NCBI GenBank assembly: GCA_023150835.1
Contig: JAKLKB010000063.1
Coordinates: 1 to 54,762, forward strand
Length of the DNA: 54,762 nt
DNA from: Myxococcota bacterium
GTDB taxonomy: Bacteria; Myxococcota_C; UBA6777
Direction of reading: 5' to 3'
The position numbers were made by a program, and so were the translations under genes. The notes below the pieces were generated by a model, which saw only the letters and a program-made list of their open reading frames with translations, ran no database searches and had not been told where the DNA came from. This document shows positions 1 to 54,762 of the stretch, one piece after another; position 1 is the stretch's first letter, and the number at the start of each line of letters is the position of its first letter.

Positions 1-151
1 TTTTCACGTACTTCACGGACGGAACTCGTAGAAACTGTTTGCTTTGAAAAAAGCAGCCGTCAAAGCGAACAGTCCGGAGCAGAAACCTCGTTACGCAGGG
101 AAAAAAGAGTCGTGTTGTCAGCGAAACGAATCGATTGAGTGGGTCCAAGTG
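1..151 (-). mobile_element. Partial copy (cut by the window edge) of the 230-bp REP-targeting inner element
   Basis: Reverse complement of 20126-20276 with about 1 mismatch. It ends in GGGTCCAAGTG and is followed directly by the target CACACCTGT-CTGCCCCTAC. Confidence 0.85.
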
Positions 152-203
152 CACACCTGTCTGCCCCTACATTTTTACGATAACACAACGGGCGGATTTC
201 GTA
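152..203 (+). repeat. Right half of a ~110-bp REP-containing MITE-like element
   Basis: CACACCTGTCTGCCCCTAC...GGCGGATTTCGTA matches the right part of the copies at 10119, 11713 and 47534. Confidence 0.85.
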
Positions 204-299
204 TCACCCCCCCCACACGCTCAGATCATAGGCAACATAAAAAGAACTCGACTCTTCAGAAACATTTGAAAGCTGCGTTGCAGTGGGGTCCGAAGTGCC

Positions 300-971
300 T
301 CAGTTGTTTTGTGCGCCCTGCTTGATCCAGTCTTCGAATTTCTGGATCTCGTCTGCGGCCAACGCTCCTCCCCTTGGCATCCGCGCCCCCGAAGGCGGAT
401 TGGGTTTCAATTTTAGCAATAGGTAGCTGTTGCTTGGATCGTTGGGAATCACGTACGTAGAAGAAGGATCGATCTTGCGTTTGACGTTGACGATGCTTGC
501 GTGAAGATTGTTTGCGTCGATCTTGAACTGCCCGCTGCTACCGTGGCAACCAAGACAGCCGTTGCTCTGGATGATCGGCAACAGATCTTTTTGCAAAGAG
601 ATCCCTGTGGACGTTTCAGGCGCAGGTTCGGGGTTCGCTTCGGTTTGGGGTTCGGGGGTCGCCTCAGCTTGCGCTTCGGGAGTGGCTTCTTGACCTGCTT
701 CAGGGGTCACTTCGGTTTGGGGTTCGGAAGTCACTTCGGTTTGGGGTTCAGAAGCTATTTCGGCTTGAGGTTCAGGAGTCGCTTCGATCTGGGGTTCGGG
801 GGTTGTTTCTTGGCCTGCTTCGGTGGCTACCTCTTGTACAGACTCAGCGGTGTTTTCGGTCGATGGGGGGCCACCACAGCCCGCAACAAACGAGACAGCA
901 GGGGCAGAAACAGCGATCAAGAGGGCCAACAAGAAACCAAGGGGATGTTTTGCTTTCGTGGGGGTAAGCAT
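300..971 (-). CDS. Lipoprotein with an acidic Pro/Glu/Thr repeat linker and a C-terminal monoheme cytochrome c-like domain
   Basis: Hydrophobic N-terminus with lipobox VAGC; 8-aa E-x-T-P/S-E-P-Q repeats; CxxCH (CLGCH) and a distal RMP Met; GGAG upstream of the ATG at 971. Confidence 0.75.
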   Translation of the reverse strand: MLTPTKAKHPLGFLLALLIAVSAPAVSFVAGCGGPPSTENTAESVQEVATEAGQETTPEPQIEATPEPQAEIASEPQTEVTSEPQTEVTPEAGQEATPEAQAEATPEPQTEANPEPAPETSTGISLQKDLLPIIQSNGCLGCHGSSGQFKIDANNLHASIVNVKRKIDPSSTYVIPNDPSNSYLLLKLKPNPPSGARMPRGGALAADEIQKFEDWIKQGAQNN

Positions 972-1085
972 CACGTCACACTCCATTTCAAGAAGAAGCA
1001 CATATTATCCATTTCGATGACAAACATCAGGCCACGCGGCCATCCCGAAGGATGAACGGTTTCGCACAAAAAGGCAAGCGACCGA

Positions 1086-3662
1086 TCAGGTGGATGAGGT
1101 GGGATGGAGCACTCGATGGAGGGTATCGAGAAGTGTTTGTGCGTTGTACGGTTTGGGTAAAAAGTGCCGAACACCCGCATCCGCAGCGCGAGCCACACCG
1201 CCATTTCCATCCAGACCGCTCGCCGCGATAATCAGGACATGGGGATTCATTCGCATCAAAGCGCGGATGGTGGTTGGGCCGTCCATGATCGGCATCATGA
1301 TATCCGTCAGCACCAATGCGATCTCATCGCCTCTTCGCGCATAGACAGCGACGGCATCCGCCCCATCCGTCGCGGTCACCACCCGATATCCAAAGACCTC
1401 AAGAGTCTGTTCTGTGATCTCGCGCACAGAGTGTTCATCATCCACGACCAAGATCAATTCGCCATTTCCGCGCTTGAGCTCGATCGCGGCTTTGTTGGAT
1501 GCGGATAGACCGCTCTGTTGAGCCGCAGGAAAATACAAACGAAAGGTGGTACCTTTGCCCACTTCCGAATAGACATTCACAAAGCCCCCATGACTACGCA
1601 TGATCGCGTCCACCGTAGAAAGCCCCAGACCTGTCCCTTTGCCGACTTCTTTGGTGGTAAAAAAGGGATCGAAGATCTTTTGCATCACTTCTTTGTTCAT
1701 CCCCACGCCTGTGTCCGAGATCGACACGCGTACATACTTGCCGACCAAAACATCTTCGCTCATCGCGGCATAATGTTCATCGAGCGCCACGTTCTCGGCA
1801 GAAACCATGATCAAGCCGCCCTGAGGCATGGCATCACGGGCGTTCACAAAAAGGTTCAACATGACCTGATGGATCTGTGTTGGATCGCCAAGGATCGGCC
1901 AGAGTTCGGGCGGAAACGCTGTTCGCATCGTGACGGTTTTGGGGAAAGTATCTCGAACCACGCGCACCAGTTCGGAAACCACCCGATCCAACGAGATCGC
2001 CACCTTTGCACCTTCGACGCCTCGCGCAAACGCCAGCACTTGCTTGACCATCTCGGCCCCGCGCTGTGCGCTCGCCTCGATCGTTGCGAGGGTATCCATC
2101 AGCATCGTCTCTCGGATCTCCGAACGCAGCACATCGATCGCAAGCAAGATCGGCGTCAACACGTTGTTGAGATCATGTGCGATCCCGCTCGCCAACGTAC
2201 CAATGCTTTCCATCCGCTGCGCTCGTAAAAATTGCGCCAAGAGTTTTTTTCGCTCCGTGATATCCGTGTTGATGCTCAACACACGATGGGGCCGCCCTTG
2301 TGCATCGCGCAACAAAGACCAACGGCACTCCATCGTACACGTCGTCCCATCTTTTTTGCGATGAACGGTTTCTCCTGTCCATTCGTTCGAGAGCAACAAG
2401 CTTTGCATCGCCTCGTCAAACCGAGAAAAATCCGTACACAACAGCGCTTTGCTCGATGCCCCAACCATCTCCTGTTTGGTCCAACCATACACCCGCTCGG
2501 CTCCATGGTTGGCATACAGGATCGTGTGATCCAATCCGCGCACCAAGATCGCATCTTGCGCACGATCCAACAGCTCGGCTTGCTCTCGCAGTCGCTCGAT
2601 GTTCTCCAAAAAGGGCGTCTCATCCGCCATCCCGCCCACCATCCGAATCGCACGCCCTTTGGCGTCTCGCGAAATCAACGCACGATCCATCACCCACGCA
2701 TACGTCCCATCGCTGCGCTGAAATCGATAGTGCGCGTGCCAAGTTTCCTCCCGACTCTCCAAGGCTCGATCGATCCCGCCCATCACGCGGTCGTGATCTT
2801 CTGGATGGATTCGACGTTTCCACAACGCGATATCGGACCCCAGTTCCGCAGGCGACAAACCAAAAGCCTTGTGAACCCCATCACTCCACCAAAGCACATC
2901 CGCCAACAGATCCCAGTCCCAGATCACATCACTGGTTGCGCGTGCCGCACTCCGAAACAGCGCCTCCATCCGACGCAGATCATCGATATCGCTCGATGAA
3001 CCATACCAACGCCGCGCTCTCCCATCTTCCGAGATTAACGGCATCGCTTGCACAAGATGCCAACGATACACCCCATCGTGCCGACGCAAGCGATATTCAC
3101 AAAGATACGGCTGCTTCGACGAAAACGCTTTCCACCATTTTTCGACCGCCTCTGCGGCATCTTCTGGATGCAACACACCCGCCCAGTCCCCTCGCGCCAA
3201 CACCTCATACGACACACCGCTGTAGCGCGTAAAACGCGATGTCACATAATCCACTTCGCCCTTCTCATTGGCTGTCCACACCATCGTCGGCATCGCTTCC
3301 GCAAGATGATGAAACGCTGCCTCGCTCTCCAACAACGCTTGTTCTGCCCGCTCCAACACCCCCCGATCATGTTCTTCCAAAAAGGCCCGTGTGGCCTTCA
3401 TGGCCTCTTCTTCTCCGTAAGATGCGATGATACGAATCCGCTCCAGTACCTCTCCAAGATATTTCTTTTCTCGCTCTATCGGACACATACCAATACCCAC
3501 GCCCTTCTCAAACAACCCTCGCCCAACCGATCGACAATCGAGTTTTTGTGTCTCTGCGCCTCTTGCATCGGTCTTTTGTGCCTCTACGCCTGTTCTATCG
3601 GCCGTTTGTGGCTCTGATCTCCACCTGCTCGCTGCACTCCACAGACTTTTTCGTAAGGACAT
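1086..3662 (-). CDS. Cytoplasmic hybrid sensor histidine kinase (3 PAS/PAC + HisKA + HATPase + receiver)
   Basis: PAS/PAC repeats; H-box GIAHDLNN; N-box NLFVNARDAM; G-boxes DTGVGM and GTGLGL; receiver LVVDDE...TDIMMP...KP. The true start may lie downstream of 3662. Confidence 0.93.
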   Translation of the reverse strand: MSLRKSLWSAASRWRSEPQTADRTGVEAQKTDARGAETQKLDCRSVGRGLFEKGVGIGMCPIEREKKYLGEVLERIRIIASYGEEEAMKATRAFLEEHDRGVLERAEQALLESEAAFHHLAEAMPTMVWTANEKGEVDYVTSRFTRYSGVSYEVLARGDWAGVLHPEDAAEAVEKWWKAFSSKQPYLCEYRLRRHDGVYRWHLVQAMPLISEDGRARRWYGSSSDIDDLRRMEALFRSAARATSDVIWDWDLLADVLWWSDGVHKAFGLSPAELGSDIALWKRRIHPEDHDRVMGGIDRALESREETWHAHYRFQRSDGTYAWVMDRALISRDAKGRAIRMVGGMADETPFLENIERLREQAELLDRAQDAILVRGLDHTILYANHGAERVYGWTKQEMVGASSKALLCTDFSRFDEAMQSLLLSNEWTGETVHRKKDGTTCTMECRWSLLRDAQGRPHRVLSINTDITERKKLLAQFLRAQRMESIGTLASGIAHDLNNVLTPILLAIDVLRSEIRETMLMDTLATIEASAQRGAEMVKQVLAFARGVEGAKVAISLDRVVSELVRVVRDTFPKTVTMRTAFPPELWPILGDPTQIHQVMLNLFVNARDAMPQGGLIMVSAENVALDEHYAAMSEDVLVGKYVRVSISDTGVGMNKEVMQKIFDPFFTTKEVGKGTGLGLSTVDAIMRSHGGFVNVYSEVGKGTTFRLYFPAAQQSGLSASNKAAIELKRGNGELILVVDDEHSVREITEQTLEVFGYRVVTATDGADAVAVYARRGDEIALVLTDIMMPIMDGPTTIRALMRMNPHVLIIAASGLDGNGGVARAADAGVRHFLPKPYNAQTLLDTLHRVLHPTSST

Positions 3663-3768
3663 CTACCAAGAGAGGCTTTTGATCTCCCTGATTGGCAGAA
3701 AGCGCGGTGTGTGGTGAATTGAAAACGGTCAACCACCACGATCTCCATATCGACCAAGGAGAGAAAAC

Positions 3769-6024
3769 GTGAAACGCTTGTCCTTTGCCATTTGTTGTCT
3801 GTTTTTGTGTAGCCTCGCAACCCCCCTATCGTACGCATCCCCACCCACAACACAACCCAACCCCGCTTCTTCCCCCACAACTTCTTCCACCCAAAAAGCC
3901 CAAACCACCGAGGAAAAAAAACACACCCCATCCCCCAAACACGCCCCATCCTCCAAAAAACGCCGCGCCCCTCCAGCCTACGAAGCCATCACAGTCGGGA
4001 CAAGACAACACGAAGACGCCTTCCGTTCGCCGCGAAGCTACAACCTACTCGACCGCAAACGCCTCGAAGAAAAGCGGCCTCGCAGCGTTCCCGAAGCCCT
4101 CCAAGAAGAAGCCGGGATCTTTGTCCAAAAAACCAGCCACGGCGCAGGCGCTCCGATCCTGCGCGGAACCATCGGCCCCCAAGTCTTGCTCGTCATGGAC
4201 GGGATCCGACTCAACAACGCGACGTATCGCTCAGGCCCCAACCAATACCTCAACGTCATCGATCCTTGGTCTCTTCAACGCATCGAAGTGTTGCGTGGCC
4301 CGGCTTCGTTGGCTTATGGAACCCAAGCCTTCGGTGGCGTGATCCGCCTCGAAAGCCAACGCCCGCTGCTTTCGTCCTCAGGCTCCCCTCTCTTTGGAGC
4401 CGAAGCCATCGGACGCTACGGCAGCAGCGACAACGAACGTACAGGGCACGCTGCCTTTCAGTTCTCGGCGGGTGGCCTTGGCCTCCACGCAGGCGTCACG
4501 TACAGCGACTTTGGCGACTTGCGGGCAGGAGGCGTCTTCACTAGCCCCAACAACACCACCCTCCAACGCAGCAAAACGCCCTTTGGCGACTTGATCACCG
4601 ACAGCCAAACAGGCGCACAAGCCTACAGCGCCTATCGTGCGCTGTTTGTGGATCTGCACGCCGAAGCCCGCCTGCACGACCGATGGACGCTTTCCGCCGT
4701 CTACCAACGCGCCATGATCTTTGACGCGGGACGCACCGACCAGTTGGCCAGCGGCGACCTGCGCTTCTACGACAACACCCGCGATCTCGCATACCTGCGC
4801 ATCAAAGGCCGTTTCGACGAATGGAACACGCGCCTCCAACTGGCCCTTTCTTTTCAAGATCAGTACGAAAAACTCGAACGCCCCCGCTACGACAAAGAAA
4901 CCCTGCTCAAGCTACAACGCACAGATCGGGGCAAAGACAACACCATGACATTTGGCTCCCAACTGTTCGGAGAGACAAGGCCCACAACATGGCTGCTCTT
5001 GCACTACGGCTTCGAGCATTACAGCGATCTGATCGCCACAGAAGCGTCTCGTGATGGAACTCCCCGAACACCCGAACTCGCCAACGGTTCCACCTACCAC
5101 ACCCTCGGAGGATACCTACACGGTCGCGCCAAGCTGTGGGGATGGGAACCCGAAAGCGGTTTGTACCTTCAACTGGGCGGGCGCTTTGGCGGAGATCTGG
5201 CAAATGCCCCTGCTCGCGACAACATCGAAGCTGTCGCCTTCCAACAGATCAATTACGCCCTTTCGGGCAGCGTCCAATTCCTCTACCGACGTTTTCTCAA
5301 CGTCAGCTTTTCCTATTCGGAGGGGCAGCGTTCCCCCAACATCCAAGAAACCACCACGCTCGGAGACACGGGCAATTCCTTTGAAGTCCCCAACCCTTCT
5401 TTACGACCCGAGATATCGCGTAGCCTCGAATGGATGATCCGAGGCCAATACCACAAACGCATCACGGCTTGGGTCAGCGGTTATTATAGCTTTTGGCAAG
5501 ATCTGATCACCCGAGAGAAAACCACTTACAAAGACCAAGACACCATCGACGGAAAACCTGTCGAACGCAACATCAACCGCCAACGCGCCGATGTCATGGG
5601 CGTAGAAAGCGGCTTGAGCCTCTGGATCGTCGCAGGATGGAGCGTTTCGGCATCGCTGACATGGACACGCGGGATCAGCTATCTTGACAATGGACAAACA
5701 GAACCTGTCTCCCGCATCCCACCGCTGTTTTCCACTCTTGCGATGCGCTATCACTTCGGAGAGTTCGCCTTCTTGGAGTTTTTTGCGCTGCTTGCCACCA
5801 CCCAAGATCAGCTTTCGGCCCGCGACAAAACCGACACTCGCATCCCCGAAGGCGGAACCCCGGGATGGTACACCCTCAACTTGCGCGGTGCCGCCAACCT
5901 ACACCGAAACATCCGCCTCGCGCTCCTGATAGAAAACTTGCTCAACTCCCCTTACAAATATCACGGCTCAGGCATCCTCGCCCCCGGCCTCAGCGCACGC
6001 CTCTCCCTCGAAGCCCGCCTCTAA
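3769..6024 (+). CDS. TonB-dependent outer membrane receptor
   Basis: AAGGAG RBS and GTG start; signal peptide; plug motifs (ILRG, LVMDGIRL, RIEVLRGPASLAYG...GGVI); C-terminal IENLLN..Y beta-signal region. Confidence 0.92.
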   Translation: MKRLSFAICCLFLCSLATPLSYASPPTTQPNPASSPTTSSTQKAQTTEEKKHTPSPKHAPSSKKRRAPPAYEAITVGTRQHEDAFRSPRSYNLLDRKRLEEKRPRSVPEALQEEAGIFVQKTSHGAGAPILRGTIGPQVLLVMDGIRLNNATYRSGPNQYLNVIDPWSLQRIEVLRGPASLAYGTQAFGGVIRLESQRPLLSSSGSPLFGAEAIGRYGSSDNERTGHAAFQFSAGGLGLHAGVTYSDFGDLRAGGVFTSPNNTTLQRSKTPFGDLITDSQTGAQAYSAYRALFVDLHAEARLHDRWTLSAVYQRAMIFDAGRTDQLASGDLRFYDNTRDLAYLRIKGRFDEWNTRLQLALSFQDQYEKLERPRYDKETLLKLQRTDRGKDNTMTFGSQLFGETRPTTWLLLHYGFEHYSDLIATEASRDGTPRTPELANGSTYHTLGGYLHGRAKLWGWEPESGLYLQLGGRFGGDLANAPARDNIEAVAFQQINYALSGSVQFLYRRFLNVSFSYSEGQRSPNIQETTTLGDTGNSFEVPNPSLRPEISRSLEWMIRGQYHKRITAWVSGYYSFWQDLITREKTTYKDQDTIDGKPVERNINRQRADVMGVESGLSLWIVAGWSVSASLTWTRGISYLDNGQTEPVSRIPPLFSTLAMRYHFGEFAFLEFFALLATTQDQLSARDKTDTRIPEGGTPGWYTLNLRGAANLHRNIRLALLIENLLNSPYKYHGSGILAPGLSARLSLEARL

Positions 6025-6085
6025 TACGATATCCGAAAGACGTGCATTTGTGGCAAATGATCGATGGTGTTCGAACGGACTCCTG
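6025..6085 (+). repeat. Degenerate fragment of the MITE-like element (left TIR only)
   Basis: TACGATATCCG abuts the TBDR stop codon TAA; the REP core is absent. Confidence 0.45.
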
Positions 6086-6089
6086 TGTT

Positions 6090-6851
6090 TTACAAGCTCG
6101 GTGCGGTGGGATTTTTTGCGTAGCAAAAGCTGCGAAAGGGTAAGCCTTGGCGCAAACAATACACCTCTCGCTCTGTTGGGGCAAAGTCATCGAAGATGAT
6201 CGGTTCGAATTCAGGGCGCAACACAAAACGCGGATCTTCGGCGAACATCGCTTCGACAATCTCAGCATAAGGCAACACGTCGGTTTTGATGCTCAAGACC
6301 CCGTCATCCGTCAACAAAGGATAAAGCAGGTCGAGAAAAACAGGGGTGAGCAGCCTTCGCGGGATGTGTTTGCGCTTCCACCAAGGGTCGGGGAAAAACA
6401 CAAATGCGCGGTCGATGCTGCGTTCGGGCAACAGCGACGGTAACGCAGCCCGACTATCCTCGAAGCATATCCGCAAGTTCGTGAGGCCCTGTTGGTGGAT
6501 CCTGTCCGCCATATCGATGCAGAGATGCTTGTGGATCTCGAAGCCAAGAAAGTGTTTGTGTGGAAAACGAGCCGCTCGATGGCGCAAAAACCCACCTCGA
6601 CCAAAACCGATCTCGACTTCGATAGGGGTGTGGCGCAAAAACGCCGATTTGTCGGCTTCTTCGGCAGCATCTTCAGGATGACGGCGGATCTCTGGGGCGG
6701 GTTGAAAGGTCAGATCATGAGCAAACCCTTGGCGTGTGGGCATCCGGGTGATATCACCCCCATAAATCCCCTTCCCGCGCTGGATCTGCTCGCGTACAGC
6801 TTCGGTTCTTTCTGGATCGATGGTAAAAGTGCGATTCTTTCCAATTCGCAT
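6090..6851 (-). CDS. trmB: tRNA (guanine-N7)-methyltransferase
   Basis: VEIGFGRGGF motif I, FLGFEI, FFPDPWWKRKH..RRL, IKTD and PTERE motifs. Start taken at MRIGKN. Confidence 0.9.
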   Translation of the reverse strand: MRIGKNRTFTIDPERTEAVREQIQRGKGIYGGDITRMPTRQGFAHDLTFQPAPEIRRHPEDAAEEADKSAFLRHTPIEVEIGFGRGGFLRHRAARFPHKHFLGFEIHKHLCIDMADRIHQQGLTNLRICFEDSRAALPSLLPERSIDRAFVFFPDPWWKRKHIPRRLLTPVFLDLLYPLLTDDGVLSIKTDVLPYAEIVEAMFAEDPRFVLRPEFEPIIFDDFAPTEREVYCLRQGLPFRSFCYAKNPTAPSL

Positions 6852-7074
6852 CGTTGGTCCATTTTCTGTTGGTTGGGTGGGATGAAAGCTATGTGATGTG
6901 GTTGAAGCAGCGCATCTTTTTGGTCGACAGAGCATCTTGAGTAGAGTGTCCTTCCGCATCGAATATGCGGAACATCGGGCTGTTTTGTATCAAGAAGCAG
7001 ACTCCGCAGACCACGAAAAAACATAGAGATGCCACAGATCCACGGCCTACGCAAATAAAAAGGAGAAAGCAAAG

Positions 7075-7941
7075 ATGCCGGAGCTACCCGAGGTTGAGAC
7101 GGTTCGACGTGGTTTAGAGCGGGTGTTGTTGGGACAACAGATCGTGGGGGGAGAAGTTTTGTTGGCGCGGAGTTTTTCGGGGGAGTGGTCGGAGCTGATA
7201 GGGCGGAAAGTGAGGGAAGTGGGACGGCGTGGAAAGGTCTTGCTGATCGGACTCGATCAAAAAAAAACAGCGTTGGTGCATTTGCGGATGACGGGGCAGT
7301 TGATCTACCAACCCCAAGACGGCAGTCCACGCGAGGGTGGCGGGCATCCAAGCGATGCGCTGATCCGCAAACTTCCCAATGCTCATACCCGCGTGTTCTG
7401 GGAGATGTCGAGTGGGGCTCGCCTCTTTTTCAACGATCAACGGACGTTTGGCTCGATCAAGCTCTTGGAAGATACAGAACTGCCGACAGAACCTTTTCTT
7501 GCGAAGTTGGGGCCTGAACCGTGGGACAAGGCTTTTTCTGTTGAAGCCTTGCATCAGGCGTTTCAACGCAGAAGCCGTTCGTCCGTCAAGGCGGTGCTGT
7601 TGGATCAAGAAGTGGTCGCAGGGATCGGGAACATCTATGCGGATGAATCGCTGTTTTTGAGCAGGGTCCATCCCGCCACGCCCGCAGGTGCGCTCCCGAA
7701 AACGCAGATCAGGCCGCTGATCGCAAAGATACGCGAAGTCTTGGAGCGCGGGATCGAGTACGGCGGGGTTTCTGCCCGTGATTACGTCAATGCCGAAGGT
7801 CTGCGTGGTCGTATGCAAGAACAATTGTACGTGTATGGCCGCGATGGGATGCCCTGCAAGCTGTGCGATACAACTCTTCAAAAGCTCCGAACAGCGGGCC
7901 GAGGAACCCACATCTGCCCTCGGTGTCAAAGCCAGCCCTAA
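7075..7941 (+). CDS. mutM: Formamidopyrimidine-DNA glycosylase (Fpg)
   Basis: MPELPEVE N-terminus, HLRMTG, LLDQ..VAGIGNIYADE H2TH motif and a C-terminal CxxC...CxxCQ zinc finger; AAGGAG RBS. Confidence 0.97.
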   Translation: MPELPEVETVRRGLERVLLGQQIVGGEVLLARSFSGEWSELIGRKVREVGRRGKVLLIGLDQKKTALVHLRMTGQLIYQPQDGSPREGGGHPSDALIRKLPNAHTRVFWEMSSGARLFFNDQRTFGSIKLLEDTELPTEPFLAKLGPEPWDKAFSVEALHQAFQRRSRSSVKAVLLDQEVVAGIGNIYADESLFLSRVHPATPAGALPKTQIRPLIAKIREVLERGIEYGGVSARDYVNAEGLRGRMQEQLYVYGRDGMPCKLCDTTLQKLRTAGRGTHICPRCQSQP

Positions 7942-8138
7942 CCCTCCTCCACAAACGCTTCGCTGCGATCGCCTTCACCAAGGCCAACCCGAAAACTATC
8001 CTTAGAACATCGGCCTTGATCGTCTTTGCTAAAGATTTTTTTGCAGCGATGTAAACGGCTTTCGCTTGGGGCGGGTCTGACGGGCTGTTGGCAAAGATGT
8101 GTTGGAGGCAGATTTTCACGGATAGAAGGTTGAAGACG

Positions 8139-8801
8139 ATGATCGCGACAGAGAAACTTCGACTCCCCCCCGCCGAGATCGAATCGCTGAGCAACGGGAC
8201 AACGCTCCAAACACAAGCCACACAGGCCAAAGAAAAAGAAAAGCTCTTCCGCGATCTGGTCACGCGCAATCGCCAACGTGCCTATTGGATGGCCTACGAT
8301 ATCTTACAAAATGCCGCAGAAGCCGAAGATTTGAGCCAAGAAGCGTTTTTGCGCGCTTACGAAAAATGGGACGAATTTCGCGGTGAATCCAGCCGCGATA
8401 CATGGACCTTGCGGATCTTGATCAATCTCTGCCTGAGCCACCGCCGACGCCGTGGCTTATGGAATCGGATCTCCGATTGGTTGCGCCAAGAAAGCCCTGA
8501 TGCCCAACTGATGGGGGGAAGCGATCACCCCCGAAACGCCGAACAGCACGCCGTCGATCACTCGATCTCTGAGGCCATCCGCGAAGCGATGAAACATTTA
8601 TCCGAAGGACAACGCACAGCCTTTGCCTTGCGCTACCTTCACGAGATGTCCATCCAAGAGATCGCCGAAGCCACAGGCAGCGCCGAAGGGACCATCAAGT
8701 CTCATTTGTTTCGGGCTTTGCGTGCGATGCGCATACACCTCGAAGCGCTCGGTATCTCTGACGAAGGACTCGCGAAACCCGAAGAAGGGTCAAAGACATG
8801 A
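8139..8801 (+). CDS. ECF RNA polymerase sigma factor
   Basis: Region 2 AEDLSQEAFLRAY...FRGES...TW; region 4 LRYLHEMSIQEIAEATGSAEGTIKSHLFRA. Confidence 0.92.
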   Translation: MIATEKLRLPPAEIESLSNGTTLQTQATQAKEKEKLFRDLVTRNRQRAYWMAYDILQNAAEAEDLSQEAFLRAYEKWDEFRGESSRDTWTLRILINLCLSHRRRRGLWNRISDWLRQESPDAQLMGGSDHPRNAEQHAVDHSISEAIREAMKHLSEGQRTAFALRYLHEMSIQEIAEATGSAEGTIKSHLFRALRAMRIHLEALGISDEGLAKPEEGSKT

Positions 8802-9412
8802 ATCGCTCAAACCCAACAACACCATCCGCGATCTTGGAGGCCAAAGACACCACAGAGCTTTCGCCCGAGATCCGCGCCTCCCTCACACAAGATGAAACGC
8901 TCCAAGAAACGTGGGCGCTTCATCAAATGGCCCTTCGATTCGGTGAATCTGTCCGCACCAAACGCAGCGAACAGCCGATCTCCGCGCTGTCTTCGCAAGG
9001 ATACCTCCAACGGATCGAAGCGCGCCTCGCACAACGCAAACAACAACAATCCCAAAAAACGTGGTGGCTTCGCGTTTATCAGGTCGCAGGGTCGGGCGTT
9101 GTGGTCGCAGCTTCGGCGATGTTGTTGTGGTGGACGCCCCAAAAGATCGCCCAAGATATCGCCCTTTCCTCCGAGCCGTTGAACCGCTCGATCCAACCAC
9201 GAACGCCTACAGCGATCGCCAAAAAAGACAACCTCGACCTTTGGCTGCAACGCCTCGATGGAAGCGCACTGTCCGAAATTGAACTCAACGAAACTCCATC
9301 ACGTTCGGACGATCCCCTCGCCGCCTTCGTCGATTCCGATGGACTCGCCCCGATCTCGCAAACCATCCCTGCCGCGCTGGAGGGCGTCTCCATCCTTTCC
9401 GAAGAAGAATAA
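8798..9412 (+). CDS. Putative single-TM anti-sigma factor
   Basis: ATGA overlap with the ECF sigma gene; one hydrophobic segment (VAGSGVVVAASAMLLWW). Function is inferred from context. Confidence 0.6.
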   Translation: MNRSNPTTPSAILEAKDTTELSPEIRASLTQDETLQETWALHQMALRFGESVRTKRSEQPISALSSQGYLQRIEARLAQRKQQQSQKTWWLRVYQVAGSGVVVAASAMLLWWTPQKIAQDIALSSEPLNRSIQPRTPTAIAKKDNLDLWLQRLDGSALSEIELNETPSRSDDPLAAFVDSDGLAPISQTIPAALEGVSILSEEE

Positions 9413-9524
9413 TTCGCCACGTTGAACGTGCCTTGACAACAATTTGTACTGCGTCAGGAGCCTGCGAAAAAGGCGAATGTTGCGCTCTTTCCGTCTCCTG
9501 ATCCTTCTCCAAAGGAGAACGTCG

Positions 9525-10118
9525 ATGAAACAGATGCTTCGATGGTTGGGAATGGCTGCTCTTGCCGCAATGACCGCTTCTACTGCGTATGCAGGCCCGG
9601 GCAAATGGGGCCGCAACGGTGGCGATGGAGGAGGAGGCGGTGGCCTCGGATTCACTCGTCTTGCGGAGATGCTCAACCTCACCCCCCAACAGCGCGATGC
9701 GATCAACAAGCTTCGTTACGACAATCAACGTGCGGTGATCCGTTTGCGTGCAGAACTCCAACTCGCACGATTGGATCTACGCCAACTGACCGAACAACAT
9801 CGCCCCGATCTCAAGCAAGTAGAAGCCATGATCGACAAAGTCGGACGCCTTGAGATCCAACTCAAAAAGTCCCGCATCCTGATGATGCTCAAGATGAAAG
9901 CCGTCTTGACCCCCGAACAAGCCGCAAAAGTCGCTGAACTGCGCAAACAACGCCGCGCACGATGGGGGAACCGTGGTCAGATGTGGCGTCGTCGCATGAT
10001 GTGGCGTCAACGCATGATGCAACAACGGATGGGCGGCGATCCCGACGGAGCCCCACGCGGCCCCGTCCCTCCGCCCCCACCCTCTGGCCCCGACAAATCC
10101 GACCCCGATCACAAATAA
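9525..10118 (+). CDS. Spy/CpxP/ZraP-like periplasmic stress protein
   Basis: AAGGAG RBS; signal peptide ending AYA; two LTxxQ motifs (LNLTPQQ, VLTPEQ). Confidence 0.85.
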   Translation: MKQMLRWLGMAALAAMTASTAYAGPGKWGRNGGDGGGGGGLGFTRLAEMLNLTPQQRDAINKLRYDNQRAVIRLRAELQLARLDLRQLTEQHRPDLKQVEAMIDKVGRLEIQLKKSRILMMLKMKAVLTPEQAAKVAELRKQRRARWGNRGQMWRRRMMWRQRMMQQRMGGDPDGAPRGPVPPPPPSGPDKSDPDHK

Positions 10119-10230
10119 TACGATACCCGCAAGATGCGTGATCGAAGGATCGTGCGTAGATGCCCTACGGTTGGGCAGCCACACCTTGCTGCCCCTACGT
10201 TTTATGATCACACGATGGACGGATCTCGTA
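10119..10230 (+). repeat. ~112-bp MITE-like element with internal GTAG-type REP hairpin
   Basis: TIRs TACGATACCCG / CGGATCTCGTA; core GGGCAGCCACACCTTGCTGCCCCTAC; TAA on both flanks. Confidence 0.85.
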
Positions 10231-10237
10231 TAACCTC

Positions 10238-11020
10238 TCACACCTTTTCCGAGCCATGCCCGTCCAAGATCGCACGAATCATCTCTGCATAAGCCTCTTT
10301 GAGGGGGAGTTCGAGATCGCGGTGGATACGGCGTCTTGTGGTGGTGGTCTCTTGTTGGGTGAGGGGGTTGTGGGCGCTTTTCTCGTAGGCCTCCCAAAAA
10401 AAGCCTGCGCCGCGCCGCTGCCACGCGGGAAGATCGTTAAAGTTGAGTCCGCCTTCTTGGAACAACAGCTCGTTCTTTTCGCTCACAGAAAGCCCTTCGA
10501 TCCGCTTGCTGGCTTGACGTGCGTTGAGTCCTTGTTGGTTGCGAAGCATCCAGTAGCAATGGCCGTTGAGCGCGTTGCGATGGGCATCTTCGTGCCTCCA
10601 ACGAAAATAATCGACCACCAATTCGGGCGTCGGAAAGGTACTCAGGCGGCAATCGAAGGACGCGATCGCCCCAAGCTGCAAGGAAAAACAAGCGCTTGCT
10701 TCTCCAGCCAACACAGAATTAAACTTGCGAAACTTTCGCTGAAAGCTGTTCTCGTCGCGGTGCATCAGCAAAGAGATCTCGTCGCTTTGCGTATAAGCGT
10801 AGATCACATGAAACCCGCATCCCATCAGGTGTTCCGTCGTGTGGTGCATCATGTCTCGAAAACGCGGATCGAAGGGGGCCTCAAAATCATGGCGTTCTTT
10901 GGTCAGCTTGGTGAAGCCGCGTCCATCGATCCGCGCAACGATAAAAAGCCCGGGAAGAACACAAAGATCGTGCGCTGTTTCGTAAACGCGCATCTTCGCA
11001 TCAAGATCATCAAACCGCAT
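10238..11020 (-). CDS. Thg1-like protein (tRNA(His) guanylyltransferase family, 3'-5' polymerase)
   Basis: ARIDGRGF, PFD, YTQSDEISL, FDCR, YFRWR..DAHRN and WQRRG motifs. Confidence 0.93.
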   Translation of the reverse strand: MRFDDLDAKMRVYETAHDLCVLPGLFIVARIDGRGFTKLTKERHDFEAPFDPRFRDMMHHTTEHLMGCGFHVIYAYTQSDEISLLMHRDENSFQRKFRKFNSVLAGEASACFSLQLGAIASFDCRLSTFPTPELVVDYFRWRHEDAHRNALNGHCYWMLRNQQGLNARQASKRIEGLSVSEKNELLFQEGGLNFNDLPAWQRRGAGFFWEAYEKSAHNPLTQQETTTTRRRIHRDLELPLKEAYAEMIRAILDGHGSEKV

Positions 11021-11101
11021 CGCCTCGCTCCTTTCGCAAGATCCATCCCGATCCCATACGACCCACGCTGGTGCGGCTGTGCGTGTAGGGCCGTAAAAAA
11101 C

Positions 11102-11128
11102 AAAAAGCCCGCCAAAGACGGGCCTTTT
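11102..11128. terminator. Probable intrinsic terminator (bidirectional hairpin)
   Basis: AAAAAGCCCG-CCAAAGA-CGGGCCTTTT downstream of the OsmC-family gene. Confidence 0.6.
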
Positions 11129-11171
11129 CGCAACAAGGTTCAGAGATCGCGCAGCGACGAGACGAAGAGGC

Positions 11172-11627
11172 TTATGCGATCACGGGTTCGATGATCACTT
11201 CGGACTTGATGGATTGGGCGATAAAGCAAGCACCGTGTGAACGCTCGTGGATGCGAGCGATCTCTTCGGCATCGGGCTGACGTTCGCCTGCAAAGATGGC
11301 TTTGGGATGCAACGTGATGCGTGTGACGGCCATCTTGCCCTCTTGGTTTTTTTCGAGGACACCCACAGCGTGATCTTCGTAGTGTTGGACATGATAGCGT
11401 TTTTTGGACATATACGCCAAAAACGTCAGCATGTGGCAACTCACCAACGCAGCCACCAACAATTGCTCAGGATCAAGAGCGTCAGAGTCTCCAGAAAATC
11501 CCGCAGCAGCGGAGTTTTTCACCGTCAAACCATTTTGAAAAGTCAGCGTGTGCGACCGATTGAATTCTTCGTATTCAAACCCCTCAGTCGCCAATTCCCA
11601 CTTGAGCGCCACTTGATGCTCGGACAT
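11172..11627 (-). CDS. OsmC/Ohr family protein
   Basis: DPEQLLVAALVSCHMLTFL and HGACFIAQS, containing the two conserved Cys. Confidence 0.9.
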   Translation of the reverse strand: MSEHQVALKWELATEGFEYEEFNRSHTLTFQNGLTVKNSAAAGFSGDSDALDPEQLLVAALVSCHMLTFLAYMSKKRYHVQHYEDHAVGVLEKNQEGKMAVTRITLHPKAIFAGERQPDAEEIARIHERSHGACFIAQSIKSEVIIEPVIA

Positions 11628-11712
11628 ACCTTTGTCTCCTGTTTTGTATGACATCACTCCGCCCGATAGGCCGCAAACAACGTCAGGCAGAACCCATCCA
11701 ACCCGCAATCAT

Positions 11713-11824
11713 TACGATATCCGAGTGATCTATGATCGAAGGATAGCGCCCAGACGCCCTGTCCTTGGGCAGCCACACCTGTCTGCCCCTACGTTTTACG
11801 ATCACGCTCCCTGCGGATATCGCA
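11713..11824 (+). repeat. ~112-bp MITE-like element with REP hairpin
   Basis: TACGATATCCG...GGGCAGCCACACCTGTCTGCCCCTAC...CGGATATCGCA. Confidence 0.85.
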
Positions 11825-11896
11825 TCACCACTTGAAGAGATCACATCCCCCCCAAACGATACCGCACAACATAATCCATTCTTTTGCACTTGACAA

Positions 11897-12002
11897 ACGC
11901 GGCCTCGACTTCTTTCGCACAGCAGGAGGCGAGTTCAATTCACCGCGTCACGCTCCCCCTCAGATACGCGGCCCCAACTTCTTTCACGCAGCAGGGGGCT
12001 AG
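11897..12002. repeat. Two 37-bp imperfect direct repeats separated by 32 bp
   Basis: 11897-11933 and 11966-12002 match at 31 of 37 positions. Confidence 0.6.
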
Positions 12003-12070
12003 GCAAAGCAAGCCGACGTGATCACAATGCACCGAGGCCAACGCGCCACTTCCCGCAAAAGCGACAGTCA

Positions 12071-12183
12071 TACGATATCCGCCTGTTGTGTGATCGTATA
12101 AATGTAGGGGCAGACAAGTGTGGCTGCCCGATTACAGGGCGTCTACGCACTCTTTTTTGTTTACACATCACTCGGATATCGTA
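12071..12183 (-). repeat. ~113-bp MITE-like element with REP hairpin, inverted orientation
   Basis: TACGATATCCG...GTAGGGGCAGACAAGTGTGGCTGCCC...CGGATATCGTA. Confidence 0.85.
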
Positions 12184-12271
12184 CAAGAGCAGATATCTTT
12201 CCAGTTCGATCCCTGTTGCTTGACAGGATCGCGAAGCCCTCCAAAAGCACAGCGAGAGAGGAGACCCCCAG

Positions 12272-13120
12272 ATGCCGATGCTACTGATCAAAGGAACCTT
12301 CCACGTGAAGGGGTATTCGCCCGATGGAGACTCGATCAAGTTCAAAGCCCAAGACGGTTCACTCTGGCGAAAACTCGAAGGCGGCTACGTCAAGAAGAAT
12401 TGGTGGGGACACACCCAACTACGCATCGAGGCCATCGATGCGCCCGAGACGCACTTCAAAGACGCCCATCAGCCGCGCAAATGGGCGGATGCTGCGACCG
12501 ACGCGCTCTTGCAGATCATGGGCTTCCGCGATGTCGCATGGGATAGCGGACGCAGCGCCATCAAAAGCGTGGCGCAAGACGGCTTACCCGGCTATATCTT
12601 GAGCCGCGCAACAGACACCTACAAACGACCGATCGCTTTTGTGTTTTCGGGAGAAACGGCCCACGCAGACGGGGCATCGGTCAACCTCGATGTGGCAATG
12701 CTCAAAGAAAGCCTCAACTACAAGATGATGGCCGCAGGCCAAGCCTATCCGATGTTTTATCAAGGCTTCTTTTCCGATCTGCGCGAGGCGATGGTGGCCG
12801 CCCTTAACGAAGCACGCAACAAAGGGACGGGGTTATGGTCTGCGGATCGTTCGAGAGCAGGTGATGATCTGCCCGATCTCAAGAGCATTACAGAAAAGAC
12901 CTTGATCTTTCCAAAGCTGTTTCGTCGGATGGTGACGCACTTTAGCAGCGGAGGCCGCGTGGAAGATCTGCCCAAGTTTCTCGAAGGCTTAAAAGAACCT
13001 GTGTTGATCCTGTCCAAACAACACTTCACGCACTTTGACAACGTGATCGCCGTCGAAGGAAAGCGTGTGAAGATGTTGTATCCGCCCGAAGATCTGGTCT
13101 TTTTGCCCGTGCCGTCCTGA
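12272..13120 (+). CDS. Thermonuclease (SNase-like) family nuclease, no signal peptide
   Basis: PDGDSIKF, LRIEAIDAPETH, DTYKRPIAF, LN..M...G.A and AR..GTGLW motifs; GAGGAG RBS. Confidence 0.8.
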   Translation: MPMLLIKGTFHVKGYSPDGDSIKFKAQDGSLWRKLEGGYVKKNWWGHTQLRIEAIDAPETHFKDAHQPRKWADAATDALLQIMGFRDVAWDSGRSAIKSVAQDGLPGYILSRATDTYKRPIAFVFSGETAHADGASVNLDVAMLKESLNYKMMAAGQAYPMFYQGFFSDLREAMVAALNEARNKGTGLWSADRSRAGDDLPDLKSITEKTLIFPKLFRRMVTHFSSGGRVEDLPKFLEGLKEPVLILSKQHFTHFDNVIAVEGKRVKMLYPPEDLVFLPVPS

Positions 13121-13129
13121 TGTGGAGAT

Positions 13130-14266
13130 GTGTGGATGTCTGGATTTGCGCAACTACGGGCCATCTTGATCAAAGAGCCAAGCAAAGAGCATTGGGAACG
13201 CTTGTTGGGAGTGTTCTTGAACTGGCCGACCTCCGATGAACGCGATGCTGCCGTCATGTACGCACGAGGGCACCTTGGGAGGTGGCCTCCTTGGTTGCGG
13301 TGTTTTTCGTCGATCGCTCCGCATCATCCGGCATGGCCACTGGCGCAATCGGTGACGCTCAAAGAGGCTGAATGTCGCCATTGGCGACGACTCAAAAGCT
13401 ATCCGCAGATCACCCACCTCACGCTCGAAGCTCCGCTTTCTCGCCGCGATATCGAAGGACTCGAAGAGTTGGAGACTTTGCGCGGGCTTTGCTTGAAACG
13501 CTGTGTTTGGCTCGAAGATACGCAGCGGTTGGCGGGACTGACCCACCTCCAAACCTTGTGGTTGCAAGGATGTGATCAAGTCCGTGAAATGAGCGGGATC
13601 ACCTCTTTGCGCAACCTGCGGTCCTTGGATGTCACGGAGGCCCCGCAACTTCTGGACGTTGCTGCACTTGCTGCGTTGCCATTGGAACGTTTGTCTTTGC
13701 GCGGGAACTTGGCCCTCTCGACGATCCGCCCTCTCGAAGCGATCCCCTCGCTTCAAACCTTGGATATCGGATCTTGCGTTCAATTGGAAACACAAGATCT
13801 GGACTTGCTGTCGAAACTTCCGCACCTGCGGTCGCTTTCGCTTTGTGGCCTCCCCGCCCTCAAACGCCTGCCTTTGCTTCCTGCCCTTTCCTCCTTGGAT
13901 ATCAGCTTTTGCGGAGCTATCGAATCGCTCGAAGGTCTCGAACAATCCGCATCTCTGACACAGATCCAAGCCGTCGGTGCGACGCTGTTAAAAGATATCC
14001 GTGCCTTGGCAGGGCATCGATATCTCGAACGGCTCGACTTGAGCCGCTGCCTTGCTCTCAAACATATCGCTGCGCTGGCCTCTTTGCCCGCCCTCTCCGA
14101 CCTGAACCTGCGCATTGGAAAAGGAAAAACCAGCTACGCCGAGCCGTTGCCTCACCTTCAACCCAAGCCTTACGTCGCTTGGATGGAAGTTCGCGGCATG
14201 GTGGAACCCTACCAACAACGCATCGCCCAACATTGGGGATCATGCAGCGAATCGCCTCTCGCCTAA
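13130..14266 (+). CDS. Leucine-rich repeat protein
   Basis: About 10 LxxLxLxxCxxL repeats after a helical N-terminal region. Confidence 0.85.
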   Translation: MWMSGFAQLRAILIKEPSKEHWERLLGVFLNWPTSDERDAAVMYARGHLGRWPPWLRCFSSIAPHHPAWPLAQSVTLKEAECRHWRRLKSYPQITHLTLEAPLSRRDIEGLEELETLRGLCLKRCVWLEDTQRLAGLTHLQTLWLQGCDQVREMSGITSLRNLRSLDVTEAPQLLDVAALAALPLERLSLRGNLALSTIRPLEAIPSLQTLDIGSCVQLETQDLDLLSKLPHLRSLSLCGLPALKRLPLLPALSSLDISFCGAIESLEGLEQSASLTQIQAVGATLLKDIRALAGHRYLERLDLSRCLALKHIAALASLPALSDLNLRIGKGKTSYAEPLPHLQPKPYVAWMEVRGMVEPYQQRIAQHWGSCSESPLA

Positions 14267-14370
14267 CCTTGGGGATGATGCAGCACACCACACAGCCCAA
14301 CATTGGGGGGACGATGCAGCACATCACACAGCCTAGCATCGGGGATGATGCAGTGGCTCACACACAGCCC
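14225..14370. repeat. ~35-bp degenerate tandem repeat (4 copies) across the LRR gene end
   Basis: GCC(C/T)AACATTGGGGATGATGCAG-like units start at 14225, 14261, 14295 and 14331. Confidence 0.7.
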
Positions 14371-14409
14371 CAAACACAGCCCGCGCAGCTCGCGGCGCAT
14401 GGAGGCAGG

Positions 14410-15435
14410 ATGCAACGAAGCTACCACTTGTGGGTTCCGATCTTGTGGGGGGTATTGGCGATCTCCTTCACGTTGGCAATCCTTGTGGGTTGGAGCATTT
14501 TATTTACTTACTACTACACTCTGCACACGCGCATCCATCGGGTTCCTGATCTGGGGGTGGGATATTGGTTTTTGTTGGCGTTGGGATGTTTGTTTTTGGT
14601 GGCGATTATCGTGGCGGTGATCTTTTTGTTGATCGGAAACATCCGAAAAACCTTGGATATCCGCCATCAAAATGTCTTTTTGGATGGAGTCACCCACGAA
14701 TTCAAATCACCTCTTGCAAGCATCCGTTTGTGCCTTGAGACGATGGAGATGCGCAGCCTTTCGCCTGATCTACAAAAGCGCTTTGTGCAGATGATGATGA
14801 AAGATGTGGAGCGATTGAGTACATTCGTCGAGCATATCTTGGGAGCAAGTCGCATCGAACACGGAGCTTGGGGCATGCAAAAAAACCCCGTGATTTTGCA
14901 AGAGATCGTCTCGCGCAGCATCCAAGCCGTTCGCGGTCGCTACGAAAAAAACTTCCCTGAGATCGATCGTGTGGATCGGCTTGGCACTGCACCAACGGTC
15001 CTTTATACCGATCCGCTCGCCCTTGAGACCATCTTGATCAACCTACTTGACAACGCGATCAAATACTCACCCGATCCAGCGCACGTCATCGTTTACCTCG
15101 AAAAGCACGAAAGCTCCGTGTGCATCACCGTGGAAGATCAGGGCATCGGTATTCCCAAACGCTTTTTAAAGCGGATATTTCAGCGTTTTTATCGAATACC
15201 TCGCGAACAAACACCGATGCCTCGTGGAACAGGGCTTGGTTTGTATGTGGTCGCCTCATTGGTTCGGCGTCTAGGCGGCAGCATCCAAGCCCAAAGCAAA
15301 GGTGAAGGCCAAGGCTCTCGCTTTTTGGTGGATCTGCCTTGCCAAACCACCCCCGCTCAGGCCGATATCCACAAGACCGCAACCGAAAAAAACGATGGCA
15401 ACGAGAGCATCGTTGAAAAAAGCAAAGGAGTTTGA
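14410..15435 (+). CDS. Membrane-bound sensor histidine kinase (2 TM)
   Basis: Two TM segments; VTHEFKSPL H-box; NLLDNAIKYS; DQGIGI; GTGLGL. GGAGG lies upstream of the ATG at 14410. Confidence 0.92.
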   Translation: MQRSYHLWVPILWGVLAISFTLAILVGWSILFTYYYTLHTRIHRVPDLGVGYWFLLALGCLFLVAIIVAVIFLLIGNIRKTLDIRHQNVFLDGVTHEFKSPLASIRLCLETMEMRSLSPDLQKRFVQMMMKDVERLSTFVEHILGASRIEHGAWGMQKNPVILQEIVSRSIQAVRGRYEKNFPEIDRVDRLGTAPTVLYTDPLALETILINLLDNAIKYSPDPAHVIVYLEKHESSVCITVEDQGIGIPKRFLKRIFQRFYRIPREQTPMPRGTGLGLYVVASLVRRLGGSIQAQSKGEGQGSRFLVDLPCQTTPAQADIHKTATEKNDGNESIVEKSKGV

Positions 15436-15436
15436 T

Positions 15437-16147
15437 GTGTCTCAAACAAAGATCTTGTTGGTGGAAGATGAGGAACACCTCGCTTTTACGCTCAACTTCA
15501 ACCTACAAGCAGAAGGTTACACCGTCACAACGGTTGGGACACTTCGCGAAGCGCGCCAAGCCCTCGCACAGAACGAACCCCATCTGATCGTCTTGGACGT
15601 CATGTTGCCCGATGGCGAGGGTTATGCGCTTTGCCAAGAACTGCGCAGCGCACAAAAACGCCTTCCGATCTTGCTGTTGACAGCCAAAGGCACCCCCGAA
15701 GATATCGTCAAGGGCCTTGAGTCGGGTGCGGACGACTACGTCACCAAGCCCTTTGTATTAAAAGAACTTTTGGCGCGGCTCAAAGCCCTGTTGCGCCGAC
15801 ATCTGTGGCGCACTCCCGTTCCCAAAACCAGCGAACATATCTACCAGTTTTCCCAACACAGCGTCAACTTCGATACCTACGAAGTCAAAGCTCACGGTCA
15901 GCCTGTCGAACTGACCCCGCTAGAGATCCGATTGTTTCGCTACTTTACCGAACACGAAGATCAAGTCGTCTCCCGTGAAACCTTGCTCGAAGAAGTCTGG
16001 GGGGTTTCAGGGCAGAATTACACACGAACGGTCGATAATTTTTTGATGCGTCTGCGTCGGACTTTTGAGGATGATCCCACCCAACCCAAGCACTTTTTGA
16101 CTGTACGCGGTGCAGGTTATCGCTTCTTGTCATCTCCTCCCTCGTAA
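15437..16147 (+). CDS. OmpR/PhoB-family response regulator
   Basis: ILLVEDE, LDVMLP, LLTA and GADDYVTKPF; winged helix RTVDN...LR...TVRGAGY; AAGGAG RBS with GTG start. Confidence 0.93.
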   Translation: MSQTKILLVEDEEHLAFTLNFNLQAEGYTVTTVGTLREARQALAQNEPHLIVLDVMLPDGEGYALCQELRSAQKRLPILLLTAKGTPEDIVKGLESGADDYVTKPFVLKELLARLKALLRRHLWRTPVPKTSEHIYQFSQHSVNFDTYEVKAHGQPVELTPLEIRLFRYFTEHEDQVVSRETLLEEVWGVSGQNYTRTVDNFLMRLRRTFEDDPTQPKHFLTVRGAGYRFLSSPPS

Positions 16148-16212
16148 AAAAACCGAATAGACGGGGAGATTCAAGCCGACGGCAGAAAGCACGCATCTTA
16201 GGGAGTTTTGCG

Positions 16213-16304
16213 GATCAGGCGAGCGCACGACCACAGATCAGGCGAGCGCACGACCACAGATCAGGCGAGCGCACGACCACAGATCAGGTGAACGCACTAC
16301 CACG
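16213..16304. repeat. 23-bp tandem repeat, 3 perfect copies and 1 degenerate copy
   Basis: GATCAGGCGAGCGCACGACCACA at 16213, 16236 and 16259; the 4th copy at 16282 overlaps the kinase stop codon. Confidence 0.9.
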
Positions 16305-18435
16305 AGAGAGGGAGGCGAGACAGCGTGTTGGTTTGGAAGAGAAGGGTTTTGCATTGGCGTTTGGTGGCGTCGCGTTGTTGAAGAAAACACAGATCTTGTT
16401 TTCCACTACGCACAGAGATCGTTTCGCCCGATGGGCCTAAGCGGATGGAAGCGCCTCGATTCATCCAATACACCCAGACGGAAGGGTCGCTTGTGACGAA
16501 AAGGGTTGCTGTCTGCGATGTTTTCCCGAGCGTTTGCCTGCCACGAGTTTGGGAAGGAGCAGAACGCTCGTTGCGGGGGCGAGAGGGCGGTGTTCTTCCG
16601 CGATCGGTGTGGGGTTGAAGGATCTGGGGTTCGCCGTTGTCTGCGGGGGCTTGGGTTTGTTGAGGAACCAAGAAAGCGAACGCAAGCAGGATCGTCGCCA
16701 AGATCAAAAGCAAGACAAGGATCGTTCCCCACAAGCGCAAGCGGTTGGGTCGCTGAGTCTCATCGGGCTGTGGAGGAGGCGATAGTTGCGGGACGACAGC
16801 GATCTCGTTTACGTTGGCGGGGACAGCGCGCCCGAGAGGTTCAGCAGAGAGCGAGCCATTCGACGAGATGGCTTTGGCCTCGGAGGCTTGACGGGCGGCT
16901 TTTTCTGCTTCTGCAAGCGACTTGGCTTTTTTGTCAGCCTGCTGGATAGCGAGCAACTCCTCGCTCGGTTCGACCACTTGGGTCTTCGAGGAAGCAACAG
17001 GTACTTGGCGCGCAGCAGAATCCGCCGAAGGATGGGGCCAAGCCGCTGCCTCCGAATTCTTCGGATGGGGTTCACTGCTCATTCTCGCATTGTGTTCGCG
17101 TGGTTGGCTGCGTGCTTTGTTGGCGAGCGTCGGTTCAACGTCGTCAAGGATATCCGAAAAAGAGAGATCCCCTGCAAGGGCCGTCGTATCGCCATGTTCG
17201 CTAGGTGGTGCGTAAAGCATCAAGGGCGAAGAACCTTGAACCGTTTGCAGCGCGGCCACCGTGGCTTCTTCGGGAGGCTCATCAGGAAGCAAGCCCCGCA
17301 AGTCAGGGGGAAGTGAAGGCTGCTTGGGTGCGTGATAGGCAGAAGGTGGCGGATGGATGGGCGGTTTCGCAGGGAGGGCTTGGCTTTCTGTGGTGTTGCT
17401 GTTGTCCGCACCGCGTGGGTCGGTATCCAACGAACCTTGCTCGCGTTGTGCGGCAAGATTTTCGACCAAAGCACCGATGTCATCGTCCTGTTCGTCGGTG
17501 GCCTCTTTGTAAAAACCGGCGAGATCTTCTTGATCGATGAATTGGTTGTATTGTCGGAGGATCTTGTCGAGGGCGCGTTGGACTTCGCGTGCATTTTGAA
17601 AGCGTTCGCTGGGATCTTTGGCCAACAACCGAAAGATCAATGCTTCGATCTCGGGGGGAAGCCCACGAACCCATCTTCCGAGCGGTTCGGGCTGTCCTTG
17701 GGAGACAAGCATCATGATGGAAAACACATCATCGCTTTCAAAAGCACGATAACCACAGCATAATTCGTAAAGGATCGAACCCAACGCAAACAGATCAGAG
17801 CGCGCATCCAAGGGGCGTGATAAGACTTGTTCGGGGGACATATACGACGGAGTCCCTTTGATGCGTCCTGCGCTAGTTTCATCGCCGCTGCTTGGGGCAT
17901 TGGTGGCTTTGGCGATGCCAAAGTCGATCACTTTGACGTACCCCGTCCCAGTCAAGAGGATATTGCTCGGTTTGAGATCACGGTGGACAAGATGAAGCGC
18001 GTTGCCGTCTCGATCGATGTGGCTGTGCGCATAATGAAGCCCTTTGCACACTTCCATTACGATGGTGGCCGCAACAGACCACGGGAACGCAGAATGGTTT
18101 TTGCGTTGCCGATGTTGGAGCAGCATCTCCAGATCCAAGCCTTGGATTCGCTCCATCGCGATATACACGAGATCTTGTTCTTCGCCGATATCGTAGATCT
18201 CGACGATGTTGGGGTGTTGCAGCCTTGCAGCAAGGCGTGCCTCGCGCAACAACGCTTGCTGCATATCGATCTCGTTTTCCCCTTCCACACGAACACATTT
18301 GAGCACCACGTCCTTGGAGAAATCCGCCATCCCCATCTGATGGGCTTCCCAGACCTCTGCCTGTCCGCCTTCGCGCAAACGACCCGTCAGTTGGTACTTT
18401 CCGTTGCCGATTGTGATGCCCGGTCTTAGATCCAT
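16297..18435 (-). CDS. Hanks-type Ser/Thr protein kinase with Pro-rich linker, TM helix and small extracytoplasmic domain
   Basis: VVLK, HPNIV, HRDLKPSN, DFG, GTPSYMSPEQ and DLFALG motifs; TM LWGTILVLLLILATILLAFAFLV. Confidence 0.95.
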   Translation of the reverse strand: MDLRPGITIGNGKYQLTGRLREGGQAEVWEAHQMGMADFSKDVVLKCVRVEGENEIDMQQALLREARLAARLQHPNIVEIYDIGEEQDLVYIAMERIQGLDLEMLLQHRQRKNHSAFPWSVAATIVMEVCKGLHYAHSHIDRDGNALHLVHRDLKPSNILLTGTGYVKVIDFGIAKATNAPSSGDETSAGRIKGTPSYMSPEQVLSRPLDARSDLFALGSILYELCCGYRAFESDDVFSIMMLVSQGQPEPLGRWVRGLPPEIEALIFRLLAKDPSERFQNAREVQRALDKILRQYNQFIDQEDLAGFYKEATDEQDDDIGALVENLAAQREQGSLDTDPRGADNSNTTESQALPAKPPIHPPPSAYHAPKQPSLPPDLRGLLPDEPPEEATVAALQTVQGSSPLMLYAPPSEHGDTTALAGDLSFSDILDDVEPTLANKARSQPREHNARMSSEPHPKNSEAAAWPHPSADSAARQVPVASSKTQVVEPSEELLAIQQADKKAKSLAEAEKAARQASEAKAISSNGSLSAEPLGRAVPANVNEIAVVPQLSPPPQPDETQRPNRLRLWGTILVLLLILATILLAFAFLVPQQTQAPADNGEPQILQPHTDRGRTPPSRPRNERSAPSQTRGRQTLGKTSQTATLFVTSDPSVWVYWMNRGASIRLGPSGETISVRSGKQDLCFLQQRDATKRQCKTLLFQTNTLSRLPLSW

Positions 18436-18878
18436 CCCGGCTCTCCGTTGCCCGTGTGCATATCCAAGTTTTTGTTTCCCTTTATCAAACTACCCTTGCG
18501 CGCAGTGCATCGCATCCTAGCAGATCCAAGATCACTTGGCTACAATCTCGACGCGCTCCTCATCTCTTGCGCCTTTCGCACCTGCCGTCTTCCGCACACA
18601 GCGGCTTGCTCCAAAGAGCTTTTCGGGTCTCGCTTAGAATAATACCTCTCCTCCGCTGAAATCGAAAAAGATGTTGAGTCTTTGCAAAAAAATCCGTACC
18701 CTATCCCAAGACTCCCTTTGTGGCCGCTTTTGACACAACGCGGCCCATTCGCGCTGTCCGCCCCCGCAGATCGAGGCACCAACGATTTCACGATCTCGAT
18801 CTTTTGTTTTCTCCCGAACGGCACATCTTTGATCTCGCATCTCTGGGGCGACCTCTCTTGCTGTTGAAGGCTTTTTCG

Positions 18879-20039
18879 ATGAAGCAACTCATTGAGCTTA
18901 TCCACGAATATCAAAACCTTAGCCGCAAGCGCAAGCGCTCAAACCAGCCGCTCAGCGAACCAGAACAAGCACGCCTCGATGAACTCCGCCTGTATCTCGA
19001 TCAACATCTGCGCAACGAACACAACGCACACAACGCACACAACGCACACAACGCACACAGCGCACACAGCGCACACAACGCACACAACGCACAACGCCAC
19101 CGCCAAAGCCGACCGCGCATTCAGCCCATCAACCTCGAAGAAACTTACCGCGACCTTGATGCGCTCTCTCTCCAAGCCCCCCAAACAGAGAGATCCGCGC
19201 CTTCCACACAATCACCAGTCTATCATGCCCCATCTTCCGCGCCTTCCACACAATCACCTGCTTACTGCCCCCCATCTTCCGCGCCTTCCACACAATCACC
19301 TGCTTACTGCCCCCCATCTTCCGCACCCTCCACACAATCACCCGCTTACCGCCCCCCATCTTCCGCACCTTCCGCTCAATCAACCACCTATCAGGCTCCA
19401 TCTTCCGCACCTTCTCTTCCAACAAGGCCCGAAGATGCGCCCTACATTCCCTCGGGGCCTTCGCTTCCCGCCGCATCTCTCGAAGTCCTCGACCTTCAGC
19501 GCCTGCGTGAACAAATCGAACACCCCAAACGCACCCATACCGAACAACCCCAACCCGCGTTCCATCCCCCAAGCCATACCAGTATCCACTCGCTCCGCCA
19601 TCTCTCCAACCAAGGCCCTTCTTCGATCGATCAACTCCCCGAAGCCTCTGCACTCAAAACATCTCGCTCTCAACCTCACCCCTCTCAACCCCCCGTCCCT
19701 CCGTCAAATACATCGTCCCAAGACCGCTGGCACTTTCTTCCACGCCCCGCCACCCACGCCGAGGCAGAGGCATTACCTGTTCGCGTTCATTCCCCTTCCA
19801 CCGCCGGTATCGTAGAGCACGACCTTACTCACCTTGGCCTCGAACTCAACCTCCCCGAAGAAGAGACCTCTCACCCCCATTCGTCTCCCTTTGGAACCGC
19901 CGCACCTTCCGCGCTTTCTCTTCCCTTGTTGATCGAACTTCGACGTCTCGAACACAAGCGCCGTCGAAGCCCCCTCGCCGCTCACGAAGAAACCCGCTTT
20001 CGCGAGATCATGGATCAAGTGTTTCTCGCCATCGATTGA
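18879..20039 (+). CDS. Hypothetical protein: two similar helical end modules joined by a His/Pro/Ser repeat linker
   Basis: N-terminal LIELIHEY..LSRKRKRS.QPLSEPEQARLDEL resembles C-terminal LLIELRRLEHKRRRSPLAAHEETRFREI; internal NAH and SSAPSTQSPAYxPP repeats. Confidence 0.6.
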   Translation: MKQLIELIHEYQNLSRKRKRSNQPLSEPEQARLDELRLYLDQHLRNEHNAHNAHNAHNAHSAHSAHNAHNAQRHRQSRPRIQPINLEETYRDLDALSLQAPQTERSAPSTQSPVYHAPSSAPSTQSPAYCPPSSAPSTQSPAYCPPSSAPSTQSPAYRPPSSAPSAQSTTYQAPSSAPSLPTRPEDAPYIPSGPSLPAASLEVLDLQRLREQIEHPKRTHTEQPQPAFHPPSHTSIHSLRHLSNQGPSSIDQLPEASALKTSRSQPHPSQPPVPPSNTSSQDRWHFLPRPATHAEAEALPVRVHSPSTAGIVEHDLTHLGLELNLPEEETSHPHSSPFGTAAPSALSLPLLIELRRLEHKRRRSPLAAHEETRFREIMDQVFLAID

Positions 20040-20055
20040 TGTGATCTCTGAGTGA

Positions 20056-20406
20056 TACGATATCCGTGTGATGTGTGATCGAAGGGTCGTGCGTAGACAC
20101 CCGATTGTTGGGCAGCCACAGCTGTCACTTGGACCCACTCAATCGATTCGTTTCGCTGACAACACGACTCTTTTTTCCCTGCGTAACGAGGTTTCTGCTC
20201 CGGACTGTTCGCTTCGACGGCTGCTTTTTTCAAAGCAAACAGTTTCTACGAGTTCCGTCCGTGAAGTACGTGAAAAAGTAGGGGCAGACAGGTGTGGCTG
20301 CCCAATCACAGGGCGTTTACAGATCGCAAACGAATGGCATGAGTTGGTCCAAGTGCACACCTGTCTGCCCCGACCTCTTTGCGATAACGCAACGGCGAAT
20401 TTCGTA
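20056..20406 (+). repeat. MITE-like REP element interrupted by a nested 230-bp insertion
   Basis: Outer ends TACGATATCCG (20056) and CGAATTTCGTA (20406); the REP core is split at CACA(G/C)CTGT. Confidence 0.85.
20126..20355 (+). mobile_element. 230-bp non-autonomous element with ~28-bp imperfect TIRs and a 9-bp target-site duplication
   Basis: Ends CACTTGGACC(C/A)ACTCA....ATTCGTTT in inverted orientation; flanks CACAGCTGT (20117-20125) and CACACCTGT (20356-20364); second copy at 1-151. Confidence 0.8.
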
Positions 20407-20415
20407 CGAGTCCTG

Positions 20416-22110
20416 TCATGCGTCGGACTGTGCGGCGATCGACAACGCAAGACGTGTCGCTTCGGAGCGGTTGATCTTTCCGTGATTTCCACGCGGTAGC
20501 GCGGAGACCACAAAGACCTGACGAGGCCGTCGATACCCCGCCACATGCTCTGCAGCCCATACCAAAAAGGCTTCTGTATCAAACTGTTCGGGAGATCGTT
20601 TGGGGATCAGCAACGCCACAGGACGCTCTCCCAAGCGACTGTCAGGCAATCCCACCACCGTCACTTCTGCGACTTCGGGATACGAACGTAAGATCTCTTC
20701 AACTTCTGCGGGGAAAACCGAGAAGCCACCGACCTTTAAGCGATCGCGACTCCTTCCCACAAACGAGAACAACCCGCCCGGCCACACCCGCGCAAGATCG
20801 CCTGTGGTAAACCAACCGTCGGCATCAGGCCCTGCATCCGCGGCTCCTTCGTAGGTCTTCAAGACGCCTGCTCCGCGCACTTGAAGCCCGCCCACTCGCC
20901 CCCATCCCACAACACGGCCTTGTTCGTCGACGGCACGCACTTCAAAACCCGGCAAAACAAACGACAACACGGGCAGATCGATCTGGTGGCTTGGCGAGGA
21001 AGGGTACAACCGCAACGCCATCGGCCCCGAAAGTTCGACCATTCCGTAGATATCCGCAAAGATCGCTGTTCCCAACGGTCGCCCAAAAACTTGGGTAAGC
21101 GCCCCATAACGCTGGAAACGCCTCGCTCGATCAGGCGGCATCACGTCCGCCCCACTGACCCACATCTGCACACTTGACAAGTCACGCTCCGCAGCCCCCG
21201 CACGTTCGAGATCTGCGTACATCGTCGGCACACCCACGATCACGTTGGGCCGTTCCACTTCCAATCGGCTCAAAAAAACATCGGGTTCAAAAGATTCCAG
21301 ATGCAGCAACCGAATCCCTGCACACAACGCCGCAAAATGCGCACTCAGGCCCATGACATGCGTTAGAGGAAGCGCACACATCAGCAGATCGCGGCCTTTT
21401 CGCCATCCCACTTGCAGGCCCACAGGGGCCGCCAACAAACGCCCCAACGTTCCCAATAATCCTGCGCTCGTCAATGCCGCAGCCTTCGGCTTTCCAGTCG
21501 TTCCCGAAGTACACAACAACAACGCGACTTCGTTCGGATCGTCGGTTCCCATCGCATGGATCGACTCTGTGGTGTGAGACGCCATCCAATCCACCAGATC
21601 GCGCACCTGTTTTGCCTGTGGTTTTGCTCCGTGGCCGCTCCAGCAACACCGCAGATCGGACCGCAACAATCCTCCCTCGTGCATACGACCCAACACATCG
21701 CCGTCGGCAACAACCGCCTGCGCTTGTGTCACCTCCAAGATCGCGCCCAACTCTTCGGCCTTGAGGCGTGCGTTCACAGGAACAGGAACCCCTCCTGCCC
21801 TTGCCACCGCAAACAAATGAAAAAGAACGTCGATGCGGTTTTGCAAGATCACCAAGACCCGTCGCCCTTCGCCGTGACCGAACGCTTCGTGCGCTGCGGC
21901 AAGTCGTGCGATATCTTCTTCCAACGTCGCGTACGTCCACGAAGACCGATCTTCTAGGCCAAGCGGCGCACGATCCGCAAAGATCGCGGGCCGCTCCCCA
22001 TAGCTTTCCGCCAACACAGAAGTCAAACGACCCAACCCCACCCCTCCGCCAAGCAACATCTGACCGACGGTTCGCCAATACTCCGGGATCTGCACGATCT
22101 TCTCCATCAT
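20416..22110 (-). CDS. Class I adenylate-forming enzyme (long-chain fatty-acid-CoA ligase-like)
   Basis: CTSGTTGKPK, YGMVE, TGDL, GRSRDRLKVGGFSVFPAEVE and LPRGNHGKI motifs. Start taken at MMEKIV. Confidence 0.9.
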   Translation of the reverse strand: MMEKIVQIPEYWRTVGQMLLGGGVGLGRLTSVLAESYGERPAIFADRAPLGLEDRSSWTYATLEEDIARLAAAHEAFGHGEGRRVLVILQNRIDVLFHLFAVARAGGVPVPVNARLKAEELGAILEVTQAQAVVADGDVLGRMHEGGLLRSDLRCCWSGHGAKPQAKQVRDLVDWMASHTTESIHAMGTDDPNEVALLLCTSGTTGKPKAAALTSAGLLGTLGRLLAAPVGLQVGWRKGRDLLMCALPLTHVMGLSAHFAALCAGIRLLHLESFEPDVFLSRLEVERPNVIVGVPTMYADLERAGAAERDLSSVQMWVSGADVMPPDRARRFQRYGALTQVFGRPLGTAIFADIYGMVELSGPMALRLYPSSPSHQIDLPVLSFVLPGFEVRAVDEQGRVVGWGRVGGLQVRGAGVLKTYEGAADAGPDADGWFTTGDLARVWPGGLFSFVGRSRDRLKVGGFSVFPAEVEEILRSYPEVAEVTVVGLPDSRLGERPVALLIPKRSPEQFDTEAFLVWAAEHVAGYRRPRQVFVVSALPRGNHGKINRSEATRLALSIAAQSDA

Positions 22111-22210
22111 CGCCCACGCTCCTCCATCCGTGAATTCTTGACAAGATGGCGCGTTGTACCCCACATCCCCCCTCAAAAACAAGCCTTCTTCTCCAAAAAA
22201 CACACACGAT

Positions 22211-24850
22211 TTAAGGCGAGGGCGAAGCACCAAGTACTTTGCCGAGGGTCTTTTCTATGCCAACGATGTTGTAGGCCCCGACTTGATACAACACCACGCG
22301 GCCTCGGTGAAGCAAGGCAAAGGTCGGCGTTGCACGGATGCGAAACTGTGCCGAGAAGAACCCGTTGGGATCGGAGACATGGGCAAAAGGCATCTTGCGG
22401 GGATGTTGTTTGAGCCAGTCGTCTAAGACTTGCAAACTTTCGGAGCTTACCGCAACGACTTTGAATCCTTTTGAAGCGTACTTTTTCTGCCAGCGACGGA
22501 TCATCGGGATGGGAGGTTTGCACGGGCCGCACCATGTGGCCCAAAAGAAAAACAGCACAGTATCTTTGGCGAGCGCAGGCAAGGCTTCGCGTGCGTAAGG
22601 TTTTTGGGGATCGTGTGGAAAAGTATGGATCGTCATCCACGAACGGATCGATTGCCCGAGAACAGGGGGATGTTTGAGTTGCGGCTCAGTCGTCATGCGT
22701 TGCAGTTGGAGAGACAACGTGAGGCTTTTTCCTTCGCGCAAGACAGCCATCGGTAAGGGCTGATCTGCCGGCGCAAGCATCACTCGCTCACGGATCTCGT
22801 AAGGTTCGTGCAGTGGAGCCCCCCCCACTTCAACGACCGTATCTCCCACACGCAAGCCCGCTTTTTCCGCAGGACTCCCCACCCCAACGAGGCGCACCAA
22901 CACCGCCCCTTTCGGAAGCCCCATCGCCCCTTGCAAGGGGCGAAATTGAATCCCCAACCAAGAAGGCAACGGCGGAGACTTCATCGCCAAAAAAGGCTTC
23001 TCTGCGGCAGAAGGCGCAGGTTTCGGCCCAAGAGGCGTCGCCTCACAAGCCAGCAGACGCGCTAAACCTCCTCGATAAGCCCGCACTTCTGGGCGTGCAT
23101 CCGCCTCCAAAAGAAAACGCCCAGCCATCCGATACAACAGATGATCGATCCGCAACAATGCTGCACTTTGGATCTGGAGCCAAAAGACATAACGGTGCAT
23201 CTCTTGTTCTTTTTCGTGCATCTGCTTGAGACGCAGCGCAAGGCCGGGAACGCCTTGAACATACCGCAAGAAGCCGTCCCGCAGGCGCTCACCAATTGCC
23301 GAATCTTCGGCATCTCCGCCCCCTCGATAGGGTTCGCGCACACACGCGATCCGCTCCTGAGACCAAGAAGGCCCATGCCACACCAACTGCGCCAGCGTAG
23401 GCGTAGCATGGGTGTGTTGTGCCAAGCGTTGGAGCTCCATCCGCACCAAATGCTGCATCTTTGGGTTTTGTGCGTACCAACGTTTGAGGTGATGATCGCG
23501 AGCGGTACGAAACAACGTCTGCCATTGATTTTCAACATTTTTCCACCACTGATAGCGCTGTTGCAAAACCTTTTGCTGTTCGTGTGAAGCGGCGATGCTC
23601 ACAGGACGGGGAAGATCAAAACGCCGAGCGACCGCCAAGATCATCGCTTGATCTTCTTGTGTGGCGGTATCTTTTTGCGCGGCATAACGGCGCAACAGTC
23701 GATCCGTCAAGTCGGTCAATGTCACCCCTTGTTCGCGGGCCTCGGCCTCCAATATCGAACGCAGATAACTATCCGAGCTGCGGATCGGGACGTCAGGCGT
23801 CCGATCTGTCAAAAGGACGGTGCGATGGGCTTCATCAAATGTTTTTGCGTGTTTCATCGCCAAGATAAAGTGATAAGCATGCCCAATCGACTCCCCAAGC
23901 CGTGTATCCGCAAAACACCCATACGCGGGGCGATCGGGCGTGGTTGCAAAAAAGCCACAGCGATCTCCACTCGGTACATTCAACTGCGAGGGTTGTGGGT
24001 AGATGCTCCACGCAAAAGAACCCGAAAAGCATTGCGACATCACAGAGATCACACGGCGCGCTCCAAAAGGCTGCAACATCCGATGGTAGGACTGTACATC
24101 AAGGTTATCTCGCCACAGCGAGATGTAATGATTGCGCGTCGAAGAATCGCGATTTTGCGTCCCATGATCGGTGACAAACATCAACACAGGGCGCGGATCT
24201 TCGGGCGCTATCTGCTGTGCGATACGACGGGTTTGATCGCGCAACACCTCTTGCGTGGCCGCCAGTAGGCGCGCCCCTTGGATCTGTGTATTCACCAGTT
24301 TTGGCTTCTCCGCAAAGAACCGACTTTCGGGGATGTGCGCAAACAGTTCTGAACCGACGACGTTGCGAGAGCGCAAGACCAATAGATCTTCGCTTGGATC
24401 GTCGCCATCGGACGCAAACACCGTCATCGCAGGCGAAGACATCCCCCGCCCTTGCAGCGTCCCAAGCATCATCCGCAGATACAACACATGCGAATAAAAG
24501 TTGAGTTGTGGCTGCGCTCCACCGTTGAGCAAAAAAGCATGCGCCAACGCAGCCGAGCGCCAACGCCCTCCTGCCTGTGGCGCTCCAGCCAGACGCTCAG
24601 GCTGTGGACGCAGGGGAGGCGTCACGGGACGAGGTGGTGTCGCAGGACGCACCAACGATGTGCTGGCTGTAGGCTTTTTCGGCCAATGCGCGTGAACGTC
24701 CACCTCTTTGCGTTGTTGTACCCGTGTCGTCGTGCAGGCCCCCAACAACCCCCATCCAAGCCCCAAAAGCCCCAAAACCACCCCGATACGTTGGGATGGT
24801 GATGTCTGAACACGTTGAGATATCTTCATTTTCGCCCTTCCTCTCGCCAT
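22211..24850 (-). CDS. Lipoprotein with clan CD (C13/caspase-like) peptidase domain, helical region, PDZ domain and C-terminal TlpA-like thioredoxin
   Basis: Lipobox LLGAC; FVTDHG and VMSQCFSGSF (His-Gly/Cys dyad); WLGI...GSPAEKAGLRVGD PDZ; FFWATWCGPCK thioredoxin. Start could also be 24829. Confidence 0.75.
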   Translation of the reverse strand: MARGRAKMKISQRVQTSPSQRIGVVLGLLGLGWGLLGACTTTRVQQRKEVDVHAHWPKKPTASTSLVRPATPPRPVTPPLRPQPERLAGAPQAGGRWRSAALAHAFLLNGGAQPQLNFYSHVLYLRMMLGTLQGRGMSSPAMTVFASDGDDPSEDLLVLRSRNVVGSELFAHIPESRFFAEKPKLVNTQIQGARLLAATQEVLRDQTRRIAQQIAPEDPRPVLMFVTDHGTQNRDSSTRNHYISLWRDNLDVQSYHRMLQPFGARRVISVMSQCFSGSFAWSIYPQPSQLNVPSGDRCGFFATTPDRPAYGCFADTRLGESIGHAYHFILAMKHAKTFDEAHRTVLLTDRTPDVPIRSSDSYLRSILEAEAREQGVTLTDLTDRLLRRYAAQKDTATQEDQAMILAVARRFDLPRPVSIAASHEQQKVLQQRYQWWKNVENQWQTLFRTARDHHLKRWYAQNPKMQHLVRMELQRLAQHTHATPTLAQLVWHGPSWSQERIACVREPYRGGGDAEDSAIGERLRDGFLRYVQGVPGLALRLKQMHEKEQEMHRYVFWLQIQSAALLRIDHLLYRMAGRFLLEADARPEVRAYRGGLARLLACEATPLGPKPAPSAAEKPFLAMKSPPLPSWLGIQFRPLQGAMGLPKGAVLVRLVGVGSPAEKAGLRVGDTVVEVGGAPLHEPYEIRERVMLAPADQPLPMAVLREGKSLTLSLQLQRMTTEPQLKHPPVLGQSIRSWMTIHTFPHDPQKPYAREALPALAKDTVLFFFWATWCGPCKPPIPMIRRWQKKYASKGFKVVAVSSESLQVLDDWLKQHPRKMPFAHVSDPNGFFSAQFRIRATPTFALLHRGRVVLYQVGAYNIVGIEKTLGKVLGASPSP

Positions 24851-24908
24851 GAGACGCCCCCTCAAGATTTGTTGAACACACAGCGCTGTCAATCCTCCAA
24901 CCTAATTT

Positions 24909-26285
24909 TCAGGGTTCCGCAGCAGGCACGGACTTTTCGGGCGGAGCGTCTTCTGCGCAACGAAACCCCACAGAAAGGCTTTGCGTCTCCGAGGGGGCGG
25001 GCTGGCGAGCAGTCACACGAAGATCCCACGGAGGACTCGACCACGCCCCACCACGTATCACACGCATCAGACACGACTGTACTTGGTGCAAAGGATTTTT
25101 CTCGGGAGCGACGCGAAAATAAGAAGCGTGATAGCAATCCGCAACCCACTCCCGCAGATTCCCCGCCAGATCAAAGATCCCGTAAATCGAGCGATCTTGT
25201 GGATAACGGCCCACCATCGCCTCAAAAAGCGCCCCATCCCCCGCAAACGGCCCCGAGGTTTGGCGCTCAGGAAAGAAGACGCCGTGGTTGGCTGCCCCCT
25301 GCTTCCATTGCTCTCCCCACACAAACAGCCTTCCATCCGCACCACGCGCAGCCATCTCCCACTCTGCTTCGCTTGGCAAACGCCCCCCCGCCCAACGGCA
25401 ATACGCCGCCGATTGCGACCACGACACTCCCAACACGGGAAGCTCCGACGCCTCGCGCAGATAACGTGGGGCCGAACAAGCCCCCACCACCACGCAGCGC
25501 TTGTAGCGCGCTTGGGTCACTTCCACCTGATCCATCCAAAAACCACCTGCTTCGATCCAGCGTTCGGGTTGTTCGTCGCTCCACCACGAGACACGACAAT
25601 CCTTTCGAGATCGCTGACACAGCGATTGGACTTGTTTGATCTTTTGCTCCGACAAGCCGCGCAAAAACCCACCGCGTGGGATCCAACGCCGAGTCCCCCC
25701 ATCGACCGCCGTCTTGGAAGCTCCGCCGAGCGGGATGCTCCAACGCTGGAGTTGTTTTGTCGCAGCACGTATCGCGATATCCTGTTCAACGGCCACCAGC
25801 GCAGGAAAAGATAGTCGAAGCCGATACATCCGAGGTTTGAGCATCGTCTGGATCGGCGTCGTGCCGATATCGCGCTGATTCAACAGAACACGCGCCCCCG
25901 AAGGCAACGAATCGATCAAGACCGCAACAGGCAACGGCTCCAAAAAAAGGCGAACCATGGTTGCATCTTCGGCATGAACACGCACAGACTTCACGATCCC
26001 CTCGTACCCTTCGGCTGTTGCGTGGATATCGTATCGACCCGGCCTCAAGGCCATGCCGCCTTTTTCCCATGCCCACACCTTCCCGCCCACCCGCACCTGT
26101 GCTTGTGCAGGTTCAACCCGCGCCATCACATACCCCGCGATCGGCTTCTCAGGAGCGCGTTGTGCCACCCACCCTGCGGTCTCTTTGCTTTGCCCCCACA
26201 CCAACCAAAGCAACAGGCCCCACGCCCCCAAAAACGTCAGCCAGACCATTTCCTGCAAAAAGGCGGAGGATGGTCTTGTACTCAT
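24909..26285 (-). CDS. Membrane-anchored PEGA + FGE-sulfatase (SUMF1/EgtB/PvdO-like) domain protein
   Basis: N-terminal TM; PEGA IDSLPSGARV...IGTTP; RLPSEAEWEMAARG, GIFDLAGNLREW and VGFRC. ATGA overlap with the upstream kinase. Confidence 0.88.
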   Translation of the reverse strand: MSTRPSSAFLQEMVWLTFLGAWGLLLWLVWGQSKETAGWVAQRAPEKPIAGYVMARVEPAQAQVRVGGKVWAWEKGGMALRPGRYDIHATAEGYEGIVKSVRVHAEDATMVRLFLEPLPVAVLIDSLPSGARVLLNQRDIGTTPIQTMLKPRMYRLRLSFPALVAVEQDIAIRAATKQLQRWSIPLGGASKTAVDGGTRRWIPRGGFLRGLSEQKIKQVQSLCQRSRKDCRVSWWSDEQPERWIEAGGFWMDQVEVTQARYKRCVVVGACSAPRYLREASELPVLGVSWSQSAAYCRWAGGRLPSEAEWEMAARGADGRLFVWGEQWKQGAANHGVFFPERQTSGPFAGDGALFEAMVGRYPQDRSIYGIFDLAGNLREWVADCYHASYFRVAPEKNPLHQVQSCLMRVIRGGAWSSPPWDLRVTARQPAPSETQSLSVGFRCAEDAPPEKSVPAAEP

Positions 26286-28168
26286 TGCAAAACAAGAAAG
26301 ACGATCAAGAGGCCGACCCCAAAGATCAGCCCGCCCAACATGATCCACAACCAAAGCCGATTTTTGGGGCGCTGTGGATAAGCCGCGATCACGGTGCGTT
26401 GCGTTGCGACGTGTTCTTGCTCTGGCTCTTGGTAAGGCCGTTGAGACGGCGCGGATGAAGAGCGCCGATCCGTAAAGTTCTGTATCGGTGGGCGTGAGCG
26501 CGAAAGATCGGCGGTGGGTTCTGCACCAAAAGACGTCAGCGCCGAAGCGGGGATGCCTTGTTGCGGTTGCAAAGCCTCGGCTCCGCCCACAGCGAGGACT
26601 ACGGTGGCCTCGTGTGTCTGGCCGATTCCTTCGGTATCCAGCACAACGGTGGCTTCGCTTGTTGCCATCGGCGCTCCCCCACTCCCCCCGAGAGACGGGC
26701 GATAAGAAGGCTCCATCTGTGCAAAAGGGCTTCCCCCGCCAAACGAAGAGGACGGATGCGTCGAAGCGGGCGGAGTATACGGTGGGGATGGCGGATAGGA
26801 TGGGGATGGCGGATGCAAGGAAGAGGGAGCAAAAGACGGAGAGGGAGCGGTCGCATAGCCCATCCCATACGGCGAAGAGGCAGGGGGTTGAGGGCTTGGC
26901 GATGCAGCAGGAGAGCGTTGTGCGGGTGCGCCCGTAGCGCCCATCTGTCCCATCGCTCGGCTATCGAAGGTGTGCGAAGCCGAAGCGCTACGGCTATCGA
27001 AGGTATGCCCTGAGCCACCCAGCGAAGCATTGGCCGCAGGTCCCAAGGCTTGGCGGATACGTTGCATCTCAGGATCGTTTTCGTCGCTGCTATCGGGAGG
27101 TTGGGCGCTGATCGTATGGCTTGGCGCTCGTCCCATCTGCGCGCTTGCGGGTGTCGAGGCCCCTCGCGCAGCAGGCGGAGTCGCCATCGTTGTGTTGCCT
27201 GTGTAAGCATCGCTGTGGCTGGAACCCGCCCCTGCTTGCCCAAAGATCCGCGCAAGATAACCCGCCAGATCGGACTCTGTCACCGCGATCCCCTGTTGGA
27301 TCAGGTGGGCTTCGAGGGCGCGTTGCATCTCTTGGGCGTTTTGAAAACGATCCGCCTTTTTCTGCGCGAGGGAACGCTTGACACATTCGACGATATCAGA
27401 CGGACAATCTTTGCGTTTCGCGACCACATCGGGCATCGGCTCATTGAGTGCTTCGTAGAAGATCTCTAACAGATTGCTTCCACGAAAACGAGGCTCCAAG
27501 GTCAACAACTCATACATGACCAAGCCGAGCGAAAACACATCGGATCGGGCATCCAGCTCTTCCGAAGAAAGCTGTTCGGGCGACATATACTGCAACTTTC
27601 CAACGATCACGCCCGTTCGTGTGCGCGAGCTTTTTTCACGCGCTTTGACCACGCCAAAGTCGATGATCTTGATCACGCCGCTCGACGCCACCACAAGGTT
27701 TTGAGGCGAGATATCCCGATGAACCAGTTCTAACAATTGACCGCGATCATCGCGTACGGTGTGGATGATCTGCAACCCCTTCAAAGCGTCGGCCATCAAG
27801 CGGCAGATCAGCGCGATGGGGATGTTGCTGTGTTTCTTTTTGCACTGCTCGATCAAGGCTTCGAGATCGTGGCCTTGGATGTATTCCATCACCAGATAAA
27901 AGATGCCGTCTTGTTCGCCAAAGTCGTAGATCTCGACCACGTTGGGGTGGCGGATCTTCGAGGCAAATTGGGCTTCATCAAAGAAGCGCGAACGGGCTTC
28001 GTGTTGCTCGTTGAGATCGGGATGGATCATCTTGACGATCACCGTTTTGGAGAAGCCGTGCATCCCGCGCTGCTGTGCAAGCCATACCTCGGCCATCCCG
28101 GTGCGCTTGAGGCGATCGCGCAACACATAACGCCCATCTGATAACTCTGTTCCGACTTGCATCCGCAT
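26282..28168 (-). CDS. Hanks-type Ser/Thr protein kinase with C-terminal membrane anchor
   Basis: GMAEVW, HPNVV, HRDISPQN, DFG, GKLQYMSPEQ and DVFSLG motifs; terminal TM helix. Confidence 0.95.
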   Translation of the reverse strand: MRMQVGTELSDGRYVLRDRLKRTGMAEVWLAQQRGMHGFSKTVIVKMIHPDLNEQHEARSRFFDEAQFASKIRHPNVVEIYDFGEQDGIFYLVMEYIQGHDLEALIEQCKKKHSNIPIALICRLMADALKGLQIIHTVRDDRGQLLELVHRDISPQNLVVASSGVIKIIDFGVVKAREKSSRTRTGVIVGKLQYMSPEQLSSEELDARSDVFSLGLVMYELLTLEPRFRGSNLLEIFYEALNEPMPDVVAKRKDCPSDIVECVKRSLAQKKADRFQNAQEMQRALEAHLIQQGIAVTESDLAGYLARIFGQAGAGSSHSDAYTGNTTMATPPAARGASTPASAQMGRAPSHTISAQPPDSSDENDPEMQRIRQALGPAANASLGGSGHTFDSRSASASHTFDSRAMGQMGATGAPAQRSPAASPSPQPPASSPYGMGYATAPSPSFAPSSLHPPSPSYPPSPPYTPPASTHPSSSFGGGSPFAQMEPSYRPSLGGSGGAPMATSEATVVLDTEGIGQTHEATVVLAVGGAEALQPQQGIPASALTSFGAEPTADLSRSRPPIQNFTDRRSSSAPSQRPYQEPEQEHVATQRTVIAAYPQRPKNRLWLWIMLGGLIFGVGLLIVFLVLQ

Positions 28169-28303
28169 GATCCCGACCTCGTCTCGTCTTTCCTTTTTGC
28201 CGACGTTCTCTTGCCTCACGTTGCTTCGGTTGGCGCGTAGGGGACAGCGCCCACACAAAACCAACCCAACAAACCACTCTTCTCGGTATTTGCTCAAGCA
28301 GGC

Positions 28304-30220
28304 TTAATGTACTTTGCGCATCAACGCAAGGAGATCCGTGGGCGACACAAAGCCGATGATCAGCGGCTTTGAAAGAAGCTGCCCATTGCTATCGACAAAA
28401 CGCACCCACGGCAAGCCGCTAATGCCGTATTTTTTCTCCAGACGTTCACTTTCGGCGTGGCTTGCGGTCTGCTCCAATTTCAACATCACAAAACGCCGAC
28501 TTTCTTTGACCACCTCGACTTGCGCGAAGCTGATCTTTTCGAGGCGTTTGCATGCCTCACACCATTCTGCCCAAAAATCAAGGATTATCGGTCGTTTTAG
28601 ACGTTTTGCACAGGCGATCCCTTGGGGTTCAGATGTGAGCCAAAAAGGCTTGTGCTGTGGATAATCGGGCGGAGGAAGACAAGCCGCCAGCGCAGGATCG
28701 GTCGGCGCATTGGAAGTCTGCGCGGCGCGGGTCACGGGCAACGAAGAGGCGGATCGAGCCGGGCCTGTCAACGAAGAGGCGTCCGTTGCAACGACGTTCG
28801 TCGAAGCCATCTTACTCGGGGTCGGTGGTATGGGCAAAAAATAGCCCTTGTGTAACCAGATCTGCACAAACAACACGCTGCCCACAAGCAAGTTCAAGAC
28901 GCCAAACACCTGCTTGCTGCGCACCCACCATCCGTCTTCTTCATGGTACGGGCGCAACGCCCCCGCAAAGATCCCCACACAGATCAAGACTCCACCCAAG
29001 ATCAACGAATACAGCGCAGGGTCCGAAGAAAAAAGCCCTCGACCATACAAAAACGCAGCCCCCAAAAACACCACACCAAACACCTTTTTGACTTCGGTCA
29101 TCCACGTCCCGCTGCGCGGAAGCGCCGCAACAAAGCCCGTCCCCAATAACAGAAAAGGCACCCCGATCCCAAAAGCCATCACCGTCGGCAAGACGACCCC
29201 CCAAAACACGCTGCCCGTCTGCGCAACAAACGCCAACAGGCCGATCATCGCAGGGCCAGAACACGGCGTAGACAGCACGATCCCGATCATGCCCAACACA
29301 AAAACCCCGAGATATCCGCGCCCTTGGATCATCGACAACCGCGTCTGTATCCCCGTAGGAAGGGCCAGATCAAACATCCCAAACATACTCAACGCCATCA
29401 ACAAAAACAGCAGCGTCAAAAACACCACAAAGAAGGTGCTTTGCATCAACGCCCCCATCATAAACGGCTGCTTGCCGATCAGGGCGACCACAGCCCCCAA
29501 GATCGCCGCAGGAAGGGCCATTCCGAGGACGTACATCAGCGAAAGCAAAAAGGCATGACCGCGTTCTCCTTCTTTCTTCGCGCTGCTCGCCCCGATCACG
29601 GCGATGGTGATCGGGATCATCGGATACACGCAGGGCGTCAAACTAATCAAAAATCCCGCACCAAAGATCAACAACAACGCCAACAGTGGGCCTTTGTTCC
29701 AAAATTCATCCCGAAATTGCTGCGCGATCATGCCCGTCACTTCGTTCTTTTTGTCTGCTGCGTCGGAAACGCTTGGGGCTTTTTTCACAACACCCGTCCG
29801 CACTCCCGAAACCGCCCGAGGCAAGGGCTTTTCGGACGTAACGATCCCTTTCCTCGGTGTGTTTGTCGAAGGGCGTCCACCGTCCTGCTGTTTTGTCGCT
29901 GTTGGCCGTCCGTCGGCCTGCTGTTTTGTCGCTGTTGGCGTCTCTTGGGTTGGAGCTTTTGTCGCCTCTTGCGCTGGTTTTTTTACGACCTCTTGTGCGA
30001 GGGGTTTTGCCGCCTGCGTGGTTGGAGCGCCCACCGCAGGTCGCAACGGAGCAACAGGCCGAGAAGAAGGCGGGTCTGCAAAGACCCACGCCCCGCTCCC
30101 GATCCTCCACAGAGCGATCATCCCAAGCACACCAAACGCCACTCCTCGCATCAGGCTTTTCATCGAAAAAATGCTCCTTCTTGTGTTCTTGTTGCGTCTT
30201 TGTCGTCTTGTCCCCCACAA
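28304..30220 (-). CDS. dsbD: Thiol:disulfide interchange protein, DsbD family (TM domain + thioredoxin)
   Basis: SLTPCVYPMIP, STPCSGP, LPRSGTWM and DFWAEWCEACK motifs. The start is uncertain. Confidence 0.88.
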   Translation of the reverse strand: MWGTRRQRRNKNTRRSIFSMKSLMRGVAFGVLGMIALWRIGSGAWVFADPPSSRPVAPLRPAVGAPTTQAAKPLAQEVVKKPAQEATKAPTQETPTATKQQADGRPTATKQQDGGRPSTNTPRKGIVTSEKPLPRAVSGVRTGVVKKAPSVSDAADKKNEVTGMIAQQFRDEFWNKGPLLALLLIFGAGFLISLTPCVYPMIPITIAVIGASSAKKEGERGHAFLLSLMYVLGMALPAAILGAVVALIGKQPFMMGALMQSTFFVVFLTLLFLLMALSMFGMFDLALPTGIQTRLSMIQGRGYLGVFVLGMIGIVLSTPCSGPAMIGLLAFVAQTGSVFWGVVLPTVMAFGIGVPFLLLGTGFVAALPRSGTWMTEVKKVFGVVFLGAAFLYGRGLFSSDPALYSLILGGVLICVGIFAGALRPYHEEDGWWVRSKQVFGVLNLLVGSVLFVQIWLHKGYFLPIPPTPSKMASTNVVATDASSLTGPARSASSLPVTRAAQTSNAPTDPALAACLPPPDYPQHKPFWLTSEPQGIACAKRLKRPIILDFWAEWCEACKRLEKISFAQVEVVKESRRFVMLKLEQTASHAESERLEKKYGISGLPWVRFVDSNGQLLSKPLIIGFVSPTDLLALMRKVH

Positions 30221-30341
30221 CGCTCAAAACCATTTCGACGCCGTTTTATGCCCCTTCAAAGCTGGGGCAAAAAACCCCGTGTTCGCGCAACTCCAAGCGG
30301 AGCGGCTGTGGGTCTGAAAAACACCTGTTTGCTCGGCCAAT

Positions 30342-30381
30342 ACGGAGTCAAGGGGGCAAGACCCCTTGTGGGGGCCCCACA
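30342..30381. repeat. GC-rich palindromic repeat of a second family
   Basis: GGAGTCAAGGGGGCAAGACCCCTTGTGGGGGCCCCAC; a related inverted copy lies at 31621-31672. Confidence 0.5.
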
Positions 30382-30416
30382 ACACCATTCAACCGCGTAA
30401 GTTGTATGCCCCTCGG

Positions 30417-31580
30417 CTACAGCCGATCTCCCGCAGCATCCATCGAAAGCAAGCGAGTGGGCGTGCGAGCAGGAGGGAAACAAACAGTGCTTCGTTTGTT
30501 TGCGTGACAAGAGGCCACCGCAGCATCGGCGCGTGGCGGTTTTTTGGATGCGAGCCGTAGCTTTTGAGATCGCAGTTGCTTTTGCGATCGCGGATGCAAG
30601 GTCATCGGCGCATAACGATCATCGCGGGAAGTTCGGCTTACTCCGCTGCGAGACTTTAAGATCCCAGAATACATCAAGCCCGCCACCGCAAGCGCTGCTC
30701 CACCCGCGATCAACAAAGAAAAGGCGGTGGTTCGGTTGGACTGTGCGTTGAGATGTTCGCTGTAAGCGTCCACCTGCGTTCGCTTGCGATCGTTGGCGGC
30801 ATCCAAACTCCCTTGGGACAAACCAAAGAAGACTCCGCCTGCGATCCCACAAGCCGCTGCGATCGCCAACGGAACCCAAGGGATCGGGCGCGGCGTCTTT
30901 GTTTTTTTGGCGGGTTGGGTTGTGGCGGTCATTTTGTTCTGTGTCGTTGGTTGCGAAACAGGCGGTGGCAAGGCCCGATTTGGTGGAGCGTCTGGACTCC
31001 CTTCGGGAGGCGTTTTCAGCGCGTGTTGTGACGCTCCCGCCCCGAACGTTGGGGACGACGTAGGCTCTTGCGATCTGTCTCGGAGATGTGGGGGGTTGGG
31101 CGATGTCGTGGGCGCGGAGGTCGGTGCAGTGCGCACAGAAGGTAAGTCTGTTGCTCCTCTCCTTGCTGCGGGGATATCGCGTGCGGGATCGGGCTGTCTT
31201 GCGGTGGGAGGTGCGCGTAGGGTGGGAGGCAACAAGACGCCGCGCACCAACGGCGGTGGTGTTGGGCCAAGTGTCGGCGGAGAAGGAGTGGTCTGCGCGA
31301 TCAACTCAACGTCCAAAAAGACAGGCTTTCCCGACTCGGCACGCAAACTACGGGCCTCTTCATAAAATCCCGCTCGCTGGATCACCAAGCGATACACCCC
31401 CGCTGCGATCTTTCCCACAAAGGGCGTTTTCCCTTCCAACACGCGCTTGCCTTGCCCATCCAAAAGCTGAAACGACGCTCCTTCGGGCTTTGTCCCCAAT
31501 GCCAACGGAACATCCGCCCTCGCCCGCGCCTCCCAAACTCCGCCACAAAACACAAGCATGATCCAAAAAGCCCATCGCAC
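30417..31580 (-). CDS. Secreted PEGA-domain protein with Pro-rich linker and C-terminal hydrophobic hairpin
   Basis: GTG at 31580 with AGGAG upstream; signal peptide (ARA); TKPEGAS...GKTP...G.Y.L.I...GF PEGA; two Gly/Ala-rich hydrophobic segments. Confidence 0.75.
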   Translation of the reverse strand: MRWAFWIMLVFCGGVWEARARADVPLALGTKPEGASFQLLDGQGKRVLEGKTPFVGKIAAGVYRLVIQRAGFYEEARSLRAESGKPVFLDVELIAQTTPSPPTLGPTPPPLVRGVLLPPTLRAPPTARQPDPARDIPAARRGATDLPSVRTAPTSAPTTSPNPPHLRDRSQEPTSSPTFGAGASQHALKTPPEGSPDAPPNRALPPPVSQPTTQNKMTATTQPAKKTKTPRPIPWVPLAIAAACGIAGGVFFGLSQGSLDAANDRKRTQVDAYSEHLNAQSNRTTAFSLLIAGGAALAVAGLMYSGILKSRSGVSRTSRDDRYAPMTLHPRSQKQLRSQKLRLASKKPPRADAAVASCHANKRSTVCFPPARTPTRLLSMDAAGDRL

Positions 31581-31620
31581 CGTATCTTTCTCCTGATAGA
31601 AACGACGCCTCTCGATCGAT

Positions 31621-31672
31621 GTGCGGGGCTTTGCCCCACACCCCGCCATAGAGCGCGACTCCCTTGACCCCG
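31621..31672. repeat. GC-rich palindromic repeat of the second family (inverted copy)
   Basis: Minus strand reads CGGGGTCAAGGGAG...GGCGGGGTGTGGGGCAAAGCCCCGCAC. Confidence 0.5.
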
Positions 31673-31776
31673 TTTTGGCGAAGTGATCATCCTTTTTCAA
31701 ACAAACGGCTCTGTCGCTTGATGTCACACAAACACGGGGTTTTTTGGCCACTGCGTCACTCCTCCCCTGACTTCTT

Positions 31777-32184
31777 TCACACATCGCTCGCCCCCTCTGG
31801 TGTGGTTTCTTTCACGCGCTCCGTTTCAGGTGCCGCTTCTGCTGCATCCGTAGGCTCGGCAGTTTCGGGCTTTGGTTCGTTTCCTTCGGTCGGTTCGGTC
31901 ATTTCGGGCTTTGGTTCGTTTCCTTCGGTCGGTTCGGTCATTTCGGGCTTTGGTTCACTTCCTTCGGTCGGCTCGCCTGCGTCGGAGCCTTCTCCTGCGT
32001 TGGGAGTTTCTTCGCTAGGCACCGAGAGTTCGCAGACATTCGCCACACAGGCGTACCCTTGCAAACAATCTGCGTTGCTGGAGCAACGGTAGCCACGCGG
32101 ATCGAACGGTGGAACATCGCACGCAAGAGAAAGCAAGCCCCACCCCAACAAAACAAACATCACCCACAACCCTGTTTTCCACAT
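31777..32184 (-). CDS. Small lipoprotein with a Cys-rich module and acidic 13-aa repeats
   Basis: Lipobox LSLAC; CSSNADCLQGYACVANVC; EPTEG(N/S)EPKPE(M/T) x3. Confidence 0.7.
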   Translation of the reverse strand: MWKTGLWVMFVLLGWGLLSLACDVPPFDPRGYRCSSNADCLQGYACVANVCELSVPSEETPNAGEGSDAGEPTEGSEPKPEMTEPTEGNEPKPEMTEPTEGNEPKPETAEPTDAAEAAPETERVKETTPEGASDV

Positions 32185-32278
32185 CAACGCGCTGCCGTCT
32201 TTCTTTTCGTTGGCACTCGCGCCACATCCGTTTGTTCGCACCAAGCGAGCCAACGCAGAACCACCACCCAACAAAAGA

Positions 32279-34066
32279 TTAGCGGCACTCTTGCGGCTTC
32301 GAGATCGTTAAGGGAAAGCACTTTCCTACATCAAAGCGGCAAGCGTCAACCCAGCTTCCATTTTTTCCGCAATCAGGGATGCCATCGACAAAGCCTTGGT
32401 CAAACAAAGGTGTTGTGCAACCCTTACAAGATCCGACTTGGGTGTAGCGTTTTTGTTGCGTGTTGTCGCAGTTGTAATCAAAGCTCCCATCCCCCCGATG
32501 CACCGAGAAAAACCCTGTTTGCCCGGGGAAAACATCTTTGTTTTTGTCGTAGCAGTCTTGGTTGTTTGTTGCGTAGCCTGCGGGTTTTGTGCATGCCTTG
32601 AGTGGTTTGGCGGGATCACCGTACCCATCGCCGTCGGTGTCTGCATAGTAGGTAAAGCCCGATGCGCCGTTGTCGATCTGACCGTCGCAGTCGTCATCCA
32701 CGCCGTTGCAGATCTCTTGACGCGGAGGTTCGAGCGGCTCGCAGGTTTCCTTTCCGGCTTTGCAGACATAAGCACCGCGATCACAGATCCCCGGCTTTCC
32801 TGTGTTGCAGAAGCGCCCCATATTCGGGGAGTTTTCGTCGATCAAACCATCGCAGTCATTGTCGATGCCATCGCAGATCTCGGCTTGTGGCAAGACTTGC
32901 CCTTGACAAGGCCCCCATGTTCCGTTGCCTTGACAAGTGCGCGTCCCCTCTTTGCAAGGGGCTCGGCCTTGTGTACCTGCGGGGCCGCTGTAGCAAGGTT
33001 GCGTCGTTCCCGCTTTGCAGGCCGTACAGTTCTCATCGACTAATCCATCGCAGTTGTTGTCTTTTCCATCACAACCTGCCTCTGCTCCGGCTTGATAATC
33101 GACCGAGTGTTTGACATACGTCGCATCATCACACGAAAGCCATCCCTTGGCTCCACCGCAAAGCTGTGTTGCCCCTGCGCAGATCCCTGTCTGTTTCGGA
33201 CACAACGGCCCACGTATATCGTTATCGACCAATCCATCGCAGTTGTCGTCGATGCCATTGCATTGTTCGAGGGTTGGCTTGACAAAGCCTGCGCAAGCCC
33301 CCCATCGACCGTTCGCTTGGCAGATCTGCGCTCCGACTTTGCACGAGCCTTTGCAAGAATACGCGGTGGTTGCGATCTTTTCGCATCCTGAGGTGTTTGT
33401 GGGATAACATTGCTGCTGCTCCCCTTGGCGGCACTCAAAACAATTGTCGTCGATCTGCCCGTTGCAGTCGTTGTCTTCGCCATCGCATCGCTCTTCTTTG
33501 GGCAAGACTTCTCCAACGCAGTTCCCCCACGTCTTGTCGGATCGGCAGGTCTGTACGCCATCTCGACACAACCCACGCAGCCTTGTTCCTTGCGGGCCGT
33601 TATAACAGCTTCGCGTCTCACCCGCTTTACAAACACCGCAACCATCGTCCACAAGACCGTTGCAATCGTCGTCATAACCATTCGCACAGATCTCTTTTTC
33701 GGGCAGGATCTCTCCAACGCATTCGCCCCACACACCGCGCACACACAGCTGCTCACCAAGCTGACAGATCCCCACGCCTTTGGTGGTCGCGGGGCCAGAA
33801 TAACACGAGCGGCGTTGTCCTGTTTCGCAAGTTCCCGTTGTACCGTCGCCGCCACCGCCATCGGAGATATCTCCGTCGACGGAGCTTTTTTCGATGTGGC
33901 TTCCTTCTACGCCACTGCGCAAGACGCAGCGTCCCCCCACGCAGGTGTAATCAACACTAAAACAATCCAAATCCTTGTGACAATCGGGCTTTTGAAAGAG
34001 GCCACAGCCCATTCCCCACCACAAACCGCCCAACAAACAAAGGCCCCAAACCTTCTTGATCCACAT
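32279..34066 (-). CDS. Cys-rich lipoprotein with myxobacterial MopE-like repeats (E.C.G.D.DC.G.ID)
   Basis: Lipobox GMGC; about 6 repeats of EICNGxDDDCDGxID; YADTDGDGYGDP; about 60 Cys. Confidence 0.85.
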   Translation of the reverse strand: MWIKKVWGLCLLGGLWWGMGCGLFQKPDCHKDLDCFSVDYTCVGGRCVLRSGVEGSHIEKSSVDGDISDGGGGDGTTGTCETGQRRSCYSGPATTKGVGICQLGEQLCVRGVWGECVGEILPEKEICANGYDDDCNGLVDDGCGVCKAGETRSCYNGPQGTRLRGLCRDGVQTCRSDKTWGNCVGEVLPKEERCDGEDNDCNGQIDDNCFECRQGEQQQCYPTNTSGCEKIATTAYSCKGSCKVGAQICQANGRWGACAGFVKPTLEQCNGIDDNCDGLVDNDIRGPLCPKQTGICAGATQLCGGAKGWLSCDDATYVKHSVDYQAGAEAGCDGKDNNCDGLVDENCTACKAGTTQPCYSGPAGTQGRAPCKEGTRTCQGNGTWGPCQGQVLPQAEICDGIDNDCDGLIDENSPNMGRFCNTGKPGICDRGAYVCKAGKETCEPLEPPRQEICNGVDDDCDGQIDNGASGFTYYADTDGDGYGDPAKPLKACTKPAGYATNNQDCYDKNKDVFPGQTGFFSVHRGDGSFDYNCDNTQQKRYTQVGSCKGCTTPLFDQGFVDGIPDCGKNGSWVDACRFDVGKCFPLTISKPQECR

Positions 34067-34330
34067 GACGAGCTCCTGCGTGTGCTACAAGCAAGCTACC
34101 TTGTAGTCTCTCTGCGCTCTCTTGCCAAGACACGCCCCCAAAGACCCCAAGACCCCGCGCCGTAGTCTCGTCTTCAATTGAAGTCTAACGACATACCTGT
34201 ACTTTTTGGATCGTGATCTCTTTGCACATCCCGCCGTCAAATCGACACAGATCCAACCACGCTCCAGCCGTTCCACAGATCGGAATCGCGCCGAGTCTGA
34301 TAGAAAACAAAAGGTCGACAGGGGGGATCG

Positions 34331-34379
34331 CGAAGAAGAGAGAGCGAAGGAGAGAGAGCGAAGAAGAGAGAGCGAAGAA
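34331..34379. repeat. Purine-rich ~14-bp tandem repeat
   Basis: CGAAGAAGAGAGAG-like unit x3 just after the stop codon at 34390. Confidence 0.6.
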
Positions 34380-34389
34380 CGGAGGATGC

Positions 34390-34797
34390 TCAATCGCGGA
34401 GGATGCGGAAGCTGTAAGTTTTTTGGGGGGAAGGTTTATCAAGCAAGACATCACGCGGCTCGACAACGATGTTGTTTTCGGAGTCATCGACGCGGATGTA
34501 GTAATGGATGACTTGCCCTGCGATCTGCCCGGGGATAGCGCCTTGGTAGACTTGTGGACTGATCTGTTTCATCTCGACGGACTTGCTGGTTTGCCAAGCA
34601 TCTGTCGAGTAGAGCAGATTGATCTTAAAGGGTTGATAATCGCCCAAGATCACAGCCTTGACTTCATAAGGGCCCTTGGCATCGGTGGTATTGAGAACCG
34701 TAGACGACTCAAGGATCTCGGTGGCGCGTTGGCCGCAGCCGACGGAAACTAAGGCCAGAAACAAACTGAAGATCCAAGCTTCCCAACGTGTTGTCAT
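34390..34797 (-). CDS. Lipoprotein with an Ig-like beta-sandwich domain
   Basis: AAGGAGG RBS; lipobox SVGC; YQGAIPGQ.AG.VIHYYIRVDD motif. Confidence 0.7.
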   Translation of the reverse strand: MTTRWEAWIFSLFLALVSVGCGQRATEILESSTVLNTTDAKGPYEVKAVILGDYQPFKINLLYSTDAWQTSKSVEMKQISPQVYQGAIPGQIAGQVIHYYIRVDDSENNIVVEPRDVLLDKPSPQKTYSFRILRD

Positions 34798-35060
34798 CGA
34801 AAAGCCTCCTTGTATCCGACACCCTCTCAAAGAGGGAGACAAAAGCAAATCCCACAGATGCGACCCCGCACGAGGCGTCTGTGTTTTGACACAACTTCGG
34901 GTATCGACGAGGAAAGTTGACACCCAATTCAACAAAAAAGAAAAGGGATGGATTTGACTGCACATTTTCTGTGCGCAGCGCTTCGGGTGATCTCGCTGCC
35001 GATCACAAAAAAGTACACGCCCCAACCCCCCCTGTCAAACGCATCTTTGCGCACAGGGGG

Positions 35061-36248
35061 TTATGTGTAGAGCAAGAAAGGCTTTCTTTGTTCGCAAAAG
35101 GCATTCTGTTCGGCCTGCCAACTTTGCTCGATATCACGCAAGGTTGCACCACTTTCGAGGGCTTTACGAATGTTTTCACTGCCAAAGAGCAGATCGATGG
35201 CGAGACGATCGGAGACAAATTCGTAGGTCTCTGTTCGCCATGCAAAGGCTTCGGGAGCGACCGTTTGGGCAGCGCGCAGCACAGCGATCCCCGTCAAGAA
35301 AGGCAAAAAGCTGTTGCGGTCCGTCACATGGATCTGAACACCACCACAAGACTGGCGGCCCCACTTGTGGAAGGTCGGCATAAAGCGCAACGGTCGGAAA
35401 AAGACGCCGGGAAGATCTTCGCGGTTGAGTGCGTCCGCAAAGGCAAAGGGATCGAGGTACGCAGCGCCCACCAGTTCAAAAGGCCGCGTAGTTCCGCGCC
35501 CTTCGGAAAGGTTGGTTCCCTCAAACAAGCATCCTCCCGGGTACACGATGGCGGTATCAAGCGTCGGCATATTGGGCGAAGGCATCACCCAAGGAAGCCC
35601 CGTTTGGTCGTACCACATCGATCGCGACCACCCTTCCATCGGGATCACTTCTAACGCGCAGGAAACGCCGCAGACATCGCGGAAATACAACGCCAACTCT
35701 CCCGCAGTCATGCCATGACGATTGGGCAACGGATGATGCCCCACAAAGGATCGAAGATCATCCTGAATCATCGGGCCTTCGACGCCGATCCCATTGATCG
35801 GATTGGGCCGATCCAAGATCCACACTTCGACACCAACTTGACCTGCGACTTCCATCAGATAGCTCATCGTATAAACATACGTATAATAACGACTTCCGAT
35901 GTCTTGGATATCAAACAACAAGACATCGATCCCTTGCAGCATCGAGGGTTTTGGGCGCAAAGAGGCTTCATCATGGCCGTACAAGCTGTAGATCGGTACG
36001 CCTGTTTCGGGATCGGTGACGCCGCCATCGACGCTGATCATGTCTTGCGCTTCGCCGCGGATCCCATGTTCCGGCCCAAACAGCGCCACAAGCTCCACTC
36101 CTGAGATATCCTTGATCAGCGAAACAAGATGGCGCAGATTAGAATCCACCGCCGTCGGATTACAACAGATCCCGATCCTCCGGCCTTTGAGCCGCCCGAT
36201 CTCTTTTTCCAACAACCGCTCCAGCCCCGTCTTGACTTTGACTTTCAA
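35061..36248 (-). CDS. namZ: Exo-beta-N-acetylmuramidase NamZ (DUF1343) family
   Basis: LFGPEHGIRG, FDIQDIGSRYYTY, LDRPNP, RHGMTAGELA, PSPNMP and SEGRGTTRPFE motifs. Confidence 0.92.
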   Translation of the reverse strand: MKVKVKTGLERLLEKEIGRLKGRRIGICCNPTAVDSNLRHLVSLIKDISGVELVALFGPEHGIRGEAQDMISVDGGVTDPETGVPIYSLYGHDEASLRPKPSMLQGIDVLLFDIQDIGSRYYTYVYTMSYLMEVAGQVGVEVWILDRPNPINGIGVEGPMIQDDLRSFVGHHPLPNRHGMTAGELALYFRDVCGVSCALEVIPMEGWSRSMWYDQTGLPWVMPSPNMPTLDTAIVYPGGCLFEGTNLSEGRGTTRPFELVGAAYLDPFAFADALNREDLPGVFFRPLRFMPTFHKWGRQSCGGVQIHVTDRNSFLPFLTGIAVLRAAQTVAPEAFAWRTETYEFVSDRLAIDLLFGSENIRKALESGATLRDIEQSWQAEQNAFCEQRKPFLLYT

Positions 36249-36252
36249 TGCA

Positions 36253-37125
36253 TCACTCCTCTACCCGTTTGATATCTCCGACGATTCCGTGTTTTTGGGC
36301 GTAGGGTTGCAGAACGTCCAACACCTGCGGATGCAATGTCGGTCCCGCAGCAACGACATGGCCGGCCAACAACCCGCAAGGTCCGCCATCATAACCCGTG
36401 ATCCGCCCACCCGCTTCTTGCACCAACAAGAGGCCACCCGCAAGATCCCACGGCTGAAGCTTTTCTTCCCAATAAGCATCCAAACGACCACAAGCGACGT
36501 ACGCAAGATCCACCGAGGCGGCTCCCATCCGCCGAAAGCCCCGAACCAGCTTGATCATACGGGCTGTATTTTCCACGTTGTCTCGTGCGTCGATGTGCTT
36601 GTCGTACGGATATCCCGTCGCCACGACAGCATCGCTGAGCGCGGCACAGTCCGAAACGCGCACCGCGATCCCATTGCGCGTCGTTCCCATGCCCACGCCC
36701 GCACAAAACATCTCATCCATGATCGGGAGATAGACCACCCCCACTTGCGGCACACCATCGTGGAGCAAGCCGATGGAAACGGCATAAATCGGCAGATGAT
36801 GTGCATAATTGACCGTCCCATCGAGCGGATCGATCACCCACAACAGCCCTTTTTGATGGAGGTCATTGGTGCTTCCCGTCCCTTCTTCCCCTAGGATGCG
36901 GTGCGTTGGATAGGATCGACGGATCTCTTGCACCAACAACGCTTCGCTTGCACGATCCGCATCCGTCACCAGATCGCTGCGTGTCGACTTGCGATCGATC
37001 GTCCGCATCGCCTCCATGCGTTCCAACAACAACGCTCCGCTCGTCCTCGCCAAATAACACGCAAAATCCATCCACTCTTTCAAGGCCATCGTCTTGCCGT
37101 TCAAAAAATCTCGACTCTGCATCAC
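36253..37125 (-). CDS. suhB: Inositol monophosphatase family protein
   Basis: DLVTDAD, ILGEE, WVIDPLDGTVNY, RRMGAASVDL and WDLAGG motifs. Confidence 0.9.
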   Translation of the reverse strand: MMQSRDFLNGKTMALKEWMDFACYLARTSGALLLERMEAMRTIDRKSTRSDLVTDADRASEALLVQEIRRSYPTHRILGEEGTGSTNDLHQKGLLWVIDPLDGTVNYAHHLPIYAVSIGLLHDGVPQVGVVYLPIMDEMFCAGVGMGTTRNGIAVRVSDCAALSDAVVATGYPYDKHIDARDNVENTARMIKLVRGFRRMGAASVDLAYVACGRLDAYWEEKLQPWDLAGGLLLVQEAGGRITGYDGGPCGLLAGHVVAAGPTLHPQVLDVLQPYAQKHGIVGDIKRVEE

Positions 37126-37232
37126 GCCTCACTTTGGCGGGCAGCATACGCAAGCCCACATACGCCGTCAACCCATTCTCCTCCCGATCCACCATCCCAT
37201 CGACGCATCCACCCATCCCATCGATGTATGTA

Positions 37233-37335
37233 TACGATATCCAAGCGATGTGTACGTACGCAGACACCCTGTAATAGGGCAGCCACGGCGGGCTGCCCCT
37301 ACATTCGTACGATCAGACAACGGGCGGATCTCGTA
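37233..37335 (+). repeat. MITE-like element with REP hairpin
   Basis: TACGATATCC...GGGCAGCCACGGCGGGCTGCCCCTAC...CGGATCTCGTA. Confidence 0.85.
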
Positions 37336-37597
37336 CCACACTCGATCAACTGATCCGCCCATCCCATCGCCCAAGTCGCCAACGCTGCATCTTCCCCCTA
37401 CGCCTGCGGCGATCTTGCGACATTTGGCGCAAGATCGCTACACACACACCTTTTCATCAAGATGCCACGTCATCGGTTTGTCCCGTCACATCGACACATT
37501 GCAATACAACACCACGCGGCCTATTTATTGCTGACTGCCGCACCCAAATGCTGCAACACGCGACTCGTTCTCCACTACACCGAACCAAGAGGCTGTC

Positions 37598-39646
37598 ATG
37601 TCCCCGTACGAAACGCCCTCCAACACCCACGCTGTGATCACGCCCGACTGTTCGGGATTACAACAACCACACGATGCTTTTTCAACACAACCCATCCCAC
37701 AAAGCGCACTCACCGACGCTCTGGATCGCGGCCTCGCCTTTTTTGCATCGATCCAAGAAGAGGACGGGAGTTGGTGTGGTGATTATGGCGGTCCAATGTT
37801 CTTGCTTCCGATGTACGTCGCCGCCACCGCCATCTGCAAACGCCCTCCAAGCGAGACCCAACGCGCCGAGATGGTGCGTTATTTCCTCAGTGCGCAAAAT
37901 GCCGATGGTGGCGTGGGGATCCACGCCGAAGCCGACGAAAGCATGATGTTTACGACGGTCCTTTCGTACGTTGCGCTGCGTTTGTTGGATGAGGCCCCTG
38001 ATCGCGAAGAGATGGCCCGTATGCGCCGATGGATCCGCGATCACGGTAGTGCGCTGGCTGCGGCAAGTTGGGCCAAATGGATCTTGTGTGTTCTCCATCT
38101 CTACGAATACGACGGCCTACATCCGATCCTCCCCGAACTGTATCTGCTCCCTGCACAAGCCCCCCTTCATCCCGGACATCTGTGGTGTCACGCACGCCAA
38201 GTTTATCTGCCGATGGCCTACCTCTACGGAACAAGAGCCAAGATACCAGCAGATCCGCGCATTCAGGCCCTACGCAGCGAGATCTACACACAGCCTTACG
38301 AACGCATCCGCTTCGCCAAACACCGCGACACACTTTGCCCGAACGACCGCTCCTACACGTTGTCTCCGTTTGCACATCTCGCCAATGCCGCCATGCACGC
38401 CTTCGAGCGCTTGCACTCCCCCGTGTTGCGCAAACGCGCCCTCGATGAAGTCAAACGCCACATCGACCACGAAGACCGATCCACAAACTTTATCCGCATC
38501 GGCCCCGTCAACGCCGTCCTCAACACCCTTGTTCATTACTTTGATAATCCTCAAGGTGCAGGGCATTTGCGCAGTTGGGAGACGCTGCCGACGTACCTTT
38601 GGCAAGGGCACGACGGCCTCAAGATGAATGGCTATAACTCCTGCAAACTCTGGGACACCGCCTTTGCGGTGCAGGCCATCCAAGCCACTCCCCACGCCGA
38701 AACCTCTACAGCCCAAGCCGCGCTACAACAGGCTTACCGCTACATCAAAAACAATCAAGTCCTCGAAGATGTCCCCGAAAAAGACCGTTATTTCCGTCAC
38801 GCAAGCCGAGGTGGGTGGCCGTTTAGTGATCGCCTTCATGGGTGGCCGATCACCGATTGCACCTCCGAAGGTTTCAAAGCAGCCGTCGCTCTTGAAGCAC
38901 AAGCCACCGATCCGATCTCCGAAGATCTGTTGCGCGACAGCATCCGCTTGATCCTTTCCTTCCAAAATCCAGACGGAGGATGGGCCTCTTATGAACGACA
39001 ACGCACAGGCTCGTGGATCGAGCGTTTCAATCCCTCCCAAGCTTTTCGCGATATCATGGTCGATTATTCTTATACCGAATGCACTTCGGCCTGCCTTCAA
39101 GCCCTCGATACCGCACAACAGCGTTTTCCGGGATTTTTGACAGGGCAGATCGAACGCGCCAAACAGCGCGGACAACAATTCTTGCGCGACAAGCAGCGCG
39201 AAGACGGCAGTTGGGAAGGGTCTTGGGCTGTGTGCTTCACCTATGGAACATGGTTTGGCGTGTGGGGACTGCTCGCCACAGGCATTCCCTCCGATGCACC
39301 CGCCATCCAAAAAGCATGCGCCTTTTTACTCGATCACCAACACCAAGACGGCGGATGGGGCGAACACTATCAAAGCTGCCTTCAACGCCATTATGTCGAT
39401 CACCCAAACGCGCAAGCCGTCCAAACCGCGTGGGCGCTGATGACCCTCTGCAAGGCAGGTCACGCCCAACATCCCGCCGCCCACCGCGCAGCCCGATTCC
39501 TCGTGCAACGCCAACAAGCCGATGGAGACTGGCCTCGCGAAGCAATGGTTGGCGTCTTTAACAAAACCACCCTGATCAATTACGAAAACTATCGGCGCAC
39601 CTTCTGCCTTTGGGCTCTTGGCCTGTACACACAGGCCCACGCATAG
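37598..39646 (+). CDS. osc: 2,3-oxidosqualene cyclase, probable cycloartenol synthase
   Basis: DYGGPMFLLP, LWCHAR, IGPVN, KMNGYN..LWDT, HGWPITDCTSE (OSC DCTxE motif, not the SHC DxDD); several QxxDGxW repeats. Confidence 0.93.
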   Translation: MSPYETPSNTHAVITPDCSGLQQPHDAFSTQPIPQSALTDALDRGLAFFASIQEEDGSWCGDYGGPMFLLPMYVAATAICKRPPSETQRAEMVRYFLSAQNADGGVGIHAEADESMMFTTVLSYVALRLLDEAPDREEMARMRRWIRDHGSALAAASWAKWILCVLHLYEYDGLHPILPELYLLPAQAPLHPGHLWCHARQVYLPMAYLYGTRAKIPADPRIQALRSEIYTQPYERIRFAKHRDTLCPNDRSYTLSPFAHLANAAMHAFERLHSPVLRKRALDEVKRHIDHEDRSTNFIRIGPVNAVLNTLVHYFDNPQGAGHLRSWETLPTYLWQGHDGLKMNGYNSCKLWDTAFAVQAIQATPHAETSTAQAALQQAYRYIKNNQVLEDVPEKDRYFRHASRGGWPFSDRLHGWPITDCTSEGFKAAVALEAQATDPISEDLLRDSIRLILSFQNPDGGWASYERQRTGSWIERFNPSQAFRDIMVDYSYTECTSACLQALDTAQQRFPGFLTGQIERAKQRGQQFLRDKQREDGSWEGSWAVCFTYGTWFGVWGLLATGIPSDAPAIQKACAFLLDHQHQDGGWGEHYQSCLQRHYVDHPNAQAVQTAWALMTLCKAGHAQHPAAHRAARFLVQRQQADGDWPREAMVGVFNKTTLINYENYRRTFCLWALGLYTQAHA

Positions 39647-39660
39647 CCGAACAACCTCCG

Positions 39661-39784
39661 CAACACTCAACGATCCCGCACAACCGAATCGCCTCCGCAA
39701 AACGCAACGCCCCCACCCCAAAAGCCCGCCACGACAAAACGCAACGCCCCCACCCCAAAAGCCCACTTCCACAACACTCAACGA
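39661..39784. repeat. Intergenic nested direct repeats
   Basis: CAAAACGCAACGCCCCCACCCCAAAAGCCC at 39698 and 39735; CAACACTCAACGA at 39661 and 39772. Confidence 0.7.
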
Positions 39785-40260
39785 CCTCGTCCAAAAAGAA
39801 TGTATGCAGCCATCGAGCAGATCCCCAAAAACACCATCGTTCCGTAAGAAAGGTTGGGGTGATTGCCAAACGCGATATCGCGCTGGCTGCCGTAGATTCG
39901 CACCAAAAGCAAGATCACCGTCGGCAACAGAGACAAACACCCTCCCCAAAAAACACCCGCAGCGCGCATCATCACCCGAGACAAGGGCCAAAACAACACC
40001 AGCCCCACCACCGGTTCCAACACAAAGTACCGATAACCCGGATCGACCGCACGAATCCCCACAAAGGGTCGCATCGCAAAGGCCAATACCACCAAAGACA
40101 ACGCAACGATCCAACGCGCTCGCTGGGCCTGTTGTTCAGGATCCAACATAGACTTTGACAACCGATCCGTCGGGATCATCGGATCTTTCGAGAGATGGTG
40201 TCCGTTGGACTTTGAGGGAGACGAGGAACCCGAGCGAGTCGTCTGAGAAGAGGGCTTCAT
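39778..40260 (-). CDS. Hypothetical 4-TM membrane protein
   Basis: Four hydrophobic segments; GGAG upstream of the ATG at 40260. Confidence 0.6.
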   Translation of the reverse strand: MKPSSQTTRSGSSSPSKSNGHHLSKDPMIPTDRLSKSMLDPEQQAQRARWIVALSLVVLAFAMRPFVGIRAVDPGYRYFVLEPVVGLVLFWPLSRVMMRAAGVFWGGCLSLLPTVILLLVRIYGSQRDIAFGNHPNLSYGTMVFLGICSMAAYILFGRGR

Positions 40261-40326
40261 CAAAAACAATTCTCCACATCCGCAAAAGGCATCGCATCCG
40301 CAAGCACAACACACATCGGGTCGCAC

Positions 40327-40355
40327 TTGACACCTTCAAAGAGGTCCGTTAACGT
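40327..40355 (+). promoter_or_regulatory. Candidate sigma70 promoter upstream of the adenylate cyclase gene
   Basis: TTGACA-17 bp-TAACGT. Confidence 0.45.
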
Positions 40356-40560
40356 ATGCCGACCGAGCCAAAGGCTGTGACGCCTACCGCACCCAACAGC
40401 CGCCCCCATCATCGGTGCTGACCCCCGCGCAACCGCGCAAGATAGACAACAACGCTGCGAGAGCGCCCGTTATGTTAGAGTACATCAACGCTCTTGCAAA
40501 GGGCTTGACCTTCTCGTTTGACGCCTGTCCTTTCGAGAGGCTTTGTGGGATTCTCACAGG

Positions 40561-42342
40561 ATGCGACTTACCTGCTTCAGTTGCCATTACCTCTTTGAGG
40601 TAGACCCCGCCCAATGCCCAGAAGGTGTTGTTTATTGTCCGCAATGCTATGCGGCCAATCCCCTCACCCAAGCCTATCTGACCATGACCCTCGAAGACGG
40701 AAGCACCAAGCAGTACCGTCTCGGAACCCACAACACCGTCGGTCGACACCCCAACAACACCATCCAGATCCTCGACCGCATGATCTCCAAAGATCATGCC
40801 CGTATCTCGCTGGAAAACGGCCACTACAAAGTGACGGATCTCGAAAGCCGAAACGGAACCTTCGTCGACGATCAACAAGTCACAGATGCCATCTTGACCG
40901 ATGGCACCGAAGTTCGCTTTGGAACGGTCGCCCTGCGCTTCCACGTCCGCCCGATCTCCGACCTCCACCACACACACCCCGAAGCCATGAACACCATGGC
41001 CGAAAGCACTTTCTTTTTCCGCGAACGCGAAGAGTCCGGACGCCGACAAGTCACCATCATCGCCGATGTCAACGCGGCCCAATCCAACATCTCCAAGATA
41101 TCCCGCGACGTCAACAAAGACTTCCTCCCCGAAAAAGAGATCCTCGACACGGATCAGATCCGCAAAGACTACGAAAAACTCCGCATCGCCCACATGCTCA
41201 ATCGCAAGATCGGCATGGAACTCAATCTCGACAAACTTCTCGATCTGATCCTCGAAGAAACATTTCGCGTTGTACCCGCTGATCGCGGCGTCATCTTCTT
41301 GTTCAACGCGCAAGGCGAAGCCGTCCCCCAATGCGTCAAACGCCGAGGCTCCCGCGACAACGAAGAAAACGACTTTAGCATCTCCAGCACCCTCCTCAAC
41401 ACCGTTGTTCGCGAGCGCGCCGGCGTGATATCTTCCGATGCCAAACTCGACGAACGCTTTGCTCGCGCCGAAAGTATCATCCTCCAAGGTATCCGCTCCG
41501 CCATGTGCGTCCCCTTCATCTCACGCTCTAGCAACGGTATCCTCGGCGTCATGCACCTCGATACACAAAGCGCCGTCGGCGTCTTTACCGAAAAAGATCT
41601 TCAACTCGTCAGCGTCGTCTCTTCGCAAGCGGCCATCGCCATCGAAAACGCCCAACTCACCCGCAAGATCGAAGAAGAAACCTTGATCCGCGCTCACCTC
41701 CAACGCTTTCTCTCCCCCGCCGTCATGGATCGCCTCAACAAAGACCACCTCACCATCCGCATGGGGGGTGAACTCGCCGAAACCACCATCATGTTCACCG
41801 ATATCCGTGGCTTCACCTCCATGAGCGAACGCTACGACGCCGAAGAGCTCGTCGCCGATCTCAACGAATACTTCGAGCTTTTGGTCGATATCATCTTTGC
41901 TCACGAAGGCACTCTCGACAAATTTATCGGCGATGCCATCATGGCCGTCTGGGGAACCCCCCAAAGCAGCCCCGAAGATCCTCGCCGCGCCGTCTTGGCT
42001 GCCCACGAGATCCAAGTCCGACTCAAAGACTTCAACGACTCCCGCATCGCCAATGGCCGACCTCCGCTTCGCACAGGTATCGGCATCAACAGCGGAAAGG
42101 TCGTCGCAGGAAACATGGGCTCCCAAAAACGACTCGAATTCACCGTCATCGGCGACAACGTCAACATCGCCTCCCGACTTTGCAGCCAAGCCGCCGGAGG
42201 CGAAGTGATCATCTCTCACTCCACCTACCAAGCCGTCCGCGAATACTTTTTGTGCGATGAACTCCCTGCTGCCGAAGTCAAAGGCAAGGCCGAAGCCCTC
42301 CAGATCTACCGCGTCGAAGGTGTTCGCGTCCCCGGACTCTAA
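40561..42342 (+). CDS. Zn-ribbon + FHA + GAF + class III adenylate cyclase
   Basis: CFSC...CPQC; VGRH...ISKDHA...SRNGT FHA; GIRSAMCVP GAF; FTDIRGFT, DKFIGDAIM and FTVIGDNVNIASRL (Lys/Thr pair that specifies ATP). Confidence 0.92.
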   Translation: MRLTCFSCHYLFEVDPAQCPEGVVYCPQCYAANPLTQAYLTMTLEDGSTKQYRLGTHNTVGRHPNNTIQILDRMISKDHARISLENGHYKVTDLESRNGTFVDDQQVTDAILTDGTEVRFGTVALRFHVRPISDLHHTHPEAMNTMAESTFFFREREESGRRQVTIIADVNAAQSNISKISRDVNKDFLPEKEILDTDQIRKDYEKLRIAHMLNRKIGMELNLDKLLDLILEETFRVVPADRGVIFLFNAQGEAVPQCVKRRGSRDNEENDFSISSTLLNTVVRERAGVISSDAKLDERFARAESIILQGIRSAMCVPFISRSSNGILGVMHLDTQSAVGVFTEKDLQLVSVVSSQAAIAIENAQLTRKIEEETLIRAHLQRFLSPAVMDRLNKDHLTIRMGGELAETTIMFTDIRGFTSMSERYDAEELVADLNEYFELLVDIIFAHEGTLDKFIGDAIMAVWGTPQSSPEDPRRAVLAAHEIQVRLKDFNDSRIANGRPPLRTGIGINSGKVVAGNMGSQKRLEFTVIGDNVNIASRLCSQAAGGEVIISHSTYQAVREYFLCDELPAAEVKGKAEALQIYRVEGVRVPGL

Positions 42343-42481
42343 CACAACCGCCCCTCTCTTCGACCTTTTGGAGGCTCACGACTCACCCCAAACAACGCTG
42401 CCGCCTGAAACAACACCGCCCCAAACACAACAAGACCTCCAAACCTCCCAACCCACAACACACTTCCACAAGGAGCGCGCA

Positions 42482-43684
42482 TTGAGTGGCTTTCATCCAT
42501 ACGGTCAAGGCGTTCATCTTGCCGAAGACGCCGAAGTCTTTGGCTGTGTCCTTGAATATGTCCACGTCGGACGCGGTTGCAGATTGTTTCACTCCGAGAT
42601 CCGAGGCTGCCCTGAATCCCCCGTGATCCTCGAAGACCACGTCTCGCTCTCTCAATGCTACGTCACCGCAAGCCCCGAAACCTACAAACACGCTTGGGGG
42701 CCTTGGCAGTTTTCCGCACAAGGAACCCGCATCGGCACAGGCAGCCGCTTTGTACAAAGCCAGATCATCAACGCACAGATCGGTCGCCACTGCCAAGGAC
42801 TTCGCTGCTCTGTCCAACGCAGCACACTTGGAGACGAGGTTCAGCTGCGGGTGCATGCGCATGTCACACTTTCCTCCCTTGCCTCCGGCACACACATCGG
42901 CTCCGAGATATCCAAGTCCATCGTCCAAGGCTCAGGCTTCGTTTCCGAACACACCGCCTCTTATCTTTCGCTCGTTGCGCCCTCTGCTTTTCCTGTCCTT
43001 GATGCCCAAGGCCGAGAGCAACTTCTCACCGACCTTCCCAACACCACCAACATCGGCGCTGGAACGGTGTTTGCGAACTACAGCGGCGAACCCCTCCCCG
43101 CTGAAACCCTCGATGCTTCGCCCGGATCACAAAAAGGAACCGCACTGATCTTCGGGGCCTTTACAGCCGTCAATAGCGTGATCGTCAACCGTTACGGAAC
43201 TCCCGACACAAACGCCGATCCCTTCGCGCTTTTACGCGATCGCGATCTCACCATCCTCGGATTTGGCTGCTTTGTCGAAAAAAAGGTGACGGGTCGCATC
43301 CCAGCTTTTTCTTATGCAGGAAGCCCCCATGCCTCAGATATCCGTATCGGATGGGTTCTTGACAAACACCCCGGCATCCTTTTGAACTTGCTCAAAAAGA
43401 TGAAGAAATCTTTACCCTCTCAGGCTCACCGCCTTCAACATCTTGTCGAAGGTACACTGCGCCTTGAGATCCGCTTGCTCGAAGAAGCTCTCCAAACCCC
43501 CCAACGCAGCCCCTTCCACCCAACACAGATCGAAGCGGGCCTCCGATGTTTTCATTCCCATCTTGACGGGCGATGGAAGATCGACGAACAAGGCGATCTC
43601 TGCACCCGTTGGTTCGCCGACGACCTCACCAAACGCTGGACTCCCGCAGCTTCCATAGACCCCACACAAAGGAAAGCTCATTGA
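42482..43684 (+). CDS. Left-handed beta-helix protein distantly related to the GlmU acetyltransferase domain
   Basis: AAGGAG RBS and TTG start; hexapeptide-like repeats; TNIGAGTVFANYSG resembles GlmU VNIGAGTITCNYDG. Confidence 0.6.
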   Translation: MSGFHPYGQGVHLAEDAEVFGCVLEYVHVGRGCRLFHSEIRGCPESPVILEDHVSLSQCYVTASPETYKHAWGPWQFSAQGTRIGTGSRFVQSQIINAQIGRHCQGLRCSVQRSTLGDEVQLRVHAHVTLSSLASGTHIGSEISKSIVQGSGFVSEHTASYLSLVAPSAFPVLDAQGREQLLTDLPNTTNIGAGTVFANYSGEPLPAETLDASPGSQKGTALIFGAFTAVNSVIVNRYGTPDTNADPFALLRDRDLTILGFGCFVEKKVTGRIPAFSYAGSPHASDIRIGWVLDKHPGILLNLLKKMKKSLPSQAHRLQHLVEGTLRLEIRLLEEALQTPQRSPFHPTQIEAGLRCFHSHLDGRWKIDEQGDLCTRWFADDLTKRWTPAASIDPTQRKAH

Positions 43685-44589
43685 ACAGGACGCCTGCCCC
43701 CCTCCCGATCTACAGCATGACTGGCTTTGGCCGCGCAGAACGCCGTGTCGATGACATCCCCTTGATCGTCGAGATCAAAGGCGTCAACCACCGCTACAAC
43801 GATATCAAGATCCGCCTCCCTTCTTTCCTCAACGATTGCGAACACCTCATCCGACAACATCTGCAAAACACCCTCTCTCGCGGCAGAACCGAAGTCTCTA
43901 TCCGCTTTGGTGACAACCCCGAACTGCTCAGCCATCCACGCCTCAACCTTGAACTCGTCCACCACTACCGCCGTCTCTACGCCCAACTCCAAGCCACCCT
44001 CGACAACGACGACCATCCCACACTCTCCGCAGAAAAGCTGTTCCTCTTCCCCGGCATCCTTCTCACAGGACTCGATCCCACAGACTCCGAAGAACTCCGC
44101 TCTCATCTCTTTGAGACCCTCGAATCCGCCCTCCAACCCTTCTTGCAGATGCGCCAAAGCGAAGGCGAGCATCTACGCCTCGATATCCAACAGCGCCTCC
44201 AATCCATCCAAGACGCCCTCCACCAGATCGCCGAGCGCGCCCCCTCCCTACCGATGGAACAGTTTCACAAGCTTCAACAACGCCTACACTCCTTTCCGCT
44301 CACACAACCGATCGAACCCCAACGCATCCACCAAGAGATCGCTCTGTTGGCCGATCGTGCCGATATCTCCGAAGAGATCACACGCCTCCAAAGTCACCTC
44401 ACACAATTCCTCCAACTCCTCGAAACAGGCGGTGTGATCGGCAGACGCCTTGACTTTCTCTGCCAAGAGATGCACCGAGAAGCCACCACCATGGGCGTCA
44501 AAGCCCAAGACGGACCCATCACACACCTGCTTTTGCCCATCAAAGCCGAGATCGAAAAGATCCGCGAACAAGTCCAAAATATCGAATGA
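43681..44589 (+). CDS. yicC: YicC/YloC family endoribonuclease
   Basis: SMTGFGRA, EIKGVNHRY, RGR, DISEEITRL.SH, GRRLDFLCQEMHRE and EKIREQVQNIE motifs. Confidence 0.95.
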   Translation: MNRTPAPLPIYSMTGFGRAERRVDDIPLIVEIKGVNHRYNDIKIRLPSFLNDCEHLIRQHLQNTLSRGRTEVSIRFGDNPELLSHPRLNLELVHHYRRLYAQLQATLDNDDHPTLSAEKLFLFPGILLTGLDPTDSEELRSHLFETLESALQPFLQMRQSEGEHLRLDIQQRLQSIQDALHQIAERAPSLPMEQFHKLQQRLHSFPLTQPIEPQRIHQEIALLADRADISEEITRLQSHLTQFLQLLETGGVIGRRLDFLCQEMHREATTMGVKAQDGPITHLLLPIKAEIEKIREQVQNIE

Positions 44590-45251
44590 CTCGACCCCAA
44601 AAAGGAACCGCACCCATGTCCGCGCCATTTCAAGGAGAAGGTCTGTTGTTGGTGATCGCCGCAAGCTCGGGTACCGGAAAATCCACCCTTTGCCAAGCGC
44701 TTTTGCACACCTCGCCCCGCTACACTCTCTCCGTCTCCTACACCACCCGCCCTCCCCGAAACAACGAACAAGACGGCGTCCACTACCACTTTGTCTCCAA
44801 AGACACCTTCGAGCAGATGATCCAACGCGAAGCTTTTCTCGAATGGGCCTGTGTTCACGACAACTACTATGGGACAGGCCGCAGCGCCACCGAAGACCTT
44901 CTCCGTCAAGGCTACGACGTCCTGCTCGATATCGACGTCCAAGGCGCTCGACAGATCCGCAAGATCTTTGGAAACCAAGCCACGCTGATCTTCTTGCTGC
45001 CCCCCTCTTGGGACGCGATGGTTCAACGCCTTGTCGGGCGCGGCACAGAATCCCAAGAAAAGATCCAACGGCGGCTCCAAACCGCTCGCACCGAACTCCC
45101 TGCTGCCACCGAGTTTGATTACATCGTCGAAAACGACGCTCTCGACGAAGCGGTCCAAACATTCCACTCGATCTGCCGCAGCGAACGCCACACCGCCAAA
45201 CGTATGCACGCTCATCTCCAAGCTTTTCTTCAACGCATCCCTTCCCCCTAA
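44586..45251 (+). CDS. gmk: Guanylate kinase
   Basis: SSGTGKST P-loop, SYTTRPPR..EQDGVHYHF, YYGT, LDIDVQGA and IFLLPPS. Alternative start at 44616. Confidence 0.96.
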   Translation: MTRPQKGTAPMSAPFQGEGLLLVIAASSGTGKSTLCQALLHTSPRYTLSVSYTTRPPRNNEQDGVHYHFVSKDTFEQMIQREAFLEWACVHDNYYGTGRSATEDLLRQGYDVLLDIDVQGARQIRKIFGNQATLIFLLPPSWDAMVQRLVGRGTESQEKIQRRLQTARTELPAATEFDYIVENDALDEAVQTFHSICRSERHTAKRMHAHLQAFLQRIPSP

Positions 45252-45275
45252 ACGACCAACCCAAGGAGCTTTCTC

Positions 45276-46058
45276 ATGTCTGGATTGCAACATCTCCTAA
45301 TCGAAGATCGCGATGGCACCCGCATCATCACCCTCAACCGCCCCCAAGCCCTCAACGCCCTCAACAAAGACGTCTTGATCGAACTCGACCAAGCCCTCAA
45401 CCACACCATGATGGACAACAATATCGGTGTCGTGATCCTCACTGGTGCGGGAGATCGAGCCTTTGTCGCAGGTGCCGATATCAAGTCCATGCAAGACTTT
45501 AACACCGCTGACGCTTACGCCTTCGCAAGCATCGGACACAGCGTCTTTATGCGGCTCGAAGCCATGCCCCAACCTGTGATCGCTGCCGTCAATGGCGTCG
45601 CTTTTGGCGGTGGCACCGAACTCGCGCTCGCTTGTGACTTTATTTATGCCTCCTCCAAAGCCCGCTTTGGACTCCCCGAAGTCAAACTCGGCCTGATGCC
45701 CGGCTTTGGCGGAACCCAACGCCTGATGCGCAAGATCCCCCAAGGCATGGCCCGCGAACTCATCTACACCGGCGAACCCATCTCCGCCGAAGAAGCCCTT
45801 CGCCTCGGACTCGTCAACAAGATCACCGAACCCGACGCACTCCTCGATGCTTGCCTTGCGACCGCCCAAAAGATCCTCGCACGCAGCCATATCGCCGTCG
45901 CCTCCGCAAAAAAAACCATGCTGCATGGCGCAGAAGTCAGCCTCCCTCACGGATGTACCGCAGAGATCAGCACCTTCGCCATGCTGTTTTCGAGCGATCA
46001 CCCCCGCGAAGGCGTCTCCGCTTTCCTCGAAAAGCGCGACCCCCAATTCAAAAAATAG
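45276..46058 (+). CDS. Enoyl-CoA hydratase/crotonase
   Basis: LNRPQALNALN, AFVAGADI, AVNGVAFGGGTELALACD and PEVKLGLMPGFGGTQRL motifs. Confidence 0.95.
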   Translation: MSGLQHLLIEDRDGTRIITLNRPQALNALNKDVLIELDQALNHTMMDNNIGVVILTGAGDRAFVAGADIKSMQDFNTADAYAFASIGHSVFMRLEAMPQPVIAAVNGVAFGGGTELALACDFIYASSKARFGLPEVKLGLMPGFGGTQRLMRKIPQGMARELIYTGEPISAEEALRLGLVNKITEPDALLDACLATAQKILARSHIAVASAKKTMLHGAEVSLPHGCTAEISTFAMLFSSDHPREGVSAFLEKRDPQFKK

Positions 46059-46154
46059 TCCCTGCCACCCCCTCCCTCTCATCACACAGCCTCTCAATCG
46101 CCCTGACGACACACCTCAACATCCCCATCCATCAGACAAATCGCTCATGCCTCA

Positions 46155-46895
46155 ATGAAAGGAAACCAGATGACCACTCCCGACACACCACCCAAAACCT
46201 TGATCATCGTCCCCACCTACAACGAGCGCGAAAACCTCCCGCGCTTGCTTGATTCCATCCATCGCGCAGCCGAACACGCCCATGTCCTCGTCGTCGACGA
46301 CAACTCTCCCGACGGCACAGGCGATCTCGCCGAACAACGTGCTCAACACGATGATCGCGTCTTCGTTCTCCGACGCCCCGGAAAACTCGGCCTTGGCACC
46401 GCTTACCTCGACGGCTTTCGCTACGGACTCGATCGCGACTACCTGATCTTCCAACAAATGGATTGCGACTTCTCCCACGATCCAAACGATCTCCCCCGTT
46501 TCTTTTCCGCTCTTCAAGACGCTGATCTCGTCCTCGGTTCCCGCTACGTCGACGGCGGCGGCACACGCAATTGGCCGATACGCCGCAAGATCCTCAGCCG
46601 TGGCGGTAGCCTCTACGCCCGCACCATCCTCGGCCTCCCTATCCGCGATCTCACAGGCGGTTTCAAGTGCTTCCGCCGCGAAGTCCTCGAATCCATCGAT
46701 CTTGATAACGTCCGATCCGAAGGCTACTCCTTCCAGATCGAGATGACTTGGCGCACCCTCCAAAAAGGCTTTCGCGTCAAGGAGATCCCTATCCTTTTCG
46801 TCGACCGCGAACTCGGACAATCCAAAATGAACCCCGCCATCTTTCGCGAAGCCGTCCTCATGTGCTGGAAACTCCGCCTCGGCCTCGTCAAATAA
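46155..46895 (+). CDS. Polyprenol monophosphomannose synthase-like GT2 glycosyltransferase
   Basis: IVPTYNEREN, VDDNSPDGT, KLGLGTAY, MDCDFSHDP, DLTGGFK and GYSFQIE motifs. Start may be 46170. Confidence 0.92.
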   Translation: MKGNQMTTPDTPPKTLIIVPTYNERENLPRLLDSIHRAAEHAHVLVVDDNSPDGTGDLAEQRAQHDDRVFVLRRPGKLGLGTAYLDGFRYGLDRDYLIFQQMDCDFSHDPNDLPRFFSALQDADLVLGSRYVDGGGTRNWPIRRKILSRGGSLYARTILGLPIRDLTGGFKCFRREVLESIDLDNVRSEGYSFQIEMTWRTLQKGFRVKEIPILFVDRELGQSKMNPAIFREAVLMCWKLRLGLVK

Positions 46896-47083
46896 CCTCC
46901 CTCTTCCTTGTTGCAAAAAAAGTTGCATCGCTTTTTTTCCACCGCCGTCAAAGCCAGCGACGCAAAGAGAAATGCCCGATAGATAGGTCATTTCATTCGA
47001 CAAGAAGCCCACTCAAGGCTGCTTCCCTTACAACATCGGCCTCTCTAAACACGGGTGCCGAACCACAACAAGGAGTGCTCGCC

Positions 47084-47491
47084 ATGAAACATCTTCTCAA
47101 AGTATTTGTTCTCTCCTTCTTGGGACTTGGTTTGTTCCTTTCCGATATGCCACAAGCCGAAGCTGGAAGCCGCCACAAACGCGCCATGTCTTCCCGAGGC
47201 CGCGCTCGCGTCAACGCTCGAAAAGCCCAACGCGCCCGCATCAACGCTCGTGTCCGCCATCGCGCCGCTGTTCGCCGCGCAAACAATCGCGCTCGTCGCC
47301 GTGCCGTTGTCCGTCGCGCCGCTGTCCGTCGCGCTGTCCGTCGTGCCGCTGTCCGTCGCTCTGTCCGTCGCTCTGTCCGTCGCTCTGTCCGTCGTGCCGC
47401 TGTCCGTCGCTCTGTCCGTCGTGCCGCTGTCCGTCGCTCTGTCCGTCGTGCCGCTGTCCGTCGTGCTGTTGTCCGTCGTTCCCGCCGCTGA
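47084..47491 (+). CDS. Secreted extremely Arg-rich (protamine-like) repeat protein
   Basis: AAGGAG RBS; 27-aa signal peptide ending AEA; mature part has 45 Arg in 108 aa, 14 VRR units and no Asp/Glu. Confidence 0.75.
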   Translation: MKHLLKVFVLSFLGLGLFLSDMPQAEAGSRHKRAMSSRGRARVNARKAQRARINARVRHRAAVRRANNRARRRAVVRRAAVRRAVRRAAVRRSVRRSVRRSVRRAAVRRSVRRAAVRRSVRRAAVRRAVVRRSRR

Positions 47492-47533
47492 TCTCACAAA
47501 AACTTTCCCCGCCCTTCCCACTGCCGTGACTTA

Positions 47534-47643
47534 TACGATATCCGCAAGATGTGTGATCGAAGGATCATGCGTAGATGCCCTACGGTTGGGCAGCCACAGG
47601 GGTCTGCCTACGTTTTACGATTACACGATGGGCGGATTTCGTA
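47534..47643 (+). repeat. MITE-like element with REP hairpin (tandem copy 1)
   Basis: TACGATATCCG...GGGCAGCCACAGGGGTCTGCCTAC...CGGATTTCGTA; very similar to 10119-10230. Confidence 0.85.
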
Positions 47644-47646
47644 TGA

Positions 47647-47757
47647 TACGATATCCGTAAGAAGCGTACACAAAGCATCATTCGGAGACGCCCGATAATC
47701 GGGCAGCCACAGAGGGCTGCCTACATTTTTACGATCACACGATGGGCGGATTTCGTA
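47647..47757 (+). repeat. MITE-like element with REP hairpin (tandem copy 2)
   Basis: Separated from copy 1 by only TGA; same TIRs and REP core. Confidence 0.85.
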
Positions 47758-47786
47758 TCACAAGGGTGCTTTCGCTGCACAAAGTC

Positions 47787-48659
47787 TCAATCGACCGATT
47801 CTTCACCACCCGCCACACCACCTTGCGTTTCGTCATCCATCGAAACGATCGCCATCTCGTCGGCTTCGGTCGCTTCTTCTGGATGCAACAACTCGATCGG
47901 CTCTCCGTACAACACCCGATTGTGTGGCGTAATCTCCACATCGATCAAACGCATCATCGTCCGATAATCGGCAGATTGCGCACGACCAAGCCGCGTCAGA
48001 TCCATCGCCATCCCAAGGTCAGGCAGCGCCGAAAGATCCGCCCGAACAGGACGACACAGATCACGCGGCCACGTCCCTTTCCATCGACGGTTCGGACAAC
48101 AAGGCATCACCAAAAACGGCTCCCGCCTCCTGATCGCCACCGCGATGATCGCATCGGTCAGCTCGCCACATGCGTGACAGCCCATCCAAAAAAAGCGCTG
48201 CCCATCCAACACGGGGTCTTCTTGCACACGCTCGATCCAAGCCCCCAACCGCGTCGGGAGGCGCATCACACGCGAAGAGGCTTGGGGTGACATCTCTGCA
48301 AAGATCGCCGTCAACTCCTCCGAACGGGTCGGTGTGTGCGGATCGATCAAGTACACCGCCCCCAACCGATCTGCCCGCACATACGCCGCCAACAACATCC
48401 CCGTCAAACCGTGACCACACGCGATATCCAAAGCCACCCACGGCCTTTCTTTGTCGAGCCGCTTGATCCGACGTTGCGCAAACCGCGAAAAATACAACGA
48501 CTCAAAAAACTCTTTCTTTGGGAAGTAATGGCGATCGCACAGCCGCAATGCCAAGCGATCCGCAAAACCATCGCTCCCTTCAAAGAACCGACGCTGCCCG
48601 TCCCCTAGCGGATTTCGATTCATCTGGATCATCTGACCGCGATAAAGCATGCCCACCAC
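47787..48659 (-). CDS. SAM-dependent methyltransferase (Methyltransf_32-like)
   Basis: KKEFFES, LDIACGHGLTG motif I, GCHACGELTD, MPCC and ITPHNR motifs. Confidence 0.8.
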   Translation of the reverse strand: MVGMLYRGQMIQMNRNPLGDGQRRFFEGSDGFADRLALRLCDRHYFPKKEFFESLYFSRFAQRRIKRLDKERPWVALDIACGHGLTGMLLAAYVRADRLGAVYLIDPHTPTRSEELTAIFAEMSPQASSRVMRLPTRLGAWIERVQEDPVLDGQRFFWMGCHACGELTDAIIAVAIRRREPFLVMPCCPNRRWKGTWPRDLCRPVRADLSALPDLGMAMDLTRLGRAQSADYRTMMRLIDVEITPHNRVLYGEPIELLHPEEATEADEMAIVSMDDETQGGVAGGEESVD

Positions 48660-48674
48660 TCCTCCAACACCGCG

Positions 48675-48989
48675 CTATGACTCGATGGCCCCTGCATCGG
48701 GATTGGGTGTCGCTGCAACACATCCGTCGCCCGTTGCGTTGCACACAAACCCCGCCACACAAGCGTTTTGTGATCCGGGAAAACAACGATACATACACGC
48801 CCCGCCCGGGCCGCAACGTAGCTTATTCGGACAATTCGCATCCGACGCACAACCGCATCCTTCTAAACCCAACCCAAACACCATCATCAGTCCCCAAGCC
48901 GCCAACCCCATCCACCCTACGCGGATTTTTTTCCGAACGGGCCGATGCTTCCGCTCTATTCGATGGGGCGCGACCTCATATCCCGCCAT
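48675..48989 (-). CDS. Small Cys-rich putative lipoprotein
   Basis: Basic then hydrophobic segment and LEGC, followed by CASDANC...C...C...C...C...C...C. The start codon is uncertain. Confidence 0.55.
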   Translation of the reverse strand: MAGYEVAPHRIERKHRPVRKKIRVGWMGLAAWGLMMVFGLGLEGCGCASDANCPNKLRCGPGGACMYRCFPGSQNACVAGFVCNATGDGCVAATPNPDAGAIES

Positions 48990-49340
48990 CGAGCACTGCC
49001 CCCTTGGTCCCATGTCGGCGAAAAGATCTTCGCTTTTAACACCCACGACTCTGTCGCTTGAACGGGCGAAAACACGAAGGCTTTTGGCCACCGCGTCACT
49101 CTTTTTCCTCGTTGCTCGGCGCTCCACTCGATCACCCTCCACATCGCACACCCCAAGACGCCTCGATACATCGCTCGATTCGAACCTTTTGCATCCACAA
49201 GCAAACGCCCACCGACGAAAAAAGAACCTCTCTCGCCGTGACGTGCCTTGTTTGCTATCTTGATCCGATCCGCACGTCAAGGCGCTCCCAGAAAACAAAC
49301 CAATCCGTCTTTCCGACCCTCTACGAAAAACGAGCCACCC

Positions 49341-50420
49341 ATGAAACCAAACATATCCCAAAACCGCCGACACCTCGCCATCTCAGTTGTTCTGTTGTCC
49401 ATCTTCTTGGTTTGGTGGCAACGCCCTTCGCCTCCCCCAAAAACCGCCAAAGATCTCCCCTCTCGGCAGTTGCGCATCCTCCGCGCAGCCACCCCGTCCC
49501 CCATCACAGCAGATCGATCGCGCTCCGCACCACCCCAACGCCCCTTGCTGCAACCTCCGATCAACCGCGCATGGCAAGCACAACTCCGCAAAAGTATCCG
49601 TCAGATCGATCGCGAGATGTTGAAAACCGCCGAATACTGGGGGCGATTTCCAGATGGATCTTCCTTGGTCGCCCTGCGCCAACCTCACCCGCCCCACAAA
49701 CACCCCCACGCAGAACGACCCGCTGGGTTTAAGCTATGGCGGGCTTCCCCGCGCAGCGGCCTCGCACCGATCTCCCTCGATCTCGAAGTCGGAACCGCTC
49801 GCATCGACCCAAAACACGGGCGGATCGTCGCAGTCACCCCACACCAAGAGATCTTGATCTCTGCCCCCGATGGAAAAGAACCTTTTACCTCCATCGGCCA
49901 ACAATCCGGGTATTTCCCTTCGTGGAAAGAAGATGGCTCGCAGCTTCTTTTCAGCCAAAAACAGGACATGATCTCGCAAAGCCTTCAGATCTACGATCTC
50001 CAGTCCAAAGCTATCCGACAGCTTCTTGCCCAAGAACCCGGTCTCGCACAGCCGATCTGGTCTCCACGCGGTGACGCTGTCATCTTCATCTCCACACGGA
50101 CAGGCATCGCTTCCCTCTGGCGGCTCGATCTCTCCCAAACAACACCCCGCCAAATCACCAACCAAGGCCTCTCTCTCGGACAAGGACTCCCCGCACAATT
50201 CGTCCCACCACCTCACCTTGGACGCATCCTTTGGGCCGGATACTGGCTTGTTTACGACAGCGGAGATGCCCTCTGGGCTGTTCACGACAACGGCCAATCT
50301 CAAAGAAAACTCGCTGACTCCTCTCCGTTGCGCTTCCAATGGACCCTGCCCGGGCAGCAGATCCAATGGATCTCCCCCCCCAACCAACCACACACCGCCA
50401 ACCTTCCGAACCTCCCTTGA
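49341..50420 (+). CDS. Membrane-anchored TolB-like (PD40) beta-propeller protein
   Basis: N-terminal TM; PSWKEDGSQLLFS and PIWSPRGDAVIFISTRTG..SLW repeats. Confidence 0.75.
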   Translation: MKPNISQNRRHLAISVVLLSIFLVWWQRPSPPPKTAKDLPSRQLRILRAATPSPITADRSRSAPPQRPLLQPPINRAWQAQLRKSIRQIDREMLKTAEYWGRFPDGSSLVALRQPHPPHKHPHAERPAGFKLWRASPRSGLAPISLDLEVGTARIDPKHGRIVAVTPHQEILISAPDGKEPFTSIGQQSGYFPSWKEDGSQLLFSQKQDMISQSLQIYDLQSKAIRQLLAQEPGLAQPIWSPRGDAVIFISTRTGIASLWRLDLSQTTPRQITNQGLSLGQGLPAQFVPPPHLGRILWAGYWLVYDSGDALWAVHDNGQSQRKLADSSPLRFQWTLPGQQIQWISPPNQPHTANLPNLP

Positions 50421-50477
50421 CCTCACCTTCCCGATTTTTTTGGCAACAAGTGGCCCCGATCACCCCTCCCAACGCTC

Positions 50478-50587
50478 TCCCACACAAGCCACGCCTCAAG
50501 GCCGAAATCTTGACTTTTATTGGGCAGCCACGAGGGGCTGCCCCTACAGATCCCACACAAGCCACGCCTCAAGGCCGAAATCTTGAC
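50478..50587. repeat. Perfect 37-bp direct repeats flanking a 36-bp REP-containing spacer
   Basis: TCCCACACAAGCCACGCCTCAAGGCCGAAATCTTGAC at 50478-50514 and 50551-50587; the spacer contains GGGCAGCCACGAGGGGCTGCCCCTAC. Confidence 0.85.
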
Positions 50588-50669
50588 CCCTTCCCACCGA
50601 GTATGCTACCAACAAAAGCCTGTTTTTTGCTTTCTCGCTTTTTCCATCACAACAAAGGCTCATGCGCTT

Positions 50670-52319
50670 ATGATCTGCCCACGATGTGGCCACCCCAACC
50701 TGCCTGATCGGAAATCTTGTAGCCTGTGCAACACCCCGCTACAAGGCGTTGTCGCGTCGCGTACTTCCAGCGGTTCGATGTCTTCCTTGCACTCCCCACC
50801 CATCGAACCGTTTGCCCCGATCACACGGCCCAAAGTCGACACCCTCGTCGAACCTGCGCACCCTTTTGATCCCGAAGCCACCTACCCTCATTCAAACTTT
50901 CATTCCCCCCCTCATCCACCCGCTCCCTCCGACGCCTACGACGACAACGAGATCACTTTCGCAGGAAACGCCCAAAAACGGGCTTCCGCCAACAGACCGA
51001 GCGATCCCAACCTCGAATGGGATATGTCCGAGATCAGCGACCTTGTCCCCCTGCCTTCTTCGCTCGAACGCGACACCCTCCCCAAAGGCACCGACACACA
51101 CCTCGGACCCCAAGAACCCCAAACCACCGAAAAACACACCGCACCCGGGATGCTGCCTTACCCCGCCGCTACACCGCTCCGCCGCGACTCCATCGAAATG
51201 ACCGTCTCCACCAAAGGAATCCCCACCGATCACCGACTCAACGAAGAATACGGCTTCGACATCGACAACACTCCTCAACAGCCCCCTCCCCCCCCACGCA
51301 GCCCCTTACGCGACACCACACCACGCCCCACCAAACACAGCGAACACACCTTCGCACAGGCTCGCCCCCTCCATGATCACCACGCCACAGACGCCCACTA
51401 CAACGTCTCCGACCCCACAGACGCCCACTACAACGTCTCTGGCCCCACAGAAGAAGTCTCGAAAGACCAAATCCTCCAAGGACTCACCGTTCCTGCCGTT
51501 CCCTCCGCTTCTTTCACCCAACGGCCCGAACCCCCTCCCACCCTCGAAGAACCCAACCCGCTCCGTACCTCTTCCCGACAAACTCCTCCCCTTCAGACCC
51601 CCCCGATCAGCGCACTCCCGCCTTCGCAACCACCGTCATACAAAGAACAGATCGCCCCGATCCAAGACAACCCTTCTCCTCTTCTCCCAAACACCGCACA
51701 ACCAGATACGTCGCTTTTGCAACAAGACTCTCCAATAAATAACATCCGCCCCGAACAACCGACCCTTCGAGACGAACCTATGACTGCCCACGCCCCAGCC
51801 CTTTCACGCAAACCACTCCCCAAACCCCGCATCAAACCCAACTTTGTCTTCGCTGCGCAACTCACTCTCCCCTCCCTCTGGAGACGCGCCCTCGCCGCAT
51901 TTATCGACCTCTCCTTACTCTCTGGACTCGCTTTCCTCTCCACCCGCCTTTTCGGCCCCGCCCTCGCCAAGTCCCCCCCTCCCGATCTCCACCCGCTCGA
52001 TCTGCTTGTCTTTGTTCTCGAACATTACGGCCAACACGTCAGCTTTGGATTGATCGCCTTTTCTCTCTTGTATATTTTGTATAGTATGCTCGGCTTGCTG
52101 CTTTGGCGCGGTTCGCTTGGCAAGTCTCTCTTGGGACTCGAAGTGCTTGATCGCAGTGGTAAAAAACTCGGTCTTCTCGGCGCAATGGTCCGCTCGATCG
52201 CGTTCTTACCTTCTTTTTTCCTCGGGTTGTTTGGTGTCTTTTGGATCTTGATGGACGGCGAATACCGCAGCCTCTATGATCGTGTCGCTGGTTCCATTGT
52301 GGTCTCCAAACAAAATTAA
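50670..52319 (+). CDS. Zn-ribbon + Pro-rich linker + RDD domain membrane protein
   Basis: MICPRCGH......CSLC; WRRALAAFID, SLGKSLLGLEV and LYDRVAGSIVV RDD motifs. Confidence 0.85.
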   Translation: MICPRCGHPNLPDRKSCSLCNTPLQGVVASRTSSGSMSSLHSPPIEPFAPITRPKVDTLVEPAHPFDPEATYPHSNFHSPPHPPAPSDAYDDNEITFAGNAQKRASANRPSDPNLEWDMSEISDLVPLPSSLERDTLPKGTDTHLGPQEPQTTEKHTAPGMLPYPAATPLRRDSIEMTVSTKGIPTDHRLNEEYGFDIDNTPQQPPPPPRSPLRDTTPRPTKHSEHTFAQARPLHDHHATDAHYNVSDPTDAHYNVSGPTEEVSKDQILQGLTVPAVPSASFTQRPEPPPTLEEPNPLRTSSRQTPPLQTPPISALPPSQPPSYKEQIAPIQDNPSPLLPNTAQPDTSLLQQDSPINNIRPEQPTLRDEPMTAHAPALSRKPLPKPRIKPNFVFAAQLTLPSLWRRALAAFIDLSLLSGLAFLSTRLFGPALAKSPPPDLHPLDLLVFVLEHYGQHVSFGLIAFSLLYILYSMLGLLLWRGSLGKSLLGLEVLDRSGKKLGLLGAMVRSIAFLPSFFLGLFGVFWILMDGEYRSLYDRVAGSIVVSKQN

Positions 52320-52361
52320 CTCACTGACCTTCCCCCAAGCTGTAGGTACAAGAGGTTACAC

Positions 52362-54762
52362 ATGTCGTCTCGCAAGCTGACAAAGCTCCTGACTGAAGCC
52401 GGCCTCCTCCCCGAAGATGCTGCCAACGAATTCCTCCAACAAGAGAAAAACGCCGAACCCCTCACCCTCGATTCCTTGATCTGCAAAAACGGCTTCGCCC
52501 AACCCGTCCAACTCGATCACTTCCTCGCCGAAGCCTTCCGACTCCCCAAAGTCGACCTCCCCCAAGTCCTCTCCCCTCAAAAAGAAGCCCTCGCCCTCCT
52601 CGACGCCGAACAAGTCTCCAAGTTTCAAGTCTTCCCCTACGCCGTCGACGATGAACATCTCTCGATCGTCGCTGCCCTCCCCCTCCGCTTGACTCGCATC
52701 CAAACGCTCAGCGAAACCACAGGCCGAAACCTCAAGATATCCGCACTCAACCAAGTCTACTTTGCCCTTCTTGCCGAGCAATATTACCAAATCGCCCCCC
52801 CCGACGAACTCATCCCCTTGATCGATGAATGGCCTCTCCCTATCCCCGAAGAGGCCGCAGATATGATCTACATCCCTCCCCCCAAAGAAATCAAAAAGAA
52901 AACCAAAACCCTCGGTCGCTCCGAAGACACCGATCCCCACACCAGCGACGAACCCGCCAACGCCTCCGTCGAAGTCTCTGCGGTCTCTCTCCCCGTCAGC
53001 CCTTCTAGCGCTGATCTTCCCGCAAACACCGACCTCTCCGAACCCACTCAAGCCTTCGGCTCCTTTCCCCCCGCCGAATCCGCCCTATCTACCAAGCCCG
53101 AAACGTCCACCGAATCCGCCCTATCTACCAAGCCCGAAACGTCCACCGAATCCGCCCTATCTACCAAGCCCGAAACATCCACCGAATCCGCCCTATCTAC
53201 CAAGCCCGAAACATCCACCGAATCCAGCACACCCGCAAAAACAGCGTCCCCCCCAGAACCCCCCCTAAAAAAACAAGATCCAGCCAAACGTGCCTCCGAA
53301 GAGGCCAAACTTGCGCTGATGGATGTGACGGATATCCTTGGCTTCGAGATGACCGAACTCCTCGGTGGAACCCTACCCGCCCTCCAATTGGACGACCTGC
53401 TCGTTTCCTCTCCTGCGATCTCCACCACAGGCTCGCTCACTGACCTGCCGATCACCTCCCCCATCGAAACAGAAAAGCCCGCAACCACCGAAACAGCGGC
53501 CCCCGTCACCAAAGCCCCGCTCGTCGGATTGGAAAGCATGCCCACCGTGATCCTTCCCTTGGGCGTTTACGAAGCCGAATACCTGTTGCGCAATGCCCAA
53601 ACACGCGATGGCGTCCTTGAGCTGGGCCTGTACTTCTTTGCCACCAAACTCCAACACGCCGCACTGTTCTTGATCCGCAAACAATCCGCCAAAGGTCTCC
53701 GCATGATCGGCCCCGCCGATCTCGACAAAGCCTTCCAAAACATCGAGATATCGCTCGACGCAAGCGCCTTCTTCTCCGCTATGCTCAACGCCCTTGTCCC
53801 CTACAGCGGCTCACCCTCCGAAGACGATGCCGATCGACCTCTGTTTTCCCTCTTCTCGCTACCTCCCAAACACGTCTACCTCTTGCCTGTCCGTGTGCGC
53901 GGTCGTACCGTCGCGATCCTCTACGGACATACCCTCCAAGACGCCCTATCCCACGAAGAATTTGAACAACTCATCCGTTGCACCTACCAGATGGCGCAAT
54001 CCCTTGAACACGTCATCCTTGCCGTCAAAAAGGGCGTCACAGAAGAGTCCACTCCCGTCACACAAGCCCTTGATGCCCTCCGAAAGCACGACGATCTCGC
54101 CCTACGCTCTGTCCTCCAAAACGGACGCAGCGAGATCAACGCCATCGAAGCAGAATCTCTCGCCGCCATCGAGCGCGTCCAGTCCGAAGAAAAACGCATC
54201 GCCCAAGAACGCGCCGAAAAACTCGCTCGCTCCGCAGAACTCGCCCGCGCTGCCCGCGAACAAGCCGCTATCTCAGCCTCCCAAAGCTCCCAAACCACCG
54301 ACTTCCTCGACGCAACCGCCAACCCACCCGACCTCCAAACCTCCACCGACGTCCACTCCTTACACTCTCAAACTGGCGACTTTGCCGCTCCTCGCGCACC
54401 CGCCCCACTCACCCAAACTGGCGACTTTGCCGCAACACCCGCCCCACTCACCCAAACTGGCGACTTTGCCGCAACACCCGCCCCACTCACCCAAACTGGC
54501 GACTTTGCCCAAACACCCCCTCCCGCTCCCGTCACCCAAACCGGCGACTTTGCCCAAACACCCCCTCCCGTCAAAGAAACAGCCGCCTACCTCGACGCCT
54601 TCGTCGTCGATGACGAAACCCGAAAACGGTTCGCCGCACACACGCAAACCACCACCGAGGAAAAAAAAAAGGTAGCGCCTGAGCAAAGCCCTTCTTCCAT
54701 CTCCTCTGAGAAAAATGCGGAGCCTACACCGTTTCAAACAGCCGAACCCAACACGACACCCT
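52362..54762 (+). CDS. Partial (3'-truncated) MshEN/T2SSE_N + GAF-like domain protein, FrgA-like; absent from the supplied ORF track
   Basis: GAGG then ATG at 52362: MSSRKLTKLLTEAGLL...LAEAFRLPKVDL...ALLDAEQVSKFQVFP...LSETTGRNL. Later LLPVRVRGRTVAILYG (GAF-like); 12-aa and 13-aa repeats. The frame stays open to the window end. Confidence 0.8.
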   Translation, partial: MSSRKLTKLLTEAGLLPEDAANEFLQQEKNAEPLTLDSLICKNGFAQPVQLDHFLAEAFRLPKVDLPQVLSPQKEALALLDAEQVSKFQVFPYAVDDEHLSIVAALPLRLTRIQTLSETTGRNLKISALNQVYFALLAEQYYQIAPPDELIPLIDEWPLPIPEEAADMIYIPPPKEIKKKTKTLGRSEDTDPHTSDEPANASVEVSAVSLPVSPSSADLPANTDLSEPTQAFGSFPPAESALSTKPETSTESALSTKPETSTESALSTKPETSTESALSTKPETSTESSTPAKTASPPEPPLKKQDPAKRASEEAKLALMDVTDILGFEMTELLGGTLPALQLDDLLVSSPAISTTGSLTDLPITSPIETEKPATTETAAPVTKAPLVGLESMPTVILPLGVYEAEYLLRNAQTRDGVLELGLYFFATKLQHAALFLIRKQSAKGLRMIGPADLDKAFQNIEISLDASAFFSAMLNALVPYSGSPSEDDADRPLFSLFSLPPKHVYLLPVRVRGRTVAILYGHTLQDALSHEEFEQLIRCTYQMAQSLEHVILAVKKGVTEESTPVTQALDALRKHDDLALRSVLQNGRSEINAIEAESLAAIERVQSEEKRIAQERAEKLARSAELARAAREQAAISASQSSQTTDFLDATANPPDLQTSTDVHSLHSQTGDFAAPRAPAPLTQTGDFAATPAPLTQTGDFAATPAPLTQTGDFAQTPPPAPVTQTGDFAQTPPPVKETAAYLDAFVVDDETRKRFAAHTQTTTEEKKKVAPEQSPSSISSEKNAEPTPFQTAEPNTTP

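Follow-up and report, generated by a model that had tools for sequence, protein, structure and literature searches.

A probable IS4-family MITE targeted to the dyad of REP hairpins, with a REP unit nested inside it, in an uncultured lineage labelled Myxococcota

IS231 and IS186 prefer GC-rich symmetric targets, namely GGG-N5-CCC for the former and GGGG-N6/7-CCCC for the latter. MIC231-type and other IS-derived MITEs are short non-coding derivatives that keep the IS ends and are mobilized in trans. MITEAba12 has been described as another such IS-derived MITE. Insertion into repetitive extragenic palindromic (REP) sequences has been reported for five IS families, including IS4, where ISRm22 inserts at the palindrome axis (PMC1525189). 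The REP-targeting elements listed by Tobes & Pareja 2006 (PMC1525189) are IS1397/ISKpn1, ISPsy8 (IS3), IS621/ISPpu9/ISPpu10/ISPa11 (IS110) and ISRm22 (IS4). All or most of their copies lie in REP palindromes at a fixed position, which for ISRm22 and ISPsy8 is the symmetry axis; the duplications measure 6 bp for ISRm22, 3 bp for ISPsy8 and 2 bp for ISPpu9/10, and the hybrid flanks of some ISRm22 copies were ascribed to recombination between copies (PMC1525189). The IS4 family itself is marked by the YREK signature, a single ORF, a D-E spacing of 100-150 and a duplication of about one helical turn; IS10 and IS50 duplicate 9 bp, the IS231 and ISH8 subgroups have CAT ends, and IS231A is a cut-and-paste element that shows a degree of insertion specificity (De Palmenaer et al. 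2008, PMC2266710). The IS110/IS621 elements have a DEDD recombinase, no TIRs and a bridge RNA (PMC11208160).

Here we describe a stretch of 54,762 nucleotides (hereafter the window) from an uncultured lineage labelled Myxococcota, in which a 230-bp segment without genes (E1, 20126-20355) splits a REP hairpin. E1 is very probably a MITE of an IS4-family element that is targeted to the dyad of REP hairpins, with its internal copy of the target being a nested REP unit. The E1 family shares with the known REP-targeting ISs the insertion into REPs at a fixed position. In contrast to them, most of its copies are a MITE rather than an IS, several REP classes are used, REP or MITE units are nested inside the elements, and the duplication is 8-10 bp as against 6, 3 or 2 bp; the host lineage also stands apart from the hosts of those ISs. 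With the IS4 family it has in common a single ORF, the Y-2-R-3-E-6-K signature, the one-helical-turn duplication and ends starting with CA(C/T), but its target is a pair of REP stems with an 8-10-nt spacer, for which the IS231 and IS186 targets would be the nearest parallels. Like the MIC231-type MITEs, E1 has kept the IS ends, but an entire foreign repeat unit sits within it and its targets are REP loops. The IS110/IS621 bridge-RNA elements likewise insert specifically into REPs and have a non-coding part resembling their target; the E1 family departs from them in its DDE enzyme, its TIRs, its 8-10-bp duplications and the lack of a match between internal and target REP class.

Published work already covers REP targeting by ISs, an IS4-family member among them; the reciprocal nesting, the right-end arrays and the maintenance of the habit across diverged lines described below are modest additions. 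A literature search returned nothing that joins the IS4 family, MITEs and repetitive extragenic palindromic sequences; a search on nested or self-targeting elements gave nothing relevant among the papers listed. The additional files of PMC1525189 and PMC2266710 may hold ISRm22 and IS231 target alignments relevant to the comparison with these elements. The present data thus provide a clear case of REP-dyad targeting by an IS4-type element and its MITEs in an uncultured activated-sludge lineage, and remove a tempting guide-RNA reading of the internal REP copy.

The features of the window are collected in Table 1. The repeat search paired the two ends of E1 (20126-20153 and 20328-20355) over 28 nt at 86% complementarity, bearing out the sequence-only reading of this DNA, which had noticed imperfect TIRs of about 28 bp on a 230-bp segment in the loop of a REP. 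E1 is preceded by ...TTGGGCAG-C-CACAGCTGT and followed by CACACCTGT-CTGCCCCGAC. The 9-bp duplication claimed in that reading is present as flanking 9-mers at 20117 and 20356, but these agree at eight of nine bases, and the duplications of the family range from 8 to 10 bp. Positions 1-196 of the window copy show 95-99% identity with about 10 other copies; the other copies hold 54 extra bases between E1 positions 196 and 197, and the canonical length is ~280-285 bp. On the forward strand E1 reads from its left-type to its right-type end, so the parent IS would read on the reverse strand. Among the neighboring ORFs, Pfam recognized a single family, an AMP-binding enzyme gene at 20416-22233 on the minus strand; it gave no family for the ORFs to the left of E1.

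Table 1. Coordinates of E1, its host REPs and related features in the window
Feature	Position	Strand	Basis or remark
MITE E1, window copy, 230 bp	20126..20355	+	54-bp deletion variant of canonical ~280-285 bp
Left TIR CACTTGGACCCACTCAATCGATTCGTTT	20126..20153	+	repeat pairing; matches 3' end of parent IS
Right TIR	20328..20355	-	repeat pairing; matches 5' end of parent IS, 28/30 in canonical copy
TSD, left copy CACAGCTGT	20117..20125	.	8/9 bases agree with right copy
TSD, right copy CACACCTGT, the loop of the host REP	20356..20364	.	8/9 bases agree with left copy
Host REP unit, one arm, closed by stem GGGCAG at 20110-20115	20055..20116	.	unit consensus
Host REP, other arm: stem CTGCCC, GTAG-foot complement (here CGAC), arm to TTTCGTAC	20365..20407	.	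unit consensus
Transposase-gene remnant, last 16 codons, IS4 family	20171..20218	-	coordinates carried over from tblastn match at window 59-106
Nested class-1 REP unit inside E1	20247..20321	+	left arm, GTAG foot, hairpin, start of right arm
Second E1 copy, positions 1-151; contig start cuts off the rest	1..151	-	alignment to E1
Host REP of second copy: loop CACACCTGT, stem CTGCCC, CTAC, arm	152..205	.	sequence reading
Unoccupied REP hairpin GGGCAGCCACACCTGTCTGCCC, then CTAC, same loop allele	11767..11788	.	empty-site reference

The interior of E1 resembles the site into which it has inserted. The internal string GTAGGGGCAGACAGGTGTGGCTGCCCAATCACAGGGCG, which begins at 20278, is a REP hairpin plus its GTAG foot, with the hairpin GGGCAG-ACAGGTGTGG-CTGCCC at 20282-20303. 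Accordingly, the repeat search paired one half of the host REP (20093-20126) with the internal REP at 20287-20320 (34 nt, 79%), and the internal REP at 20273-20296 with the other half of the host REP (20356-20379; 24 nt, 88%). Moreover, E1 positions 118-203 match ordinary REP units, both in this genome and in that of a sister organism (G001). In copies that retain the 54 bp, both arms are there and the REP unit is complete; in the window copy the remainder of its right arm has gone with the 54-bp deletion. The intact target-like sequence noticed earlier is thus a part of a whole REP unit, i.e., captured or nested DNA.

A second copy lies at the very start of the window. Positions 1-151 are the reverse complement of E1 positions 1-151, identical at 150 of 151 bases, and abut a REP by the other end of the element, just as had been described from the letters alone. 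The left-type end of this copy abuts CACACCTGTCTGCCCCTAC, and at 20355 the right-type end adjoins that same side of the REP; hence, the two copies are in opposite orientation. They have in common a private variant in the end, CACTTGGACCC, and the unique DNA past the REP arms of one is unrelated to that past the other. These observations uphold the proposal of two independent events: the unrelated DNA points to two insertions rather than one duplication, and the private base marks the two as sister copies from those separate insertions. The unoccupied REP unit in the window that serves as the empty-site reference (135 nt) folds into a long hairpin (-21.7 kcal/mol, z = -3.37, with none of 200 shuffles as good).

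We then surveyed the source assembly (7.56 Mb in 239 contigs, 93% complete, no contig below 2.4 kb) for further copies. BLAST and pattern scans recovered 17 left-type and 25 right-type E1 ends, and a degenerate TIR pattern had 61 matches as against one for the reversed control (64 matches with a slightly relaxed pattern). The motif GGGC[AG]G ends 8-10 nt before the junction at 44 of the 61 ends, compared to 0.32% of genome positions, with the other 17 ends showing mostly near-variants of it. Both the ends and the targeting signal are therefore far above chance. The MITE copies of 230-482 bp lack a transposase gene of their own; E1-type ends are shared by two other small elements, E2 (192 bp, at C197 and C56) and E3 (311 bp, ~8 copies). 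Given the TIRs, the duplications, this preference and a coding remnant of just the last 16 codons, the characterization of E1 as a non-autonomous REP-targeting element is well founded. As many as 21 of the 64 ends reach a contig end within 300 nt; thus, E1 accounts for many of the breaks in these assemblies.

At least three REP classes with different loops were found to be hit, along with a few non-REP sites. Class 1 has the form GGGCAG-N10-CTGCCC with several loop alleles (659 sites in the genome in a GGGCAG-N8-11-CTGCCC scan), class 2 the form GGGCGG-TTCGCGAA-CCGCCC (100 sites in a GGGCGG-N7-10-CCGCCC scan), and class 3 is of the GGGGGCAG-CCCCC type (~60 sites). Ten of the 17 E1 left ends lie in class 1, three in class 2, two in class 3 and two elsewhere. 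For most ends the position within the REP is constant, as in the 'type 1 association' of Tobes & Pareja. The idea of one exact insertion site hence stands insofar as the cut keeps a constant position with respect to the GGGCRG stem, but not in its strict form, since the duplication varies between 8 and 10 bp and three or more REP classes and a few non-REP sites are used.

The label REP is itself only partly secured for these targets. In its favor, class-1 hairpins with a GTAG foot (GTAGGGGCAG-N9-10-CTGCCC) occur 569 times on both strands, and a GTAG foot 5' of an imperfect palindrome has been described for the REPs of E. coli (PMC3333891). REP hairpins lie ~300 bp from a RAYT-like ORF of 254 aa (L044 1450-2214, minus strand). 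This ORF falls short of the NF047646 cut-off (58 vs 80 bits) and a GQAQI repeat interrupts it; the class-2 'REP', in turn, is a TIR-bounded 116-bp MITE with duplications of roughly 5 bp. It is the sub-threshold score and the MITE nature of class 2 that limit the label.

Tabulation of the junctions, a check suggested at the outset, showed copies targeted at GGGC[AG]G, and perfect duplications of 8-10 bp in four of the nine elements with both ends (C97, 8 bp; C197, 9 bp; C220, 10 bp; C235, 9 bp). Among these nine, the window copy has a duplication agreeing at 8 of 9 bases, and duplications are absent from the remaining four, namely C7 and all three two-ended copies of E3 (C109, C120 and C180). 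We read the copies without duplication, the full IS of contig L063 (see below) included, as putative products of ectopic recombination between copies. At C16, a 10-bp repeat borders a 30-bp remnant on either side. The duplicated bases are those of the hairpin loop, and at about six occupied ends the loop is flipped relative to the arm; empty REPs are almost never flipped (5 vs 256). Target choice is strongly biased to GGGCRG-N8-10-CYGCCC with duplication of the loop, a simple rule that lends itself to testing at the bench.

The palindromic nature of the REP invites the objection that there was no insertion at all: the flanking REP halves resemble extended inverted repeats and could be the longer inverted ends of a composite element, with the copies having arisen by duplication, inversion or misassembly. 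Many contigs do break inside E1. Furthermore, no public contig covers the whole locus: the contigs assembled from four public runs neither cross the left junction nor extend over the entire element, and none shows an empty-site joint skipping E1. The similarity between copies, however, stops exactly at CACTTGG, past which the flanks diverge into REPs of several classes, with loops that vary, and in a few cases into non-REP DNA. There are more than 10 empty REPs for every occupied one, the direct duplications vary from copy to copy, and the unique DNA on the far side of the two window REPs is, as noted, unrelated. Finally, the right junction is present in contigs from all four runs, which come from four studies (activated sludge, sludge and aquatic metagenomes), one run possibly being the source sample and all contigs being Logan contigs, which break in repeats. 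These contigs start at 20328-20342 in the right end; three reach 20800 and the one from an RNA library reaches 20673. Hence, we regard an origin without insertion as extremely improbable.

A longer element with the same TIRs that encodes a transposase, which the sequence-only reading had proposed looking for, was detected in a metagenome contig (L063). A pattern scan of metagenome contigs picked it out by two inverted TIR matches that bound 1534 bp (positions 360-1893), with a single 429-aa ORF between them; this full IS has no target duplication. The protein matches PF01609 (DDE_Tnp_1) at 63.5 bits (cut-off 23) and NF033592 'IS4 family transposase' at 138.8 bits (cut-off 115). It bears the Y-2-R-3-E-6-K signature YMRRWDIEMAFRTLK at residue 297, with D133 and D204 as the likely further catalytic residues; these were assigned by motif rather than by alignment, and the resulting D-E spacing of ~100 lies at the low edge of the stated 100-150. 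One ORF without a frameshift and 8-10-bp duplications, about one helical turn, are further hallmarks of the IS4 family. The transposase has 866 relatives at E <= 0.001, the best two being metagenomic (98% and 70% identical) and the rest at most 52% identical; the few named ones (46-49% identity) go by the generic name 'IS4 family transposase'.

Aligned to this IS, E1 matches it at 28 of 30 positions at the 5' end of the IS and at ~75 of 100 at the 3' end, where the 3' 100 nt of E1 align with the 3' 110 nt of the IS. In tblastn, residues 414-429 of the transposase (P0001) found the same match at 68.8% identity in nine E1 copies, including that at window 59-106; this match to the last 16 residues is weak alone (E-value 4-8) and is backed by the DNA alignment of E1 and IS. 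With both IS ends and the last 16 residues kept, E1 derives by internal deletion from a close relative of the L063 IS.

The genome in which E1 resides yielded no such partner. TIR scans allowing up to three mismatches, a P0001 search and a local tblastn found no transposase with these ends in its assembly, and no TIR pair there is longer than 482 bp. Five PF01609 matches in the assembly were considered and rejected, as none has a TIR core within 2.5 kb; for three of the five the terminal repeats could be read, and they differ from the E1 ends. The source of the recent mobility is thus unseen in the assembly; since this has no contigs below 2.4 kb, a collapsed IS contig of 1.5 kb may have been left out of it. 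Elsewhere, two metagenome loci (L064 and L066) proved to be chance matches in coding DNA. The pattern scan of genome contigs returned only those of the sister genome, plus one coding chance match in a Thermoguttaceae MAG; the phylum-level search covered six genomes.

The sister genome G001 has 15 TIR matches, nearly all of which are 50-150 nt from contig ends. Its contigs break 69-153 nt into the IS, and these contig ends are identical to the L063 IS, with six of them encoding the last 22-32 transposase residues at 100% identity; no overlapping contig in G001 extends the IS from there. The IS is multi-copy in G001. Among the 11 flanks that we read in this genome, 10 are of the REP type and nine belong to class 1. 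The third genome of the genus, G002, has an IS that is 48% identical, with ends CATCTGTTCCAACTAAT and a leader of ~73 nt without a REP, and a 195-bp MITE with the same ends. Both of these lie inside GGGCGG-GCCTCTGTGC-CCGCCC, a REP of G002's own, each with a perfect 10-bp duplication of the loop. Two IS lines that have diverged to 48% identity thus keep the REP-dyad habit, although the REP sequences they use differ.

These observations are consistent with a mechanism in which the cognate DDE transposase (429 aa, YREK) would bind the ~28-34-bp ends, CACTTGGACCAACT..ATTCG, excise the element and insert it at cuts staggered by about one helical turn, as we infer from IS10, IS50 and IS231A. E1, an internal-deletion derivative that retains the putative transposase-binding ends and the last codons, would be moved in trans. 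Target choice is strongly biased to the dyad of GC-rich palindromes that constitute the stems of the GTAG-footed REP hairpins of the lineage (GGGCRG-N8-10-CYGCCC), and insertion at the dyad of these stems makes the 8-10-bp duplication equal to the hairpin loop. Another model differs from this one only in how the target is read: the transposase might recognize an extruded hairpin or cruciform, or a bent palindrome, instead of GGGCRG, such that the tip of any GC-rich palindrome could be used. The variety of loops and stems hit is compatible with this (classes 1-3, the GGGGCGTAT...type in L063, L065 and L027, and GGCGGGC...GCCCGCC in G002), as are the folding of the REP unit into a long hairpin and the insertion at or beside the dyad. 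However, GGGC(A/G)-type stems at a fixed distance of 8-10 nt are common to all classes. In the class-3 case (C235) the duplication lies 9 nt after GGGGCAG, off the center of the palindrome, which a sequence ruler fits better, and some sites such as C220 have only one good half-site. We therefore consider recognition of structure the less favored option, unlikely though deserving of some weight, and sequence-guided targeting by the transposase the preferred one.

The sequence-only reading had also speculated that the internal REP copy might act as a targeting guide, i.e., that it is transcribed or otherwise used in the manner of a bridge RNA to direct insertion. The internal copy is indeed nearly identical to the target of the window copy, and IS110/IS621 elements target REPs via an encoded RNA (PMC11208160, PMC11187229). 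Nevertheless, several lines of evidence contradict this idea. The partner enzyme is not an IS110-type recombinase but a DDE transposase of the IS4 family, and its element has TIRs and duplicates 8-10 bp. The class of the internal REP fails to predict that of the target: E1 left ends are found in classes 1, 2, 3 and others, and the IS, whose insert is of class 2, is found in class-1 sites at nine of the 11 flanks read in G001. Conversely, E2, which has no internal REP, occupies a class-1 loop at the same site with a perfect 9-bp duplication, and the G002 IS, with its REP-free leader, is still in a REP dyad. Rfam, run on 19500-21000, returned nothing but a sub-threshold miRNA match (21.2 bits vs 70). 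An RNA-library contig covers E1 positions 1-196 at a depth of 41, compared to 17.4 and 6.7 in the flanks; since E1 is multi-copy and the contigs show no ends, it cannot show a discrete RNA. The guide hypothesis is accordingly barely credible, and that part of the earlier reading is to be abandoned in favor of targeting by the DDE transposase, for which the internal REP is not needed.

The internal REP unit is instead nested in the former leader of the parent IS. The leader of the full IS (IS positions 55-174) holds a 116-bp palindromic MITE with TTTGA on both sides, a 5-bp duplication; it has the ends TAGGACTTACGCAGTT and a central 20-bp palindrome, GGGCGGTTCGCGAACCGCCC, and directly precedes AAAAAAGGAGC-ATG. 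In the genome of E1 this MITE has at least 28 full-length copies among the matches listed, at 86-98% identity and many with short duplications. In E1, it is the class-1 REP unit that adjoins the homologous TTTGAAAAAAG remnant. Thus, two kinds of small repeats nest in each other.

Selection might have kept the nested hairpin in the IS leader, e.g., as an insulator against read-through, as a control on transposase translation, or as a decoy or landing pad. The leader has been hit twice independently at neighboring spots (by the 116-bp MITE in the IS and by the class-1 REP in E1), E3 holds a class-3-like palindrome, and E1, the commonest MITE of the family, carries a nested hairpin. If so, every copy would be a landing pad for its kin, so that two classes of selfish repeats would interact in a self-nesting, self-limiting way, and the DDE transposase would recognize the very GTAG-GGGC foot by which the tyrosine transposase of the REPs identifies them. 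Against this, neither E2 nor the G002 IS has a nested insert, the repeats number in the hundreds, and the landing spot of the 116-bp MITE is AT-rich, making chance insertion in an AT-rich leader plausible. We view retention by selection as rather doubtful.

Whatever its origin, the internal REP makes each copy a landing site for kin, and it is probably the source of head-to-tail arrays of right ends. In five cases (C64, C214, C97, C235 and C235b) the internal loop and right arm of E1 itself come immediately after a right end, repeating every 122 bp. An intact nest of E1 in E1 was not found in the genome. These junctions are those expected from insertion of one copy into the internal REP of another, from which we infer self-insertion; the duplicated left parts were probably lost later, and other routes could also generate such arrays. 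The element at C97 combines two right modules with a perfect duplication, and has thus moved as one unit.

The diverged IS of the third genome of the genus (G002) and its 195-bp MITE lie in adjacent units of a tandemly repeated REP, and the duplication GCCTCTGTGC is common to both. Among the empty REPs, that is, the uninterrupted hairpins, a single loop orientation is kept (256 vs 5). At six occupied ends in G000, the assembly from which the window derives, the REP arm is joined to a flipped loop (C1:3200, C63:124, C235:49905, C37:25301, C95:138 and C5:33132); inversion of the whole insert via the REP arms is a possible explanation of these flipped loops.

At C53:18034 and C87:79588 of G000 the left end is cut down to 13-20 nt and joined to the REP right arm, with short shared strings (AATCG, CCAAC) at the fusion points; these sites look like former insertions trimmed by microhomology deletions. 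The copy of the REP-targeting MITE E1 at C7:15995-16476 of G000 contains three tandem 57-bp repeats made from the right half of its internal REP, and its flanks show no matching duplication.

The leader of the full-length IS on metagenome contig L063 is itself interrupted (L063 414-535, IS positions 55-174) by the 116-bp palindromic MITE, which has ends TAGGACTTACGCAGTT, a 20-bp perfect palindrome at its centre and a flanking 5-bp duplication, TTTGA. This MITE is abundant in G000, with copies at 86-98% identity (e.g., C136:63929-64047).

Mosaic repeats, for example on C8 and C12 of G000, consist of a class-1 hairpin followed directly by a class-2 palindrome (…CTGCCCAAGAATCGGGCGGTTCGCGAACCGCCCCTAC…), which is a BIME-like arrangement. 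On metagenome contigs, and also in the sister genome G001, the IS is bordered by a fourth palindrome class (GTAGGGGCGTAT..GCA..); at the L063 copy the flanking repeats are inverted, not direct.

Coordinates of the diverged elements, further palindromes and the RAYT-like ORF
Feature	Location	Strand	Remark
195-bp MITE and its diverged IS	L069 995-1189 and 1400-2790 (G002)		IS protein identity 48%
Unoccupied REP hairpins, four more	Window 10173-10194, 12108-12129, 37277-37298, 50522-50543		Other loop alleles
Fourth-class palindrome beside IS	L063 340-359 and 1894-1910; also L065, L027		
RAYT-like ORF	G000 C113:53266-54030 (L044 1450-2214)	minus	HUH and Y motifs visible

The RAYT-like ORF scores 58 bits against NF047646, below the cut-off of 80, and is interrupted by a long tandem repeat of GQAQI, the coding DNA of which is rich in GGGCAG. 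Two REP hairpins lie ~300 bp from its 3' end.
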